Shown piece by piece: positions 1-64,000 of a stretch of 64,000 nt of DNA. Position 1 is the stretch's first letter. The number at the start of each line of letters is the position of its first letter. The notes below the pieces were generated by a model that had not been told where the DNA came from, did no database searches, and was given only the letters and a program-made list of their open reading frames with translations. Origin of the DNA: an uncultured Actinomycetes bacterium (GTDB lineage: Bacteria; Actinomycetota; Thermoleophilia; Gaiellales; Gaiellaceae); contig CAWDGK010000003.1 in NCBI GenBank assembly GCA_963801855.1, positions 45,066 through 109,065 of the forward strand, written 5' to 3'. Made by a program: the position numbers and the translations under genes.

Positions 1-843
1 CTCGAGCTGTCCGACGGCGTCGAGATCTATCCCGGCCACGTCGCGGGCTCGCTTTGCGGCGCCGGAATGAGCTCGAAGCGCTCGTCGACGATCGGATTCG
101 AGCGGAGCTTCAACCGGACAGTTGGCGACCGAGTCGGAGGACGAGTTCGTCGCGGAGTCGATTCGCGCGGGCGTGCAGCCTCCGAACATGGAACGGATCG
201 TGGAGCTGAACCGCGGGCCGTTCGTCGGCGCCGCCGAGGCGATCCAGCCTGTGAACGGCGAGGGGGCGGCGCGATCCTCGACGTCCGGTCCGCCGAGGAG
301 TTCGCCGCGGGCCACGCTGCCGGCGCATTCAACGTGGCGGTCGCTTCCGGCGGCTTCCCGACCAAGGCGGCATTCGCGCTGCCGGCAGGGGAGCGGGTCG
401 TGGTTCACGCCGCGAGCGACGAGCAGGTACGGGCGGCCGCCCGGGGCCTCCGGTCGGTCGGGATCCTCGACCTGTCCGGCTACGTGATCGGCCCTCCGGC
501 ACAGGAGTCGCCCGGCTTCGTGGACGTGAACGACCTGCGGAGATCCTGGAGTCGGGCGAGGAGGTCGAGGTTCGTCGACGTCCGAGAGCCGCACGAGCGT
601 GATGAGGGCTACATCCCCGGCAGTCGCAACATCCCCTACCGGCTGGTGCGCGAGTGGGTCGACGACCTCGAAGGAGGGAAGCCCGTGGTCACGATCTGCT
701 CGAGCGGGTCACGGGCGGCCGTGGCCGCGAGCGTGCTCTCCGCCGCAGCGGGAATCGAGCCCGGCCGGTGCTGCACGGGGGCATCGACGACTGGGCGAAA
801 GACGGCGGCGAGCACGGTCAGCTTCAGGCGCTGCGGCTCGTAG
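1..843 (+). pseudogene. MBL-fold hydrolase fused to two rhodanese domains (5' end outside window); reading frame broken at least three times
   Basis: Frame 1 from nt 1 reads LELSDGVEIYPGHVAGSLCGAGMSSKRSSTIGFERSFNRT. The conserved sequence continues in frame 2 (SEDEFVAESIRAGVQPPNMERIVELNRGPF) and returns to frame 1 (ILDVRSAEEFAAGHAAGAFNV; FVDVREPHERDEGYIPGSRNIPY; VVTICSSGSRAAVAAS, a rhodanese active-site loop). It finishes in frame 3 (VLHGGIDDWAKDGG). Switch points are near 118-122, 262-266 (G5 run) and 758-768. Confidence 0.6.
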
Positions 844-3800
844 CCGAGAGGCGACTGAGCCTCGGCGAGGTAGGCCGTGGCGCCCACCTCGCGGAAGAAC
901 TCGATCGCCTTGTCGAGACTCACCGTGGCTCCATGCGCGCGCGCCGTAGAGCCTGCTCAGCGCCGCGTGGTAGCGGGAGCTCATTCGCTCGAAGATCTCG
1001 ACGGCGTGGGCGAATTCGCCGCGGCCGAGCGCCAGCCCGGAGTCCCGCCACGGCGTCGGGTGTAGATCTCGAGCGAGCTCGTCGAGCTCGTCCAACCACC
1101 CGAGCGCGCCGAGGACGGTCGCAGCGTCGATGAACCATTCGGAGACGACACGACGGGAGGTCGACCCGTGGATGTCGAGAACCTCTCGGGCGAGCGCCTC
1201 GACCGAGTCCCCACGGGCCTGCAGCTGCACGGCACGCCAGGAGAGGGCCGGCAGCAGAACCTGCGACTCGTTGCTCGAGCGAGCCCTCTCGAGCGCGACC
1301 CGCGCCTCGGAATCGGCCGCCTCGGCGTCGCCGCGTGCCAGGAGAATGCGGCTGCGCAAGAGCCTCCATGTCGGCTCGAGATAGTGGCTCTCGCCTTCCG
1401 GGACGCCTGCGAGGAGTGAGTCGCAGATCTCCTCTGCCTCCGCCCACTGACCCGCGTACAAGGCGTTCTCGGCCTTCGCCCCCCGCGCCCACCGAAGCCA
1501 CTCCACTCCGCCCCAGCGCAGCGCTTCCGCCAGTTGCTCGTCCCCGACTGCCCGAGCACGCTCGACCTCGCCGAGGAGAGAGAGCGAGTAGCGCAGATTG
1601 TTGTAGCTCCGGATCACGTACGGGGTGTTGAGCGCCCGCAGGATCTCGACGCTCTGCTCGAGCAGGGCGAGCCCCTGGCGGTCCCCCTCTGCGGCATGGC
1701 GGACTCCGAGATTGCCAAGAACGTGCCCGCGAACGAAGTCCAGCCCGAGCTCGGCGGCCATGGCCAGAGCGTCCTCACCGAACCGTTGGGCGTCCTCGAG
1801 CCGGTCCGCGAGGGCGTTCGCGCTGGAGAGGTACGAGTAGGCCAGCGCCTTGGTCGGCGAGAGCGGCAGCTCCGCCGCCATCTGGAGCAGGCGTTCCAGG
1901 CCGTGTCGCCTCTCGTCACCGCGTCCGTGGAGCCAGCGGACATTGACGATCCGCTGCTCGGCCTGGACGGCCCGGTCGAGGTCGCCGGCCGCCAGCAGGG
2001 CATCGCGTACGCCGACGAGCTCCTCCACGTTCGCGAAGGCGTGTTCGTACCGGGCGAGCGCCGCGTCGAAGCTGATGCGCGTGCGCTCGAGGTCGTCGTC
2101 GGGCCACAGCGTCGCCGCGCGGTCGTACCAGGCGGCCGCCTGCTGGAACGAACCGAGTGCGTTCGCCCGGTCGCCGGCATCACGGAGCGCGAAGCGAGCC
2201 GCGTCGGCGAGGCCTTCCGTGTCCTGCCGGGACGCCTGGGCGGCGTCGAGCGCGCTGACGTAGTGGTGAGCGAGCAGGTCGACGTGATCTTCGGGTCGAC
2301 CGAGCCCCTCGATCCATTCCGCCGCCCGCCGGTGCTTCTCCGCCCTCTGCGCGCGCGGGATCTGCCCGTACGCGACCTCTCGTACGAGGCCGTGCACGAA
2401 TGTGTGCTGGGTGTCGCCGCCGACCGACGACCGGCGCTCCGTGCGAACGTACTGCTTCCGCTCGAGCGCGTGCAAGAGCGCTTCTGCCTCGCCGTCGTCA
2501 CGGTCGCCGAGCGCCGCTACCGCGCCGCGCCAGAAGACCTTTCCGATGACCGCGGCGTCCTGGAGAAGCGCCTTCTCGTCGCTCGTCAGGGTGTCGAGGC
2601 GCGCGGCGATCAGCCCCTGGACGGACTCGGGAAGCGGCAGCTCGCCGCCGTCGGTTCCGTGACGGTCGCGCGCGATGCGGGCGAACTCCTGCGCGTAGAG
2701 CGGGTTACCGCCCGCGCGGTCGAGCAGGGTTGCCTGGGTCTCCGCGGGAAGGACGGCGCGCTCGAGCAGTCCGTGGATCAGCGTTGCGGTCTCCTCCTCG
2801 CTGAGGGGCGAGAGCGAGACGGCAGTCGCGTTGGGCTTCCCGCCACCCCAGGTCGCCCGGCGCGTCAGGAGCTCTGGCCGCGCCGTGACCACCACGAGGA
2901 TCGGCGCGTCCCCCGCCCAGTCGACGAGATGGTCGATGAAGTCGAGGAGCCCCTCGTCTGCCCAGTGGAGGTCTTCGAACACGAGGACGAGCGGGCTCAG
3001 GTCAGAGAGGCCCTCGAAGAATCGCCGCCAGGCGGCGAACGCTTCCGTGCGCCGGTCGCCGCCGGGGTCGCCGGCCTCGGCGGCGTCTCCGAAGCCGATC
3101 AGCGATCCGAGATGGCGCCCGGCCCACACCGCGTCGTCCTCATCCGGAATCGCCTCCTCGACGACGGCGCGCAGCTTCGCCGCGGCCTCCTCTGCCGCCT
3201 CTCCCTCGAGGATTCCAGCGTGCGCCTTCACGATCTCGCCGAGCGCCCAGAACCCGCTCTCCCCGTACGGCAGGCACCGCCCCTGGCGCCAGAACACGAG
3301 CTCCGGCGCGCTGTCGACGCGGAGGAACAGCTCCTGCACGATCCGCGTCTTTCCGATGCCGGGAACTCCGGAGACCGTGACCAGCTGCGGCGAGCGTTCC
3401 TGGGTCGCTCGGGCGAGCGCGCGGGCGAGGGTCTCGACCTCGTGCTTGCGGCCGACCAGGGGCGTCCCGGAGTCGCGCGTCACGTCTTCGCCGAACCGGG
3501 AGCGTGCTTCGACCACCTCCCAGACGGCGATCGGCTCGGACTTGCCCTTCGCTGCGACCGGCGGTGCGTCGCGGTAGTCGATCGTTCGCGACGTCGCGTT
3601 GTAGGTAGTCGCGCCGACGATGATCCCGTTTACCGGCGCGGCGCTCTGAAGGCGAGAGGCCGTGTTCACGACGTCGCCGGCGACGAGCCCTCGCTCCGCG
3701 CCGGGGCTTGGCTCGAGCGACACGAGCACCTCGCCGGTATTGACGGCGATCCTCACCTCGAGGTCACCCTCCTCGCGGATCCAATCCCTGATCGCAAGTG

Positions 3801-4050
3801 CCGCGCGCACGGCGCGCTCGGGGTCGTCCTCGTGTGCGACCGGAGCGCCGAACACCGCCATCACCGCGTCGCCGATGAACTTCTCCACCGTCCCCCCGCG
3901 CTGCTCGAGCTCGGTGCGGAGCCGGTCGTGAAACGGAGCGAGGATCGCCTCCACGTCCTCCGGGTCGAGGGTCTCGGCGCGCGCCGTGAAACCGACGAGG
4001 TCGGCGAAGAGGACGCTCACGACCTTGCGCTCTCGTCGGGGATCCGCCAC
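709..4050 (-). CDS. Class III adenylate/guanylate cyclase - P-loop STAND/AAA ATPase - TPR signalling protein; 3' end frame-disrupted
   Basis: The N-terminus (KVVSVLFADLVGFT...FIGDAVMAVFGAP) is a cyclase catalytic domain, followed by the P-loop GVPGIGKT and a long TPR-like C-terminal half. The plausible ending for such proteins (SLDKAIEFFREVGATAYLAEAQ) lies in a different frame (ORF 636..923). The switch falls inside a (GC)n run at about 935-945, so the true stop is uncertain. Confidence 0.8.
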   Translation of the reverse strand: MADPRRERKVVSVLFADLVGFTARAETLDPEDVEAILAPFHDRLRTELEQRGGTVEKFIGDAVMAVFGAPVAHEDDPERAVRAALAIRDWIREEGDLEVRIAVNTGEVLVSLEPSPGAERGLVAGDVVNTASRLQSAAPVNGIIVGATTYNATSRTIDYRDAPPVAAKGKSEPIAVWEVVEARSRFGEDVTRDSGTPLVGRKHEVETLARALARATQERSPQLVTVSGVPGIGKTRIVQELFLRVDSAPELVFWRQGRCLPYGESGFWALGEIVKAHAGILEGEAAEEAAAKLRAVVEEAIPDEDDAVWAGRHLGSLIGFGDAAEAGDPGGDRRTEAFAAWRRFFEGLSDLSPLVLVFEDLHWADEGLLDFIDHLVDWAGDAPILVVVTARPELLTRRATWGGGKPNATAVSLSPLSEEETATLIHGLLERAVLPAETQATLLDRAGGNPLYAQEFARIARDRHGTDGGELPLPESVQGLIAARLDTLTSDEKALLQDAAVIGKVFWRGAVAALGDRDDGEAEALLHALERKQYVRTERRSSVGGDTQHTFVHGLVREVAYGQIPRAQRAEKHRRAAEWIEGLGRPEDHVDLLAHHYVSALDAAQASRQDTEGLADAARFALRDAGDRANALGSFQQAAAWYDRAATLWPDDDLERTRISFDAALARYEHAFANVEELVGVRDALLAAGDLDRAVQAEQRIVNVRWLHGRGDERRHGLERLLQMAAELPLSPTKALAYSYLSSANALADRLEDAQRFGEDALAMAAELGLDFVRGHVLGNLGVRHAAEGDRQGLALLEQSVEILRALNTPYVIRSYNNLRYSLSLLGEVERARAVGDEQLAEALRWGGVEWLRWARGAKAENALYAGQWAEAEEICDSLLAGVPEGESHYLEPTWRLLRSRILLARGDAEAADSEARVALERARSSNESQVLLPALSWRAVQLQARGDSVEALAREVLDIHGSTSRRVVSEWFIDAATVLGALGWLDELDELARDLHPTPWRDSGLALGRGEFAHAVEIFERMSSRYHAALSRLYGARAWSHGESRQGDRVLPRGGRHGLPRRGSVASRLRAAAPEADRARRRLSPSRRCPRAAPAGLDSRCGGEHARGHGRP

Positions 4051-4164
4051 GTCGCGATCATAGGAAGGACAGCCTGAAGGAGTAGGCCGACGGACGTTTG
4101 CCGCATCACCCGCCCGCCGGCCCTCACCACTAGACGATTGACCAGCGGACGGATCTTCCTTCGG

Positions 4165-5334
4165 CTATCTCAGGCGCTCGACCTCGTAGCCCCAGGAGGC
4201 CATAGCACCGAGCAGGAGCCCCACGTGCTCCTGGTCGCGCGTGATCAGCGTCAGCTCGACCTCCGTTTGGGACACAGGCATGTCCATTCCCTCCCTGTGA
4301 TGCTCGACCGAGATGACGTTCGCCCGTTCCTGCGCGATGAGCGTCAGGAGCTTGACGAGCTCCCCTGGTCGGTCCGACAGCCTCGTCCGCAAGACGAGGA
4401 AGCGGCCGGAGAGCGTCAAGCCGTGTCGGATGACCGAGATCAGGAGCGTCGGGTCGATGTTTCCGCCGGACAGGACGATCGCGACGGGACCTGAACCACC
4501 GACCTTGTCGCCGAGCAGGGCGGCGACCCCAACGGCTCCTGCACCCTCCACGACGAGCTTCGTCCGCTCGAGCAGGAGCACGATCGCCTCGCTGATCGCC
4601 TCGTCGTCCACCTCGACCATGTCGTCCAGGAGCCGGTCGAGGATCGACATCGTGAGCTCGCCGGGCTTTTTCACGTAGATCCCGTCGGCGATCGTGTAGC
4701 CGGAGAGGCCGGCCTGGACTCCGACGAGACGGAGCTCGGGCCGTAGCTCGCGCAGGGCGATCGCAACCCCCGATGCCAGCCCGCCGCCCCCGACGGGAAT
4801 GACGACCGTCTGCGCGTCGGCCACCTGGTCGGCGAGCTCGAGCCCGAGCGTTCCCTGGCCGGCGATCACCAGCGGGTCCTCGAACGGGTGGATGAACGTC
4901 GCCCCGCGCTCCTCGACGTCGGCCCGGGCGGCCGCCATCGCGTCCTCGAAGCGCTCGCCAACCATGATCAGGTCGGCGCCATAGGTCCGGCAGGCTTCGA
5001 CCTTCGCCATCGGGGCCTCCTGCGGGACGTAGATCCGGGCTTTCACGCCGGCCTGCCGCGCCGCCCAGGCGACGGCCTGACCGTGATTTCCGGCGCTGGC
5101 CGCGACGACACCCGCCTCCCGCTCGTCGTCACTCAGCATCGCGAGCCTGTTGACGGCACCGCGCACCTTGAATGCGCCTGTGCGCTGGAGGTTCTCCGCC
5201 TTCAGCCAGACGTCCCGGCCCGAGATGCGCGAGAACGTCTCGGAGCTGTAGACCGGGGTCTCCCGCGCGACGCCCGCGATGCGCTCACGCGCCTCGCGGA
5301 TGTCAGTGGGGGTCGGTGCCGTTTCCGTCTGCAT
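4165..5334 (-). CDS. ilvA: Threonine dehydratase / threonine ammonia-lyase (PLP-dependent, C-terminal ACT-like regulatory domain)
   Basis: 389 aa. It has the PLP-lysine motif TGAFKVRGA, the glycine loop GGGGLASG, and a C-terminal ~80 aa regulatory domain. Confidence 0.85.
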   Translation of the reverse strand: MQTETAPTPTDIREARERIAGVARETPVYSSETFSRISGRDVWLKAENLQRTGAFKVRGAVNRLAMLSDDEREAGVVAASAGNHGQAVAWAARQAGVKARIYVPQEAPMAKVEACRTYGADLIMVGERFEDAMAAARADVEERGATFIHPFEDPLVIAGQGTLGLELADQVADAQTVVIPVGGGGLASGVAIALRELRPELRLVGVQAGLSGYTIADGIYVKKPGELTMSILDRLLDDMVEVDDEAISEAIVLLLERTKLVVEGAGAVGVAALLGDKVGGSGPVAIVLSGGNIDPTLLISVIRHGLTLSGRFLVLRTRLSDRPGELVKLLTLIAQERANVISVEHHREGMDMPVSQTEVELTLITRDQEHVGLLLGAMASWGYEVERLR

Positions 5335-6307
5335 CGTCTGGCCGGATGTGGAAGACCTTCTCCATGATCTCTCGAACGGCGGTGAGCGGGTCGAGCTCGC
5401 GGCGCTGGACCCCGTCCAGGAGCCGTCTGAGCTCGGGGTCGTCCGCGACCGTCTGCTCGAGATGGGATTTTGCCCGTGCCGAGGCGACCGTGAAGACCTC
5501 CCCGGCGAGATTCTCGCGCCGGCGCACGTCGAGGAGCTCGTTGGTCTCGAGATGCTCGCGGTGCGCTTCGATCCGATCCCAGAGCTCCACGACCCCCTCG
5601 CCGGTCACGGCCTCCGTCAGGACGATGGGCGGATGCCAGTCGCTTTCGAGGTCGAGCGCGAGGATCGACCGCACCTCGTTCAGCATCGTCTTGGCCGCCG
5701 GGTGATCCTTCTTGTTCACGGCGATCACGTCGGGGATCTCCATGATCCCGGCCTTCAACGCCTGGACGGAGTCGCCTGAGCCCGGCATCAACACGAGGAC
5801 GACGGTGTCCGCCACGCCGATCACCTCGATCTCGCTCTGCCCGGTCCCGACGGTCTCGAGGAACACGAGGTCTCGCCCGGCCGCGTCGAGGATGAGGAGG
5901 GCCTGCAGCGTTGCCTCCGCCAGCCCGCCGAGATGCCCGCGCGTCCCCATGGAGCGGATGAAGACCCCGGGGTCGAGGAAATGGTCGGCGAGACGGATCC
6001 GATCGCCGAGGAGCGCGCCCTTTGAGAACGGGCTCGACGGGTCGACGGAGATGACGCCGACCGTCTTCTCCTGGCCGCGCACATGCCGGACGAGCGCGCT
6101 GATGAGGCTCGACTTGCCGACGCCGGGTGGCCCTGTGATCCCGATGGCATACGCCTGGCCCGTCTCGGGATAGAGCGCCCGAACGAGGTCGTACGCCATC
6201 GGGTCGGAGTTCTCGACGAGTGAGATCGCCCGGGCGAGCGCACGCCTGTCGCCGCCCCGGACTCCCGCGAGCAGCGTCTCGGGGGTCCAGTCGCGCCGCC
6301 CGGCCAC
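5303..6307 (-). CDS. meaB: Methylmalonyl-CoA mutase-associated GTPase MeaB/ArgK family
   Basis: It has the P-loop GITGPPGVGKSS and the motifs DPSSPFSKGALLGDRIR and NKKD. I placed the start at GTG 6307 (VAGRRDWTPETLL...), just after the stop of the upstream MFS gene. The longer ORF start at 6460 would overlap that gene. Confidence 0.8.
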   Translation of the reverse strand: MAGRRDWTPETLLAGVRGGDRRALARAISLVENSDPMAYDLVRALYPETGQAYAIGITGPPGVGKSSLISALVRHVRGQEKTVGVISVDPSSPFSKGALLGDRIRLADHFLDPGVFIRSMGTRGHLGGLAEATLQALLILDAAGRDLVFLETVGTGQSEIEVIGVADTVVLVLMPGSGDSVQALKAGIMEIPDVIAVNKKDHPAAKTMLNEVRSILALDLESDWHPPIVLTEAVTGEGVVELWDRIEAHREHLETNELLDVRRRENLAGEVFTVASARAKSHLEQTVADDPELRRLLDGVQRRELDPLTAVREIMEKVFHIRPDDADGNGTDPH

Positions 6308-6317
6308 ACGAGCAAGC

Positions 6318-7574
6318 CTAGAGGCGCGCGGTCTCGACGGGCTCGGGTTCTCGTTGCGGCCTGACCGAGACCTGTGATCCGGTGTCCAGGCCGCGGGCAA
6401 GCAGGAGAGCCACGACCGCCGCCACCGCCGAGAGCGCTCCTGCAATCGCCCAGACCGCACGCGGGCCGAGCAGGTCGGTGAGCGGCCCGGACGCGACCAT
6501 GCCGATTCCGAGCACGACGTAGTTCGAGCTCATCAGGAGCGTGAAAGCCCGGCCGCGGAGCTCGTCCGGTGCCCCTCGCTGGACGAAGAGCGCGTTGCAG
6601 ACCACGGCGGCGCCGTTTCCCGTTCCGAGGACGATGACGCAGAGCGCGGCGATCCAGACGTTCGGCGAGGCTGCAGCCCCGACCATGCCGACGGCGACGA
6701 GGGCGATCGACGTCGCGTAGACGGTTGCGATCGCACGCTGTTCGAGCAGCGACCCGGCCAAGAGGCTCCCGAATGCCAGGCCGATGCCTGTGGCGCCGAC
6801 GAGCAGGCCGTAGCCGAAGTCGCCGGCGCCGAACGCTTCCTTGGCGAGCACGACCTCCGCGACGTTGACGCAGGCGCTCGCCAGCATGATCACGTTCCAG
6901 ACGGTGAGGACCGTGAGGAGAGCGCGGGAGCCTCGGACGAGCGCGAAGCCGTCCGCGAGATCGCGCCAGTAGCCGCGGCCGATCGCCGGCGCAGCCTGCA
7001 GCAGGCGATCCGGGATGCCGGCGAGCAGCGCCGCCGAGACGAGGAACGTGACCGAGTTGATCCAGTAGGCCGCGTCCGGACCGGTCGCCGCGACGAGGAT
7101 TCCGCCAATCACCGGCCCGATGGCCCACGCGAGATTCTCGATCGTCTGCAGAAGCGAATTCGCCTGAGGGAGATCCTCGTCCGGCAGGAGGTTCGGAAGC
7201 CCGGCGTAGAGCGCCGGCCGGAAGAATCCCGTTGCGAAACCGGCCACGGCCGCGAGGGCGACGATCGCCGCAGGCTCCTCAGCGAATGGCAGGGCGGCAA
7301 AGATCGCGACTCGCAGAAGGTCGGAGGCGATCATCAGGCGCCGCCGGGGGAGGCGGTCGACGAGGGAGGCGGCCGCAACTCCGATCAGGATCGCGGGGAG
7401 GAAGTCTGCGATCAGGAGCGCGCTGACCCACACCGCAGACTGGGTGCGGTCGTACACGTCGATCGTGAGGGCGACGAACGCGAGCCACGTTCCGAACGCC
7501 GAGCCGACCGTCGCGAGCGCGAGCAGGCGAAAGCTCTGGGCTTCCCGCAAGAGCGTGACCTGTCGGTTCAGCAA
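6318..7574 (-). CDS. MFS transporter (12-TM type, efflux-like)
   Basis: 418 aa, hydrophobic throughout, with the MFS loop motif LVDRLPRRRLM between TM2 and TM3. Confidence 0.8.
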   Translation of the reverse strand: MLNRQVTLLREAQSFRLLALATVGSAFGTWLAFVALTIDVYDRTQSAVWVSALLIADFLPAILIGVAAASLVDRLPRRRLMIASDLLRVAIFAALPFAEEPAAIVALAAVAGFATGFFRPALYAGLPNLLPDEDLPQANSLLQTIENLAWAIGPVIGGILVAATGPDAAYWINSVTFLVSAALLAGIPDRLLQAAPAIGRGYWRDLADGFALVRGSRALLTVLTVWNVIMLASACVNVAEVVLAKEAFGAGDFGYGLLVGATGIGLAFGSLLAGSLLEQRAIATVYATSIALVAVGMVGAAASPNVWIAALCVIVLGTGNGAAVVCNALFVQRGAPDELRGRAFTLLMSSNYVVLGIGMVASGPLTDLLGPRAVWAIAGALSAVAAVVALLLARGLDTGSQVSVRPQREPEPVETARL

Positions 7575-7639
7575 TCGTTCCCTCTACGGCAAACGCTAGC
7601 GCCGCGATTGCGCCAGGAAGCCAAATTCACTCGTTCGAG

Positions 7640-8777
7640 TTAGGTCCTGGCGACACTCATGACGCGACCGAGCGCCTCGGAGAAGAACGCGTTGTCCTCG
7701 GGGGATCCGACGGTGACCCGAATCGCCCCCGGGGCGCCGAAGCCGGCCGTCGGACGCACGATCACGCCCTCCTGGAGAAGCTGCTCGAACAGCGGCCGCG
7801 AATCAGAGCCGACCTCGGCGAACACGAAGTTGGCGACGGCCGGAGTCACCGGGTCGAGACCGCTCGCCCGGAGCGCTTGCTCGATCGCCGGACGGCCTTC
7901 GGCGTTGAGCCGGCGGCGGCGCTCCAGCTCGGCGGCCGCGCCGGGCGCTTCGAGGCTCGCGAGGGCGCAGGCCTGCGCGGGCGTCGTGATGTCGAATGCC
8001 CGCCGGACCTTCCCGATTGCGCGTCACGAGCTCTGCCGAACCGACGCCGTAGCCCACGCGGAGCCCGGCGAGCCCGTAGATCTTCGAGAACGTCCGCAGC
8101 ACGATCACGCGCCGCCCACCCTTCACGTACTCCTCGATTCCGTCCGCGTAGGCACCATCGTCGACGTACTCGAGGTAGGCCTGGTCGAGCACGGTGACCA
8201 CGTGTTCCGGGACCGTGTCGAAGTAGAGATCCAGCTCCTCGCGGGTGTTCATCGTGCCGGTGGGGTTGTTCGGGTGGCAGACGTAGACGAGCTTCGTCCG
8301 CTCGGTGACCGCGGCGAGCATCGCGTCGAGGTCGTAGCGGCCGTCCGCGAGCGGAATCGTGCGCGCGACGGCCCCGAGCTTCTTGGCCCCGATCACGTAG
8401 CTCGGGAAGCTCGGCCAGCCGCACACGATCTCGTCGCCCGCGTCGAGCGAGATCTGGGACAGGGCGTCGACGATGCCGTCGGCTCCGGCGCCGAGCGCGA
8501 TCTCCTCGAGACGAACGCCGTGCCGCTCGGCGAGCGCGGCGCGCAGGCGGTAGGCACCACCGTCCGGGTACCGGTTCAGCTCGGGCCCGACGGCCGCGAG
8601 CGCCTCGAGCGCCTCCGGGAACGGGCCGAACGGCCCCTCGTTCGACGCAAGCTTGACGACCCGCTCGAGCCCGAGCTCACGCTGGACCTCCTCCACGGGC
8701 TTGCCGGGCTCGTACGGGACGAGGTCACGGACGGCGGGCTTGAAGAAGCTGTCCGCGATCTCGGCAAGCGACGCCAC
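7640..8777 (-). pseudogene. hisC: Histidinol-phosphate aminotransferase with one frame disruption near 8030
   Basis: ORF 7803..8777 carries the class II aminotransferase core (NPNNPTG-type HPNNPTGT, and the PLP lysine in FSKIYGLAGLRVGYG). After ...SAELVT it goes out of frame. Removing one nucleotide (GTG ACG [C] GCA ATC GGG) restores AIGKVRRAFDITTPAQACALASL...VTPAVANFVFAEV, which joins ORF 7640..7849. Confidence 0.85.
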
Positions 8778-8787
8778 GGCGCGGAAT

Positions 8788-9297
8788 CTACTGAACCGTG
8801 TAGGCCATGAGGATCGCGTCGAGGTACTCGGAGCCTCGGCGATAGTGAGCCCTCCTCAAACCCTCCTGCTGGAACCCGAACCGCTCGTAGAGGGCGATGG
8901 CGGCCTCGTTGTGCGGAAAGACGTGGAGCTCGAGCTTCCGCACAGCGGCCGCGCGCGCCCACTCGACGGCGGCGTCCAGCAGCGCGTTCCCGATCCCCCG
9001 GCGCCGGTGGGCCGCGGCGACCATGAGGCCGAGATCCGCAACGTGCCTGCTGGCCGGATGCGGGTCGCGGCCGAGGGAGAGCCGTCCCACGAGGCCCTCC
9101 GGCAGCTCCGCGACGAACACCGCAGCGTCGTCGTAGCGGCGCAACGCTCGCAGGAAGCGCCGCTCCTCGCCCGGCGAACGCCACGCGCCGTCGGAGATGA
9201 GCCAACCCTCGGGCTCGGACGCGACGGCTTCGGCGAGCGCCACGAGCGCCCCCGCGTCGCCGGGCTGCGCTCGCCTGACGACGGCCCGCTCAGCCAT
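8788..9297 (-). CDS. GNAT family N-acetyltransferase
   Basis: From MAERAVVRRAQPGD. It has the acetyl-CoA motif RRRGIGNALL. The ATG at 9297 overlaps the ggt stop codon by 8 nt. Confidence 0.8.
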   Translation of the reverse strand: MAERAVVRRAQPGDAGALVALAEAVASEPEGWLISDGAWRSPGEERRFLRALRRYDDAAVFVAELPEGLVGRLSLGRDPHPASRHVADLGLMVAAAHRRRGIGNALLDAAVEWARAAAVRKLELHVFPHNEAAIALYERFGFQQEGLRRAHYRRGSEYLDAILMAYTVQ

Positions 9298-10861
9298 CGA
9301 CGACGATCCCGTGGCCGCCCCGGCGCGGGTCTCCCGCGGCGGCCAGCTCGCCGTCGGGCCGCATCTCGACGGCGGCGGCCCCGCCGAAGTAGAGGTTGCG
9401 GCGACGCCATGCGACGACGTCATACCCGCGGCGCTCCAGCTCCTCCAGCTCCTCCGCGTCGGACCCTCCCTCGCAGTGGACATGCCCCTCGTCCAGGTGG
9501 ACGCGCGGACGGCTGATCGCCTCCTCGACGGTGAGGCCGTGGCCGAGCACGTTGACGACGATCTGGAGGATCGCGCCCCGCAGCCGAGCGGAGCCCGCAC
9601 TCCCGACGACGAGGCGTGGACGCGCATCCCGAAGGACGATCGAGGGCGCCATCAGGCTCGACAGGCGACCCCCTGGCGTCTGCCGCCGACGAGCCAGATT
9701 GAGGTGGTGCTCACCGAGCATGTTGTTCAGGTGCACGCCGGTCCCCGGCACGACGACGCCCGAGCCCGAGCCGGTCGAAGCCGTCAAGGAGGCGGCGTTG
9801 CCGTCTGCGTCCACCACCGAGATGTGCGTCGTTCGCGAGGGCTCTGGAGGCTCGCGCAGCGCGCGGCCGAGACCTTGGCCGAGCCGCTCGACCGCCGCCC
9901 CGACTCGTTCCTCGCCGCACAGGCTGTCCGTAAGGCCACCGCGGTAGAGAGAGCGCGCGAAGTCGCCACCGCGGGCGACCGTCTGCTCGTGCATGACAGC
10001 GATGAGACGTTCGATCGCTCCGGCGGTTCCGGGCCCGCCCCCGAGTCCGGCCCGGTCGAGGAGCAGCAACCCATACGCAATGAGAACGCCGCCCGAGGAC
10101 GGGGGTGGGTTCGAGATGAAGCGGTCTCCGAGAAAGCCCACGTCGATCGGCCGCCGCCAGATCGCTCGGTACCGGCGGAGGTCTTCGCGCGTCAACGGGC
10201 CGCCTTCCGCGCGTATGTGCGTGGTGAGCCGGTCGGCGATGTCGCCCTCGTAGAACGGCGCGGCTCCCTCGGCCGCGAGCAGTTCCATCGTCGAAGCGAG
10301 ATCGCTCATCTTCAGGTTGTCTCCGGCAGCGAGGCGTTCGCCGTCCGGGCCGTAGATCGCTCGCCCCGAATCGGTGTGGCGCAGGATGGTGTCCAGAATC
10401 GCGTGCAGGTAGCCCTGCTCGCGCGTCAGCACGACCCCGTTCCGGGCCAGGTCAATGGCGGGCACGAACAGCTCGGCCCACGGAACGCGCCCGTACGCCC
10501 GGTGCGCCGTCTCGAGACCGGAGACCATCCCTGGCACCGCCGCCGAGGCCACGCCGATCCCGAACGCCTGGGTTGTCGAGCTGTCGAAATCGACGTCGGT
10601 CCTCTCCATCTCTCTGATCGCCCGGGTTCCCAGGCCTTCCCCTGGCACCGCGACGAAGAAGTCGAGCAGTCGGGAATGCCCGTCCCGGGCCCGGTGGACG
10701 AGGAGGAACCCTCCTCCCCCCGGGCCTGTGAGCGGGCTCTCCGCCACCCATGAGGTGAATGCCGCCGCGAGACACGCGTCGACGGCGTTGCCGCCTGCGG
10801 CGAGAATCTGGGCGCCCGCCTCGGCCGTCAGCGGGTGACCGGCTGCGATCGCGCCCTTCAC
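9290..10861 (-). CDS. ggt: Gamma-glutamyltransferase
   Basis: 523 aa. It has the autoprocessing/catalytic Thr region TTHISVVDADGNAASLT and the motif GSGSGVVVPGTGVHLNNMLGE. Confidence 0.9.
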   Translation of the reverse strand: MKGAIAAGHPLTAEAGAQILAAGGNAVDACLAAAFTSWVAESPLTGPGGGGFLLVHRARDGHSRLLDFFVAVPGEGLGTRAIREMERTDVDFDSSTTQAFGIGVASAAVPGMVSGLETAHRAYGRVPWAELFVPAIDLARNGVVLTREQGYLHAILDTILRHTDSGRAIYGPDGERLAAGDNLKMSDLASTMELLAAEGAAPFYEGDIADRLTTHIRAEGGPLTREDLRRYRAIWRRPIDVGFLGDRFISNPPPSSGGVLIAYGLLLLDRAGLGGGPGTAGAIERLIAVMHEQTVARGGDFARSLYRGGLTDSLCGEERVGAAVERLGQGLGRALREPPEPSRTTHISVVDADGNAASLTASTGSGSGVVVPGTGVHLNNMLGEHHLNLARRRQTPGGRLSSLMAPSIVLRDARPRLVVGSAGSARLRGAILQIVVNVLGHGLTVEEAISRPRVHLDEGHVHCEGGSDAEELEELERRGYDVVAWRRRNLYFGGAAAVEMRPDGELAAAGDPRRGGHGIVVDG

Positions 10862-10871
10862 GGCGCCCCGC

Positions 10872-12257
10872 TCAGCTCTGGAGGAACGAGGGCGGTTCGA
10901 GCGTGTCGCCGCCCGTCTCCGTCCGCGCCACGAACGATCGAGACCCGCCGCGCTGACCGACGCCGGTGACGATCACCGTCACCCAGACCTGGCCCTCGAG
11001 CCGCTCGTCGACGGTCGCGCCGAAGATGATGTTGGTGTCGTCGACCGAGGCTCCACGGATGACCTCCGCCGCCTCGTTCACCTCGTAGAGCGAGAGGTCG
11101 TTGCCGCCGGCAATCGAGAGCAGGATCCCCTTCGCGCTGACGAGCTCGGTGTCGACGAGGGGCGACCGCATGGCGCGCTCCGCCGCCTCGACGGCTCGGT
11201 TCTCGCCGGTCGCGAAGCCGATGCCCATGAGCGCCGTCCCGGCGCCGCTCATGATCGTTCGGACATCCGCGAAGTCCACGTTGATCAGGCCCGGCTCGGT
11301 GATCAGGTCGCAGATCCCCTGGACGCCCTGGCGCAGCACGTCGTCGGCGATCCGAAATGCGTCGAGCATGGACGTCTTCTTGTCGAGAACCTCGAGGAGG
11401 CGCTCGTTCGGGATCACGATCACGGTGTCGCACGCTTCTCTCAGCGTGTGGACGCCCTGCTCCGCCTGCGAGCGCCGCTTGGTGCCCTCGAAGCGAAACG
11501 GCATCGTCACGATCCCGACCGTGAGCGCGCCGACCTCGCGTGCGATGCGCGCGACGACCGGGGCGGCCCCTGAGCCGGTCCCGCCACCCTCTCCGGCGGT
11601 GACGAACACCATGTCGGAGCCCCGGAGGGCCCGCTTGACCTGGTCGTAGGCCTCCTCCGCGGCGCGTCGCCCGATGTCCGGCTCCGCCCCGGATCCCAGC
11701 CCGCCCGTCAGCTCCCGCCCGATGTGGATCTTGACCTCTGCGTCGCTGAGGGCGAGCTGCTGGAGATCGGTGTTCACAGCCACGAACTCGACGCCCGAGA
11801 TGCCGGCGTCGATCATCCGGTTGACAGCGTTCAGTCCGGCGCCGCCGACGCCGACGACGCGAATGACGGCGAGGTAGGCAGAGTCGGCCTGCGGGGCGCG
11901 ATGGAGCCGCGGAGGCGGCTCCGGAAGCGGCTCGAGCAGGCGAGCGATACCGCGGTCGGAGGGCTGCTCGCGCGCATGGACCGGCGTGGAGGGCGCCGGG
12001 GCCCTGGGCGGCGCAGGCTTGTGGACGGGCTCGGGGGCCGATGGTGCAGGCGCACGGTCGGCGCGGTCGGGCACCTCCGGCTCCGGCTCGGGCGCGGGCG
12101 CGACCTCGAGCTTTGGCGGCGGATGCTCGACGGTCTCCTCGAGCGGTTCGCCGGGGAGCGTCTTCCCTTCCTTCTCGGCCTGCTTCTGTGCTGCTTCGGT
12201 CGCCCGGAAGAGCTCGGCGAGCGGGCCCTCACGCATGCTTGCGCGCTTTCGCGCCAT
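10872..12257 (-). CDS. ftsZ: Cell division protein FtsZ with a ~125 aa Pro/Glu/Ala-rich N-terminal extension
   Basis: It has [15 protein letters not shown], the tubulin signature [11 protein letters not shown], and the C-terminal peptide [10 protein letters not shown]. The ATG at 12257 is preceded by AAGGAGG (12264..12270) with a 6 nt spacer. Confidence 0.92.
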
Positions 12258-13110
12258 TGAGCACCTCCTTCGCCAGGTCGCGGTACGCCGCCGCCGCGGT
12301 GCCGGTCGGGTCGTACTTCAGGACGGAGCTGCCCTTCACAGGCGCTTCCGCGTAGCGCACGGTCTTCTTGATGCGCGTCTTGAAGACGAGCTCGCCGAAG
12401 TTCTCCTGGAGGATCTCGACGGCTTCCCGTGCATGCAGCGTCCGCCCGTCGTACATCGTCGGGAGGATCCCCTGGATTCCCACGTCGGGATTCAGGTTCT
12501 CGCGGATCATCGTCAGCGTGTTCTCGAGCTGGACGAGCCCACGCAGCGAGAGGTACTCGCACTGGACAGGGACGATGACTCCGTTCGAGGCCACGAGCGC
12601 GTTGATCGTCAGCAGTCCGAGCGACGGCGGCGTGTCGATCAGGACGAAGTCGTACCGATCCTTGACCGCGTTCAACGCCTTCTCCAGCGCTCGCTCGCGC
12701 CCGATCATGCTCGAGAGCGCGAGCTCCGCCCCCGCGAGGTCGATCGACGACACGGCGAGATCGACCTCCGAGTGCTGGATCACCTGGTCGATCGGGAGCC
12801 GGTGCACGAGGACGTCGAACATCGAGCGCTCGATCTGATCCGGGTTGAACCCCTGGCTCATCGTCAGGTTCCCCTGGGGGTCCATGTCGACGATCAGGAC
12901 GCGGTAACCCTCCTCCGAAAGCGCGACGGCGAGGTTCAGCGTGGAGGTCGTCTTCGCCACACCGCCCTTCTGGTTGGCGAAGGCGATGACCCGGGCATCG
13001 CGCGGCACGTCCGGCTCCGGAGGGGGCTCGGGCGGAGGAACGGCGACCTCCTCGGGAGCACCGTCGTCCGGCTCGCCCGGGGGGCGCGTGAAGAGACCTG
13101 CAAGACGCAT
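12229..13110 (-). CDS. ParA/Soj/MinD-family ATPase (deviant Walker A)
   Basis: It has [31 protein letters not shown] and a Pro-rich N-terminal ~45 aa. Its 3' end overlaps the ftsZ start by 29 nt. Confidence 0.9.
12264..12270 (-). promoter_or_regulatory. Shine-Dalgarno box (AAGGAGG) for ftsZ, embedded in the 3' end of the parA-like gene
   Basis: The reverse complement of 12258..12272 is cgAAGGAGGtgctca, followed directly by ATG. Confidence 0.7.
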
Positions 13111-13212
13111 CAGCAGCCCATCGTTCTGTTTGGGGCCGGAGTGTCCTGCACAAACTCAGTGTGCCGGAAAACCCGGACTGCGCCAGCATCGGCGACTTCA
13201 ATTTTCGCGGTG

Positions 13213-13467
13213 CTAGCGGGCCAAAATCGCCACCTCCTCCGTTTCCGCCTCCAGGGCGGCTCGACAGCCGGCGAGCGCCGCCACGGCTCCACAGGGCTCG
13301 GGCTCGGCACGAAGCCAGTTCTCGGCGTCGCGAACAAGAGCGCGGAGCTCGCCCAGCAACTCGGCCGACGGGGCTTCAGCCCGGTCGAGAGCCTCGATGC
13401 GATCGAGTCGCCTGAGCACTGCGCGTGCCTCGTCCATGCCTCGAACGTACTTGCGTCCGGCGCGCAT
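13213..13467 (-). CDS. Small hypothetical protein (helical, acidic)
   Basis: 84 aa ORF in the same orientation, directly upstream of the parA-like gene. The composition is not of the Arg/Pro shadow type. I recognise no motif, and the start is uncertain (M1 or M11). Confidence 0.4.
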   Translation of the reverse strand: MRAGRKYVRGMDEARAVLRRLDRIEALDRAEAPSAELLGELRALVRDAENWLRAEPEPCGAVAALAGCRAALEAETEEVAILAR

Positions 13468-13495
13468 GTCTGGAACGGATCTGTGCCTAGAGAGG

Positions 13496-14755
13496 CTAAA
13501 ACGCGCCGGCTGCGGCGACCGGCTCGAGCGGTACCGCGGGCTTCGCGCGCAGGCCGAGCAGGGTCTCGTCGAGCGTCTTCAGGAGCTCGCGGCGGTCGCC
13601 ATGCTCGAGCACGGCTACGAGGGAGCGCCGCACGAGATCCGCAGTCACGGACGCTGCATCGCCCGCGGCCAGCAGTCGAAGCCGCGCCAGGAGCGCCGCC
13701 GCCTCGCGGGGAGTCTCCCCGAGGACGGATGCCGCGCGAAGCGAGGCTGCAAAGACGCCGTCGCCGCCGCCGAGCAGCGACCCGAGCGATCCGCGGAGCT
13801 GCTCCGAGGCGAACGGGTCGTCCTGGAAGAGCGAGAGCTCCCATCGGTCGAGGGCCTCGCCGAGCTCGCGGTCGCCGTCGGCCAGCGCCAGCCGCTCGCG
13901 CAGGCGAAGCGCTCGCTCGGCCCTGAGCGAGTCCAGGCGCACGGGCTCACCGGGAGGAGGCGTGCCGGCGATCGGGAGAACAGGGCGAATGCCATAGGGA
14001 CGCCAGTCGAGCCGCTCGAACAACACAGGCCCGGCGGCGATCGGTCCGGCGGTCGCAAGCCGCAGAGCGGTGACCGCGTCGGCGATCTCGCCCGGCGCAT
14101 CCGGAGGCGCCACCGCGACGCCGTCCCCGCCGAGATCCGCCTCGAGCTCGAGGACGCAGAGGCGGTCGGGCTCACGCTCGAAGCCATCCGGGAGCAACCC
14201 ACCGGCCTGCGGCCAGTGCGCCGCGAGCTCTCCCGAGGCCACATGGCGGATCTGCACTCCGCCCCCGAGCTCGAGAGGGCCTCCGATCGAGATGCCGACG
14301 AGCGGCGCGATGGCCCCGTAGGCGCGATGCGATCCGAAGAGCGACTCCTCGAACCCCGCGTAGGCCCGCTCGAAGGCGTCGTCGTCCCAGTCGAACCCTC
14401 CACAGCCCTCGGCCGTCTCGGCGAGGAGTGGAAGCAGCACCGTCTGCAGCAGCGCGTCCCGAGAGCTCGGGCGGCCGCTCGAGTGCGCTCGGGAGAAGAT
14501 CGCAGCGGCCGGCTCGCGCTCCAGCTCCGCCAGAGCCGGCTGCGCATCGGCCAGCGCGGCGAACCGGCCTGCACGAGCGTCGAGAAAGGGCTTCACGAGC
14601 GGCCTGTACTCGTAAAGGGTCGGCCGGCCCACGGACTCGTGCTCCTCGAACGAGAACGGGACGTCGCCGCCCTCGTCCAGTTCGTGCGAGACCGCGGCGA
14701 AGGCGCCGAGGCAGAAGCCGCGGAGCGCCTGGTGGAGGGTTGGTGAGCGAGCCAC
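13496..14755 (-). CDS. Hypothetical protein (~420 aa)
   Basis: This is the coding-looking part of ORF 13496..15265, beginning after the nei stop at 14764. I placed the start at GTG 14755 (VARSPTLHQALRGF...). I recognise no domain. Confidence 0.55.
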   Translation of the reverse strand: MARSPTLHQALRGFCLGAFAAVSHELDEGGDVPFSFEEHESVGRPTLYEYRPLVKPFLDARAGRFAALADAQPALAELEREPAAAIFSRAHSSGRPSSRDALLQTVLLPLLAETAEGCGGFDWDDDAFERAYAGFEESLFGSHRAYGAIAPLVGISIGGPLELGGGVQIRHVASGELAAHWPQAGGLLPDGFEREPDRLCVLELEADLGGDGVAVAPPDAPGEIADAVTALRLATAGPIAAGPVLFERLDWRPYGIRPVLPIAGTPPPGEPVRLDSLRAERALRLRERLALADGDRELGEALDRWELSLFQDDPFASEQLRGSLGSLLGGGDGVFAASLRAASVLGETPREAAALLARLRLLAAGDAASVTADLVRRSLVAVLEHGDRRELLKTLDETLLGLRAKPAVPLEPVAAAGAF

Positions 14756-14763
14756 CCTGCCGC

Positions 14764-15528
14764 TTACGCGCCGGGTAGCCGCACTCCTCTCTCGCCGGGC
14801 TGGCAGGTCGGGCACCAGTACGCGGTTCGATTCGCGTCGCCCTGCCCCCGAGAGCGGACCGGGGCACGGCAACGGGGGCAGGGTCGCCCGGCTTTTCGGT
14901 AGATCGAGCGCTGCTCGCGGCCGGAGTCGACCGACCGCCGCATGAGTCGGGCCGCCTCGTCGAGGACGGCGCGGATCTCCTCGTCCGTCGTGTCTGAAAG
15001 CCGGCGCCAGGGCGAGACGCCTGCTCCCCACAGTGCCTCGGCCTTCCAGAGGTTCCCGATGCCGGCGACGAGGCGCTGGTCGAGGAGTGCGTCGCCGAGC
15101 TCGCGGCCCTGGTCGATTCGGCGGAAATTGGAGACCATGCGGTCGAAGTCGGGGGGCCGAGCGAGGATGTCCGGCCCCAACCGGCGCACGGCACGCCTGT
15201 TGAGCTCGAGCACGGGTCCTCCCCAGAGCACCGCTTCTCTCCCGCTGCCGCGGAGCACGAGCCACGGGCGCCCGTGGGTGACCGAGCCAGGCTCCCGGAC
15301 GGTCCAGCGTCCGCTCATGCGGAGATGGCTGCGCAGGACGAGGCCGCCCTCGAAGCTCAGGATCAGGTTCTTCCCGATCGCCTCGACCCGCTCGAGTCGC
15401 CTGCCGTCGAGTTGCTCGGCGACCCCGGTTGCTGCAGCCCGCGGGTTCGGACTTTCGACTGCGACCGTCTCCCCCACGAGGACCTGGAGGCGGCGGGCGG
15501 CGCGATGGAGTGAGTCACCCTCGGGCAT
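14764..15528 (-). CDS. nei: Fpg/Nei family DNA glycosylase, Nei2-like
   Basis: It has the N-terminal MPEGDSLHRAA, the H2TH region LLDQRLVAGIGNLWKAEAL, and the C-terminal zinc finger CPRC...CPTC. Confidence 0.88.
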   Translation of the reverse strand: MPEGDSLHRAARRLQVLVGETVAVESPNPRAAATGVAEQLDGRRLERVEAIGKNLILSFEGGLVLRSHLRMSGRWTVREPGSVTHGRPWLVLRGSGREAVLWGGPVLELNRRAVRRLGPDILARPPDFDRMVSNFRRIDQGRELGDALLDQRLVAGIGNLWKAEALWGAGVSPWRRLSDTTDEEIRAVLDEAARLMRRSVDSGREQRSIYRKAGRPCPRCRAPVRSRGQGDANRTAYWCPTCQPGERGVRLPGA

Positions 15529-15973
15529 GCTCTGGATTGTGAACGAGCGAGGTCTTCACCCGGCGGTTGCGGGCGCAGCGGCGGCCATGGCGTGGGCGCT
15601 GCTCGAGCCGGTCGACCGGCGCGTCTTCCGTTGCGACTACTCGGATGTCGCCCTCCTCGGCAAGGCCGTGACCCGAGGCCCGCTCTGGCGACCGGCCGGG
15701 CTCGCCCTGCATGCGCTGAACGGCGCGGTGTTCGGCCTCGCCTTCGAGGAGGCGCGACGCCGTCTGCCCTTGGAGAAGAGGCGGCTCGCCCTCACCATGG
15801 CGCTCGCGGAGCACGTCGCCCTCTACCCGCTCTCGTACTTCGTCGACCGCTATCACCCCGCGCGCGGTGAGGAGGGGGTCCCGCCCCTCCTCACCAATGG
15901 GCGCGCGTTCGCCCAGGCAACCGCGCGGCACGCGCTCTTCGGCGTGCTCCTGGGGCGAATGGCTCGCGACTAG
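15527..15973 (+). CDS. Small hypothetical membrane protein
   Basis: This is the coding-looking C-terminal part of ORF 14942..15973 (MLWIVNERGLHPAVAGAAAAMAWALLEP...). It contains hydrophobic helices. The start is uncertain (ATG 15527 or the internal in-frame ATG encoding the M of MAWALLEP, ~60 nt downstream). Confidence 0.45.
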   Translation: MLWIVNERGLHPAVAGAAAAMAWALLEPVDRRVFRCDYSDVALLGKAVTRGPLWRPAGLALHALNGAVFGLAFEEARRRLPLEKRRLALTMALAEHVALYPLSYFVDRYHPARGEEGVPPLLTNGRAFAQATARHALFGVLLGRMARD

Positions 15974-16425
15974 CTGGAGCTGCCGTTCCAGCCGGCGACG
16001 ACCTCGGCGAAACGGTCGAGGGCCTCGTCCACCTGCTTCTCCGGATCTTCGAAGAGCTTTGCAACCGCATCGCCGGCCGCGCCTGCGGGCGGGTCGTACT
16101 CGATTGCGACCTCGATGCTCGTCTGCTCGCCACGCTTGTCGAAGCGCACGACGCCGGAGTTCTCGATGCGCGAGCCCTCAACCGACTTCCACGCGATCTT
16201 CTCGTTGGGCACGTCCTCGACGATCTCGGCGTCCCACTCCGCCGACGCGCCGAGCGGTCCGTCGACCTTCCAGTGCGTCCGTGTGTCGTCGCCGCTCATC
16301 GGAGTGACTTCCTTGACGTTCGGCATGAAGTTCGGGAAGTTCGTGAAGTTCCGCCAGTAGCTGTAGACCTTCTCGACAGGGGCGTCGACGGTCTTGTACT
16401 TCGCAATGCCGGGCATGGTGATCCT
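15970..16425 (-). CDS. SRPBCC/START-fold protein (polyketide cyclase/dehydrase-like)
   Basis: From MPGIAKYKTVDAPVEKVYSYWRNFTNFPNFMPNVKEV, with a GAAAGGA box upstream of the ATG at 16425. The longer ORF N-terminus is Arg/Gly-rich and looks like shadow sequence. Confidence 0.75.
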   Translation of the reverse strand, partial: RITMPGIAKYKTVDAPVEKVYSYWRNFTNFPNFMPNVKEVTPMSGDDTRTHWKVDGPLGASAEWDAEIVEDVPNEKIAWKSVEGSRIENSGVVRFDKRGEQTSIEVAIEYDPPAGAAGDAVAKLFEDPEKQVDEALDRFAEVVAGWNGSSS

Positions 16426-16445
16426 TTCGTCTCGTTTGTCGGTTC

Positions 16446-17426
16446 CTACCCGGCGACCGCTTCTGTCAAACTTCTGTCTAACTCCTCCCGACCGGCCGCT
16501 TCGGGCGCCACACGCTCGAGGGACCGGCGAAGCCACAGGACGGCGAGGTCCTTCGCCTTCGCCTCGACCATCACGTCGAGCGGTCGGTCGGCAGCCTCGA
16601 GCAGCGTCAGGAGATCCCAAGGCGTCAGGAAGTCGGCGTGCTGGTCGAGGAGCGGCGGTCGAAGCCTCCCACCGACCGAGCGAAGCTCGGTGCGAGGGCT
16701 CGAGACGTGCACCTTGGGCCGAACCTCGGCGGGCCAGGTGTCGAGCGCTGCTCGTAGAGCGGCGGCGACATCCTCCAGCCCCTCTGCGGCGTTGCAGCGG
16801 TGGTGGTGGAGGTCGAAGACGACGCGAACTCCGGTTCGCTCGTGAAGCTCCAGGACATCAGAGAGGTCGAAGCAGCGTTCGTCGTGCTCGACGACGAGTC
16901 GGGCCTGCGCGCGCTCCGACAGCTGGCCGAAGCCCCGAACCCAGCGATCGAGGGACGCCGCCGGGTCGCCGTACGCACCTCCGACGTGAATCACGACGAC
17001 TCCCTCCGGCCCGGCCCCGAGGGTGTCGAGCAGGAGCGCGTCCTGCTCGACGTCGAGCCGCGCCTTGCGCGCGATCTCGTCGTCCGGGGAGCTCAGGACC
17101 GTGTATTGCCCGGGGTGCGTGGAGAGGCGCAAACCGAGGCGCCGTGCCTTCTCCCCGAGCTGCTCGAGCGCCTCGGCGCATTCATCGATCTGGCGCCGGT
17201 AGTCGAACTCGGGCAGGTCGGGATGCGTCCCGTACGGAACCGTGCTGCTCGACATCCGGTACACGCGAACGTCGATCCCGTCGAGGTAGTCGAAGGCAGC
17301 GTCGAGAAGCTCGAGCGACTGCGACAGGTGCGGGCCGCTCTGCCAGCGACGCGTGTCCGACGTCTTCAGTCCGCCGGCGCCGAGAATCTTGACCGCGAAG
17401 CCCAGGCGGTATGGCTGAATGTCCAT
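16446..17426 (-). CDS. uvsE: UV damage endonuclease UvdE/UvsE
   Basis: 326 aa. Matching stretches include YRLGFAVKILG, YRMSSSTVPYGTHP, STHPGQYTVLSSP and VVEHDERCFD. Confidence 0.85.
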   Translation of the reverse strand: MDIQPYRLGFAVKILGAGGLKTSDTRRWQSGPHLSQSLELLDAAFDYLDGIDVRVYRMSSSTVPYGTHPDLPEFDYRRQIDECAEALEQLGEKARRLGLRLSTHPGQYTVLSSPDDEIARKARLDVEQDALLLDTLGAGPEGVVVIHVGGAYGDPAASLDRWVRGFGQLSERAQARLVVEHDERCFDLSDVLELHERTGVRVVFDLHHHRCNAAEGLEDVAAALRAALDTWPAEVRPKVHVSSPRTELRSVGGRLRPPLLDQHADFLTPWDLLTLLEAADRPLDVMVEAKAKDLAVLWLRRSLERVAPEAAGREELDRSLTEAVAG

Positions 17427-17468
17427 CTTTTGTCCAGCCTAGAGAAACGGCTGGAGGTCGGGCGTGCT

Positions 17469-20400
17469 CTAGGGGCGAAGCACCGCTCGGCGAGGACCGG
17501 CCGTGAAGCCGGCCTCCACCAGCAGCTCCATCGCGTCCGTCTCGCCGATGGGCTCCCCGTCGAAGCGCTCGACCGCGAGGCGCTTTGCTCCGCGGCGGCT
17601 CTTCACGTGTCCGACCAGGGCGGAGAGCGCCGGTCGCAGCCACTCGGGATCAGGGTCGCGCAGAGGGACGAGCGTTTTTCCTCCACGCTCGACGAAGAGC
17701 GCTGCCTCGCCACCGAGCAGGACGACGTAGGCGCCGGCGACTCTCGCCGCTCGGGCCCCCGCCCGCTTCGGCCAGGGCACTGCGGCGCCGTAGGGCTGGG
17801 CCGGATCCGCTGCCGCAAGGACCTTGACCTCGAGCGTGTCGTCCTCCCTCGGTCGCAGCTCGCGAATCCGCTCGACGGCCCCGCCGAGCGCGAACTGCGC
17901 TCCGCCGAGGCCCTCGACGAAGTAGCCGCGGCGGCAGAGCCCGAGCGTCTCGAGCGCCTTCAACTCCCCGTAGACGGCGGAGTACCCTCCGGCGATCCCC
18001 TCCGCCCGGACGCCGTCACGGGTCACGATTCCCTGGCGCTCCAGCAGGAGCTCGGCGAGCGCCCGCGGATCCCGGTCGCCGACGAACAGGCGGTCGGTGA
18101 GCGACCAGCGACCCTGGGTGGCGGTGATCGCCGTCGCCCGACGGCGTGAGAACCGACGGGGCCGGCGCTCCGGCTTCGGCACCCCGTACCGACGACCGGC
18201 CCGGAGTGGCGTCCAGGCGTCGTTCGTGGCCTCTCCCGCCCACACGAGATCCCAGAGCGCAGGCAGGGCCTGCTCGGCATCCAGACCCGTCGCAGCCAGG
18301 AGGTCGAACCAGAACTCCGCGCTCTTCGAGAGCGCCTCGCGCAACCGGTCGTGCACCTCGCCCTCGGGCGCGTCCGTCCCATCCGGCTTGCCCAGAACGG
18401 AGGCGTCCTCGCGGAAGTACACGGCTACGCGGTCGAGCCCGGCGCCGATCCAGACGAGCTCCCCGGTCGCGCACAGCTGGTCGAGTTGCGCCGGCGCGTA
18501 GTTGGGCACCCGGCGCGGCAGGACCTCGGACTCCCAGAGCGCCACCGGCAGCGCAAGCCCCTGGAGCGGAACGAGCGCCTCGCGGAGCGTCGCCCGCCGG
18601 TCGATGCCCTGCCAGCCCGGCAGGAACCGGGCGAGGGCAACCTGCTCGACGGGCTCGACCTCCTTCCGAAGCGCCGCAAGCGACGCCCGCCTGATCCGGC
18701 GGAGAACGTCCGGGTCGCACCACTCCCGCTCGGTGCCACCGGGCCGCAGCTCTCCCCGCACCAGCTTTTCCTCCCGCTCGAGCGCGACGAGCTCCGCGTC
18801 GGCTCGCGCGCCCTCGATCCCGAACCGCGTGGCAGCCTCGCCCGTCGTGAAGGGGCCGCGGCCTCGCGCGAATCGTGCGAGCAGGGAGCGAAGAGGCTGC
18901 TCGGTGCTCTCGAGGAACGCGTCCGGCAAACCGCTCGGCGGCATGACGCCGAGCGCGTCCCGGTAGCGGCCCGCGTCCTCGGCGGCGATCAGCCGCTCCT
19001 CGCCGGCGACGCGCACGCGAACCGCCCGGCGCTCGGCCTCGAGCACCGCGGCAAACGCCTCGTCGAACTCGCCCGGCCGCTGGTCACCGCGTCGCAGCAG
19101 TAGGTCGTGAAGCCCGTCGGGGTCCTTCGCCTGGCCGGTCAGGCTCTGCTCCACCTGATCGAGCGCGCCCGGGTCGAGCAGGTCGCGTAGCTCCTCCTGG
19201 CCGAGCAGCTCGCGCAGGAGATCCTTGTCGAGCGACAACGCCTGCGCCCGCCGCTCGGCGGGAGGCGTGTCGTCCTCGTACATGTACGTCGCGATGTAGT
19301 CGAAGAGGAGCGAGGACGAATACGGCGACGCCGACGCGCTCTCGACGTCGACGAGGTCGATCTGCCGCGTCTTGATCCCGTGCAGCAGCCGCTTCAACGC
19401 CGGGAGGTCGAAGACGTCCTGGAGGCACTCCCGGAAGGTCTCGAGCATGACCGGAAACGAGCCGTACTTCTTCGCCACCTGGAGGAGGCTCTGGGCCTTC
19501 AGCCGCTGCTGCCAGAGCGGTGTGCGCTCACCGGGCCGGCGCCGCGGGATCAGGAGCGATCGCGCCGCGTTCTCGCGGAAGCGGGCGCCGAAGAGCGCGG
19601 TGCCGCCGAGCTCGCCCATGACGAGCTCGTCGATCTCGTCCGGGTCGAGGACGATCTGCTCGGTCGGAGGCGGCTGGTCCGGAGTCGGGGAAGTGGAGCG
19701 CGATGCCGTCGTCCGACCAGAGGACGGAGGCGTCGACTCCGAGCGACTCCTGGAGCCGCGCGGAGACGGCGAGCGCCCACGGGGCGTGCACCCGGGCGCC
19801 GAACGGCGTCAGGACGCAGACGCGCCAGTCGCCGATCTCGTCCTTGAAGCGCTCGACCACCACCGTGCGGTCGGATGGGACGACCCCGGTCGCCTGTTCC
19901 TGGTCGCGGATGAAGGTCATGAGGTTCTTCGCGGCGAGCGGATCGAGCGAATAGTCGTTCTGCAGTCGTTCGCCCGCGACGTCGTCGGAGAGCGATGCAA
20001 GCTCGCGGGAGGCCTTGCCGATCGCCTCGCCGAGCTCGTAGGGCCTCCCCGGCCCCTCGCCCTTCCAGAACGGAATCGCACCCGGAACACCGGGTGCCGG
20101 GGAAACGAGCACGCGGTCTCGTGTGATCTCCTCGATCCGCCAGGTGGAGGCGCCGAGCATGAACGTCTGGCCGGCGCGCGCCTCGTAGACCATCTCCTCG
20201 TCGAGTTCCCCGACCCGGCCGCCGCCGTCGACGAGGTGGACGCCGAAGAGGCCGCGGTCGGGGATCGTGCCGGCGTTCGTGACCGCGAGGCGCGCTGCCC
20301 CTCCCCGGCCGCGGATGACGCCGGCCGTCCGGTCCCAGACGATGCGGGGCCGCAGCTCGGCGAACTCGTCGGACGGGTACCGGCCGGCCAGCATGTCGAG

Positions 20401-21742
20401 CACGTTCTCGAGCTGGACGCGCGAGAGGTCGGCGAAGGGATAGGCGCGCTTGACGAGCCCGTGCAGCTCGTCGACCTCGATCTCCTCCTGCGAGGAGATC
20501 GCGACGATCTGCTGCGCCAGGACGTCGAGGGGGTTCCGAGGGATCTGCGTCTCCTCGATCGCGCCTTCCTTCATGCGCTTGACGACCACGGCCGACTCGA
20601 GCAGGTCGGCCCGGAACTTCGGGAAGACACGGCCCTTGGAGACGGAGCCGAGATCGTGGCCCGCGCGCCCGATCCGCTGGAGGCCGCGCGCGACCGACTT
20701 CGGGGACTCGACCTGGACGACGAGGTCGACGGCGCCCATGTCGATCCCGAGCTCGAGCGACGAGGTGGCGACGAGGCACGGGATCTCGCCGCGCTTGAGC
20801 AGCTCCTCGACCTCGAGCCGCTGCTCCCGGGCCAGCGAGCCGTGGTGGGCGCGCGCAATCTCCTTCTCCGCCAGTTCGTTGAGCCGCAGCGCCAGGCGCT
20901 CGGCAAGGCGGCGGTTGTTGACGAAGACGATCGTCGAGCGGTGCTGCTCGACCAGCTCGAGGAGGCGCGGGTAGATCGAGGGCCAGATCGACTGCGACGG
21001 AGCTTCGCCCCCGGTCCCGAGGATGTCGGTGATCTCCGCGTTCACACCGGGCTCCCGCATGTCCTCGAGCGGCACCACGACCTGGACGTCGAGCTCCTTC
21101 GAGCGGCCGGCGTCGACCAGCTCGATCGGACGGCCCCCTGCGACGAACTTGCCGATCTCCTCCATCGGGTCGCTGGGTCGCGGAGAGCCCGATCCGCTGG
21201 AACGGCTCGTCTGTGAGCCGCTCGAGCCGCTCGATCGTCAGCGCCAGGTGGGCGCCGCGCTTCGTCCCTGCGACGGCGTGCACCTCGTCGAGGATCAGCG
21301 TCCGGACCCCGGCCAGGGTCTCACGGGCCTTCGAGGTCAGCATCAGGTAGAGCGACTCGGGCGTCGTGATCAGGAGGTCGGGCGGCTCGCGGAGCAGCTT
21401 CTGCCGCTCCTTCTGCGGTGTGTCGCCCGTGCGGACCGCGACCTTCACCTGCGCCTGCAGTCCGGCAAGCGGCCCGCGAAGGTTCCGCTCGATGTCGTAG
21501 TTGAGCGCCTTGAGCGGCGAGACGTAGACGAGGCGCGTCCCCTCCCCCGGCTCCGCGACGAGCCGGTCGAGCCCGTAGAGGAAGGCCGCGAGCGTCTTTC
21601 CGGACCCTGTGGGAGCCTGGATCAGCGTGTGCGCGCCGGAGGCGATCTTCGGCCAGCCGAGCTCCTGCGCGGGGGTCGGACCGTCGAACGTCTGCTCGAA
21701 CCAGGTGCGCGTCCCGGGGCTGAAAACGGAGAGCGCGTCCAT
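17469..21742 (-). pseudogene. lhr: Lhr-type large ATP-dependent DEAD/DEAH helicase, split into three frames
   Basis: ORF 19550..21742 carries APTGSGKT, DEVH and SAT (RIGLSATQRP). The sequence continues in ORF 19528..21165 (MEEIGKFVAGGRPIELVD...) after one extra nucleotide at about 21166. It changes frame again near 19690 into ORF 17469..19619 (ELGGTALFGARFRENAARSLLIPRRRPGERTPLWQQR..., the Lhr C-terminal domain). Confidence 0.88.
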
Positions 21743-21794
21743 GCCTCCAGGGTAGCCAGTGAGACAATCCTCACCATGGCCGATCTCGGACGCG

Positions 21795-22578
21795 ATGTTC
21801 AGCGGCCCCGCCGAGATCTACGACCGGTTCGTGGGTCGCTACAGCCCCCGGCTCGCCCGCGCCATGTGCGAGGCGGCGGGTGTCGAGCCGGGACAGACGG
21901 CGCTCGACGTCGGCTGCGGCTCCGGCGCGCTCGTCGGCGGCGCTGGCGGACGTCCTCGGCGCGGAGAACGTCGCGGGCGTCGACACCTCCGAGCCGTTCG
22001 TCGAGGCGACGCGAGCCAGGGTGCCGGAAGCCCGAATCGTCGTGGGGCCGGCCGAGTCGCTGCCGTTCGCCGACGGCGAGTTCGACGCGACCCTGTCGCA
22101 GCTCGTGGTCAACTTCCTGTCCGATCCTGAGCAGGGCCTGCGTGAGATGTCGCGGGTGACCCGCCCGGGTGGAGTCGTCGCCGGCTGCGTGTGGGACTAC
22201 GGCGGCGAGATGACGATGCTCCGGACCTTCTGGGACGCGGCGATCGCGCTCGATCCGGAACGGGCGGCAGGGCTGATGGAGTCGCACACGATGCGGTTCT
22301 CACACCCCGACGAGCTCGCGGAGCTCTGGCGAGTCTCAGGCCTGGGGGACGTCGACGTCTCTCCGCTCGTCGTCGAGGCCTCATACGACGACTTCGAGGA
22401 CCTCTGGGCGCCGTTCCCGACGGGTGTCGGCCCGGCCGGCGCGTACACGGCGAGTCTCGAGGCCGAAGGCCAGGCGCAGCTGCGCGAGGAGTACGCCCGA
22501 CGCCTCGGCGAACCGGAAGGTCCCTTCACGCTGTCCGCGCGAGCCTGGTGCGCGGTCGGCCGGGTCAGCGGCGAGTGA
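21795..22578 (+). pseudogene. Class I SAM-dependent methyltransferase with a frame disruption near 21930
   Basis: Frame 3 reads MFSGPAEIYDRFVGRYSPRLARAMCEAAGVEPGQTALDVGCGSGAL. The sequence then continues in ORF 21880..22578 (AALADVLGAENVAGVDTSEPFVEATRARV...). Removing one nucleotide (GCG CTC [G] TCG GCG) joins the two parts. Confidence 0.8.
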
Positions 22579-23438
22579 CCTACTCGATCGTCGCCCGCGA
22601 TGCCGAGACCGGGGAGCTGGGCGTCGCCGTCCAGTCACGGGCGTTTCGAAGCGGCGGAGCAGTGCCGTTCGCGATCCCCGGCGTCGGGGTTGTCGCGAGC
22701 CAGGCATTCAGCGAGCGAAGCTACGGCCCGCTCGGCCTCGAGCTGCTCGGAGCAGGGAAGACGCCGCAACAGGCGCTCGCCGAGCTGACGGCGGCAGACC
22801 CGCTTTCGGAGGTGCGTCAGGTTGCGGTGCTGGCAGCCGACGGAAGTGTCGCGGTGCACACCGGCTCGCACTGCATCCCTGCCGCGGGTCACAGGATCGG
22901 CGACGGAGTCAGCGCCCAGGCGAACTGCGTCGAGGCTCCGGCGGTGTGGGAGAGCATGGTCGACGCGTTCTCCGCGGCGAAGGGGCCGCTCACCCACCGG
23001 CTGCTCGCGGCGCTCGACGCCGCCGAGGAGGCAGGCGGCGACTGGCGTGGGCGGCAGGCGGCGGGAATCCTCGTCGTCGCCGCCGAGGCAGCGCCCTGGG
23101 AAACCGTTTGCGACCTCCGCGTGGACGACCATCCGGAGCCGCTGGAGGAGCTGAGGCGACTCGTCCTGCTCCACGGTGCCTACACGGTCATGGGCGAGGT
23201 GGACGGAAGCGCCGACATCGCCCGGGCGGCGAAGATGGCCGATCTCGACATCGGTTTCGCGGAGATCCTCGACGCGGCGCGGGCGGGTGAGATCGCCCGT
23301 GGACGGGAGTTGATTGCGGAACTCTGCGTGAAGGACGAGCGGTGGCGCCACTACCTGCGCGCGCTGGCCGACCTCGACTACCTACCGCACGCCGACGAGT
23401 TGCTCGCCGACGGCGGGCTCAGCGCCAGCTCAGGCTGA
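22575..23438 (+). CDS. DUF1028-type (Ntn-hydrolase-like) protein
   Basis: The GTG at 22575 overlaps the methyltransferase stop (GTGA). The N-terminus TYSIVARDAETGELGVAVQS is typical of this family. Confidence 0.7.
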   Translation: MTYSIVARDAETGELGVAVQSRAFRSGGAVPFAIPGVGVVASQAFSERSYGPLGLELLGAGKTPQQALAELTAADPLSEVRQVAVLAADGSVAVHTGSHCIPAAGHRIGDGVSAQANCVEAPAVWESMVDAFSAAKGPLTHRLLAALDAAEEAGGDWRGRQAAGILVVAAEAAPWETVCDLRVDDHPEPLEELRRLVLLHGAYTVMGEVDGSADIARAAKMADLDIGFAEILDAARAGEIARGRELIAELCVKDERWRHYLRALADLDYLPHADELLADGGLSASSG

Positions 23439-25353
23439 CGACCTCCACGGGGGCGGAAATCCCCTTCAGCTCCACGGATCGGGGCGCGGTGCTCGCGATG
23501 CCGCGTAGATCCTCCGCCGTCGCCCGGCTGGCCACGATCTCCCCGGCGTCTGCAAGGCCGCCGATCCGGGCGGCCTCGTGGACGCCCTTGCCCCAGTAGC
23601 CGCCGCGGGCCTGCTCCGCTTCGGCGGCGTGGAGCCCTGCGCGAACCTGGGGCGCGAAACCGTGGGTCCGCCGATGCTCGGCCAGCGAGCGCTGAATCGC
23701 GACCGCGCACTCAGCCGCGCTCTGCGGCTCCGGGAAGGCAACGAAAAATCCGTCTCCTGCGTGGTCGACCTCCTCTCCCGAGTGCTCGGCGAAGAGCGCA
23801 CGCAGCTTCCGGTCGTGCCAGGCGACCAGGCTCTGCCACGCCTCGTCGCCGATCGCGTCGATGAGGGGAGTGGAGTCGCAGATGTCCGTGAACAGAAACG
23901 TGCGCCCGGCTCGTACGGCCTCGTCACCGGTCATCGAGGCGAGCGCTCTGCCGGCAAGACCCGCATCGCGGGTGGCCCCGAGACGTTCGAAGGTCGCGTG
24001 CGCCGTGCGCAGCTCGAGCTCGGCGCTCGACCCGTCGCCGTCGAGACGCTCGGCCTCCGCGAGAAACGTCCGCACGCGTGCAGCCTCGTAGGGCGCCTCG
24101 ACCTCGTGGAACAGCTTGACGGCGCGCCGCAGCTCGCGGAGCGCGATCGGCAGGTCGCGACGGTCGAGCGCCACGGCACCGTCGGCCGCCGCCGAGCACG
24201 CGAACATCGAGGCGGAGCCGTAGTCCTTCGCACCGGCACGCAATTCGTTCGCCGCGGCCTCCGCAGCCTCCGCGTCGCCGGCAGCCAGTGCGACCTCCAC
24301 GGCGTAGGGCAGCAGCCTGACTCTGCGGAGCCGGTCGTTCGTCTCGGCGAGAACACGCTCCATGCCCCGTTTGGCCGCCTCCGTCTCGCCGCGGGCGAGG
24401 TGCAGGAGAGCGATCCCCGGATGCGGGTCGGTGCCGAGGGCGTGCGCCTCACGGAACGACTTCTCGGCCGCGTCGAGCTCTCCCATGCGCAACTGCAGCT
24501 CGCCGAGCTCGTAGAACGCGAGGCCGGCGACGTCCGGCGCGAAATCCTGCAGCTCGTCAACCGCGCGGTGAATCTCCTGCTCGGCCTCGACCCAGCTCCC
24601 GCGGAGCCGCATGACCTCCGCGCGATTGACACGGCAGACCCCCGGGAATCCGCTGATCGCCTGGCGGTCGCACCAGCGCTTGGCCGCCTCCGTCCAGTCG
24701 CCGGCCCGGGCGTAGTCACCGAGGTCACGGCACGCGGAGATGATCCCGCAGTAGACGATCGCGGTCGTGTAGGGGTAGAGCTCTCCGCTCACCGCCGCAA
24801 CCGTCGCCTCGTCGAGCAGGGCCAGACCGTCGTCCACCTGGCCCTGATGGACGAGGATCGTGCCCTTGTCGTGGAGGCCGAGCGCCATCAGGTTCCGCTC
24901 GCCGTGCTTCGTCCCGATCTCGATCGTCTCCTCGGCGTAGCCGAGCGCGCTCTCGTAGTCGCCCGAGCGCATGGCGAGCCTGGCGCGCGTGCGAACGAGG
25001 TAGCCGTACTCGACGGTGTCGGTCCTGTCGGCCAGGTGACGCTCCGCGCGCGTGAACCAGGCCTTCGCGAGCGGCGAGCGCTTGTGCTCGAGCTCTCGGG
25101 CGACCTTGAGCGCGAGCACACCGGCCCGCGGCTCGTCTCCTTGCTCCAGCCGGGCCGCGTAGGCGCGGGTGCGGGCGTCGATGCACTCGTCGACCCGCCC
25201 TGTCCACCACGCGACCTCGCCGAGCATCTCGAGCTCGTCGGGGTCGGTGATGTCCGATCCCTCGGTCTCGCGCAAGAGCGCGTACGCATCCGGCCAGGCG
25301 CCGGCCGCGGCTGCCGCTCGAGCCTCTTCCAGCCTGTTCGCGACCTCGGTCAC
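23419..25353 (-). CDS. TPR-repeat protein with C-terminal class III adenylate/guanylate cyclase domain
   Basis: 644 aa. The ~450 aa helical-repeat N-terminal part is followed by RTFLFTDICDSTPL...HAGDGFFVAFPEP...VRAGLHAAEA. Confidence 0.85.
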   Translation of the reverse strand: MTEVANRLEEARAAAAAGAWPDAYALLRETEGSDITDPDELEMLGEVAWWTGRVDECIDARTRAYAARLEQGDEPRAGVLALKVARELEHKRSPLAKAWFTRAERHLADRTDTVEYGYLVRTRARLAMRSGDYESALGYAEETIEIGTKHGERNLMALGLHDKGTILVHQGQVDDGLALLDEATVAAVSGELYPYTTAIVYCGIISACRDLGDYARAGDWTEAAKRWCDRQAISGFPGVCRVNRAEVMRLRGSWVEAEQEIHRAVDELQDFAPDVAGLAFYELGELQLRMGELDAAEKSFREAHALGTDPHPGIALLHLARGETEAAKRGMERVLAETNDRLRRVRLLPYAVEVALAAGDAEAAEAAANELRAGAKDYGSASMFACSAAADGAVALDRRDLPIALRELRRAVKLFHEVEAPYEAARVRTFLAEAERLDGDGSSAELELRTAHATFERLGATRDAGLAGRALASMTGDEAVRAGRTFLFTDICDSTPLIDAIGDEAWQSLVAWHDRKLRALFAEHSGEEVDHAGDGFFVAFPEPQSAAECAVAIQRSLAEHRRTHGFAPQVRAGLHAAEAEQARGGYWGKGVHEAARIGGLADAGEIVASRATAEDLRGIASTAPRSVELKGISAPVEVVSLSWR

Positions 25354-25373
25354 TTCTCTAGGATCGTACTCCG

Positions 25374-25937
25374 GTGCCCGCCACTGACAACCGCCTCCAC
25401 TTCACGCCGAGCGACGAGGCGAACGAGCTCCTCGCGCGCGACCCACTGGCACTCCTGATCGGGTTCGCGCTCGACCAGCAAGTCACGGTTCAGACCGCAT
25501 TCGCGGGCCCGCTGAAGCTGAAGGAGCGGCTCGGCACCCTCGACGCCGGCGAGCTCGCGTCGATGGAACCCGATCGGCTCGAGGCCGCTTTCCGCGAGAA
25601 GCCCGCCGTGCACCGCTTTCCGGGCGCCATGGCCGGGCGGGTGCGTGAGCTCTGCGCCGTGGTCGAGGACGAGTACGGCGGCGATGCGTCGCGGCTCTGG
25701 CACGAGGCCGGTGACTCTGCCGAGCTCAGACGCCGGATCGAGGCGCTGCCGGGCTTCGGCCAGATGAAGGTCAAAGCCCTGAGCGCGGTCCTCTTCAAGC
25801 GCTTCGGCGTCGAGGCGGCCGCGGAGCTGACCCCGTCGCACATGACGCTCGGCGACGTCGATTCCCTCGAAGCCCTCGACCGGTACCAGGCAGCGAAACG
25901 GGAGCACAAGGCGAAGCTGCGCGCTCAGCGCGCGTGA
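25374..25937 (+). CDS. HhH-GPD family base-excision repair protein
   Basis: 187 aa. The helix-hairpin-helix region is LPGFGQMKVKALSAVLFKRFG. The stop overlaps the next start (GTGA). Confidence 0.7.
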   Translation: MPATDNRLHFTPSDEANELLARDPLALLIGFALDQQVTVQTAFAGPLKLKERLGTLDAGELASMEPDRLEAAFREKPAVHRFPGAMAGRVRELCAVVEDEYGGDASRLWHEAGDSAELRRRIEALPGFGQMKVKALSAVLFKRFGVEAAAELTPSHMTLGDVDSLEALDRYQAAKREHKAKLRAQRA

Positions 25938-26725
25938 GAGACCGACCGGGCGCCCTCGTCTACGTCACACGCGCAGCCCCGGTCGAGTGGGAGCTGCTGC
26001 TCTTCGACGTGGTGGACGAGCCCGGCTACACGGCGATCGTGCCGGGCGGCGGAATCGAGCCCGGTGAAACGGCGGAGGACGCGGGGATCCGGGAAGTGCT
26101 GGAGGAGACCGGCCTCGAGGTCAGGATCCTTCGCGAGCTGGGCGTCGACGAGGGAACGCACTTTTTCCAGGCGATGCCGCTCGGCCCGACCGACGACGAG
26201 TGGTTCCTTGGCGACGGCGAGGTTCGCTGCTACTGGGTGCCGATCGACGCGAACCTGAAGGTCTGGGGCCGGCGCGGCGACCTGTTGCCGAAACTGCGCA
26301 GGCAGCGTGTGCTCGCCTATGTCACCCGGGACGCGGAGGCAGGCCGGGAGCTGCTCGTCTTCGAGCACCGCGACTACCCCGAGGCCGGCGTGCAGGTGCC
26401 TGCCGGCCGTCTCGATCCCGGAGAGGACCTGGTTCCCGCCCTCTTCCGTGAGATCGAGGAGGAGTCCGGGCTGACCGGCCTGCAGGTGGTTCGGGAGCTG
26501 CCGGGATTCGAGGACCACTATCCCTCGAAGTACGAGAACCACGGCTACCACCTCGTGCCGATCGAGCCGCTGCCCGACGAGTGGGACCACGTCGTCCAGG
26601 GCGGCGGCGACGACGCCGGTTTGGTGTTCCGGTACCGCTGGGAGCCGATCGAGCCCGAACTTCACCTGTTCGAGCGACCCCATCCACTGATTCACCTGCT
26701 CCTGCAGCCGATAGAGAACGTGTGA
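25934..26725 (+). CDS. Nudix hydrolase with two Nudix domains
   Basis: There are two Nudix boxes: GGGIEPGETAEDAGIREVLEETGL and AGRLDPGEDLVPALFREIEEESGL. Confidence 0.8.
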   Translation: MRDRPGALVYVTRAAPVEWELLLFDVVDEPGYTAIVPGGGIEPGETAEDAGIREVLEETGLEVRILRELGVDEGTHFFQAMPLGPTDDEWFLGDGEVRCYWVPIDANLKVWGRRGDLLPKLRRQRVLAYVTRDAEAGRELLVFEHRDYPEAGVQVPAGRLDPGEDLVPALFREIEEESGLTGLQVVRELPGFEDHYPSKYENHGYHLVPIEPLPDEWDHVVQGGGDDAGLVFRYRWEPIEPELHLFERPHPLIHLLLQPIENV

Positions 26726-27651
26726 GAGCTGCGCTCCTCTTCGTCATCGGCGTCGCCCTGCTCGTCGGCGGCAAGCCGGCAGAGGCGCTACGCCATCCGG
26801 CGGCGCCGCGATGCCCCGTCTTCCCGGCTTCGAACGCCTGGAACAAGCGGGTCGACCGACTGCCTGTCGCAGCGAACTCGGCGGCGATCGTCAACTCGAT
26901 CGGCGCCTCGGAGACGCTCCACCCGGACTTCGGTTCGGGGCTCTGGGAAGGCGCGCCTATCGGGATCCCGATCACGGTCGTCCGGCGCAGCCAGCCCAAG
27001 ACGCGCGTCCAGTTCGAGTACGCCGACGAGAGCGACCGTGGGCCCTATCCCATCCCGCGCAACGTCAAGATCGAGGGCGGCCGCTCGTCGGACGGCGATC
27101 GCCACGCCCTGATCCTCGACCGCGACAACTGCCGGCTCTACGAGCTCTTCGCCCTCTACCCCGCCTCCGGCGGCGGCTGGCGCGCCGGCTCCGGTGCGAT
27201 CTGGAACCTGAGGACGAACCGGCTGCGCCCCGCAGGATGGACATCGGCCGACGCCGCAGGCCTGCCCATCCTTCCCGGCCTGGCTCGCTACGACGAGGTC
27301 GCGCGCGGACGCATCGACCATGCGCTTCGCTTCACGGTCAGCCGGACGCGCCGCGCCTACGTCTACCCCGCCCGGCATCACGCGAGTAGCGCCACGGACC
27401 CGAACCTGCCGCCGATGGGCCTTCGCCTCCGGCTGAAAGCGAGCTTCTCCACCGCCGGCTATCCCCGCCAGGCCCGCATCGTCCTCGAGGCGCTGAAGCG
27501 CTACGGGATGCTGGTCTCCGACAACGGCTCGGACTGGTACATCACCGGCGCCCCCGACCCTCGGTGGTCGAACGATCAGCTGCGCGCGCTCAAGCGAGTC
27601 CCGGGCTCGGCCTTCGAGGTCGTCGACACCTCGCGGCTCCGTCCTCGCTGA
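26722..27651 (+). CDS. Secreted/membrane-anchored hypothetical protein
   Basis: The GTG at 26722 overlaps the Nudix stop. The N-terminal hydrophobic segment is AALLFVIGVALLVGG. The rest has a globular, non-shadow composition. Confidence 0.65.
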   Translation: MRAALLFVIGVALLVGGKPAEALRHPAAPRCPVFPASNAWNKRVDRLPVAANSAAIVNSIGASETLHPDFGSGLWEGAPIGIPITVVRRSQPKTRVQFEYADESDRGPYPIPRNVKIEGGRSSDGDRHALILDRDNCRLYELFALYPASGGGWRAGSGAIWNLRTNRLRPAGWTSADAAGLPILPGLARYDEVARGRIDHALRFTVSRTRRAYVYPARHHASSATDPNLPPMGLRLRLKASFSTAGYPRQARIVLEALKRYGMLVSDNGSDWYITGAPDPRWSNDQLRALKRVPGSAFEVVDTSRLRPR

Positions 27652-27690
27652 ACTAGCGGTCAGACCGAATCTCGGTCACAATCTCCGTGC

Positions 27691-29256
27691 TTGACGGGGG
27701 GTCGTCTCAGCCTGCGGAGCCTCTGTGCTTTCGCTCTCATCGTGCTCCTCGCGAGTGCGCCGGCCGCGCTCGGCGCCGAGGGCGGCGACAACATCGTGGG
27801 CGGGACGCCGGCAGCGGCGGGCGAGTATCCCGCGCAGGGCTATCTGGAAGTCGATGGCTCGCTCGCCTGTGGAGGGACGCTGGTGGGAAGCACCTGGTTC
27901 CTGACCGCTGCTCACTGTGTCGCCGGAGCGACGTCCCTCGCCATCCTGCTCGGCGACACGGATCTCAACGAGCCGAATACGGACGTCTACGGGGTTCGGG
28001 GCGCCGAGATCCATCCTGGCTACGACCCGATCACCTCGAGGAACGACGCGGCCATGATTCGACTCGACCGGCCGGCGCCATACCAGCCCCTCCGGGTGAT
28101 CCGCGGCGACGAGACGTCACGCTGGGTGCCGGGCACCACCGCGACGATCGTCGGCTGGGGCAGGACATCGGAAGGCGGCCCACCAAGCGACCAGCTTCTC
28201 GAAGCTCAGGTTCCGATCCGCAGCGATTCAGAGTGTGCCGCGGCCTATTTCCTCGAGTTCGATCCGGAGACGATGTTGTGCGCGGCGCCTGCGGCGGGAG
28301 GAACCGACACGTGTCAGGGCGACAGCGGCGGTCCACTCATGGTCTCCGACGGATCCGGCGGCCTTGTCCTCGCGGCAATCACATCGTGGGGCGACGGGTG
28401 CGCGAGACCGGACAAGCCGGGCGTCTACACGAGGCTCGGCGCACCCGGGCTGAACGACTGGGCGCACGCGCGAATTCCACGAGCTTCCTTCTCCGTCGGT
28501 CCGGCCCACTCCAACCAGGCGATTGCGTTCACCTCGACCTCCTTCCACCCAGACGGGGCGGGAGGCTTCACGGCGTTCGGTTGGGACTTCAACGGCGACG
28601 GCGTGTACGAAGACGCCGTCGGGCCCTCGGTGACAAGGGGTTTTCCGGCAGGCGTGGCGATCGCGGGCCTGAGGGCGACCGGTCCCAGCGGAGACGTCGT
28701 CGTCGCTCGTCAGGCGTTCACGGTCAACGGGTCGCCGACCGTTCTCGCCAATACGCGGGAGACGGCGTACAGCGTCGGCGAAGGGACGACCGTCGCGCTC
28801 TCCGGGTCCGGGTCCGACCCCGAGGGCGGGCCGCTGGCGTTCGCGTGGGATCTCGACGGCGACAGCACCTATGAGTCTGTGGGCCGGGAGACGACCTTCT
28901 CGGCCCTCGGCCTCGATGGCCCGCAAACCCGCGTCGTGAGCCTCCGGGCCTGCGACGCGGCTGGAGCTTGTGCAACGAGCGAAGCGTTCGTGCGCATCGC
29001 GAACGTCCGGCCGCGCGTGAACGCGGGGCCCGACAAGCGCGTGAAGCGAAACCGCAGGGTGCAATTCTTCGTCCGGGCGACGGATCCGGGCCGCGACGCG
29101 CTCAAGGTCACCTGGCGATTCCGGGGCAAGACCCGGAAGGGCTCGCGGGTGACGCATGTCTTCCGACGTGCCGGCGTGTACCGAATTCGTGTGACGGTGA
29201 CGGACGGAGACGGCGGCTCGACCACCGACGGCGTCCGCGTCCGTGTGCGCCGCTAG
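27691..29256 (+). CDS. Secreted trypsin-like (S1) serine protease with C-terminal PKD-like domains
   Basis: It has a signal peptide and the motifs IVGG, TAAHC, NDAAMI and DTCQGDSGGPL. Two repeats of the FxWDxxGDG type (FGWDFNGDGVYED; FAWDLDGDSTYE) follow. Confidence 0.88.
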   Translation: MTGGRLSLRSLCAFALIVLLASAPAALGAEGGDNIVGGTPAAAGEYPAQGYLEVDGSLACGGTLVGSTWFLTAAHCVAGATSLAILLGDTDLNEPNTDVYGVRGAEIHPGYDPITSRNDAAMIRLDRPAPYQPLRVIRGDETSRWVPGTTATIVGWGRTSEGGPPSDQLLEAQVPIRSDSECAAAYFLEFDPETMLCAAPAAGGTDTCQGDSGGPLMVSDGSGGLVLAAITSWGDGCARPDKPGVYTRLGAPGLNDWAHARIPRASFSVGPAHSNQAIAFTSTSFHPDGAGGFTAFGWDFNGDGVYEDAVGPSVTRGFPAGVAIAGLRATGPSGDVVVARQAFTVNGSPTVLANTRETAYSVGEGTTVALSGSGSDPEGGPLAFAWDLDGDSTYESVGRETTFSALGLDGPQTRVVSLRACDAAGACATSEAFVRIANVRPRVNAGPDKRVKRNRRVQFFVRATDPGRDALKVTWRFRGKTRKGSRVTHVFRRAGVYRIRVTVTDGDGGSTTDGVRVRVRR

Positions 29257-30182
29257 GAGGGTTCGGCGCGCAACTCGCGCAGCGCCCGGCCGAGCGACTG
29301 CCCGCCCTGAAGCGTCGGCGCGAACAGATCGCCGTGCCGTTCGAGCCGCTCCAGCGCCTCGCGCATCCCGAAGTCGCGCGGACGGATCTTCTCGCCGAGC
29401 TCGTCCCAGCGGAGCGGCGTCGAGACGGGGGCGCCGGGCTTCGGCCGGACCGAGTACACGGACGCGAGCGTCTTCCCGTGGCCGTTCTGACGGTGGTCGA
29501 CGAGGACGCCGCGCCGTTTCTTGATCAGCCACTCGGTCGTTACGAGGCCGGGATGCGCCTGCTCGAGCCGGCGGGAAACGCGCTCGGCGAACTCGTACGT
29601 CTCGGGGAACGAGGAGCGGCGGGCGATCGGCACGAGCACGTGGATGCCGTCCGCGCCGCTCGTCTTCACGTAGGAGCGGAGCTCGAAGCGCTCCAGCGCC
29701 TCGCGGACTAGGTGTGCCACCCGCACAGCCTGTGCGAACCCGTTCCGCGACGCGGGCGGATCGAGGTCGAACACGACATAGTCCGGCCGTTCGTGGCGGT
29801 CGGCACGCGAGTACCACGCGTTCATGTCGATGCAGTTCATCTGCACCATCCAGACGGCGGCCGCCGGCTCGTTCACGATCGCGAAGTCGACGAGCCGGGG
29901 CCCGCCCTCGCGGGGCATGGTGCGGAACTGGCGCGTCGGGACCCACGAAGGCTTCCCCTTCGGGACCTGCTTGTGGAAATAGGGCTGACCCCGGATTCCG
30001 TCGGGGTAACGCTTGAGCGTGAAGGGTCGGTTCCGCAGGTGCGGGATCAGTGCCGGGCCGACTTCGGCGTAGTACGTCGCGAGGTCGCCCTTCGTGACGC
30101 CGTCGCCCGGGAAGAGCACGCGTTCGCCGCTCGTCAGCCGGACGGAGCGCCGGCCGACGCGGAGCTCCTCGGCTTTAGCCAA
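29253..30182 (-). CDS. Stand-alone LigD-type polymerase/primase (AEP) domain protein
   Basis: 309 aa. Matching stretches include YPDGIRGQPYFHKQ, VVFDLDP, VKTSGADGIHVLVPI, and VLVDHRQNGHGKTLASVYSVRP. Confidence 0.85.
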   Translation of the reverse strand: MAKAEELRVGRRSVRLTSGERVLFPGDGVTKGDLATYYAEVGPALIPHLRNRPFTLKRYPDGIRGQPYFHKQVPKGKPSWVPTRQFRTMPREGGPRLVDFAIVNEPAAAVWMVQMNCIDMNAWYSRADRHERPDYVVFDLDPPASRNGFAQAVRVAHLVREALERFELRSYVKTSGADGIHVLVPIARRSSFPETYEFAERVSRRLEQAHPGLVTTEWLIKKRRGVLVDHRQNGHGKTLASVYSVRPKPGAPVSTPLRWDELGEKIRPRDFGMREALERLERHGDLFAPTLQGGQSLGRALRELRAEPS

Positions 30183-31356
30183 CGCCGGCGAGCAGGAATG
30201 CGCGCTGCTCGCGCAGCATCTCGCGGGCGATCACGAGCCGCTGGATCTGGTTCGTCCCCTCGTAGATCTGGGTGATCTTCGCGTCGCGCATCATCCGCTC
30301 GACCGGGTACTCCTGCATGTAGCCGTAGCCGCCGAGGATCTGGACGGCGTCGGTCGTGACGTCCATCGCGACATCGGTGCAGAAGAGCTTCGCCATGGCG
30401 CTGATCTTCGTCAGCTCGGAGCCGTCGACGCCGTCGTCGATCATCTGGCCGCACTTGTAGAGGAGGAGGCGCGCGGCCTCGCACTTCGTCTCCATGTCGG
30501 CGAGAGTCGCCGAGATCAGCTGGTGCTGCGCGATCGGCTTGCCCATCGTCTCGCGGCCCTTGGCGTAGTCGAGCGCGTAGTCCGTCGCCCCCTGGGCGAG
30601 CCCGAGGCCCTGCGCGCCGATGCCGGGTCGCGAGCGGTCGAGGATCCGCATCGCGATCTTGAAGCCCTCGCCCTCCTCGCCGAGCAGGTTGTCCGCCGGG
30701 ATCCGCATGTCGTTGAAGAAGATCTCGCCGGTCGTCGAGCCCTTGATCCCCATCTTCGGCTCGATCCGCCCCACCTCGAAGCCCGGCGTCGAGGCGTCGA
30801 CGACGAAGGCCGAGATCCCCGAGTGGCCCTCGGCCGGATCGGTCTTCGCGAACACGGTGTAGAGGCTCGCGACGCCGGCGTTCGTGATGAAGCGCTTCGA
30901 CCCGTTGATGACGTACTCGTCGCCTTCGAGGCGGGCTTCGCTTCGCATGGCTGCGGAATCCGACCCTGAACCGGGTTCCGTGAGGGCGTACGCGCCGAGC
31001 CATTCGCCGGACGCCAGGTTGGGCAGGAAACGCTGCTTCTGCTCGTCCGTTCCGGCCAGCTTGATCCCCAGCGATCCGAGCTCCTGGACGGCGATGATCA
31101 ACCCGCTCGTGGCGCAGACCTTCGAGACCTCCTCGATCGCCACCAGCGTCATCAGCGCCGAGGCGCCGAGCCCGCCGTACTCCTCGTCGTAGAGGACGCC
31201 GAAGATCCCGTGCTCGCGGAAGACCTCGACGACGTCCCAGGGAAACTCGGCCGACTTGTCGATCTCGGCGGCACGCGGAGCGATGCGCTCGCGCGCAAGC
31301 TCGCGGATCAGCTTGCGGATCTCCTGCTGTTCCTCGGAGAGCGGCTCGGTCGGCAT
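30175..31356 (-). CDS. Acyl-CoA dehydrogenase
   Basis: 393 aa. Matching stretches include GAYALTEPGSGSD, QILGGYGYMQEYPVERMMRDAKITQIYEGTNQIQ. Confidence 0.9.
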   Translation of the reverse strand: MPTEPLSEEQQEIRKLIRELARERIAPRAAEIDKSAEFPWDVVEVFREHGIFGVLYDEEYGGLGASALMTLVAIEEVSKVCATSGLIIAVQELGSLGIKLAGTDEQKQRFLPNLASGEWLGAYALTEPGSGSDSAAMRSEARLEGDEYVINGSKRFITNAGVASLYTVFAKTDPAEGHSGISAFVVDASTPGFEVGRIEPKMGIKGSTTGEIFFNDMRIPADNLLGEEGEGFKIAMRILDRSRPGIGAQGLGLAQGATDYALDYAKGRETMGKPIAQHQLISATLADMETKCEAARLLLYKCGQMIDDGVDGSELTKISAMAKLFCTDVAMDVTTDAVQILGGYGYMQEYPVERMMRDAKITQIYEGTNQIQRLVIAREMLREQRAFLLAGVG

Positions 31357-31394
31357 GGCTGAAATCCTAGAGCCACCCTGTTAGGTTCCGCACG

Positions 31395-32507
31395 ATGGCC
31401 AAGCGAATCGGCCTCCTCGCCGCCCTCTTCGCACTCGGTGCCAGCTCGATGGCGGTCGCCTCGGGCGGAAGCCGCGACTACGGCTGGGAGCTGACGCCGA
31501 CCGGTTCGGCGGCGCGACTCCGTGGGCTCTCCGTGGTCAACGAGCGCACGGTCTGGACGAGCGGAAGCCTCGGGACCGTGTTGCGCACGACCAACCACGG
31601 ACGGAACTGGGAGTCGGTCGGCCCCCCCGGCACGGAGACGCTCCAGTTCCGGGACATCGAGGCCTTCGACCGCAACCATGCCGTAATCCTCTCGATCGGA
31701 AACGGCCCCGACTCGCGCATCTACCGGACGTCGAACGGCGGCAGGACCTGGCAGCTCGCGTTCCTGAACCCGGACCCGCTGGCGTTCTACGACTGCATGA
31801 CCTTCTTCGACCGGAAACACGGCCTGGCGCTCTCCGACCCGGTCAACGGTCGCTTCAGAATCCTGGCGACGAAGGACGGAGGGCGCAGCTGGAACGTCGT
31901 GAACGCCGACATGCCGCCGGCGCTGCCCGGCGAGTTCGCCTTCGCCGCGAGCGGGCAATGCATCACGTCGACTGGCGACATCCTCGGCGGGCGCGGAGGG
32001 CACGACGATGACGACGATGACGACGGCGGACGCCACGGCAGCCGAGCCGGTGACATCGCCTGGTTCGGGACCGGCGGCGACGCCGTGGCCCGGGTGTTCC
32101 GCTCGAGCGACGGCGGCAAGCGCTGGACCGTCCACAACACCCCTATGCACAGCAACGCGGCTGCGGGAATCTTCGCCCTCGCCTTCCGCGACACACTCAA
32201 CGGGCTCGCGGTCGGTGGCGACCTGGTCACACCGGCAGCCTCACCGAACATGATGGCGCTGACGCGAGACTCGGGGAGAAACTGGGCCCTCGTAGCGGAC
32301 AACCCCAACCAGTACCGCTCGGGCGCCCACTGGGTGAACGACAAGAGCGCGATCGCGGTCGGGCCGACCGGCAGCGATGCGACGTTCGACCGGGGTCGCA
32401 CGTGGGACCGCTTCGACGACGGCAGCTTCGACACGGTCGACTGCGTCGAGGGCGGAGCCTGCTGGGCATCCGGCGAGCAGGGCCGCGTCGCCTTCCTCAC
32501 CCGCTGA
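31395..32507 (+). CDS. Secreted BNR/Asp-box beta-propeller protein (Ycf48-like)
   Basis: It has a signal peptide and repeated motifs of the form S/T-x-D/N-G-G-x-T/S-W (TTNHGRNWES, TSNGGRTWQL, TKDGGRSWNV, SSDGGKRWTV, TRDSGRNWAL, FDRGRTWDR). Confidence 0.75.
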   Translation: MAKRIGLLAALFALGASSMAVASGGSRDYGWELTPTGSAARLRGLSVVNERTVWTSGSLGTVLRTTNHGRNWESVGPPGTETLQFRDIEAFDRNHAVILSIGNGPDSRIYRTSNGGRTWQLAFLNPDPLAFYDCMTFFDRKHGLALSDPVNGRFRILATKDGGRSWNVVNADMPPALPGEFAFAASGQCITSTGDILGGRGGHDDDDDDDGGRHGSRAGDIAWFGTGGDAVARVFRSSDGGKRWTVHNTPMHSNAAAGIFALAFRDTLNGLAVGGDLVTPAASPNMMALTRDSGRNWALVADNPNQYRSGAHWVNDKSAIAVGPTGSDATFDRGRTWDRFDDGSFDTVDCVEGGACWASGEQGRVAFLTR

Positions 32508-32591
32508 TCTCGCTCGCGCCGAATCGGGGATACCGGCCGCGCCGGATGGGTGACACGCGAACCGCCATGGGCCCGCCGATGATCGTGGAAC

Positions 32592-33648
32592 ATGACCCGT
32601 TCCCGCTCCCATCGGCTGATCGTCCTCGCGATTCAGCTCCCTTTCCGTCCTCGGCCTGGCCGGGGCCGTCGGGGCGTCCGCCGCGGTCTGCCCGGCGCGC
32701 CCCCTTCCTCCCTGTAACCCGGGGAGATTCACGGGCAGCGTCGGGGCTCAGCCGGCTCGGTGCGCCACCAAGCCGCCCACTTGCCGCGATCGGCGAGGCA
32801 GTCAGGGCCCACGCGGAGCACGAGGTCGACGAGGTGCCCCGGGCAAGATCGGAGCAACGGGACAAGGCGCGACCGGTGCTGCCGGAGCGCAGGGCTTCCA
32901 AGGAGCCGCCGGCGTCTCGGACGTCCCCGGTCCTGCAGGGCCCATCGGCCTGCAAGGAGCCGCAGGGGTCGCGGGCTCCAACGGCTCCCAGGGAAATCAG
33001 GGCGTCCAGGGCGTAACCGGCGCAGCCGGTCTCCAGGGACCCTCCGGTCCCCAGGGAGTGACGGGTACGACAGGATCGACAGGCACGACGGGCGCAGGAG
33101 GCTCTCAGGGCGCCCAGGGAACCACCGGCCCGGATGGGCCCGCCGGCCCACAGGGACCTGCCGGAGGCGTGGGCCCTCAGGGCGTGACCGGGCCCGCAGG
33201 GTCGACTGGAGCGACCGGAGCGACCGGTTCGAACGGGCTGTCGCAGTACGCCTACGTCTACAACCTCACGGCCCGCACGGTTCCGATCAATGCCGATGTC
33301 ATCTTCGACTCGAACGGCGTCGCGACCGCCGGCATCACACACGCGCTGGGGACTGCCGAGATCGTGCTCGTGAACGCCGGCGACTACAAGGTCACCTACT
33401 CGGTCTCCGGCACGGAGACCAACCAGATGGCGCTGTTCGTGAACGGGGTCCTGGCTCCCGGCACCATCTACGGCGCGGGCGCCGGCACGCAGCACAACAC
33501 GGGACTGGCGATTCTCACCGTCGGCGCGGGCGCCTCGCTCTCGCTCAGGAACCACGGCTCCGCCGCGGCCGTCGGGCTTGCGTCAGCCGTCGGAGGCACC
33601 CAGCCGAACACGAACGCGGCCGTGACACTCGAAAAGCTCTCGCCGTGA
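32592..33648 (+). CDS. Collagen-like triple-helix repeat protein with BclA-type C-terminal domain; frame change in the signal-peptide region near 32640
   Basis: The ATG at 32592 (frame 3) gives MTRSRSHRLIVLAIQL. Frame 1 continues with LSVLGLAGAVGASAAVC, a Cys-rich linker, and about 49 GXY triplets (32797..33237). The ~136 aa C-terminal domain (LSQYAYVYN...ALFVNGVLAPGT...AAVTLEKLSP) resembles the BclA C-terminal domain, which ends ...IIIEKVA. Confidence 0.75.
32797..33237 (+). repeat. GXY (collagen-like) coding triplet repeat, about 49 units with two phase interruptions
   Basis: Frame 1 reads GSQGPRGARGRRGAPGKIGATGQGATGAAGAQGFQGAAGVSDVPGPAGPIGLQGAAGVAGSNGSQGNQGVQGVTGAAGLQGPSGPQGVTGTTGSTGTTGAGGSQGAQGTTGPDGPAGPQGPAGGVGPQGVTGPAGSTGATGATGSNG. 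Confidence 0.9.
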
Positions 33649-34355
33649 CCCTCGGCGCACTCGTCGTGGCCGTGGCGGTCATGACGGGAGCCGCAGCCCC
33701 GTCACGAGCGGATACCGGGTCGGCGATCAAGGTGAAGCCGACGCAAGAGCTCGCCGTCCTCTTCAGCTCGCACCAAGTTTTCTCAGCGCCCGATGCGCGC
33801 GCCACGCGGGTCAGCACTCTCCGAAGCTCGCGACCGGTCACAGGCGGCCAGACCGTCGTCCCGATCGTCGGTCGGAGGACCGCAAACGATGGCGTTCACT
33901 GGCTGCAAGTAATGGTTCCCGGTCGCCCGAACGGCGCGCACGGGTGGGTCAAACGATCCGGCACTCTCCAGACGAAGACGAGCTGGCACGTTGTCGTCCG
34001 GACATCCAGCCGCCGACTTCTCGTTTACCGTCGCGGCGGCATCGTGCGGTCCTTCCCTTCGATCGTCGGCAAGCGTTCCACCCCGACCCCACACGGGCGG
34101 TTCTTCGTCGAGGAGAGCGTCCGCCTTCCGAGGGGCGAGGCCGGGGCCCCGTTCGCCCTCGCACTCAGCGCTCGATCTACGGTGCTGCAGGAGTTCGCCG
34201 GCGGCCCGGGTCAGATCGCCGTCCACGGGATGTCGAACATCGGCGGGAACCTCGGAACCGCAAGCTCCCACGGCTGCGTCCGGGTAGCCGACGGGGGCAT
34301 TCGCTGGCTTGCGGCGCGCATCACGCCGGGCGTGCCGGTCTCGATCGTCCCCTGA
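33645..34355 (+). CDS. L,D-transpeptidase (YkuD domain) with signal peptide
   Basis: The GTG at 33645 overlaps the collagen-like stop (GTGA). It has VTLGALVVAVAVMTGAAAPSRA and the catalytic region IAVHGMSNIGGNLGTASSHGCVRV. Confidence 0.85.
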   Translation: MTLGALVVAVAVMTGAAAPSRADTGSAIKVKPTQELAVLFSSHQVFSAPDARATRVSTLRSSRPVTGGQTVVPIVGRRTANDGVHWLQVMVPGRPNGAHGWVKRSGTLQTKTSWHVVVRTSSRRLLVYRRGGIVRSFPSIVGKRSTPTPHGRFFVEESVRLPRGEAGAPFALALSARSTVLQEFAGGPGQIAVHGMSNIGGNLGTASSHGCVRVADGGIRWLAARITPGVPVSIVP

Positions 34356-34371
34356 CCGACGCGCTCGCGGC

Positions 34372-35907
34372 CTAGAGGTCTCGGGGCTTCAGGTCCTTCG
34401 TCGTCGGGCCCTGGATCGCCCGGCCGTCGGCTGCGTAGCGGGAGCCGTGGCAAGGGCAGTCCCAGCTCCGTTCGGCGGAGTTCCAGTCGACGTGGCAGTA
34501 CAGATGGGGACAGATCGGAGAGAAGCCGTGGACGGTGCCGTCGTCGTCCCGGTAGACCGCGGTTTTCCGGCCGCGGACCCGGACGATCGCCCCTTCACCG
34601 CGCCCGACCTCGTCCACCGAGCCCTTGCCGGCGCGCCGCAGCCGGTCGGCGACGAAGTGGTATCCGGCGCCCGCGTTCTCCTTGACGAGGCTGGCGAGTC
34701 CTGACCGGCGCACCATCCGCTTGGAGTCGAAGAGATCGGCCCAGGGACTGGTCCTTCCGAGGATCGAGTCGGTGATGATCGACGCGCCCACCGTCCCGTT
34801 CGTCATCCCCCACTTGTTGTAGCCCGTCGCTGTGTAGAGGTGGTCGGCGCCGCGACGGACCCGGCCGATCAGCGGCACCTGGTCGTGCGGCATGTAGTCC
34901 TGGGTCGACCACCGGTACTCGACTTCGCCGGCGCCCGGCCAATGCTTGCGGAGGAACTCCTCGAGCTGGTCGTAGCGCGCGGGCGTGTCGTCCTCGTCGC
35001 CGGTCTTGTGGCCGTTGCCGCCCACGTTGATGTAGAGCTGCCCGCCGTCGCTCATCGTCCGGATCGACCTCGTCGGCGTGCCGGCGTTCAGGAACATGCC
35101 GTCGGGCGCCTGCTCGAGATCGATCGGCGCGGCGATCGCATAGCTCCGGTGCGGGTAGGTCTTGGCGAAGAAGAGGCCGCGGTCGAGGATCGGGAGGTGC
35201 GTTGCGACGACGACGTCCTTCGCGCGCACGACGCCCTGCTCCGTGATCACCTCACACGGTTCGCCGTGCTTGACGGTCTGGACGCGCGAGTTCTCGAAGA
35301 CGTGGCTGCCGTCGCCCGAGATCGTCGCCGCCAGTGCGAGGAGGTACTTGCGCGGGTGGAATTGCGCCTGGTTCTCGAGCCGGACGGCGGCGGTGACCGG
35401 GTACGGAAGCGGTGTCTCGCGCACGAGGCTCGACGGGAGACCGGCAGCCTGCTCGGCGTCGACCTCCTCCTTCACCTGCGCCGCCTGCTCCTCGTCCTCG
35501 GCGTACGCGTAGTTCGCCTTGCGCTCGAAGTCGCAGTCGATCGCGTCCTCCTCGACGAACTGCGCGATCCGCTCGATCGCCGCCTGGTTGGCCGTGGCAT
35601 AGGTTCGGGCGCCGTCCTCGCCGAAGGCCTTCCGGATCTTCGTGTAGCCGAGCCCGTGGCCGGATGTGACCTTGGCGGTCGTGTAGCCCGTCGCGCCATG
35701 GACGATTCGGCGCGAGTCCAGGAGCGCGACGGTCTTTCCCTCCCGCTTCAGGAGGACGGCGGCGGTGATCCCGGTGATTCCGGCCCCGACGACGGCGACG
35801 TCGACGTCGATTCCGTCGGTCAGAGCCGGGTAGTCGGTCTCCGGCGTCGTCCCGATCCAGAAGGACGGTCCTCCCTGCGTCATGAGTGTGTCTTGGGCGC
35901 TCGTCAT
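34372..35907 (-). CDS. FAD-dependent oxidoreductase fused to a C-terminal Rieske [2Fe-2S] domain
   Basis: It has the dinucleotide fold VAVVGAGITGITAA and the Rieske motifs CPHLYCH...CPCHGSRY. Confidence 0.85.
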   Translation of the reverse strand: MTSAQDTLMTQGGPSFWIGTTPETDYPALTDGIDVDVAVVGAGITGITAAVLLKREGKTVALLDSRRIVHGATGYTTAKVTSGHGLGYTKIRKAFGEDGARTYATANQAAIERIAQFVEEDAIDCDFERKANYAYAEDEEQAAQVKEEVDAEQAAGLPSSLVRETPLPYPVTAAVRLENQAQFHPRKYLLALAATISGDGSHVFENSRVQTVKHGEPCEVITEQGVVRAKDVVVATHLPILDRGLFFAKTYPHRSYAIAAPIDLEQAPDGMFLNAGTPTRSIRTMSDGGQLYINVGGNGHKTGDEDDTPARYDQLEEFLRKHWPGAGEVEYRWSTQDYMPHDQVPLIGRVRRGADHLYTATGYNKWGMTNGTVGASIITDSILGRTSPWADLFDSKRMVRRSGLASLVKENAGAGYHFVADRLRRAGKGSVDEVGRGEGAIVRVRGRKTAVYRDDDGTVHGFSPICPHLYCHVDWNSAERSWDCPCHGSRYAADGRAIQGPTTKDLKPRDL

Positions 35908-35955
35908 GGCGGCTCACTACCTGTTCGCCCCGGAACGGAAACTAGATTGTCCCCG

Positions 35956-37491
35956 ATGATCCTGGAGCGCGGAATCGTCCGCACGCTCGAGCCGTCCCTC
36001 CCGACCGCCTCCGCGCTGGCGATCGCCGGCGACCGGATCGCCGGCGGCGTCGGGACGCACGAGCGGGCTCTGCCGGGCCCCGAGCGGGTCGATCTCGGCG
36101 GCCGGTGCGTCGTCCCCGGTTTCTCGGACGCGCACGTCCATTTCCCGACCTGGGCTCTCGCGCAGCGGGAGGTCCGGCTCGAGGGTGTCGGGTCGGTGGA
36201 AGAGGCGGTGGCGCGAGTCCGTGACGGCCTCGGCTCGATTCGTGAGGGCGGCTGGCTTCGCGGCCGCGGCTGGCGCGACGCCGGCTGGCCGACACGGCCG
36301 ACGAGGGAGGCGCTGGACGAGGCCGCCGGCGACGTGCCGGTCGCGTTGCTCGCGCAGGATTCGCACTCGCTCTGGCTGAACTCGGCGGCGCTGGCGAGGG
36401 CGAATGGGAATCTCGAGGTCGAGGGTGGAGTCGTCGAGCGGGACGCCTCAGGTGAGCCGACCGGGATCCTCCGCGAGGAAGCCTGCTGGATCTTTCGCGA
36501 CCGCCACATCGAGATCGCCGATTCCGAGCACATCGAGGCCATGCGGGCGGGGCTGCGGATCGCGGCTTCCAGAGGCGTCACCGCGGTTCACGACAAGGAC
36601 GGCTGGATCGGCGCGCTGCGGTTCTGGCAGGCACTCGCCGCCGACAGCGCGCTGACGCTTCGCGTCTGGCAGTCGGCCCCCGCCGAGCAGCTCGAAGAGC
36701 TGAACGATCTCGGGATCCGAAGTGGCTTCGGCAACGACATGCTCCGGCTCGGCTACCTAAAAGCCTTCATGGACGGGACGCTCGGCTCGCAGACCGCGAG
36801 GATGCTCGATGGCACCGGCGTCCAGATCACGAGCAAGGAATTGCTGGTCGACATCGTTCGGCAGGCTGCCCCTGCCGGCTGGCCCGTCGCGGTTCACGCG
36901 ATCGGAGACCTCGCGAACCGAGAGGCGCTCGACGCCTTCGAGGAGACGCGCGAGGAGTGGGCGCCGCTCGGGCTTCGGCACCGCATCGAGCACGCGCAGC
37001 TCCTGGCGCCGGAGGATGTCGGGCGCTTCGCCGCGATCGGGGTCGCAGCCTCGGTCCAGTTCAGCCATGCGCCGTCCGACCGGGACATCGCGGACAGGTT
37101 CTGGGCGGGCAAGACCGACTGCGCCTACGCGTACCGGTCGTTGTGGGAATCGGGCGCGGTCGTCGTGAACGGCTCGGACGCGCCGATCGAAGAGCTCGAC
37201 CCGCTCGCGGGAATCCGAGCGGGCGTCCTTCGCACGCTCGACGAGCGCCCGGCCTGGCATCCCGAACAAACGCTGAGCGTGGAGCAGGCGTTCCACGCAA
37301 CCTGCGTGACCCCGGCCTGGCTCTCCTACGACGAGCACCGGCGCGGAAAGCTCATCCCCGGCTACCTCGCAGACCTCGTCGTGCTCGATCGCGATCCGTT
37401 CGCGCTCGACCCCGAGGAGCTGGCGGAGGTCCAGGTCGTTGCCACGATGCTCGGCGGCCGCTGGACGCACAACCCGCCGCCCTGGGACTAG
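35956..37491 (+). CDS. Amidohydrolase family 3 (YtcJ-like metal-dependent hydrolase)
   Basis: From ATG 35956 (MILERGIVRTLEP). It has the motifs PGFSDAHVHF, AVHAIGD and NGSDAPIE. The upstream part of ORF 34840..37491 is antisense to the FAD/Rieske gene. Confidence 0.85.
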   Translation: MILERGIVRTLEPSLPTASALAIAGDRIAGGVGTHERALPGPERVDLGGRCVVPGFSDAHVHFPTWALAQREVRLEGVGSVEEAVARVRDGLGSIREGGWLRGRGWRDAGWPTRPTREALDEAAGDVPVALLAQDSHSLWLNSAALARANGNLEVEGGVVERDASGEPTGILREEACWIFRDRHIEIADSEHIEAMRAGLRIAASRGVTAVHDKDGWIGALRFWQALAADSALTLRVWQSAPAEQLEELNDLGIRSGFGNDMLRLGYLKAFMDGTLGSQTARMLDGTGVQITSKELLVDIVRQAAPAGWPVAVHAIGDLANREALDAFEETREEWAPLGLRHRIEHAQLLAPEDVGRFAAIGVAASVQFSHAPSDRDIADRFWAGKTDCAYAYRSLWESGAVVVNGSDAPIEELDPLAGIRAGVLRTLDERPAWHPEQTLSVEQAFHATCVTPAWLSYDEHRRGKLIPGYLADLVVLDRDPFALDPEELAEVQVVATMLGGRWTHNPPPWD

Positions 37492-37497
37492 CCCCGC

Positions 37498-38840
37498 TCA
37501 GTCTTTGAGCTTCGCGAAGTCGCGGAAGAGCTCCTTCGCCGACTCGACTGCCAGTGGAATGTGGTCGACGCGAAGGCGCTCGTTCGGGGAATGGATGTTT
37601 CCCTCGGGCAGGTCGAAGCCCGTGATGATCGTGGGAATGCCCTTGCCGGCGAGCGCTGGCACGATCGGCAGGGTTCCGCCGACGCGGATCAGAAGCGGTC
37701 TCGCCCCCACGACCCGCTCGAACGCGTCCTGCCCCAGCCTGATCGCGGGCGAGTCGGGCGGAATCAGGCCCGGAGCGGCGCTCGACCAGCGCTCGACCTC
37801 GACATCTGCGCCCTCCGGTGCCGATTCCCGGAGAAGCCGCTCGAAGACCGGAGCGATCGCGTCGGGATCCTGTCCGGGTGCGAGCCGGATCGAGACGTTC
37901 GCCTCGGCGAAGACCGGCAGCACCGTCTTCTGAAGAGTCGGCTCGCCGCCGACGAAGCCGTTCACGGTCACCGCCGGCTCGCCCCAGGTTCGGGAGTAGA
38001 ACTCGTCAGCTGCACCCCTGTCCGACGGCCGCGCCCCGCCTTCCGCCAGCATCTCCGCTCCCGGCTCGAGCTCCTGCCAGGCGCTCTCCTCTTCCTCAGA
38101 GGGCGGCACAAGCCCCTCGCGAAGCGGCTCGGGCAGGAGCCCGTTCTCGCCCGGAAGAACGCCGCGAAGCGTTGCCAGCAGCGCGTCTGTCGAGCTGAGC
38201 GCGGCGCCGCCGAAAACGCCCGAGTGGAGATCACGCTCGCCTGTGCGCACGCGAACGTGGAAGTAGACGAGGCCGCGCGTGGCCACGTGGAAGACCGGCG
38301 CGCCCGGCCGGAGCATCGCCGAGTCGAAGATGACTGCCGCGTCCGCTCCCCGCTCGTCCTGCTCGATGAACTCGACGACCTGATGTCCGCCGGTCTCCTC
38401 TTCGCCGTCACACACGAACCGGACGTTCACCGGCAGCTCGCCGGCGCCGGCGAGCGTCTTCGGCCGCCTTCAGGAGACAGTAGAGCTGGCCCTTGTCGTC
38501 GGCGGTGCCGCGCGCATACAGCCAGCCGTCCCGAACCGTCGGCTCGAACGGGTCGCTCTCCCACGCCTCGAGCGGCTCGGGCGGCTGGACGTCGAAGTGG
38601 CCGTAACAGAGCACGGTCGGCGCGTCGTCAGCGCCCGACGACGCGCGAACCTCGCCAACGACGAGCGGAAACGTCGGAGTCTCCGACGAGCTCGGCCTCG
38701 CCGCCCATCTCCCGAATGAACGCGGCCACCCACTCGGCGGCCACGCGCACATCGTCCTTGCGCTCGGGGTCGGCGCTGATCGAAGGGATGCGGAGAAGCT
38801 CGGAGAGCTCCTCCATCCACTGCTGCGGAACGTCAGCCAC
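37498..38840 (-). pseudogene. M20-family dipeptidase/peptidase, split into three frames
   Basis: ORF 38628..38840 (LLRIPSISADPE...) runs into ORF 38408..38752 (LCYGHFDVQPPEP...ARGTADDKGQL) after an extra nucleotide near 38685 (CTC GTC [G] GAG ACT). That ORF then runs into ORF 37498..38430 (VNVRFVCDGEEETGG...) after an extra nucleotide near 38461 (GCG GCC [G] AAG ACG). Confidence 0.85.
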
Positions 38841-38871
38841 GACGGGCGAGTCTATTCAGTCGCCGCCGGCG

Positions 38872-38896
38872 CGGAACGGGCTTTGCCCGTTCCGCT
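38872..38896. terminator. Perfect hairpin, 11 bp stem and 3 nt loop (gcggaacgggc ttt gcccgttccgc)
   Basis: Read directly from the sequence. It lies between the M20 peptidase start and the sigma factor 3' end. There is no U-tract. Confidence 0.5.
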
Positions 38897-38928
38897 CCCA
38901 AGAACTTTCGCCGATCCGCCTCCGGTAC

Positions 38929-40128
38929 TCAGCGGTCATCCGCGCCGCGCGGCGCGAGAGCGCCGCCCGGCTTCCGGACCGTCGCGGAAAGTCGCAAGAC
39001 TTTCCGCGAAAGCTCAGGCGACTCGCAGCTTCTGCGAGTCGCTGAGAGCGCCCGAAGCTTCTTCAGGCTCTGGTTCTCGATCTGCCGGATCCGCTCGCGG
39101 GTGACCTGGAACGTCCGGCCGACCTCGTCGAGCGTTCGCGGCTGCTCGCCGTTCAACCCATAGCGAAGCTCGAGCACCCGCCGCTCTCGCTCGGAGAGCG
39201 TGTGGAGGATCTTCACGAGCGCCTCCTTGCGCAGGACGTCCTCGGCAACCTCGTCGGGCTGGGGAGCCAGCTCGTCGGTGATGAAGTGCCCGAACTCGGA
39301 CTCCTCGTCGTCACCGACCGGCTTCTCGAGCGAGATCGGCGTCTGCGCACTGCGCCGGATCTGGTCGACCTCGTCGATCGTGAGGTCGAGCTCCAACGCA
39401 ATCTCGTTCGAGGACGGCTCGCGGCCGCGCTCGGCCCGGAGCTTGCGCTCGGTGCGAAGGATCTTGTTCAGCTTCTCGACCACGTGAACCGGCATGCGGA
39501 TCGTGCGCGCCTTGTCGGCGAGCGCCCGCGCGACTGCCTGGCGGATCCACCACGTCGCATACGTCGAGAACTTGAAGCCCTTGCGGTGGTCGAACTTCTC
39601 GGCGGCGCGAACGAGGCCGATCGTGCCCTCCTGGATCAGGTCGAGGAACGGCAGCCCCTGGTTCCGGTAGCGCTTCGCGATCGAGACGACGAGCCGGAGG
39701 TTCGCCTCGACCATCTCCTGCTTGGCCCGATGGTCGCCGCGCTCGATCCGCTTCGCGAGCTCGATCTCCTGAGCGGCGGTCAGCAAGCTCACCTTCCCGA
39801 TGTCCTTGAGGAAGAGCTGCAGCGCCTCCGTGGAGACCTCGCGCTCGTCCACCTCCGCCTCGACTTCCTCGGCGGCCTTCTCGACGACCTCGATGTGCAG
39901 CTCGTCGAGCTTGACGTGCAGCTCGTCGACCTGGGCCGGCTCGAGCTCGAGCTCGTCGACCGCGACGGCCAACTCCTCGGAGGCCAGCTGCCCCGTCTCC
40001 TGTGCGCTCGCGATGAGCGCCTCGAAAATCCCCTCGGCGGGCGGTGCCTGCCCCGCGACTCCCACTTGCTCCACCCGGTACCCCTCTCGTTCCGGTCGGT
40101 TCTCTTTCCCCAAAACCTGCTCGAACAT
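38929..40128 (-). CDS. rpoD: Primary-type sigma-70 factor (RpoD/SigA-like); 3' end uncertain
   Basis: Matching stretches are region 1.2/2 [25 protein letters not shown], region 2.4 [14 protein letters not shown], region 3 [12 protein letters not shown], and region 4.2 [21 protein letters not shown] placed the start at ATG 40128 (MFEQVLG), which is preceded by GGAAGGA. The 41 aa tail after KKLRAL runs through two hairpins. An alternative frame would end at 39015 (SDSQKLRVA*). Confidence 0.88.
38982..39009. terminator. Perfect hairpin, 12 bp stem and 4 nt loop (tcgcggaaagtc gcaa gactttccgcga)
   Basis: Read directly from the sequence. It lies inside the predicted C-terminal tail of the sigma factor ORF. 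Confidence 0.5.
39018..39042. terminator. Perfect hairpin, 11 bp stem and 3 nt loop (gcgactcgcag ctt ctgcgagtcgc)
   Basis: Read directly from the sequence. It lies just after the region 4.2 coding sequence of the sigma factor. Confidence 0.45.
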
Positions 40129-40206
40129 GTCGCATCCTTCCAAAGGACCTCCGGAACCGCCATAGGCCGACCGGCCCATCTTTCGGTTCGCTGGTCCTAT
40201 CGTCGA

Positions 40207-41163
40207 TCAGCGTTCTTTCACGACTTCTAGACGGTCGAGGAGCCGTTTTGCTTCCAGGGAGAGCGGAGGGCCCAGGCGTGTCGCCCGCGTCAGTTGGCGC
40301 GTCGCCTCCGGCACGTCGCCGAGCCAGAGGAGCAGGAGCCCGAGGTGGAAACGCACGGTGCCCGCCCTCGGAAAGCGCCTCGCGAGCGGGCCGAGGCGGG
40401 AGAACGCCCGTTCGGGATGCTCCTTGTCGAAGCGGCCGACAGCATTGGCGACCTGCGCGTCCGGGCTCTCGGGCGCCAACCGGGCCGCAGCGGTGAACTG
40501 CCGGAGCGCCGAGACGGGCCGGTCGAGCCGCTGGAGCGCGACCCCGAACAGGAGCTTTGCGCGGGCGTCGGGCTCTCGGGCCATGCGCCGAAGCGCTTTG
40601 AACTGACCCGGAGCGTCGAGCCGGCTCACCGACGCCGGCCCCCGGAAGCCGGGGACGAAGGTCGGCAGGCCGGGTGGAAACCGCCGGAAGAGCAGATCGC
40701 CGGCTCGTACGGCGAACGCCGTATCCGGATCCCGCTCCCGGGCTGCGCGCCAGGCCTCGACGGCGCCGTTCCCGTCGCCGCTCCAGAAACGTGCCAAACC
40801 GAGGTGGAACTGCACGGCGCCGCTCCGCGGGTGAAGCACGGCAAGCTCCTCCAACCGCTCGAGGCTCCCCTCGGGCCAGGCGGAGATCGCCTCGGCTGCC
40901 TCCGCCTGAAGAGAGCCCTGCCCGGCGAAGAGGCGGCGAGCCTGCTCGCGGCGGCCGGCCGAGTGAAGCTGACCGGCTCGCCGCAGTGCCCGGGCCTCGG
41001 GATCAGTGCGGACGCCGAGGTCGAGCAGGACGGGCGGTGCGCCTCGAGGCCTCGCGGCCTCCGGCTCGTCGTCTCCACTGAAGTACGTCAGCCCGCCGGC
41101 GACCCCGAAGGCCGCGGCAAGGGCCGTCGCGAGGACGAGCAGCACACGTGAGCGCCGGGTCAT
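40207..41163 (-). CDS. Membrane-anchored TPR-like hypothetical protein
   Basis: 318 aa. It has an N-terminal TM segment (VLLVLATALAAAFGVAGGL) and a helical repeat-like remainder. Confidence 0.65.
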   Translation of the reverse strand: MTRRSRVLLVLATALAAAFGVAGGLTYFSGDDEPEAARPRGAPPVLLDLGVRTDPEARALRRAGQLHSAGRREQARRLFAGQGSLQAEAAEAISAWPEGSLERLEELAVLHPRSGAVQFHLGLARFWSGDGNGAVEAWRAARERDPDTAFAVRAGDLLFRRFPPGLPTFVPGFRGPASVSRLDAPGQFKALRRMAREPDARAKLLFGVALQRLDRPVSALRQFTAAARLAPESPDAQVANAVGRFDKEHPERAFSRLGPLARRFPRAGTVRFHLGLLLLWLGDVPEATRQLTRATRLGPPLSLEAKRLLDRLEVVKER

Positions 41164-41207
41164 GAGGGCTCACGGTATCCCGATGGCTCGCGGGCTATCC
41201 TCGCCTC

Positions 41208-42345
41208 ATGGCCGGAACGACACGCCGCCGGGAGATCTCGGCGCGCGACACGCCCCAGTCCGTCGAAGGGAGCGGTGCGCTCCTCGTGGACGTTCGAAGC
41301 GACGAGGAGTGGCGGCTCGCCCACATCCCCGGCGCGATCCACGTCCCGCTGTCGCAGCTCGAGGCAAGGCTCCCCGCGGTCGCGCCCGACCGCAAGCGCC
41401 CGATCGTCACCTACTGCGCCGTCGGCGCCCGCTCGCTGCACGCACTCCCGACCCTCGACGAGCTCGGCTACGAGGACGCCGTCTCGATGGCGGGGGGAAT
41501 CGTCGCCTGGCAGGAGCTCGGCTATCCGGTCGAGTCGGAGAGCGGCCTCGACGCGGAGAAGCGCGAGCGCTACAGCCGGCATCTGCTGATCCCCGAGGTC
41601 GGCGAAGAGGGACAGGCAAAGCTGCTCGAGACGAGCATCCTCCTGATCGGCGCCGGAGGCCTCGGGTCGCCGTCGGCGCTCTACCTCGCCGCAGCCGGAG
41701 TCGGGCGGATCGGGATCGTGGACGACGACGTCGTCGACTCCTCCAACCTCCAACGGCAAGTCCTGCACTCGACCGCGGGCCTCGGGGAGCTCAAGGCGCG
41801 CTCGGCCAAAGCCGCGCTCGAGGCGCTGAACCCGGACGTCGACGTCGTGACCTACGAGGAGCGGCTGACTTCGGAGAACGTCGACCGGATCCTCGGCGAG
41901 GGCTGGGATCTCGTGGTCGACGGGGCCGACAACTTCCCGACCCGGTATCTGCTGAACGACGCCTCCGTCTGGCACGACATTCCGATCGTCCACGGGTCCA
42001 TCTATCGGTTCGAGGGCCAGGTCACGGTGTTCAAGCCGCGCGAGGGCCCGTGCTACCGGTGCCTCTTCCCGCAACCGCCGCCACCCGAGCTGGCACCGAG
42101 CTGCGCGGAGGGAGGGGTGCTTGGGTGTTCTCCCCGGCGTGGTCGGCTCGCTGCAGGCAAACGAGGCGCTGAAGCTTGCACTCGGGATCGGCGAGCCGGC
42201 GATCGGACGGCTCCTGCTCTTCGACGCACTCGCGGCGCGCCTCGACGAGGTGCAGGTCCGGCGTGACCCCGACTGCCCTGTCTGCGGTGTCGAGCCGACC
42301 ATCACCGAGTACGTCGACTACGCAGCGTTCTGCTCGGCGCGATGA
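41208..42345 (+). pseudogene. E1-like ThiF/MoeB adenylyltransferase with N-terminal rhodanese domain (MoeZ-like); frame disruption near 42125
   Basis: It has a rhodanese domain (LLVDVRSDEEWRLAHIPGAIHV...YCAVGARS), the ThiF nucleotide loop LLIGAGGLGSP, and CYRC. After SCAEGGVLG the frame changes (CTT GGG [T] GTT CTC) into ORF 42121..42345 (VLPGVVGSLQANEALKL...DPDCPVCG). Confidence 0.85.
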
Positions 42346-42376
42346 CGACGGTCCCGTCGACGGAGCACGTGGTCTG

Positions 42377-42751
42377 GTGGTAGTTCCGGTTGAGATTCGG
42401 GAGGCGCTGACCGCTCACGCGAGACAGGAGGCGCCGAACGAGGCCTGCGGCCTGGTGGCGTTCCGCGACGGCGTCGCCGAGCGCTACCTACCCGGCGAGA
42501 ACGCCCTGGCAAGCCCATATCGCTTCGAGCTTCGCCCGCATGATCCCGCGGATTTCTTCCTCGAGGACGAAGGCTACGAGCTGGCCGTCTTTCACTCCCA
42601 CCCGGAGAGTGAGCCCCGACCTTCGCGGACGGACGTCGAGAACATCGGGCTCTGGGAGGGCCGTCCGTATCTGATCCTTCGGGCCGATACGCAGGAGCTC
42701 GCAGGCTGGCGGATCGCAAACGGCGGTATCGAGGGGCTGGCGATCGAGTGA
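42377..42751 (+). CDS. JAB/MPN (JAMM) metalloprotease, Mec+-like
   Basis: It has EACGLV and the JAMM motif HSHPESEPRPSRTD. The start is uncertain (GTG 42377 chosen). Confidence 0.8.
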   Translation: MVVPVEIREALTAHARQEAPNEACGLVAFRDGVAERYLPGENALASPYRFELRPHDPADFFLEDEGYELAVFHSHPESEPRPSRTDVENIGLWEGRPYLILRADTQELAGWRIANGGIEGLAIE

Positions 42752-43896
42752 GCCGCGCGGCCGCCATCGTGGGCGCCGGGATCTTCGGCGCCTCTCTTGC
42801 CCATCGCCTCGGACGCGATGGCTGGGACGTCTCCCTCTACGAGCGCCACGAGCCGGGCCATGAGCGCTCGGCCTCGGGCGGCGAGTCGCGGCTCATCCGG
42901 TTCTCACACGGCTCCGACGCGTGGTACACCCGCTCGGCCTGGAGGGCGCGGGAGCTCTGGCGGGAGCTGGAGGCCGAGACCGGCCGGGACCTCTTCGTGG
43001 AGTGCGGAGTCGTGTGGTTCGCCCGCTCGGAAACGGGCTGGGAGGCCGACAGCGAGCGTGCACTGCACAAGGAAGGCATCCCGGTCGAGCGCCTCGGGCC
43101 CGACGAGGGCCGCCGGTTCTTCCCGAGCTTCGACCAGGGAGACCTCGAGTTCATCGTGCACGAGCCCCAGGCGGGCGTCCTGCGCGCAGCCGAGGCGACC
43201 CGCGCCACCGTCGCGGCGGCGCAGGCGGCAGGCGTCCGCGTCCTGCACGAGGAGGCGAAGCCCGGTCGCATCGAAGCCGATGTCGTCGTGTGGGCCTGCG
43301 GAGCCTGGCTTGCTTCGCTCTTCCCCGAGCTCGTTCCACTGAGGGTCACGCGCCAGGACGTCATCTTCTTCGGTGCAGACGACGGCTGGTCCACACCCGG
43401 GGTCCCCGGCTGGGTCGACTACGACCGGGCCATCTACGGCGTCGGGAGCCTCGACGGGATCGGTTTCAAGGCCGCGCCCGACGCGGAGGGAGCGCCGTTC
43501 GATCCGGAGAGCGACGACCGGGTCGGCGATCCCAGGAGCGAAGAGACCGCGCGCCGGTATACGGCTGAACGCTTTCCGGCCCTCGCAAGCGCTCCACTCG
43601 CCCTCGCGAAGGTCTGCCCCTACTCCCTCACGCCCGACACCCACTTCCTCCTGACCCCGCACCCGGACCTGTCCGCCAACTGGATCTTCGGCGGAGGCTC
43701 CGGCCACGGCTTCAAGCACGGCCCGGCGCTCGCCGAGCATGCGGCCGGTGTGATCTCGGGCGTGGAGGAGCCGGACGAGCGGTTCGGGCTCGGCCCGCGA
43801 GACCGCGGACCGAGCCTGCGAACAGCCGGAACGATCTACTTCACCGTGAAGGAGCCCTTCATGAAGCCTGCGTGCGGCGTGCACACGTACGTGTAG
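42748..43896 (+). CDS. FAD-dependent oxidoreductase (DAO family, sarcosine/glycine oxidase-like)
   Basis: The GTG at 42748 overlaps the JAMM stop (GTGA). It has AAIVGAGIFGASLA and GGGSGHGFKHGP. The last ~20 codons overlap the convergent cupredoxin gene. Confidence 0.8.
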   Translation: MSRAAAIVGAGIFGASLAHRLGRDGWDVSLYERHEPGHERSASGGESRLIRFSHGSDAWYTRSAWRARELWRELEAETGRDLFVECGVVWFARSETGWEADSERALHKEGIPVERLGPDEGRRFFPSFDQGDLEFIVHEPQAGVLRAAEATRATVAAAQAAGVRVLHEEAKPGRIEADVVVWACGAWLASLFPELVPLRVTRQDVIFFGADDGWSTPGVPGWVDYDRAIYGVGSLDGIGFKAAPDAEGAPFDPESDDRVGDPRSEETARRYTAERFPALASAPLALAKVCPYSLTPDTHFLLTPHPDLSANWIFGGGSGHGFKHGPALAEHAAGVISGVEEPDERFGLGPRDRGPSLRTAGTIYFTVKEPFMKPACGVHTYV

Positions 43897-44192
43897 GTGC
43901 CCTTCTTGAGAGTCAGGGTCACCGTCTTCGTGCCCTTGAAGCCGATCCCGGTGATGACCTTGTTCATGCCGGGGCCCTTGAGCCGGAAGTCGTGGATGCC
44001 CGACTTGTCGCTGACGGTGATCGTGTAGCTACCGGCCGGAAGCGTCCTGACCTTGGCGCCGGCCTTCTTCAGCGTGATCGTGAAGCCCGGGCCCGTCGTC
44101 CCTGCCAGTTTCGTCGCGGTCGTGCCGGCGGGTGCAGAGAGCGGCACCGTGAGGGCCAGAGCCGCCGCGATGGTGATGAATGCTCGTTTCAA
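43836..44192 (-). CDS. Secreted cupredoxin-like (type 1 copper) protein
   Basis: It has the signal peptide MKRAFITIAAALALTVPLSAPAG and putative ligands IHDF and YVCTPHAGFMKG (Cys-x2-His-x3-Met). Confidence 0.75.
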   Translation of the reverse strand: MKRAFITIAAALALTVPLSAPAGTTATKLAGTTGPGFTITLKKAGAKVRTLPAGSYTITVSDKSGIHDFRLKGPGMNKVITGIGFKGTKTVTLTLKKGTYTYVCTPHAGFMKGSFTVK

Positions 44193-44227
44193 TTGACTCC
44201 TTCGGTTCGAGAGAGACGTTTTGAGTT

Positions 44228-44629
44228 CTACGTGTCGGACACGCGTTCCGGATGTCGCTGCCGTGCTGCATCGTGGATCGCGGCGACGATGTCGTCCAGC
44301 TCCTCGTCCTTCGTGAGGCAGGCGACGGCGCCCGCCTCTTTGAGCGCCTCGACCTCACGAGGGTTCGCCGAGGCGGTCAGACAGACGACTGCGACCTCGG
44401 GGCACTCGCGATGGAGCACCGCGGTCGCCTGCACGCCGTCGAGGCCGGGCAATCGGTAGTCCATCAGCACGACGTCGGGCGAGTGCTTCCGGCACAGGTC
44501 GACCACGTCGTTGCCGTTCTCGATCGACGCGACGACCAGGACGTCGGTGCGCATCCCCAGGAGTAGCTCGAGCGCCTCGCGGAAGACGCGGTTGTCCTCG
44601 ACGAGCGCGACGCGAACGGGCCGCGTCAG
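44228..44629 (-). CDS. Stand-alone response-regulator receiver (REC) domain protein
   Basis: The in-frame upstream sequence reads (L)[49 protein letters not shown]. The only start-like codon is CTG at 44629, which overlaps the rpmB stop (CTGA). The ATG at 44554 would truncate the domain. Confidence 0.7.
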
Positions 44630-44817
44630 AGCGCTTTTTCGACCTTGCCCGCCTTGAGGCAGCGGGTGCAGACGTACGCGCGGGCGGGCTTGCCCTTCAG
44701 GAGGATGCGAACGCGCTGGAGATTCGGGTCGAAGCGGCGCTTCGTGGCGACCATCGAATGGCTCCGGTTGTTCCCGAAACCCGGCTTCTTCCCACAGATC
44801 TCGCAGACTCTGGACAT
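44626..44817 (-). CDS. rpmB: 50S ribosomal protein L28
   Basis: The full sequence is [63 protein letters not shown]. Confidence 0.93.
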
Positions 44818-44839
44818 CGGCGGAGGAGTCTAGCGACCC

Positions 44840-45379
44840 TCAGCGCGCAGCCGCTCGGAGCTGGCCGAAGACGTCGGCCATCTCGAGCGCACCGCGCACG
44901 ACGTCTGCCGCACGGTCGATCCGGGCCTCGGCCTGCTCGATCGTCTCGGTCGTCAGGACGCCGAACGCAACCGGCACGCCCGTCTCGATCGCGGCCAGCT
45001 GCAGGCCGCTCGCCGCCTCCCCCGCAACGAAGTCGAAGTGCGGGGTCTCGCCGCGCACGACGCATCCGAGCGCCACGATGCATGCGTAGCGGCGGGTCTT
45101 CGCGAGGGCGATCGCCGCCAGCGGGAGCTCGAAGGCACCGGGAACCGGGACGATCGTCACAGCTTCGCGCGGGACGTTCGCCGCCTCCAGCTCCTCGAGC
45201 GCGCGCTCGAGGAGACGGCTCGTGATGTCGCCGTTGAAGCGCGCCACGACGATCCCGACAGACCGCTCGCTTCCCTCCGAGGAGCCGGTCAGCACCTGGT
45301 AGCCGGCAGGGATCTCGAGGCGACCCGGTGCGTGATCCGGCGGCCCCTCCCCTTCGGGCTCGACCTCCCGTTCCGGCAT
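44840..45379 (-). CDS. ribH: 6,7-dimethyl-8-ribityllumazine synthase
   Basis: It has VGIVVARFNGDITSRLL, VPGAFELP, ALGCVVRGETPHFDFV and FGVLT. I took the start at ATG 45379. A longer PE-rich N-terminus is possible (see findings). Confidence 0.88.
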   Translation of the reverse strand: MPEREVEPEGEGPPDHAPGRLEIPAGYQVLTGSSEGSERSVGIVVARFNGDITSRLLERALEELEAANVPREAVTIVPVPGAFELPLAAIALAKTRRYACIVALGCVVRGETPHFDFVAGEAASGLQLAAIETGVPVAFGVLTTETIEQAEARIDRAADVVRGALEMADVFGQLRAAAR

Positions 45380-45380
45380 T

Positions 45381-45473
45381 GGCTCGGGCTCCTGTTCCGG
45401 CACAGGCGCGGGCCGCTGTCTCGGGCTGCGGGCTCGGGCTCGCGCTGGGGCTCGGGCTCGGGCTCGGGCTGGC
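45381..45473. repeat. Imperfect hexanucleotide (GGGCTC)n microsatellite, encoding Pro-Glu repeats on the minus strand
   Basis: The tract at 45422..45472 reads cgggctgcgggctcgggctcgcgctggggctcgggctcgggctcgggctgg, and there is another ggctcgggctcc at 45381..45392. Confidence 0.8.
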
Positions 45474-45518
45474 GATCCGGCACGTAGACGTTCTCGGCGC
45501 GGTCGTCGAGCCGATCGG

Positions 45519-46754
45519 TCACGAGTCGAACCGCAGATCTTGGTGGTGGAGCCGGTGCCCGAGCTTGTCCCGCTTCGTCTCGAGATAGCGACGGTTCTCA
45601 TCGTTCGGGGGCGTCTCGATCGGAACCTGCTCGACGACCGTGAGCCCGAAGCCCTCGAGACCGGTGATCTTCTTCGGGTTGTTCGTGAGGATCCTGATCG
45701 TCGTCAGCCCGAGGTCGGCAAGGATCTGGTTTCCGATCCCCCAGTCCCGGGCGTCGGCCGGGAATCCGAGCTCGAGGTTCGCCTCGACCGTGTCGAGCCC
45801 GCCCTCCTGCAGCTCGTACGCCTTCAGTTTGCTCAGGAGCCCGATGCCGCGCCCCTCCTGGGCCATGTAGAGCAGGACACCCCGCTCCTCTGCGCCGATG
45901 CGCTCGAGCGCCTCGGTGAGCTGCTCGCCGCAGTCGCAGCGAAGCGAGTGGAAGACATCGCCTGTCAGGCACTCGGAGTGAACTCGCACGAGTACGCCGT
46001 CCGCGCCGTCGACCTCTCCTTTCACGAGAGCGACGTGGTGCTTGCCGGTCAGCGTCTCGCGGAACGCGATCGCCTGAAAATCGCCGTGGGCGGTAGGGAG
46101 CCGCACCGAGACGGTCCGCTCGACGAGCTTCTCTGTCCGCCGGCGGTACTCGATCAGGTCGGCGACGGTGACCATCTTGACCTCGTGGCGCCGGCAAAAC
46201 TCCCGGAGGTCCGGAACCCGCGCCATCGTGCCGTCGTCGTTCATCACCTCGCAGACGACCCCGGCGGGGATCAGACCGGCGAGGCGGGCCAGGTCGACCG
46301 CAGCCTCCGTCTGCCCCGTCCGCTCGAGGACTCCGCCCGCGCGAGCGCGCAACGGAAAGATGTGGCCGGGCTGCACCAGGTCGTGCGGGCCCTTGTTGGG
46401 GTCGATCGCAGTCTGGATCGTGCGCGAGCGGTCAGCGGCGGAGATACCGGTCGTCACGCCTTCCCGAGCCTCCACCGAGACCGTGAAGGCGGTCTGGAGC
46501 GGCGCCTCGTTGTTCTCGGCCATCGGTCGAAGCGCGAGCTCGTCGACCCGGTCCGGAGTCAGGCAGAGGCAGATCAGGCCGCGGGCGTGCGTCGCCATGA
46601 AGTTGATCGCCTCCGGCGTCGCGAACTGTGCGGCGATCGTGAGGTCGCCTTCGTTCTCGCGGTCTGCCGCGTCGACGACGACCACGAACTTGCCCTCGCG
46701 AATGTCGTCGATCGCCTCTTCGATGGTTGCGAAAACGGTGTCGGCCGTGGTCAT
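45519..46754 (-). CDS. ribBA: Bifunctional 3,4-dihydroxy-2-butanone-4-phosphate synthase / GTP cyclohydrolase II
   Basis: From [38 protein letters not shown] (the DHBPS half) to [24 protein letters not shown] (the GCHII half). The longer ORF N-terminus is shadow-like. Confidence 0.92.
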
Positions 46755-46848
46755 GGTCACCGACTGATCGTAACCAGCCGCGCAGGTTCGGTCGCGCTCG
46801 GGTAGCCTCGACCCCGGTTCTCGCTCTACGCCGTCCCACCTCTGATTG

Positions 46849-49800
46849 ATGTCTCCCCGTCGCCCGGGTACGTCTCGCCGAGGCATCGCCTTCGGCGCAC
46901 TTGCGCTGCTCGTCGCGCTCTGCACCGGACTCGCAGGCGGCTCGCTGCAGGCGGGCGCCGCAACGCCGGGGCTCGTCGGCGCCTACGCGCTCAGCGAGGG
47001 AACCGGCCTCCAGACGGCCGACTCATCTGGAAGCGCCAACGGAGGCACGCTCTCGGGTGCGACCTGGGCTGCGGCGGGAAAGTACGGAGGCGGCCTCGCG
47101 TTCGACGGCACGAACGACTGGGTCACGGTCCCCGACGCCGCCTCACTCGACCTCACGACCGGCCTGACCCTCGAAGCCTGGGTGCGGCCCACGACGAACT
47201 CGAGCTGGCGCACGGTCATGCTCAAGGAGCACGGCTCGACCCTCGCCTACGGGCTGTACAGCGCTGCCACGAGCAGCCGTCCCATGGGCGTCGTCCTCAC
47301 CGGCGGTAGCCAGCAGAAGCTCTCGGGGCCGACGGCGTTGACCCTGAACACCTGGACGCATCTCGCTCTCACGTACGACGGCGCCCAGATGCGCCTCTAC
47401 GTCAACGGAACGCAGCGGGCGAGCAAGGCGGTGACCGGCGCCGCCCCGAACTCGACCGGGGCCCTCCGGATCGGCGGCAACAACGTCTGGAAGTCGGAGT
47501 GGTTCAGCGGCAGCCTCGACGAGCTGCGCGTCTACAACCGGGCGCTCTCGGCGGCCGAGGTCCAGGCCGACATGAACTCCCCTGTGGGGCTGAGCGATAC
47601 CACGGCGCCGACCGCGCCGGGCAACCTGCGCCAGACGGCCTCCGCGCAGACGACGGCCACGATCTCCTGGGACTCGTCGACCGACAACATCGGCGTGCAG
47701 GGCTACGAGATCTTCCGCGGCACGACCTCGCAGGGTACGACGACGACGAACAACTGGTCGCTCACCGGCCTGCCGTGCAACTCCACGACGGCGGTGGGAG
47801 TCGAGGCGTTCGACGCGGCCGGTAACCGATCCTCACGATCAACCCTCACCGTTGCCACGACCTCGTGCGACACCGCGCCGCCGTCGGTCTCGATCACCAG
47901 CCCCTCAGGCGGAGCGACGGTGTCAGGCACCGTCCAGGTCTCGGCGTCGGCGGCCGACGACTCCGGAGTCGCCGGGGTCCAGTTCTTCGTCGACGGGGCT
48001 GCGGTCGGGCCGGAGGATCCGACGGCCCCGTACAGCTCCGACTGGAACACGGCGTCGGCCGGAAACGGCCCTCGCTCGCTGACTGCCGTCGCGCGAGACA
48101 CCTCCGGAAATCTCACGACGTCGTCCGCCGTCGGCGTTGACGTCGACAACGACACGGTCGCGCCCACCGTCGCCCTCACCGCACCGGCCGACGGAGCGAC
48201 GGTCACCGGCGTCGTCCAGCTCGCCGCGGACGCGAGCGACGACCGCGCCCTTGCCGGTGTCCGCTTTCGTCTCGACGGCATCAACCTCGGAGCCGAGGAC
48301 ACGACGGCGCCGTACTCGCTCTCCTGGGACACCGCCGGAGCAACCTCCGGGTCGCACTCGATCACCGCTTTCGCTCGCGACGCCGCCGGAAACACGAAGA
48401 CGTCGGCGGCCCGGACGGTCTTCGTCCAGAACGGGCTCAACACGGCGGACGCCTGGAAGAAAGTGACCGTAGGCCCCGGTTACGTGGACGCCTCGACGCG
48501 CACGCCGGTTCGCACCGCGGGAGGCTGGGTCTATCTCTTTGCCGCCGACGACACTGCTCGAGGCAACGGCGTCGGGCCGACGGTGATCCGCGCCTGGAAG
48601 GCAAACCGGCCCGGAATCCCGACCGCCTTCAGCGAGATGGACGGGGCGAACCGCCCGTCAGCCGCGACCGGGACCCTCCAGGTCCTCGGAAGCCCGGACA
48701 CCCGGCTCGATCGCAGCGGCATCGCCCACCTCGTCTACATGAACGAGTCGACCGACACGCTGAACTACAGGACGTTCTCGACGGTGACGAACACCTGGGG
48801 GCCGAACGAGGTGGTCGAGTCGGCGATCGGAATGGATTTCGACGGCAACACGACCTACAGGCGCGAGACGACGAACTCGATCGTCCTCGACGCGAACGAC
48901 GTCCCGCACATCGTCTACAAGTCCGGCTCGTCGCTCGTCCACCGGCATCGCACCGGCGGAACCTGGAGCGCCAAGGTGATCGTCGACACGCCTCCGGTGG
49001 GAACGCCGCGGCACTCGTCGCTCGCAGCCGATGCGCTCGGAAACCTCCACGTGACCTGGCTCCGCAGCGACTGGCTCGTGGCCTCGAATCCGCACCCGCA
49101 GATCATGTACCGGCGCCGCGGTGTCGACGGCGTCTGGGCGCCTGCCGAAGTGGCGGCCGAGACCGACGTCCAGACGAACGAGAACTCCGATCAGGGCCCG
49201 AGCATCGTCATCACGCAGAACGGGACGCCCCATGTCCTCTACGTCAGCGACCTCGGCGACAGCTTCGTCCAGACCGCCAATCGCACGAACGGCGTCTGGG
49301 TCTCGAACCACCCGCCTGTCGGAGTGTTCACCCACGCGCCTCAGATCTACGGGCAGTACAACGACATCTACGTCTTCCTCGGGCATGACCGGGCAATTCA
49401 CTTCGGCTACCTCTACAAGCTCAACGGCCAGCCCTGGGTGCCGTACGAGCGGCTCGACAGCACCGGCGACAACGACGGCTCGGGCTCGCCGCGCTGGGAT
49501 CCCATGCGAGAGCCGAATCCGGAGGTGATCGACACCACCTTCTACGAGGAGAACCTGGCCAACGACTCCCGGCGGCTGACGGAGCTCTACTACATGGCGG
49601 TTCTCCCGAGCGGCGGCCCCACAGACTCCGACCCTCCGACGACTCCCACCGATCTGACGCAGACGGATGCGACCGAGAACTCTCTGTCGATCTCCTGGAC
49701 TCCGTCGTCAGACGCAGTCGGCGTTGCGGGCTACGGGCTCTATCGCAACGGGTCGAGCGTGGGCTCGTCGTCGGTTCCGTCGGCGACGATCGGCGGTCTG

Positions 49801-50826
49801 GCGTGCGGTACGACCCAGAGCGTCGGAGTCGACGCCGTCGACGGCGCGGGGAATCGCTCGCCGATCACGACCATCCAGGCGCAGACGAGCCCGTGCGACA
49901 CGATTTCGCCCTCGGTGAGCATCACGAGCCCCGCTGCCGGCGCCTCGGTCTCGGGAACGACGCAGGTCTCGGCCGACGCGTCGGACAACACGGGTCTCGT
50001 CGGCGTCCAGTTCCGCCTCGACGGCGCGAACCTCGGGGTCGAGGACACGACGGCGCCGTATCGAGTCGACTGGAACACGGTCGGATGGGCGAACGGCAGC
50101 CACACGCTCTCGGCGGTCGCGCGCGACGTGTCGTCGAACTCGACTCAGTCGGCCAACGTCACGGTCACAGTCGCGAACACCGGGCCTGCGATCCCCCCCG
50201 GGCTGGCCGCGGCCTATGCCTTCGCCGAAGGAACCGGGAGCCAGACCGCGGACGCGTCCGGCAACGGAAATCCCGGCACGCTCGCCGGAGCGGCGTGGAC
50301 GGCCGCGGGCAAATACGGGAGCGCACTCACCTTCGACGGCACGAACGACTGGGTCACGGTCGCCGACAAGCCCTCGCTGGACGCGTCCGGTGCCCTGACG
50401 CTCGAGGCCTGGGTGCGCCCGAACGGCGGACCGACCTGGCGCACGATCCTGCTCAAGGAGAACGGGAGCACACTCGCCTACGCGCTCTACTCGGCGGCCT
50501 CCGGCGGAACGCCGATGGGGATCGTCCTCGTCGGCGGAACGCAGCAGAAACTGTCCGGGCCGTCGGCGCTTCCCGCCGGCGCCTGGTCGCACCTGGCGCT
50601 CACCTATGACGGCTCGCAGATGCGCCTGTACGTGAACGGCGTCCAACGGGCGAGCAAGGCCGTGACCGGCTCGATGCCCAATTCCAGCGGCGCGCTGCGG
50701 ATCGGCGGCAACAACGTCTGGAGGAGCGAGTGGTTCAGGGGCGAGCTCGACGAGCTGCGCGTGTACAACCGCGCGCTGGGCGCCGGCGAGATCCAGGCGG
50801 ATATGGGCACTCCCCTAGCGGGGTAG
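46849..50826 (+). CDS. Large secreted multidomain protein: LamG - FN3 - Ig-like x2 - central repeat (propeller-like) domain - FN3 - Ig-like - LamG
   Basis: ~1325 aa with the signal peptide IAFGALALLVALCTGLAGG. The LamG-type blocks carry LDELRVYNRAL. The FN3 blocks read ISWDSSTDNIGVQGYEIF and ISWTPSSDAVGVAGYGLY. The Ig-like blocks carry VQFxxDG....EDTTAPY. The central part has a recurring G..H(L/I/V)(V/T)(Y/W) motif. Confidence 0.85.
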   Translation: MSPRRPGTSRRGIAFGALALLVALCTGLAGGSLQAGAATPGLVGAYALSEGTGLQTADSSGSANGGTLSGATWAAAGKYGGGLAFDGTNDWVTVPDAASLDLTTGLTLEAWVRPTTNSSWRTVMLKEHGSTLAYGLYSAATSSRPMGVVLTGGSQQKLSGPTALTLNTWTHLALTYDGAQMRLYVNGTQRASKAVTGAAPNSTGALRIGGNNVWKSEWFSGSLDELRVYNRALSAAEVQADMNSPVGLSDTTAPTAPGNLRQTASAQTTATISWDSSTDNIGVQGYEIFRGTTSQGTTTTNNWSLTGLPCNSTTAVGVEAFDAAGNRSSRSTLTVATTSCDTAPPSVSITSPSGGATVSGTVQVSASAADDSGVAGVQFFVDGAAVGPEDPTAPYSSDWNTASAGNGPRSLTAVARDTSGNLTTSSAVGVDVDNDTVAPTVALTAPADGATVTGVVQLAADASDDRALAGVRFRLDGINLGAEDTTAPYSLSWDTAGATSGSHSITAFARDAAGNTKTSAARTVFVQNGLNTADAWKKVTVGPGYVDASTRTPVRTAGGWVYLFAADDTARGNGVGPTVIRAWKANRPGIPTAFSEMDGANRPSAATGTLQVLGSPDTRLDRSGIAHLVYMNESTDTLNYRTFSTVTNTWGPNEVVESAIGMDFDGNTTYRRETTNSIVLDANDVPHIVYKSGSSLVHRHRTGGTWSAKVIVDTPPVGTPRHSSLAADALGNLHVTWLRSDWLVASNPHPQIMYRRRGVDGVWAPAEVAAETDVQTNENSDQGPSIVITQNGTPHVLYVSDLGDSFVQTANRTNGVWVSNHPPVGVFTHAPQIYGQYNDIYVFLGHDRAIHFGYLYKLNGQPWVPYERLDSTGDNDGSGSPRWDPMREPNPEVIDTTFYEENLANDSRRLTELYYMAVLPSGGPTDSDPPTTPTDLTQTDATENSLSISWTPSSDAVGVAGYGLYRNGSSVGSSSVPSATIGGLACGTTQSVGVDAVDGAGNRSPITTIQAQTSPCDTISPSVSITSPAAGASVSGTTQVSADASDNTGLVGVQFRLDGANLGVEDTTAPYRVDWNTVGWANGSHTLSAVARDVSSNSTQSANVTVTVANTGPAIPPGLAAAYAFAEGTGSQTADASGNGNPGTLAGAAWTAAGKYGSALTFDGTNDWVTVADKPSLDASGALTLEAWVRPNGGPTWRTILLKENGSTLAYALYSAASGGTPMGIVLVGGTQQKLSGPSALPAGAWSHLALTYDGSQMRLYVNGVQRASKAVTGSMPNSSGALRIGGNNVWRSEWFRGELDELRVYNRALGAGEIQADMGTPLAG
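46966..47586 (+). repeat. N-terminal LamG coding copy (direct repeat partner of 50197..50817)
   Basis: By my manual alignment 149 of 207 aa are identical to the C-terminal copy. Shared nucleotide strings include ttcgacggcacgaacgactgggtcacggtc. Confidence 0.8.
50197..50817 (+). repeat. C-terminal LamG coding copy (direct repeat partner of 46966..47586)
   Basis: Same evidence as its partner at 46966..47586. Confidence 0.8.
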
Positions 50827-51357
50827 CAGCCGCTCGACGTACTTGGCGAGGATGTCGACCTCGAGGTTGACCCGTTCACCCTCCCCGAGCGCTCCGAGCG
50901 TCGTCACGTCGAGAGTGTGCTCGACGAGGGCGACCGTGAAGGTCTCCTCGTCCAGTGCGGCGATCGTGAGTGAAACCCCGTCGACCGCGATCGATCCCTT
51001 CTCGACGCAGTAGCGCAGGATCTCGGGCGGCGCCTCGATCGTCATCCGCTCGCCCTCCAACGACCGGATCCGTCCAACGCCGTCGACATGACCCTGGACG
51101 TAGTGGCCGCCGAGCGGCTCTCCTGCCGAGACCGCAGGCTCGAGGTTCACGGAAGCTCCGAAGCCCTTCGAGCGCGCCTGCGTCTCGTCGAGCACGTCGA
51201 AGGACAGGTGGCCGTTCTGGGCGTCGACGACCGTGAGGCAGACGCCGTTCACGTTGATCGAGTCCCCGACCGAGGGCGCGAGCGATGACTCGACGACGAG
51301 GCGGTCGTCTTCGAACGAGACGGTGCGGGCGAGCTCCTGGACGATCCCCGTGAACAC
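50815..51357 (-). CDS. ribE: Riboflavin synthase alpha chain
   Basis: It begins MFTGIVQELA and has the duplicated lumazine-binding repeats GDSINVNGVCLTV and GSIAVDGVSLTI. Confidence 0.92.
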   Translation of the reverse strand: MFTGIVQELARTVSFEDDRLVVESSLAPSVGDSINVNGVCLTVVDAQNGHLSFDVLDETQARSKGFGASVNLEPAVSAGEPLGGHYVQGHVDGVGRIRSLEGERMTIEAPPEILRYCVEKGSIAVDGVSLTIAALDEETFTVALVEHTLDVTTLGALGEGERVNLEVDILAKYVERLLPR

Positions 51358-51367
51358 GGGGAGAACG

Positions 51368-51583
51368 TTACTGACCGAGCGCGATTGCCTCGATCGTCTC
51401 GCGGACGAGAGGCTGAAGCTTCGGGCGCGAGATGTCCGATCGGGCGAGCTCTCCCCGAAGCTCGTCGATCAGCTCCTGCGACTCCGGCCCGACCTGCCCG
51501 GGTTCGTCGAGCGCGTCTCGGACATGGCGCAGGTCGACGTGGCCGGCGAGCCAGTGGGAAAGCGTCTGGACGAGGTCAGGGCT
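51368..51583 (-). CDS. Small hypothetical protein between ribD and ribE
   Basis: The ATG at 51583 overlaps the ribD stop (ATGAGCCCTGA). The 71 aa product (MSPDLVQTLSHWLAGHVDLRHVRDALDEP...) has a non-shadow composition. There is an 11 nt gap to ribE. Confidence 0.5.
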   Translation of the reverse strand, partial: SPDLVQTLSHWLAGHVDLRHVRDALDEPGQVGPESQELIDELRGELARSDISRPKLQPLVRETIEAIALGQ

Positions 51584-52520
51584 CATTGAAATAGGCACTG
51601 AGGAGAATGTCCTCTCCGATCGGGAGGGCCTTCAAACGGTACAGCAGGCCCTCCGGGACCTGTCCAGCGAGCAGCGGCGGGCCAACGCCGGAGAGCCGGG
51701 GAGCGACGAAGAGGAGGAGCTTGTCGACGAGACCTTCGCGGAAGAACGTCGATGCGAGCCGCGGTCCGCCCTCGAGCAGGATCGACTGGACGCCCTCCTC
51801 GGCCAGGGCGGCGAGCTCCTCCACGAGGGGGCCGGAGCGCAGCTCGAGCTTCGACCCCTCCGGAAGCGGAGGCCTGCCGAACACGAGCCTCCGCGGCTGC
51901 CGAAGCACCTCCACGCCACGTGCGTCGAGCCGTGGATCGTCGGCCAGCACCGTGCCCATCCCGACGGCGACGGCGTCGGAGGCGGCGCGAAGCTCGTGAA
52001 CGATTTCTCTGCTCGGCTCTCCGGAGATCCAGCGCTCTCCCGGCAACGTCACGCGGCCGTCGAGCGTGACGGCCGCCTTGTACGTGACGAAGGGCCTTCG
52101 CTTCGAGACCCACGTCCTCCAGGCCTCGTTCTGCGCCCTCGCCTCGAAGAGATCAGCGTCCTCCACGTCCACGCCCGCGGCACGGAGCTCCTCGAGGCCG
52201 CCGCCCGCCTCGGGGTTCGGATCCAGGCAGCCGGCGACGACTCGAGCAACGCCGGCGCCGAGCACCGCCTGGGTGCACGGCGGAGTGCTTCCACGGTGCG
52301 CGCACGGCTCCAGAGAGACGTAGAGCGTCGCGCCCTTCGCCCGCTCTCCCGCCTCCCCCAGGGCTACGACCTCGGCGTGGGGCCCACCCCTCCGTTCGTG
52401 CCAGCCTTCGCCAACGACGTCACCGTCCTTCACGACGACGGCCCCGACGACCGGATTCGGATGCGCCGTGCCGCGTCCTCGCTCCGCAAGCTCGAGCGCT
52501 CGGACGAGAAATTCGCTCAC
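51576..52520 (-). CDS. ribD: Bifunctional riboflavin biosynthesis deaminase/reductase RibD
   Basis: It has a deaminase domain (HAEVVAL...LEPCAHRGSTPPC) followed by a reductase domain. The GTG at 52520 overlaps the rpe stop (GTGA). Confidence 0.9.
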   Translation of the reverse strand: MSEFLVRALELAERGRGTAHPNPVVGAVVVKDGDVVGEGWHERRGGPHAEVVALGEAGERAKGATLYVSLEPCAHRGSTPPCTQAVLGAGVARVVAGCLDPNPEAGGGLEELRAAGVDVEDADLFEARAQNEAWRTWVSKRRPFVTYKAAVTLDGRVTLPGERWISGEPSREIVHELRAASDAVAVGMGTVLADDPRLDARGVEVLRQPRRLVFGRPPLPEGSKLELRSGPLVEELAALAEEGVQSILLEGGPRLASTFFREGLVDKLLLFVAPRLSGVGPPLLAGQVPEGLLYRLKALPIGEDILLSAYFNEP

Positions 52521-53191
52521 GCGAGCTCTTGAACCAGCCGCTTGTACGCCCGGGTCAGGTCCTCGCGGCCGAAGATGCTCGTCCCGGCCACGAAGAGCGT
52601 GGCGCCCGCGCCGCGCACCAGCCGGATGTTGTCCGGCCCAACACCGCCGTCGACCTGGATGTGCTTCTCGGGAAGCAGGCCACGGAGCCGCTCGATCCGG
52701 CCGAGAGCCTCCGGCATGAATGCCTGGCCCGAGTAGCCGGGGTTGATGCTCATGCAGAGGACGAAGTCGAAGGGCTCCGCCACCTGCGCGACCTGCTCCG
52801 GCTCGGTCTCGGGATTGAACGCGAGCCCGACCTCCAATTCGTGCTCGCGCGCCTGGCGAGCGACGGCCGCCGGGTCTGCGACGGCCTCGATGTGAAACGT
52901 GACGCTGTCGCCACCGGCTTCAGCGATCGCGGCGAAGTGGCGAGCGGGCTCTTCCACCATCAGGTGGCAGTCGAGCCGGCCTCCGAGCTTGTGGACGATC
53001 GGCGAGATCGACTGGAGCACGATCGGCCCGATCGTGACCGGCGGGACGAAATGACCGTCGCCGACGTCGAAGTGGAAGATCCGCGCGCCCCCTCGCGAGA
53101 GCGTCTCGATCTGCTCTCCGAGCTTGGAGAAGTCCGCCGCATACAGCGACGGCTCGACCTCGACCGTCCGGATCCATTCCCGCCAGGGCAC
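52517..53191 (-). CDS. rpe: Ribulose-phosphate 3-epimerase
   Basis: Matching stretches are PSLYAADF, HFDVGDGHFVP, DCHLMV, MSINPGYSGQAF and VDGGV. Confidence 0.92.
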   Translation of the reverse strand: MPWREWIRTVEVEPSLYAADFSKLGEQIETLSRGGARIFHFDVGDGHFVPPVTIGPIVLQSISPIVHKLGGRLDCHLMVEEPARHFAAIAEAGGDSVTFHIEAVADPAAVARQAREHELEVGLAFNPETEPEQVAQVAEPFDFVLCMSINPGYSGQAFMPEALGRIERLRGLLPEKHIQVDGGVGPDNIRLVRGAGATLFVAGTSIFGREDLTRAYKRLVQELA

Positions 53192-53212
53192 GCCGCGATC
53201 TTATGGGCGCCC

Positions 53213-53237
53213 GTCTCGAGGGACTGTCCCTCGAGAC
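53213..53237. terminator. Perfect hairpin, 11 bp stem and 3 nt loop (gtctcgaggga ctg tccctcgagac)
   Basis: Read directly from the sequence. It lies in the 95 nt rsmB-rpe spacer. Confidence 0.45.
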
Positions 53238-53286
53238 TGCCACGCGAGGCCGTGTCCTTTGGAACAAATGCGTGCCAAAGGGCGCT

Positions 53287-54525
53287 TCAGGCTGGCCGAA
53301 GCAGGCGGGCGATGAAGAATCCGGAGGTCCGGTCTCGGTGGGGCAAGGTGAGCAGGATGCCCTTCCGATGTGGATGCTCGTACTGCGGCCATGTCTCGGC
53401 GAGAGACGGATCGAGAGCGAGCCCATTCGCCTGGTCCGAAACGATTGCGTCCACCACGTCCTCGTTCTCCTCCTTCGCGATCGTGCAGACGGAGTAGAGG
53501 ACGGTTCCACCCGGCTTCACGCGCTCGGCGGCGACCCGGAGCAGCTCGAGCTGGAGCCCCGGCAGGGGGCGGGCGCGCCACCGAAGATCCGGACGGGCCG
53601 CGAGCACGCCGAGGCCGGAGCACGGCGCGTCGACGAGCACCCGGTCGAATCCGGTCAGCTCGGGAGGCAACTCGCGGGCGTCCGCGATCACGACCGTGAC
53701 GTTCGTGGCTCCCAGGAGGCGCGCATTCACCTCGAGCTCCCGGGCCCGTGCGGGATGGAGCTCGACAGCCACGACCTCCGCCGCCTTCGCCGCCAGTTGC
53801 GTCGCCTTGCCGCCCGGAGCCGCGCAGAGGTCGAGCACTCGCTCTCCCGGCTGAACCCCGACCGCCTCGCCGGCAAGCTGCGACGCTCGACTCTGGGGCC
53901 AGACGAGACCCTGCTCGAGCTCCTCCGGGTCGATTCGATCGACGACGCGCGGCTCGCCGGTCGCGACCACCCTCACGGCCGTTTCCGGCGGCTCGTTCTG
54001 CGCCCTCATGAGCGCAAGCGCCTCCTCTTCCCCCCACTCGCTCCACCAGGTCTCCGCGACCCAGTCCGGGTAGGAGTGCTTGAGCGCGGCCTGGGGCGCG
54101 GTCGACTCGGGGAGCGCCTTCAGTAGCGGGCGGATCCCCTCTGCGAGCCGGCGAGCGACAGCGTTCGAGAATCCAGCGGCCCGCCATGCAGGCGTCCCTT
54201 TCACGAGCTCGACGACCTCGTTGACGGTCGCCCGGGGCGGAACGCCGCCCAGGTAGCCGAGCTCGTACGCGCCGAGCCGGATCGCCGCGCGCACGGGCGG
54301 GTCGATCGCGCTCGCCGGCCTCCCGCCCAGCTGCTCGATCGCATGGTCGAGGACCCGGGCCATCTGGATCGCGCCGTACGCGATCCGCTGTGCGAACGCG
54401 CGGTCGCGCGCGTCGAGGTCCTTGGCCTCGGACGCAAAGGCGCGGTCGGCGTAGGCGTCCTCCTCGAACACACGCATCAGGACGCTGTGCGCGACTCGTC
54501 TGGCGGGGCTAGCGCCGGATGCCAC
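53287..54525 (-). CDS. rsmB: 16S rRNA (cytosine-C5)-methyltransferase RsmB/Sun
   Basis: It has a NusB-like N-terminal part, the SAM motif LDLCAAPGGKA, and the catalytic motifs DAPCSGLGV and YSVCT. Confidence 0.88.
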   Translation of the reverse strand: MASGASPARRVAHSVLMRVFEEDAYADRAFASEAKDLDARDRAFAQRIAYGAIQMARVLDHAIEQLGGRPASAIDPPVRAAIRLGAYELGYLGGVPPRATVNEVVELVKGTPAWRAAGFSNAVARRLAEGIRPLLKALPESTAPQAALKHSYPDWVAETWWSEWGEEEALALMRAQNEPPETAVRVVATGEPRVVDRIDPEELEQGLVWPQSRASQLAGEAVGVQPGERVLDLCAAPGGKATQLAAKAAEVVAVELHPARARELEVNARLLGATNVTVVIADARELPPELTGFDRVLVDAPCSGLGVLAARPDLRWRARPLPGLQLELLRVAAERVKPGGTVLYSVCTIAKEENEDVVDAIVSDQANGLALDPSLAETWPQYEHPHRKGILLTLPHRDRTSGFFIARLLRPA

Positions 54526-55301
54526 GCTCGAACTCGGCCAGCGTCATGCGGCGACCGCCCTCCGGCTGGACTTCAAGGACTTCGAGGCGGCCGTCGGCGC
54601 CGACCCGCGTTCGCCAGACGATCACGGGACGATCGTGGAGCTGACCCCGCGCGCCGATGTGCGGGGAGAGAGCGCGGACCCGGTCGTGCAGCTCCTTTGC
54701 CGGCCGGGACCGGTCGAGGAGCCGATCCGCGGGCCCGATCTTCTCGGCGTACGTCGCCTCGCCTTCCTGCTCCTGGAACTCCTGCGACTCGAGCACACGC
54801 TCCACGAGACCCGGCGCAACCTGGGCGGCCCGGTCGTAGACGGCTCCTGCGTCGTCGTCCGGGCCGATCGAAAACGGCTCGACGGCGCCGACCGGTCCCG
54901 CGTCGAGCTCCTCCACCAGCCGGATCACTGTGACTCCTGTCTCGGTGTCCCCCGCCATGATCGCCCGCTCGACTGGCGCTGCCCCGCGCCAGCGCGGCAA
55001 CAGGGATGGATGGACGTTGAGCCAGAGCGCCTGCTCGAGGAGCTCGGACGGGATCAGCGCCCCGTAGTCGACCAGCAGCACGGCATCCGCGTCGAGCTCG
55101 AAAGCCCCCGAGCCGCTCGGGCTGCTGAACGGCGATGCCGAGCTCCGCGGCCGCGTCCTTCGCGGCCGGCGCGGCCAGTTCGCGACCTCGCCCCTTGGGG
55201 CGGTCCGGACGGGTCAGCACGTACTCGACGGGCCGGCGGGCCGCGACCTCGCGGAGGATGCTCGCGCCGAACGGCCCCGTGGCCGCGACGGCCAGGCGCA
55301 C
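54509..55301 (-). pseudogene. fmt: Methionyl-tRNA formyltransferase with one frame disruption near 55100
   Basis: The N-terminal part in ORF 54573..55301 (MRLAVAATGPFGASIL...LTRPDRPKGRGRE...IAVQQPERLGGF) joins ORF 54509..55081 (ELDADAVLLVDYGALIP...NVHPSLLPRWRGAAPV) if one nucleotide is removed at GGC TT[T] C GAG. The GTG start shares 1 nt with the def stop. Confidence 0.88.
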
Positions 55302-55882
55302 TACGGAGTCAGGACGGCCTTCGGCCGCAGGTGGGCGAGCGCCGCCTTCCGCGCCTCGTCGGTCGTGTGATCCAGGATGAGGACGCCGTCGAGGTGGTCG
55401 AGCTCGTGCTGAACCACGCGTGCCGCATGCTCGGTCAGCTCGATCGAGAGCTCGCCGCCTTCGAGATCGCGACCCTCGAGCCGAACCGACGTCGCACGCT
55501 CGACGGGCATCTGGACGCCGATCAGCGAGAGGCAGCCCTCGTCCTCCACCGCCTTCTCGTCGGACGTGTCGGCGAGTCTCGGGTTCACGACCGCCAACGG
55601 ATCCCCGTCCGAATCCGGCTGGAAGACGAAGACGCGGCGGATGATTCCGACCTGGGTCGCAGCAAGCCCGACGCCGCTCGCGTCGCGCATCAGCTGGGTC
55701 ATCCGCTCGGCAAGCCGCCTCAGGTCGCCGTCGAAGGTCTCGACCTCGCGCGCCTGCATGCGCAGCACGGGGTCGGGGTATTGCCGGATCTGGCCGAGCG
55801 CGAGCCGGCGGCGGGCTTCCGCCTCGGGATCGCGCTCTTCGGGCCCTTCCGCCTCGACGTCGTCTACTTCGTTTTCGGCCAT
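55301..55882 (-). CDS. def: Peptide deformylase
   Basis: It has the motifs GVGLAATQVG, EGCLS and HELDHLDG, plus an acidic ~25 aa N-terminal extension. Confidence 0.92.
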   Translation of the reverse strand: MAENEVDDVEAEGPEERDPEAEARRRLALGQIRQYPDPVLRMQAREVETFDGDLRRLAERMTQLMRDASGVGLAATQVGIIRRVFVFQPDSDGDPLAVVNPRLADTSDEKAVEDEGCLSLIGVQMPVERATSVRLEGRDLEGGELSIELTEHAARVVQHELDHLDGVLILDHTTDEARKAALAHLRPKAVLTP

Positions 55883-55895
55883 GACTGCAATCTAC

Positions 55896-57824
55896 TCAGA
55901 GGCTCTGGGGATCGACGTCGACTGTCGCACTGACTCCAAGCTTCCGCATCTCCGGCGCAGCCGCAGCGAGCAGGCGCGCCGACCGCGAGGCCACGGCGCG
56001 GACACGATCGGTCTTCGCCAGGAGCTGCGCTCGATGGTGGCCTCGAAGCCGGAGGAGTGGCGCCGGCCCGAGCACGCGCGCCTCCTCCGAGGCGAGCCCC
56101 GACGCGATCTCGGCGAGCAGGCGCATGGGGTCGCGCTCGTCCGGGCCGGCCGCGACGACTCGAACGAGGTGGCCGAATGGCGGATAGCCGAGCTCCCGGC
56201 GCCGCTCGAGCTCCTCGGCGAGGAATCGGGCGACGTCGTGCCGGGCCGCATGCACGATCGGCCGCGCGTCCGGCTGAAACGTCTGGACGATGACCCGGCC
56301 CGGCGCATCGCGACCGCTTCTTCCTGCGAGCTGCGTCACGAGCTGGAACGTCCGTTCTTCGGCCCGGAAATCCGGCATGGCGAGCCCGGTGTCCGCATCG
56401 ACGACCGCCGCGAGGGCGACGCCGGCGAAGTGGTGGCCCTTCGCGACCATCTGGGTCCCGACCAGGACCGCCCGATCTGTCTCGGCGAACCTGCGGAGAG
56501 CGGCGGCGAGCTCGCCGGGCCGGCGAACGGAGTCGGCGTCGAGCCGGATCCGCTCGAGCCCCGGAACCTTCTGCGCCAGCTCCTTCTCGAGCTTCTGGGT
56601 GCCCGCGCCGATGCGGGTGAGCTCGGGTGAGCCGCACTCAGGGCAAGCCTCACCCGTCTCCTCGGCGTGGGAGCAGTGGTGGCAGTGGAGGCGTCCGTCG
56701 GAGTGGAGCACGAGCGCGACGTCGCAGTTCGGGCACCGGCGGGTCTTGCCGCATGCACGGCAGTGAAGAGCAGGGGCGATCCCGCGCCGGTTCAGCAGGA
56801 GGATCGCCTTGCCGCCGTTCTCCTCGAGCGCCGCGAGCTCGGCGAGGAGCGGTGCCGAGAGCGGATAGCCCGCTTCCCGGCGGAGGTCGACGACCTTGAC
56901 GACCGGGAGCGGGCCGGCGAGGCGCTCGCCGAGCTCGAGCCGTTCCAGCGCCTGCCAGCTCTCGGGCCGCGGAGTCGCGGTTCCGAAGATGGCTACGGCG
57001 CCTTCGAGCCCGGCTCGCTTGGCGGCGACGGTGCGCGCGTCGTAACGGGGGTCGGACTCCTGTTTGTAGGAGGGGTCGTGCTCCTCGTCGACGCAGACGA
57101 CGCCGAGCCGGGCGACCGGCGCGAAGACGGCCGACCGCGCGCCGACGACGACAGGCGCAGCCCCGCTCGCGATTCGGGCGCGCTCGTCGCGCCGCTCTGC
57201 CTCCGTGAGCCCCGAATGGAGAATGGCGACGCGGTCACCGAATCGCGCGCGCAGCCGGCCCACGGTTTGCGGGGCAAGCGCGATCTCGGGGACGAGGACG
57301 ATCGCGCTGCGCCCTCGCTCGAGCGCCGCGGCACAGGCCTGGAGATAGACCTCGGTCTTGCCGCTTCCCGTCGCACCCTGGAGCAGGAAGTTGCCGCCGC
57401 CGGAGTCCATCGCCTCGACGATGCGCTCGAGCGACCGTTGCTGACTCTCGCTCAACGAGTCTGGCTCGGCCTCGCCGCCGAGCGCGTCCCGCTCGCCGGG
57501 CGAGGGCCTTTCGCCGCGAGCTTTCCGCTTCAGCGGCGCGACGAGCTCGAGGGCGCGGGCGGGTGTCGAGCCGTAGTAGTCGGCCAACCAGAGTGCGAGG
57601 TCGACGAGCGGCCCGGGCAGCTGGTCGACGACGTCCCCGACGGGCACCGCCTTGACGCCTTCCGGCGGGCTCTCCTCGAGCCCGACGACGACTCCACGAC
57701 GTCGTGCCCCGTTGAAAAAGAGCGAAACGACCGCGCCCTTTCCGACGTCCTCCGGCACTTCGTAGGTGAAGGGTCGGGCAACCGCCCGTGAGGACACGAG
57801 CGGATACACCGACGCGTACGGCAC
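55896..57824 (-). CDS. priA: Primosomal protein N' (replication restart helicase PriA)
   Basis: I placed the start at GTG 57824 (VPYASVYPLVSSRAVARPFTYEVP). It has GATGSGKTEVY, DEEHD and the Cys4-Cys4 zinc region CRACG..CPNC...CHHC..CPEC. The ORF part upstream of 57824 is antisense to the ABC ATPase gene. Confidence 0.9.
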   Translation of the reverse strand: MPYASVYPLVSSRAVARPFTYEVPEDVGKGAVVSLFFNGARRRGVVVGLEESPPEGVKAVPVGDVVDQLPGPLVDLALWLADYYGSTPARALELVAPLKRKARGERPSPGERDALGGEAEPDSLSESQQRSLERIVEAMDSGGGNFLLQGATGSGKTEVYLQACAAALERGRSAIVLVPEIALAPQTVGRLRARFGDRVAILHSGLTEAERRDERARIASGAAPVVVGARSAVFAPVARLGVVCVDEEHDPSYKQESDPRYDARTVAAKRAGLEGAVAIFGTATPRPESWQALERLELGERLAGPLPVVKVVDLRREAGYPLSAPLLAELAALEENGGKAILLLNRRGIAPALHCRACGKTRRCPNCDVALVLHSDGRLHCHHCSHAEETGEACPECGSPELTRIGAGTQKLEKELAQKVPGLERIRLDADSVRRPGELAAALRRFAETDRAVLVGTQMVAKGHHFAGVALAAVVDADTGLAMPDFRAEERTFQLVTQLAGRSGRDAPGRVIVQTFQPDARPIVHAARHDVARFLAEELERRRELGYPPFGHLVRVVAAGPDERDPMRLLAEIASGLASEEARVLGPAPLLRLRGHHRAQLLAKTDRVRAVASRSARLLAAAAPEMRKLGVSATVDVDPQSL

Positions 57825-57849
57825 GGCGGCCAGCGTACTGGCGCCCTCT

Positions 57850-57867
57850 TGTAAGGTGCCCCTTACA
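57850..57867. promoter_or_regulatory. 18 bp palindrome TGTAAGG-tgcc-CCTTACA, candidate DtxR-family operator
   Basis: Read directly from the sequence. It abuts the ATG at 57867 of the ABC ATPase gene and lies 26 nt from the divergent priA start. A second copy lies at 58901..58918. Confidence 0.6.
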
Positions 57868-58886
57868 TGGACTGCGGAATGGTGTGCGCGCACGACGTCT
57901 CGAAGCGCTTCGGCGACGTCGCTGCCGTGGACGGCGCCGACCTGTGCGTCGAGCGCGGCGAGTTCGTCGCGCTTCTCGGCCCGAGCGGATGTGGGAAGAC
58001 GACGCTGCTCCGCCTGATCGCGGGCTTCGAGCGGCCGGACACGGGCACGGTCGCCATCGCAGGGCGGCGCGTCGCCGGTGGCACCTGGGTCGCCCCCGAG
58101 CGCCGCAATGTGGGCATGGTGTTCCAGGACTACGCCCTCTTCCCGCACCTCACGGTGGCGGAGAACGTCGGCTTCGGACTGACCCGGAGCGACCGGTCCT
58201 CCCGGGTCGCCGACGCGCTGGCCCTGGTCGGCCTCGCCGGTCTCGACGCGCGCTACCCGGCCGAGCTGTCGGGCGGGCAGCAGCAGCGAGTCGCCCTCGC
58301 CCGCGCTCTCGCGCCGCGGCCGGGAGTCGTCCTTCTCGACGAGCCGTGGAGCAACATCGACCCGCTCATGCGCGCCTCGATGCGCGACGAGCTCTGCTCG
58401 ATTCTCAGGGAAGCCGACGTGACCGTCGTGCTGGTCACGCACGAGCGCGAAGAGGCCTTTTCCCTCGCCGACAGGATCGCGCTGATGCAGGGTGGGACGA
58501 TCGTCCAGGCCGGCTCGCCCGAGGAGATCTACTTCGAGCCCGCCAGCCGCTGGGCCGCCGAGTTCGTCGGCGCGGCCAACCTGGTCGCGGGACGCCTCGC
58601 CGGCGGCCATGTCGAGACCGCGATCGGCGATTTCGCAGCCGAGTGCGGCAACGGGCACGCGCCGGTCGACGTGCTCGTCCGGCCGGAGCTGATCGAGTTG
58701 CGGCCCGATCCGGCGGGCGCGGGATTCGTCGTCGGCCGCGAGTTCCGGGGTCACGACGTCTTCTACCGCGTCCGGTTGGACGACGGCAGCGAGCTCTGCT
58801 CGCACCGTCCCTCGACGGAACGGGTCTCGCTCGGAGACCGGGTTGCAGTCGTCCCCCACGCAGGTCGCGTCGCCATCTTCGACTGA
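57867..58886 (+). CDS. ABC transporter ATP-binding protein (FbpC/PotA-like, iron(III)-type importer)
   Basis: It has GPSGCGKTT, LSGGQQQRVALARAL, VLLDEP and a C-terminal TOBE-like domain. The start may be ATG 57867 or ATG 57879. Confidence 0.88.
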   Translation: MDCGMVCAHDVSKRFGDVAAVDGADLCVERGEFVALLGPSGCGKTTLLRLIAGFERPDTGTVAIAGRRVAGGTWVAPERRNVGMVFQDYALFPHLTVAENVGFGLTRSDRSSRVADALALVGLAGLDARYPAELSGGQQQRVALARALAPRPGVVLLDEPWSNIDPLMRASMRDELCSILREADVTVVLVTHEREEAFSLADRIALMQGGTIVQAGSPEEIYFEPASRWAAEFVGAANLVAGRLAGGHVETAIGDFAAECGNGHAPVDVLVRPELIELRPDPAGAGFVVGREFRGHDVFYRVRLDDGSELCSHRPSTERVSLGDRVAVVPHAGRVAIFD

Positions 58887-58900
58887 TCGCTCCTCGCTCT

Positions 58901-58918
58901 TGTAAGGTCACCCTTACA
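58901..58918. promoter_or_regulatory. 18 bp palindrome TGTAAGG-tcac-CCTTACA, candidate DtxR-family operator
   Basis: Read directly from the sequence. It lies 33 nt upstream of the substrate-binding protein ATG (58952), which has an AAGGAGG box. The flank ctcTTGTAAGGT is shared with the copy at 57850. Confidence 0.6.
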
Positions 58919-58951
58919 CACGGTGTCAGGGATACCTAACAAGGAGGCAGA

Positions 58952-59968
58952 ATGAAGTCTTGGGTGCTCCTCGGGGCCGTGGCGTTTGCGCTCGCCGGTT
59001 GCGGCGGCGATGACGGCACGGGCTCGGGCGAAGGGAAGCTGACGATCTACTCGGGCCGCGAGGAAGAGCTCGTCGCCCCGCTGATCGAGCAGTTCGAGAA
59101 GTCGAGCGGCATCGACGCCGAGGTTCGATACGGAGAGAGCGCGGAGCTCGCTGCGACGATCGCCGAAGAGGGAGACAACACGCCGGCCGACGTGTTCTTC
59201 GCGCAGGATCCAGGCTCACTGGGTGCGGTCGAGAGCGAAGGCCTCCTCGCCGAGCTGCCGGAGGAAGTCCTGGCGCTCGTGGACGAGCGGTACCGCGACT
59301 CGGACGGCCGCTGGGTGGGGACGAGCGGTCGAGTCCGCGTCATCGCCTACAACACGGAGGAGGTCCCCGAGCAGGAGGTTCCCGAATCGGTCTTCGAGCT
59401 GACGGACCCCCGGTGGAAGGGGAAGGTCGGGATCGCGCCGACGAACGGCTCCTTCCAGGCGTTCGTGACCGCCATGCGGTTGACGGCCGGCGAGGACAGG
59501 ACACGTGAATGGCTCGAGGGCATGAAGGCAAACGGCGCGAGGCTCTACGAGAAGAACACACCGATCGTCGAAGCCGTCGCCGCGGGAGAGCTGGAGCTCG
59601 GCCTCGTCAACCACTACTACCTCAGCCTGGTGAAGGAGGAGAGCCCGGACGCGCCGGTCGCCAACTCCTACCTCTCGTCGAACGACCCGGGCGCGCTCGT
59701 GAGCGCGGCGGGCGTGGCGATCCTGGACGCCTCGGACAACGAGGACGCAGCACGCGAGTTCGTCGAATATCTCCTGTCCGAGGAGGGCCAGCGGTTCTAC
59801 GTCGAGGACGCGGAGGAGTCGGAGTACCCGCTGATCGAAGGCGTCGCACCGAAGGAGGGCTTGCCGCCCCTCGACGAGATCCAGGGGCCTGACGTCGAGC
59901 TCGACCAGTTCGGCGCCGAACTGGAGAAGACCCTCGAGCTCCTGAACGAGGTCGGCCTGACGACATGA
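58952..59968 (+). CDS. ABC transporter substrate-binding lipoprotein (FbpA/AfuA-like iron(III) binding)
   Basis: It has the lipobox LAGCGG and a typical periplasmic binding protein composition. The stop overlaps the permease start (ATGA). Confidence 0.82.
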   Translation: MKSWVLLGAVAFALAGCGGDDGTGSGEGKLTIYSGREEELVAPLIEQFEKSSGIDAEVRYGESAELAATIAEEGDNTPADVFFAQDPGSLGAVESEGLLAELPEEVLALVDERYRDSDGRWVGTSGRVRVIAYNTEEVPEQEVPESVFELTDPRWKGKVGIAPTNGSFQAFVTAMRLTAGEDRTREWLEGMKANGARLYEKNTPIVEAVAAGELELGLVNHYYLSLVKEESPDAPVANSYLSSNDPGALVSAAGVAILDASDNEDAAREFVEYLLSEEGQRFYVEDAEESEYPLIEGVAPKEGLPPLDEIQGPDVELDQFGAELEKTLELLNEVGLTT

Positions 59969-61551
59969 GCGGAGGCCCACGGCGAGCCCGCCCACCGCTT
60001 GCTCTTGCGGCGGCTGGGCTCGCCGTCGTCGCCTTCCTGTCGCTTCCGCTCGTCTATCTCGTCCTCCGGGCGGTCTCGGGCGACGCGTGGGACGTCCTCG
60101 TCTCCGGCAACCTCGGCCGGCTGATCTGGGAGACCGGCGTGCTGGTCGCGCTCGTGACGCTCAGCGCCCTCGCGCTCGGCGTGCCGCTGGCCTGGCTGGT
60201 CGTGCGATCCGATCTGCCTGGAAGCGCGATCTGGGGCACCGCGGCTGCTCTTCCTCTGGTTGTTCCCAGCTACGTCGCCGCGCTCGTGTTGCTCGCGGCG
60301 TTCGGGCCGCGCGGACTGCTCCAGCGGGTCCTGGAGCCGCTGGGCGTGGAGCGGGTGCCCGAGATCTACGGGCTGCCTGGCGCCTGGCTCGCGTTGACCG
60401 TCTCCACGTACCCGTTCGTGTTTCTCCTCGCGGCCTCCGCCCTCCGCTCGCTCGATCCGGCGCTCGAGGATGCGGCGCGCGGGCTGGGCCGTTCGCCCTT
60501 CGACGCCTTCCGGCGGGTGACACTTCCCGTTCTCCGGCCCTCACTCGGCGCCGGCGCGCTGCTCGTCGCGCTGTACGTCCTCTCGGACTTCGGCGCGGTC
60601 TCGCTCATGCAGTACGACTCGCTGACCCGCGCGATCTTTCTCCAGTACCGCTCTCTCTTCGATCGAGCTCCTGCGGCCATGCTCGCGCTCGTGCTCGTCG
60701 TGCTGACCGGCCTCGTGCTCGTACTCGAGCTCAGGATGCGCGGCCGCGCTCTTGCCCGCTACCAGCGGACGGGGACGGGCGCCGCGAGACGATCCACGCG
60801 CGTCGCGCTTGGCCGCTGGCGCTGGCCCGCGCTCGCGTTCTGCTCCTTGGTGGTCGGGTTCGCGCTCGTGGTGCCGGTCGCAGTCCTCGTCTACTGGGCG
60901 GCAGGTCGCTCCGAGGCCGTCGACTGGAGCTGGGAGCCGGTCGTCGGCTCCGTCAGCGTCTCGCTCGTCGCTGCGGCTGTGGCCGTCCTGGCGACCCTGC
61001 CGGTGGCGATCCTCGCCGTTCGCTACCCGTCCGGCTGGACGACCGCGCTCGAACGGCTCTCCTACGCAGGAAACGCGCTGCCCGGAATCGTGATCGCGCT
61101 CGCGCTCGTGTTCTTCGCGGCCAACTACGCGGCGCCGCTCTACCAGACACTCGCCTTGCTGGTATTTGCGTACGTCGTGCGCTTCTTTCCGCAGGCGCTC
61201 GCCGGCTCGCACTCGGCGCTCGTCCGGGTGAGCCCACGCCTCGAGGAGGCCGCCCGGGGGCTCGGTCGGAGCCCGGGTGCGGTCTTTGCACGGGTCACGG
61301 CACCGCTCGTCGCACCGGGCTTGCTCGCAGGCGGCGCGCTCGTCTTCCTCAGCACGATGAAGGAGCTGCCCGCGACGCTGCTCCTGAGGCCGATCGGCTT
61401 CGAGACGCTCGCCACGGAGGTCTGGAAGTACACCTCGGTCGCCTCGTACTCGCAGGCGGCGCTCCCGGCGCTCGTCCTGATCGTCGTGTCCGCGCCGTTC
61501 GTCTACCTGCTCGGCGTCCGCTCGGGATCGGAGACGGGGCCGCCCGGGTAG
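59965..61551 (+). CDS. ABC transporter permease, duplicated 6-TM type (FbpB-like)
   Basis: 528 aa and hydrophobic. There are two EAA-type loops (LEDAARGLGRSPFDAFRRVTLP and LEEAARGLGRSPGAVFARVTAP). Confidence 0.88.
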   Translation: MSGGPRRARPPLALAAAGLAVVAFLSLPLVYLVLRAVSGDAWDVLVSGNLGRLIWETGVLVALVTLSALALGVPLAWLVVRSDLPGSAIWGTAAALPLVVPSYVAALVLLAAFGPRGLLQRVLEPLGVERVPEIYGLPGAWLALTVSTYPFVFLLAASALRSLDPALEDAARGLGRSPFDAFRRVTLPVLRPSLGAGALLVALYVLSDFGAVSLMQYDSLTRAIFLQYRSLFDRAPAAMLALVLVVLTGLVLVLELRMRGRALARYQRTGTGAARRSTRVALGRWRWPALAFCSLVVGFALVVPVAVLVYWAAGRSEAVDWSWEPVVGSVSVSLVAAAVAVLATLPVAILAVRYPSGWTTALERLSYAGNALPGIVIALALVFFAANYAAPLYQTLALLVFAYVVRFFPQALAGSHSALVRVSPRLEEAARGLGRSPGAVFARVTAPLVAPGLLAGGALVFLSTMKELPATLLLRPIGFETLATEVWKYTSVASYSQAALPALVLIVVSAPFVYLLGVRSGSETGPPG

Positions 61552-61561
61552 GCTGCCTGCG

Positions 61562-62245
61562 ATGGCGCAGGGGCACTCCGTCGACGAATACCTGGAGACG
61601 ATCTACTTCCTCGCCTTCCCGATCGGCGAGTACCGGCCCCTCAACACCGGCTCGCCCACGCTCGCCTCGCGTGTGGCCGAGATGCTCGGCGTCTCCCGCG
61701 CTTCGGCCGGCGAGATGCTGAAGCGCCTCGAAGCCGAAGGGCTGATCGAGCGCGGCGAGCAGAAAGAGGCAGTGTTGACCGCCTCCGGCCGGACGCGCGC
61801 GGAAGGCGTCGTGCGGAAGCATCGGATCATCGAGCGGCTCCTGACGGACTTCATGGGCTACAGCGCGGCGGAGGCTCACGTCCACGCTGACGAGCTCGGC
61901 GACACATTCAACGACGACATGGTCGAGCGCATCGCCACCAAGCTGGGAAACCCGGAGCGCTGCCCCCACGGCTGGCCGGTGGAGCCCGACGTGGAGCGCG
62001 CCGAGAACGATGAGCTGATCGCGCTCGCCGAGCTGGACGCCGGCGCGAAGGCGACGATCATCCGCCTCGCGGAGCACGACGGCGACCTGCTCCACTGGTT
62101 CTACGACCAGGGCTTCGAGCCCGGCCGCGAGCTCCAGATGACCGCTGCGGACCCGTCGGCGGGCAGCTTCCGCGTCAAGCTGAACGGCCGCGAGGCGACG
62201 GTCGCCGAGAAGGCGGCCGCCGGGCTCTTCGTCAGGCCGTCGTAG
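61562..62245 (+). CDS. DtxR/IdeR/MntR-family metal-dependent transcriptional repressor with C-terminal FeoA/SH3-like domain
   Basis: It has the winged-helix region VSRASAGEMLKRLEAEGLIER, the dimerisation/metal-site region RKHRIIERLLTDFMGY...AHVHADELGDTF...CPHG, and a C-terminal SH3-like domain. Confidence 0.88.
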   Translation: MAQGHSVDEYLETIYFLAFPIGEYRPLNTGSPTLASRVAEMLGVSRASAGEMLKRLEAEGLIERGEQKEAVLTASGRTRAEGVVRKHRIIERLLTDFMGYSAAEAHVHADELGDTFNDDMVERIATKLGNPERCPHGWPVEPDVERAENDELIALAELDAGAKATIIRLAEHDGDLLHWFYDQGFEPGRELQMTAADPSAGSFRVKLNGREATVAEKAAAGLFVRPS

Positions 62246-62801
62246 TCCTGTAGAGGACGTAGCGCGCAACGCGGCGGTCGTAGCGGTACAGGCGGGACCG
62301 TTGAGCGGTGGCGAAGCGCTCCTTCAACCGCAACTCCAGCCCCTTCACGCTCGGGTCCAGATCCGTGAGCTCCGCGGAGAAGCCCGTGAGCCGACCGTCG
62401 TTCGGAGCGACGTAGTGGAAGAGGAAGCGCGGCCGGGGACAGGGGCGGCGATTGGCGAGCTGGACGACTGCGACCTCCCCTCTCGCCGGACCGCCGCGAA
62501 GAACGTAGAAGACCTCGCGTCTCCCGACGAGCCCATTGGCTTCCGGTGCTCGAAGCGTCTCGAGGGTTCCGTTCCAGACGGCTGAGACGGGGTAGCGCTT
62601 CGAATTCCCGCATCGATCCTCGATGGCCACCGACCACCTCGAGTAGGTGTGACCGGAATCGACGTCGAGCAAGCCGACTGCACGTTCGGCGGCCCGGTCG
62701 CCGTCGAGGTTCGCGCTGCGGGTGACATAGGGGCCACTTGGATGGCCGGCGGGCGCCGAGGGAACGACGAGGAGCGCAAGCAGGAAGACGAGACGCCTCA
62801 C
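62232..62801 (-). CDS. Secreted hypothetical protein
   Basis: 189 aa. It has the signal peptide MRRLVFLLALLVVPSAPAG and a globular composition. I recognise no motif. Confidence 0.6.
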   Translation of the reverse strand: MRRLVFLLALLVVPSAPAGHPSGPYVTRSANLDGDRAAERAVGLLDVDSGHTYSRWSVAIEDRCGNSKRYPVSAVWNGTLETLRAPEANGLVGRREVFYVLRGGPARGEVAVVQLANRRPCPRPRFLFHYVAPNDGRLTGFSAELTDLDPSVKGLELRLKERFATAQRSRLYRYDRRVARYVLYRTTTA

Positions 62802-62821
62802 CTGAGGTAAGACGAACCGGG

Positions 62822-62917
62822 TTACGGCTTGGTTGCGGCCAGCAGCTTCGCGAGCGCGGCGGCGTCGAGCTCGCCGCGATTGCGGGCCAGCGCGATGAGT
62901 GCAGCTTGCTTCGTCAT
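62822..62917 (-). CDS. Possible 31 aa micro-ORF coupled to the metK stop
   Basis: The ATG at 62917 overlaps the metK TGA (ATGA). A GGGGAGG box ends 3 nt upstream. The product is [31 protein letters not shown]. It is too short to judge. Confidence 0.25.
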
Positions 62918-64000
62918 GGGCCTCCCCAATTCGGAGGCCGGCGCGGCAGTCCTGCTAGGAGGGTTGGCGCAGTAACGCTCGTTGCCGGTGCGAGCGGCAA
63001 GGACGCGCGTTCGCCTGCAGCGCGACGGTGCCTGGTCTCGGCGACGCCGGCTGCGGCCCGCAAGGCGTCTGCCTTGTCCGTCCGCTCCCAGCTGAAGTCG
63101 TGGTCGTCGCGGCCGAAGTGGCCGTACGCCGCGGTCTTCGCGTAGATCGGACGCGCGAGGTCGAGGTCGCGCAGGATTGCCCCGGGACGGAGGTCGAAAT
63201 GCTCGGCGATCAGCTCCTCGATCCGGGCGACCGGAATCTTCTCCGACTCGAAGGTGCGGACTGAGATCGAGACCGGCCGCGCGACACCGATCGCGTAGGC
63301 GACGTTCACCTCGCAGCGATCGGCCAGGTCCGCGGCGACGACGTTCTTGGCGACATACCTCGCTGCGTAGGCGGCCGAACGGTCGACCTTGGTCGGATCC
63401 TTGCCCGAGAACGCTCCGCCGCCGTGCCGAGCCGCCCCGCCGTACGTGTCGACGATGATCTTCCGCCCGGTCAGGCCCGTGTCCCCCATCGGCCCGCCGA
63501 TCACGAACTTGCCGGTCGGGTTCACGTAGACGAAGTCGCGGTCGTTGTGGAGCCGCTGCTCGTCGTAGAGGCGAGGGTCGAGGATCGGGTGCAGGACGTG
63601 CTCGATCACGTCCTCCTTGATCGTCTGCGCGTCGACGTTGTCGGCGTGCTGGGTCGAGACGAGGAGGCGCACGATCTCCACCGGCGTCTGGCGGCCGTGC
63701 TCGTCGACCTCGTAGCGAACGGTGACCTGAGCCTTCCCATCGGGCCGCAGGTACTTGAGCTGCTCCGACTTTCGCACCCCGGCGAGCCGCCGCGCGATCT
63801 TGTGGGCGAGCATGATCGGAAGCGGCATCAGCTCCTGCGACTCGTTCGACGCGTAGCCGAACATCATTCCCTGGTCCCCGGCGCCGACCCGGTCGAGCGG
63901 GTCGTCGTCGCCGGGGTCGTGCTGGATCTCGTAGGACTGGTCGACACCCTGCGCGATGTCGGGCGACTGCTCGTCGATCGCGACGATGACGCCGCAGGTG
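62914..64000 (-). CDS. metK: S-adenosylmethionine synthase (5' end outside window), with ~45 aa C-terminal tail
   Basis: In frame to the window edge, the sequence reads ...[19 protein letters not shown]...[28 protein letters not shown] and YGHFGR. The frame stays open for about 45 codons after the usual end ([15 protein letters not shown]). Confidence 0.92.

Follow-up and report, generated by a model that had tools for sequence, protein, structure and literature searches.

Conserved palindromic sites linked to a DtxR-family regulator and iron importers in Gaiellaceae as predicted operators of an FbpABC-type locus

The palindrome TGTAAGG-N4-CCTTACA accompanies a DtxR-family metalloregulator and the promoters of metal importers in Gaiellaceae, and its copies at the FbpABC-type locus described here are very probably the operators through which this regulator shuts off iron uptake. 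Gaiellaceae are abundant soil actinobacteria, almost entirely uncultured. Nothing on metal regulation in this family was found in the searchable literature, nor any paper pairing Gaiella or Thermoleophilia with IdeR or DtxR, and a full-text search for the letters of the motif returned only unrelated primer and sequence matches.

In the proposed mechanism, the metal-loaded regulator, most likely carrying Fe2+, would bind as one dimer per TGTAAGG-N4-CCTTACA site. At the first site, it would cover a −10-like TAAGGT, the start of a leaderless ATPase mRNA and the −35 region of the divergent priA gene, while at the second and third sites, it would cover another promoter and the leader of the ferric-binding-protein and permease genes. 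RNA polymerase would be blocked by the repressor on DNA, and iron limitation would release the repressor, allowing expression of the importer. In related bacteria, the same regulator–operator pair would control the adjoining iron importer together with EfeO-FTR1 or FecCD-type operons elsewhere in the genome. The regulatory logic, in which a metal-loaded repressor sits on importer promoters, is textbook. Taken as a whole, this explanation is considered probable.

The locus and its palindromic sites

Three copies of the palindrome are present in the window, which is the whole stretch of 64,000 nucleotides that was analysed. Site 1 (57850–57867, TGTAAGGTGCCCCTTACA) and site 2 (58901–58918, TGTAAGGTCACCCTTACA) match the pattern exactly, with TGCC and TCAC as their respective spacers, and confirm both copies and coordinates given in the preliminary description. 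Site 3 (58924–58941, TGTCAGGGATACCTAACA) is weaker, with GATA between the arms TGTCAGG and CCTAACA and two mismatches in total. It lies 5 bp 3' of site 2, the two centres being 23 bp apart, and ends in the AAGGAGG box (58941–58947, + strand), thereby abutting the ribosome-binding site of the binding-protein gene. At up to two mismatches, the window holds these three matches versus 0.02 expected from shuffles.

The rest of the 2.63-Mb assembly, which is 86% complete, contains no further copy with zero or one mismatch. The genome has only one other match with two mismatches (C5:492220), not above the reversed control, and its eight copies with three mismatches represent no excess over the 34 found with the reversed pattern. 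The genome-wide scan proposed earlier as a way to define a regulon therefore yields no additional site in this genome beyond this operon and, in the best explanation, the regulon here would be this one operon.

The conserved left neighbour of the locus is priA (55896–57824, − strand; TIGR00595, 516 bits), encoding the replication-restart helicase and syntenic in nearly all of the 80 related loci compared. Site 1 is located inside the 42-bp divergent spacer between priA, which starts with GTG at 57824, and the ABC ATPase gene (57867–58886, + strand), and its final A doubles as the first base of the ATPase ATG at 57867. Site 2 follows 15 nt past the ATPase stop (58886) and 33 nt ahead of the ATG of the binding-protein gene (58952). 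Both placements agree with what had been reported for the two copies, the first abutting the ATPase start in a spacer shared with priA and the second lying between the ATPase and binding-protein genes.

The ATPase is FbpC/PotA-like, with an ABC domain (PF00005) and a TOBE_2 tail (PF08402), and it scores 266 bits against the ferric ABC ATPase model NF008513, which is under the cut-off of that model. The next gene (58952–59968, + strand) encodes an FbpA/HitA-type ferric-iron-binding lipoprotein, matching PDB entry 7w3w with an E value of 3.6e-85 (289 bits) and H. influenzae FbpA with 187 bits; HitA (6iwf) and the Thermus (4elo), Haemophilus (1d9v) and Neisseria (1d9y) proteins are matched as well. 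The tandem tyrosine motif that binds iron is kept (LVNHYYL, in which HYY aligns to the paired tyrosines of the solved proteins). It is followed by a fused two-module, FbpB-like permease (59965–61551, + strand; PF00528 in two stretches) and by the DtxR-family metalloregulator of 227 aa (61562–62245, + strand).

The solved-structure match of the binding protein, its tandem tyrosines, the fused double-module permease and the TOBE tail of the ATPase are all features shared with FbpABC/HitABC importers. The locus differs from them in that the ATPase gene comes first and is followed by a putative internal promoter, carrying operators, ahead of the binding-protein gene. FbpABC/HitABC importers of Gram-negative bacteria are usually under Fur control.

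Conservation across relatives and the candidate binding factors

Among the 80 related Gaiellaceae loci, 61 carry an exact site and 12 a site with one or two mismatches, while the reversed control gives 0 of 80. In these 73 loci, priA is on one side of the palindrome and the orthologous DtxR-family regulator on the other, whatever the cargo. The arms keep a fixed sequence and the 4-bp spacer varies freely, as seen in related sites that were themselves selected by the pattern. Within the genus, 29 of 39 genomes have an exact site, and within the order 72 of 201; the reversed pattern is absent from every genome. The predicted operator consensus thus marks iron-uptake genes across the family, as the motif is found in 67 of the 75 family genomes sampled versus 4 of 125 genomes of sister families.

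The genes next to the site vary by genome and include an FbpABC-like importer, EfeU/FTR1 and a ZIP (ZupT-like) carrier, the last being the commonest. Sites located elsewhere in relatives precede imelysin(EfeO)-FTR1 fusions and a DUF3386-Peripla_BP_2-FecCD operon, and every site with an inspected context is at such an importer gene or at the regulator. In FbpABC-type loci, the position of site 1 is conserved in ten loci, site 2 in all 11 that were aligned, and in the place of site 3 a degenerate second palindrome, commonly TGTCAGG-N4-CCTCACA, is present in 11 of 11. Two loci without cargo possess the regulator and have no nearby site. Since the site follows the regulator type and importer promoters through at least four gene layouts, and not the MntR-type paralog, the operator reading of the preliminary description is supported. 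The locus may serve as a natural experiment, in which the same predicted repressor–operator pair came to be combined with at least four different importers at one spot between priA and the regulator.

Regulator orthologs within the family are at least 74% identical in the loci recovered, and the sister-family genomes sampled mostly have the MntR-type paralog only. At least two of the four sister-family genomes with the motif carry the regulator: in G092, a 70%-identical ortholog lies 2.6 and 3.65 kb from two sites, and in G156, the site is between a ZIP gene and a regulator fragment. In the other two, the site stands ahead of FbpA-like operons. In one sister family, f4, four orthologs of 52% identity show neither the motif nor a shared palindrome within 1.5 kb of the gene, and the motif occurs elsewhere in two f4 genomes, preceding FbpA-like operons.

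The palindrome might instead be bound by some other factor, such as the MntR-type paralog, a Fur-family or an ArsR-type protein, with the adjacent regulator acting elsewhere. A Fur-family gene, which could encode the iron sensor, is present in 32 of the 39 genomes of the genus, most genomes of the genus have the MntR-type paralog, and in two genomes with the site (assemblies 65% and 60% complete) no regulator ortholog was found. This reading is nevertheless very unlikely. Every sister family sampled contains the MntR-type paralog, and the motif is very rare among them; its distribution, including G092 and G156, tracks the type of the adjacent regulator. Moreover, in most loci the site stands 30–100 bp from the regulator start codon, the present genome (86% complete assembly) yielded no Fur-family gene, and the 5-4-5 geometry of the palindrome is that of DtxR-type dimers (PMC8464063).

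A role in RNA was also considered, in which the palindromes would act as hairpins governing stability, processing or translation of the importer mRNA, either as 7-bp stem-loops or as a long hairpin of sites 2 and 3 covering part of the ribosome-binding site. The folds look stable: each site gives a 7-bp hairpin of −7.5 to −8.5 kcal/mol (z −2.5 to −4), and 58897–58955 folds at −21.1 kcal/mol (z −3.1), with CUCUUG paired with CAAGGAG. Any DNA palindrome, however, folds in silico, and 27 variant sites with 33 deviating arm pairs show no RNA-type covariation, as none of these pairs is compensated, five are G-T wobbles and 28 are broken. The hairpin was rejected because of this lack of compensatory change. 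In addition, the arm sequence is conserved across regulators down to 52% identity, and in many loci the site is placed 0–3 nt before a start codon or between divergent genes 33 bp apart, so that it would be largely untranscribed. The probability left to an RNA function is minimal, and a DNA operator bound by the adjacent regulator is the preferred reading.

Likeness to the IdeR box and predicted promoters

In Actinobacteria, the IdeR iron box is a 19-bp sequence, TTAGGTTAGSCTAACCTAA, and a single IdeR dimer binds the 14-bp consensus TTAGGNNNNCCTAA (PMC8464063, PMC10317159). The resemblance to this box suggested earlier is real and can be stated more precisely: the core TAAGG-N4-CCTTA shares its 5-4-5 geometry with TTAGG-N4-CCTAA, from which it differs by one base per half-site (PMC8464063). 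Common to both are inverted pentamers, the 4-bp spacer and a CCT opening each repeat. Known IdeR boxes coincide with the −10 region or the transcription start (PMC10317159). The sites described here border on start codons or extend into them and include TAAGGT, a TANNNT element; they are predicted to lie across the promoter, or the start, of iron-uptake genes. In contrast, the pentamer is CCTAA in the IdeR box and CCTTA here, the flanks TG...CA are additionally conserved here, and the four overlapping repeats of the IdeR box correspond to two per site, with extra occupancy expected from the separate, weaker site 3. Canonical iron boxes are absent from the genome, as neither TTAGGNNNNCCTAA nor a 19-bp IdeR box within four mismatches was found.

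A scan for sigma-70 consensus promoters over 57500–62400 gave no matches, so the promoter reading relies on the spacing of TANNNT elements in relatives. The TAAGGT of site 1 (57852–57857, + strand), 9 nt before the ATPase ATG, may drive an ATPase mRNA that is leaderless or nearly so. The TAAGGT of site 2 (58903–58908, + strand) is predicted from aligned loci to drive the binding-protein and permease genes from within the operon. In most loci, the T at palindrome position 8, which completes this element, faces the transporter gene, and it is replaced by G where a separate TANNNT exists, ten loci being examples. In three FbpABC-type loci, the site instead takes up the whole 18 bp that separate TTGACG from a TANNNT. 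On the opposite strand, TACGCT (57832–57837) followed by 7 nt and the GTG at 57824 is a candidate −10 element of priA, which would place site 1 over the priA −35 region.

A −10-like element, TAGGCT (61549–61554, + strand), probably serves the regulator gene itself; it overlaps the permease stop and precedes the ATG by 7 nt. A TANNNT is situated 6–8 nt before the start codon of regulator orthologs in 50 of 76 loci, and 6–11 nt before it in 63. The operon had been described as ending with a DtxR-type regulator; the gene is real, given the Pfam scores presented below, but with such an element it would not be simply the last gene of the operon. On this reading, leaderless transcripts would begin at 57867 for the ATPase, 57824 for priA and 61562 for the regulator, and the internal promoter would be situated near 58915. 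The 9 nt separating TAAGGT from the ATPase ATG is a longer distance than the 7 nt commonest for the TANNNT of the regulator gene.

The regulator protein and the metal it may sense

The regulator is, by its domains, a bona fide DtxR-family protein. It has a winged-helix domain (PF01325, residues 6–64; 34.7 bits vs. a cut-off of 26), a metal-binding and dimerisation domain (PF02742, residues 73–139; 72.8 vs. 27) and a C-terminal SH3-like/FeoA domain (PF04023, residues 154–226; 39 vs. 23). Against solved structures, its E values are 5e-22 to M. tuberculosis MntR and 6e-18 to IdeR. Apart from this domain order, Ser37 and the ancillary ligands His79, Glu83 and His98 of DtxR/IdeR are conserved, the latter as His87, Glu91 and His106, which are invariant in 81 orthologs. 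Cys/His ancillary ligands are also kept (Cys134/His136). In the recognition helix, by contrast, Pro39, Thr40 and Gln43 are replaced by Ala, Ser and Glu.

The protein fits neither the IdeR nor the MntR primary-site signature. The ligands Met10/Cys102/Glu105/His106 of the DtxR primary site, which also define the IdeR subfamily, correspond to E9/D110/G113/D114, and the IdeR-subfamily model NF053665 gives 74 bits vs. a cut-off of 290. The MntR-subfamily site, Asp/Glu...Glu/Asp-x-x-Glu-His, is likewise missing, with Gly and Asp at the Glu-His positions. In the 81 orthologs, D110 and G113 never vary, E occupies position 9 in 80, and either D or E stands at position 114 in 78. Because the primary site is non-canonical, the identity of the metal is not readable from the regulator sequence. 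The protein therefore offers a test case for metal selectivity, as its primary-site ligands fit neither of the rules by which Fe or Mn selectivity is predicted.

Iron is most likely the sensed metal, so the question of Fe or Mn raised in the preliminary description leans clearly towards iron. This is favoured because the binding protein of the locus is a clear FbpA/HitA ferric-binding protein, and because the predicted targets are FbpA-type, EfeU/EfeO and FecCD-type importers. Moreover, relatives have a separate, classical MntR-type paralog (D...D-R-L-E-H, 216 bits to the MntR model), which in a sister family has an Nramp gene as its neighbour and leaves iron as the likely signal for the adjacent regulator.

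The operators and regulator could instead constitute a manganese or zinc homeostasis switch, which is judged unlikely. The best solved matches of the regulator are the Mn sensors MntR of M. tuberculosis (5zr4), SloR of S. mutans (5cvi) and ScaR of S. gordonii (3hrs), with E values of 5e-22 to 5e-20, and it shares with them Glu where DtxR has Gln43. In the SloR alignment, it keeps the CPHG motif and a Glu matching SloR Glu80, together with counterparts of Cys123 and His125. The best NCBIfam model is that of Thermus MntR, though far under its cut-off (NF047407, 101 vs. 350 bits). ZIP carriers, the commonest cargo, usually transport Zn, Fe or Mn, and the conserved Cys134/His136 site would suit Zn too. 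However, the E-x-x-E-H signature of the Mn sensors is absent from the regulator, the genuine Mn-type protein stands separately in relatives, and the targets are not MntH or MntABC; none of the FbpA/HitA, EfeU/FTR1, EfeO-type and FecCD/Peripla_BP_2 systems is a typical Mn or Zn importer.

With iron as the preferred signal, a further and more tentative suggestion is that the Gaiellaceae regulator forms a distinct DtxR sensory subclass and is the iron sensor of the family, with E9, D110, G113 and D/E114 replacing the primary site; this is possible, though doubtful at present. If true, metal sensing would depend on the His/Glu ligands and a Cys134/His136/E171-H172-D173 cluster, and the regulator would act at leaderless promoters that contain one-dimer TAAGG-N4-CCTTA boxes. 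The nearest relatives of the regulator outside the group are DGC-domain fusions, in which the primary site is lost altogether.

Palindromic sites and the genes beside them

The preliminary description had placed two copies of the palindrome TGTAAGG-N4-CCTTACA in this locus, and both are exact: site 1 at 57850-57867 (TGTAAGGTGCCCCTTACA) and site 2 at 58901-58918 (TGTAAGGTCACCCTTACA). A third, weak copy appears at 58924-58941 (site 3, TGTCAGGGATACCTAACA) when two mismatches are allowed, giving three matches in the window at this tolerance against 0.02 expected from shuffles. As described, site 1 sits in the 42-bp divergent spacer between priA (minus strand, 55896-57824, with a GTG start at 57824) and the ATPase gene, and its final A is the A of the ATPase ATG (57867). 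Site 2 lies 15 nt after the ATPase stop (58886), between the ATPase and binding-protein genes as had been claimed, and the 3' end of site 3 runs into an AAGGAGG box (58941-58947) upstream of the binding-protein ATG (58952).

The plus-strand genes encode an ABC ATPase with a TOBE_2 tail (57867-58886), a ferric-binding protein (58952-59968), a fused double permease (59965-61551), and a DtxR-family regulator of 227 aa (61562-62245). Profile matches identified priA, the ATPase and the permease; the binding protein was assigned by matches to solved structures, and the regulator by profiles and alignment to solved homologs. The binding protein is clearly predicted to be of the FbpA/HitA ferric-binding type; it matches PDB 7w3w with an E-value of 3.6e-85, as well as HitA and the FbpA proteins of Thermus, Haemophilus and Neisseria, and it retains the tandem Tyr motif. 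The winged-helix, dimerisation and FeoA/SH3-like domains of the regulator each exceed their Pfam cut-off (3/3), which bears out the DtxR/IdeR/MntR-type regulator proposed at 61562-62245.

The ATPase N-terminus (57867-57896) reads MDCGMVCAH. The pattern C-G-x-x-C-x-H at this extreme end recurs in seven related loci (L045, L046, L050, L078, L079, L087 and L111) and is missing in two (L042 and L083); it may serve the ATPase as a small metal-binding tag. A MetK-like gene was found downstream of the regulator in another relative, L121.

A wider regulon did not emerge from a scan of the host assembly (2.63 Mb, 6 contigs, 86% complete). No further palindrome copy with 0 or 1 mismatch is found in the whole assembly, and degenerate copies there are not in excess over the reversed-pattern control.

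Conservation of the site across the family

Scanning species-representative genomes yielded 80 loci with regulators 74-91% identical to that of the host, nearly all labelled as Gaiellaceae, Gaiellales, Thermoleophilia or Actinomycetes MAGs. The palindrome is exact in 61 of them, carries 1-2 mismatches in 12 more and is absent from 7, of which 3 are contigs beginning within the permease gene and 2 have no cargo gene. None of the 80 contains the reversed pattern. Synteny of priA and the regulator holds in almost all loci, and the intervening genes vary. The FbpABC-like importer of the host type, with two sites and a weak third, is found in about 12 loci. In the majority, the regulator instead faces a divergent ZIP/ZupT-like carrier gene, and the spacer of 33-90 bp contains one site. 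Other loci hold an EfeU/FTR1 permease, also divergent from the regulator, a 4.3-kb cassette that includes an FTR1-family gene and has two to three sites, or nothing at all between priA and the regulator. Whatever the layout, then, the site stays with the importer promoter and the regulator. Phylogenetic footprinting gives good support to the interpretation of the palindrome as an operator, put forward in the preliminary description. As a regulatory logic, repression of iron uptake by a DtxR-type protein is already known; the novelty lies in the sequence of the box and its predicted single-dimer format, in its use by an uncultured family, in the exchange of importers at a single chromosomal position, and in a sensor site that departs from the canonical one.

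The swap site corresponds to the priA-regulator interval (57825-62245 in the window; loci L035-L114). At one locus, L039, the importer has been lost, and what remains is the palindrome with the bases that immediately follow it.

Within the genus, 29 of 39 genomes have exact sites (1-3 each; reversed control 0). So do 67 of 75 sampled family genomes, covering 21 of the 22 genera sampled, and 4 of 125 genomes from four sister families; the reversed control gave 0 in all 201 genomes scanned. The four sister-family exceptions fit the overall pattern. In G092, a regulator of 70% identity lies 2.6 and 3.65 kb away from the two sites, and G156 has its site between a regulator fragment, at a contig end, and a ZIP gene. 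In G062 and G077, whose family has 52-54% orthologs, the site precedes FbpA-like operons. Sites distant from the regulator within the genus stand upstream of imelysin(EfeO)-FTR1 fusion operons (L116-L120), of a lipoprotein-FTR1 operon (L115) and, as a pair, of a DUF3386-Peripla_BP_2-FecCD operon (L123). Wherever the context of a site was inspected, the site lies at the regulator gene or at a metal importer.

In L116, L119 and L120 the gene order is palindrome, imelysin-type lipoprotein, then an FTR1-domain protein of 770-797 aa. This protein has its FTR1/EfeU permease domain in the C-terminal third and, ahead of it, a long N-terminal stretch that matches no Pfam family.

Operator, promoter and hairpin readings of the palindrome

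The palindrome might instead act as an RNA hairpin. Its arms are conserved in sequence and the central four bases are free, a profile that is partly circular, as the pattern itself was used to pick the sites. The 33 deviating arm pairs of 27 variant sites comprise 28 broken pairs, 5 G-T pairs and no compensated one; in many loci a start codon follows the palindrome after 0-3 nt, or the palindrome sits inside a 33-bp spacer of divergent starts. The hairpin reading was rejected. The hairpins do fold well in silico, among them one of -21.1 kcal/mol (z -3.1) across sites 2 and 3 (58897-58955), but any palindrome folds, and this was discounted as RNA evidence. That long intercistronic hairpin is possible because the two sites share half-sites; in it, CUCUUG base-pairs with the CAAGGAG of the ribosome-binding site.

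Leaderless actinobacterial genes usually have a TANNNT element about 7 nt before the start. Such an element lies 6-8 nt upstream of the regulator start codon at 50 of the 76 loci, and at 63 when the range is widened to 6-11 nt. In the window, TAGGCT (61549-61554), whose TAG is the permease stop codon, is followed by 7 nt and the regulator ATG; priA is preceded by TACGCT-N7-GTG. This layout suggests a leaderless, separately transcribed regulator gene, which probably has its own promoter besides any operon read-through. The regulator gene, first described as closing the operon, would then not depend on operon transcription alone.

The palindrome may also contain a promoter element. Position 8 is T on the transporter-gene strand, which creates TAAGGT (a TANNNT) and a slight asymmetry; in loci with separate TANNNT elements on both sides (L097, L100 and L102-L109) it is G, and the palindrome is a perfect 8-2-8. 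This pattern is consistent with an operator that contains a -10 element. In the window, the TAAGGT of site 1 is 9 nt from the ATPase ATG, inside the range for regulator genes and above the commonest value there, 7 nt. In L078, L087 and L111, the first site upstream of the binding-protein gene forms an exact 18-bp TTGACG-TANNNT spacer. A sigma-70 consensus promoter scan of 57500-62400 gave no match.

Known IdeR/DtxR boxes span 19 bp, with four CCTAA repeats arranged as a palindrome that binds two dimers, and in repressed genes they overlap the -10 region or the transcription start (PMC10317159). One IdeR dimer binds TTAGGNNNNCCTAA, proposed as a redefined 14-bp consensus (PMC8464063). The host core TAAGG-N4-CCTTA has the same 5-4-5 geometry and differs by one base per half-site, in line with the resemblance short of identity noted earlier; unlike the IdeR site, the host palindrome has two extra conserved bases per flank. 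Judged by its sequence, it would be a single-dimer box. The weak third site, kept in presence and position in 11 of 11 aligned FbpABC-type loci, would supply extra repressor occupancy before the binding-protein gene. No canonical IdeR box was found in the host genome.

The sensor site and the metal

Alignment of the regulator to DtxR, IdeR and SloR, with conservation taken over 81 orthologs, revealed an atypical sensor site. DtxR Met10 corresponds to Glu9 (Glu in 80/81), Cys102 to Asp110 and Glu105 to Gly113 (both invariant), and His106 to Asp114 (Asp or Glu in 78/81), while DtxR His79, Glu83 and His98 are matched by invariant His87, Glu91 and His106. Also invariant are Cys134 and His136, the counterparts of the SloR and ScaR CPHG motif, together with Glu171-His172-Asp173 of the FeoA-like domain. 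In a wider homolog search of 1.84 billion representatives, the nearest outside relatives (40-50% identity) mostly consist of the DtxR core with a DGC domain (PF08859) fused at its N-terminus, examples outside Gaiellaceae being P0011, P0017, P0031 and P0033. These fused relatives conserve the Cys/His and Glu/Asp positions but not the primary-site positions, and the canonical (C/H/E)-x-x-E-H signature returns only at about 35% identity. The protein therefore belongs to the DtxR family by its domains, but its primary site obeys neither the rule for IdeR nor that for MntR.

The choice between Fe and Mn, left open by the preliminary description, now leans to iron, which is probably the metal sensed if the operator assignment holds. 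Iron is favoured because the targets are FbpA-type, EfeU/EfeO-type and FecCD-type importers, because a second gene of the DtxR family in relatives shows the classical Mn signature (D...D-R-L-E-H, 216 bits to an MntR model) and adjoins an Nramp gene in a sister family, and because no third DtxR-family gene fit to be a canonical IdeR was found in genomes of the genus. Against iron count the closest solved homologs, which are Mn sensors, the promiscuity of ZIP carriers as a cargo type, and the single Fur-family gene in 32 of 39 genomes of the genus; none was found in the host assembly.

Two further features of the host assembly lie outside the window. Contig C5 (52697-55600) carries a 107-aa ZIP-carrier fragment and an MntR-type DtxR-family gene in two frames, both near an ArsR-type regulator; the split could be a frameshift or an assembly error, and TTAGACATGCCTAA lies just upstream, at C5:54913. 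On contig C4 (44760-44804), a nested inverted repeat, TGTAAAGC-AGGC-TTGACA ... TGTCAA-GTTA-GCTTTACA, stands immediately 5' of an ATG; it differs from the palindrome and is probably the operator of another regulator.
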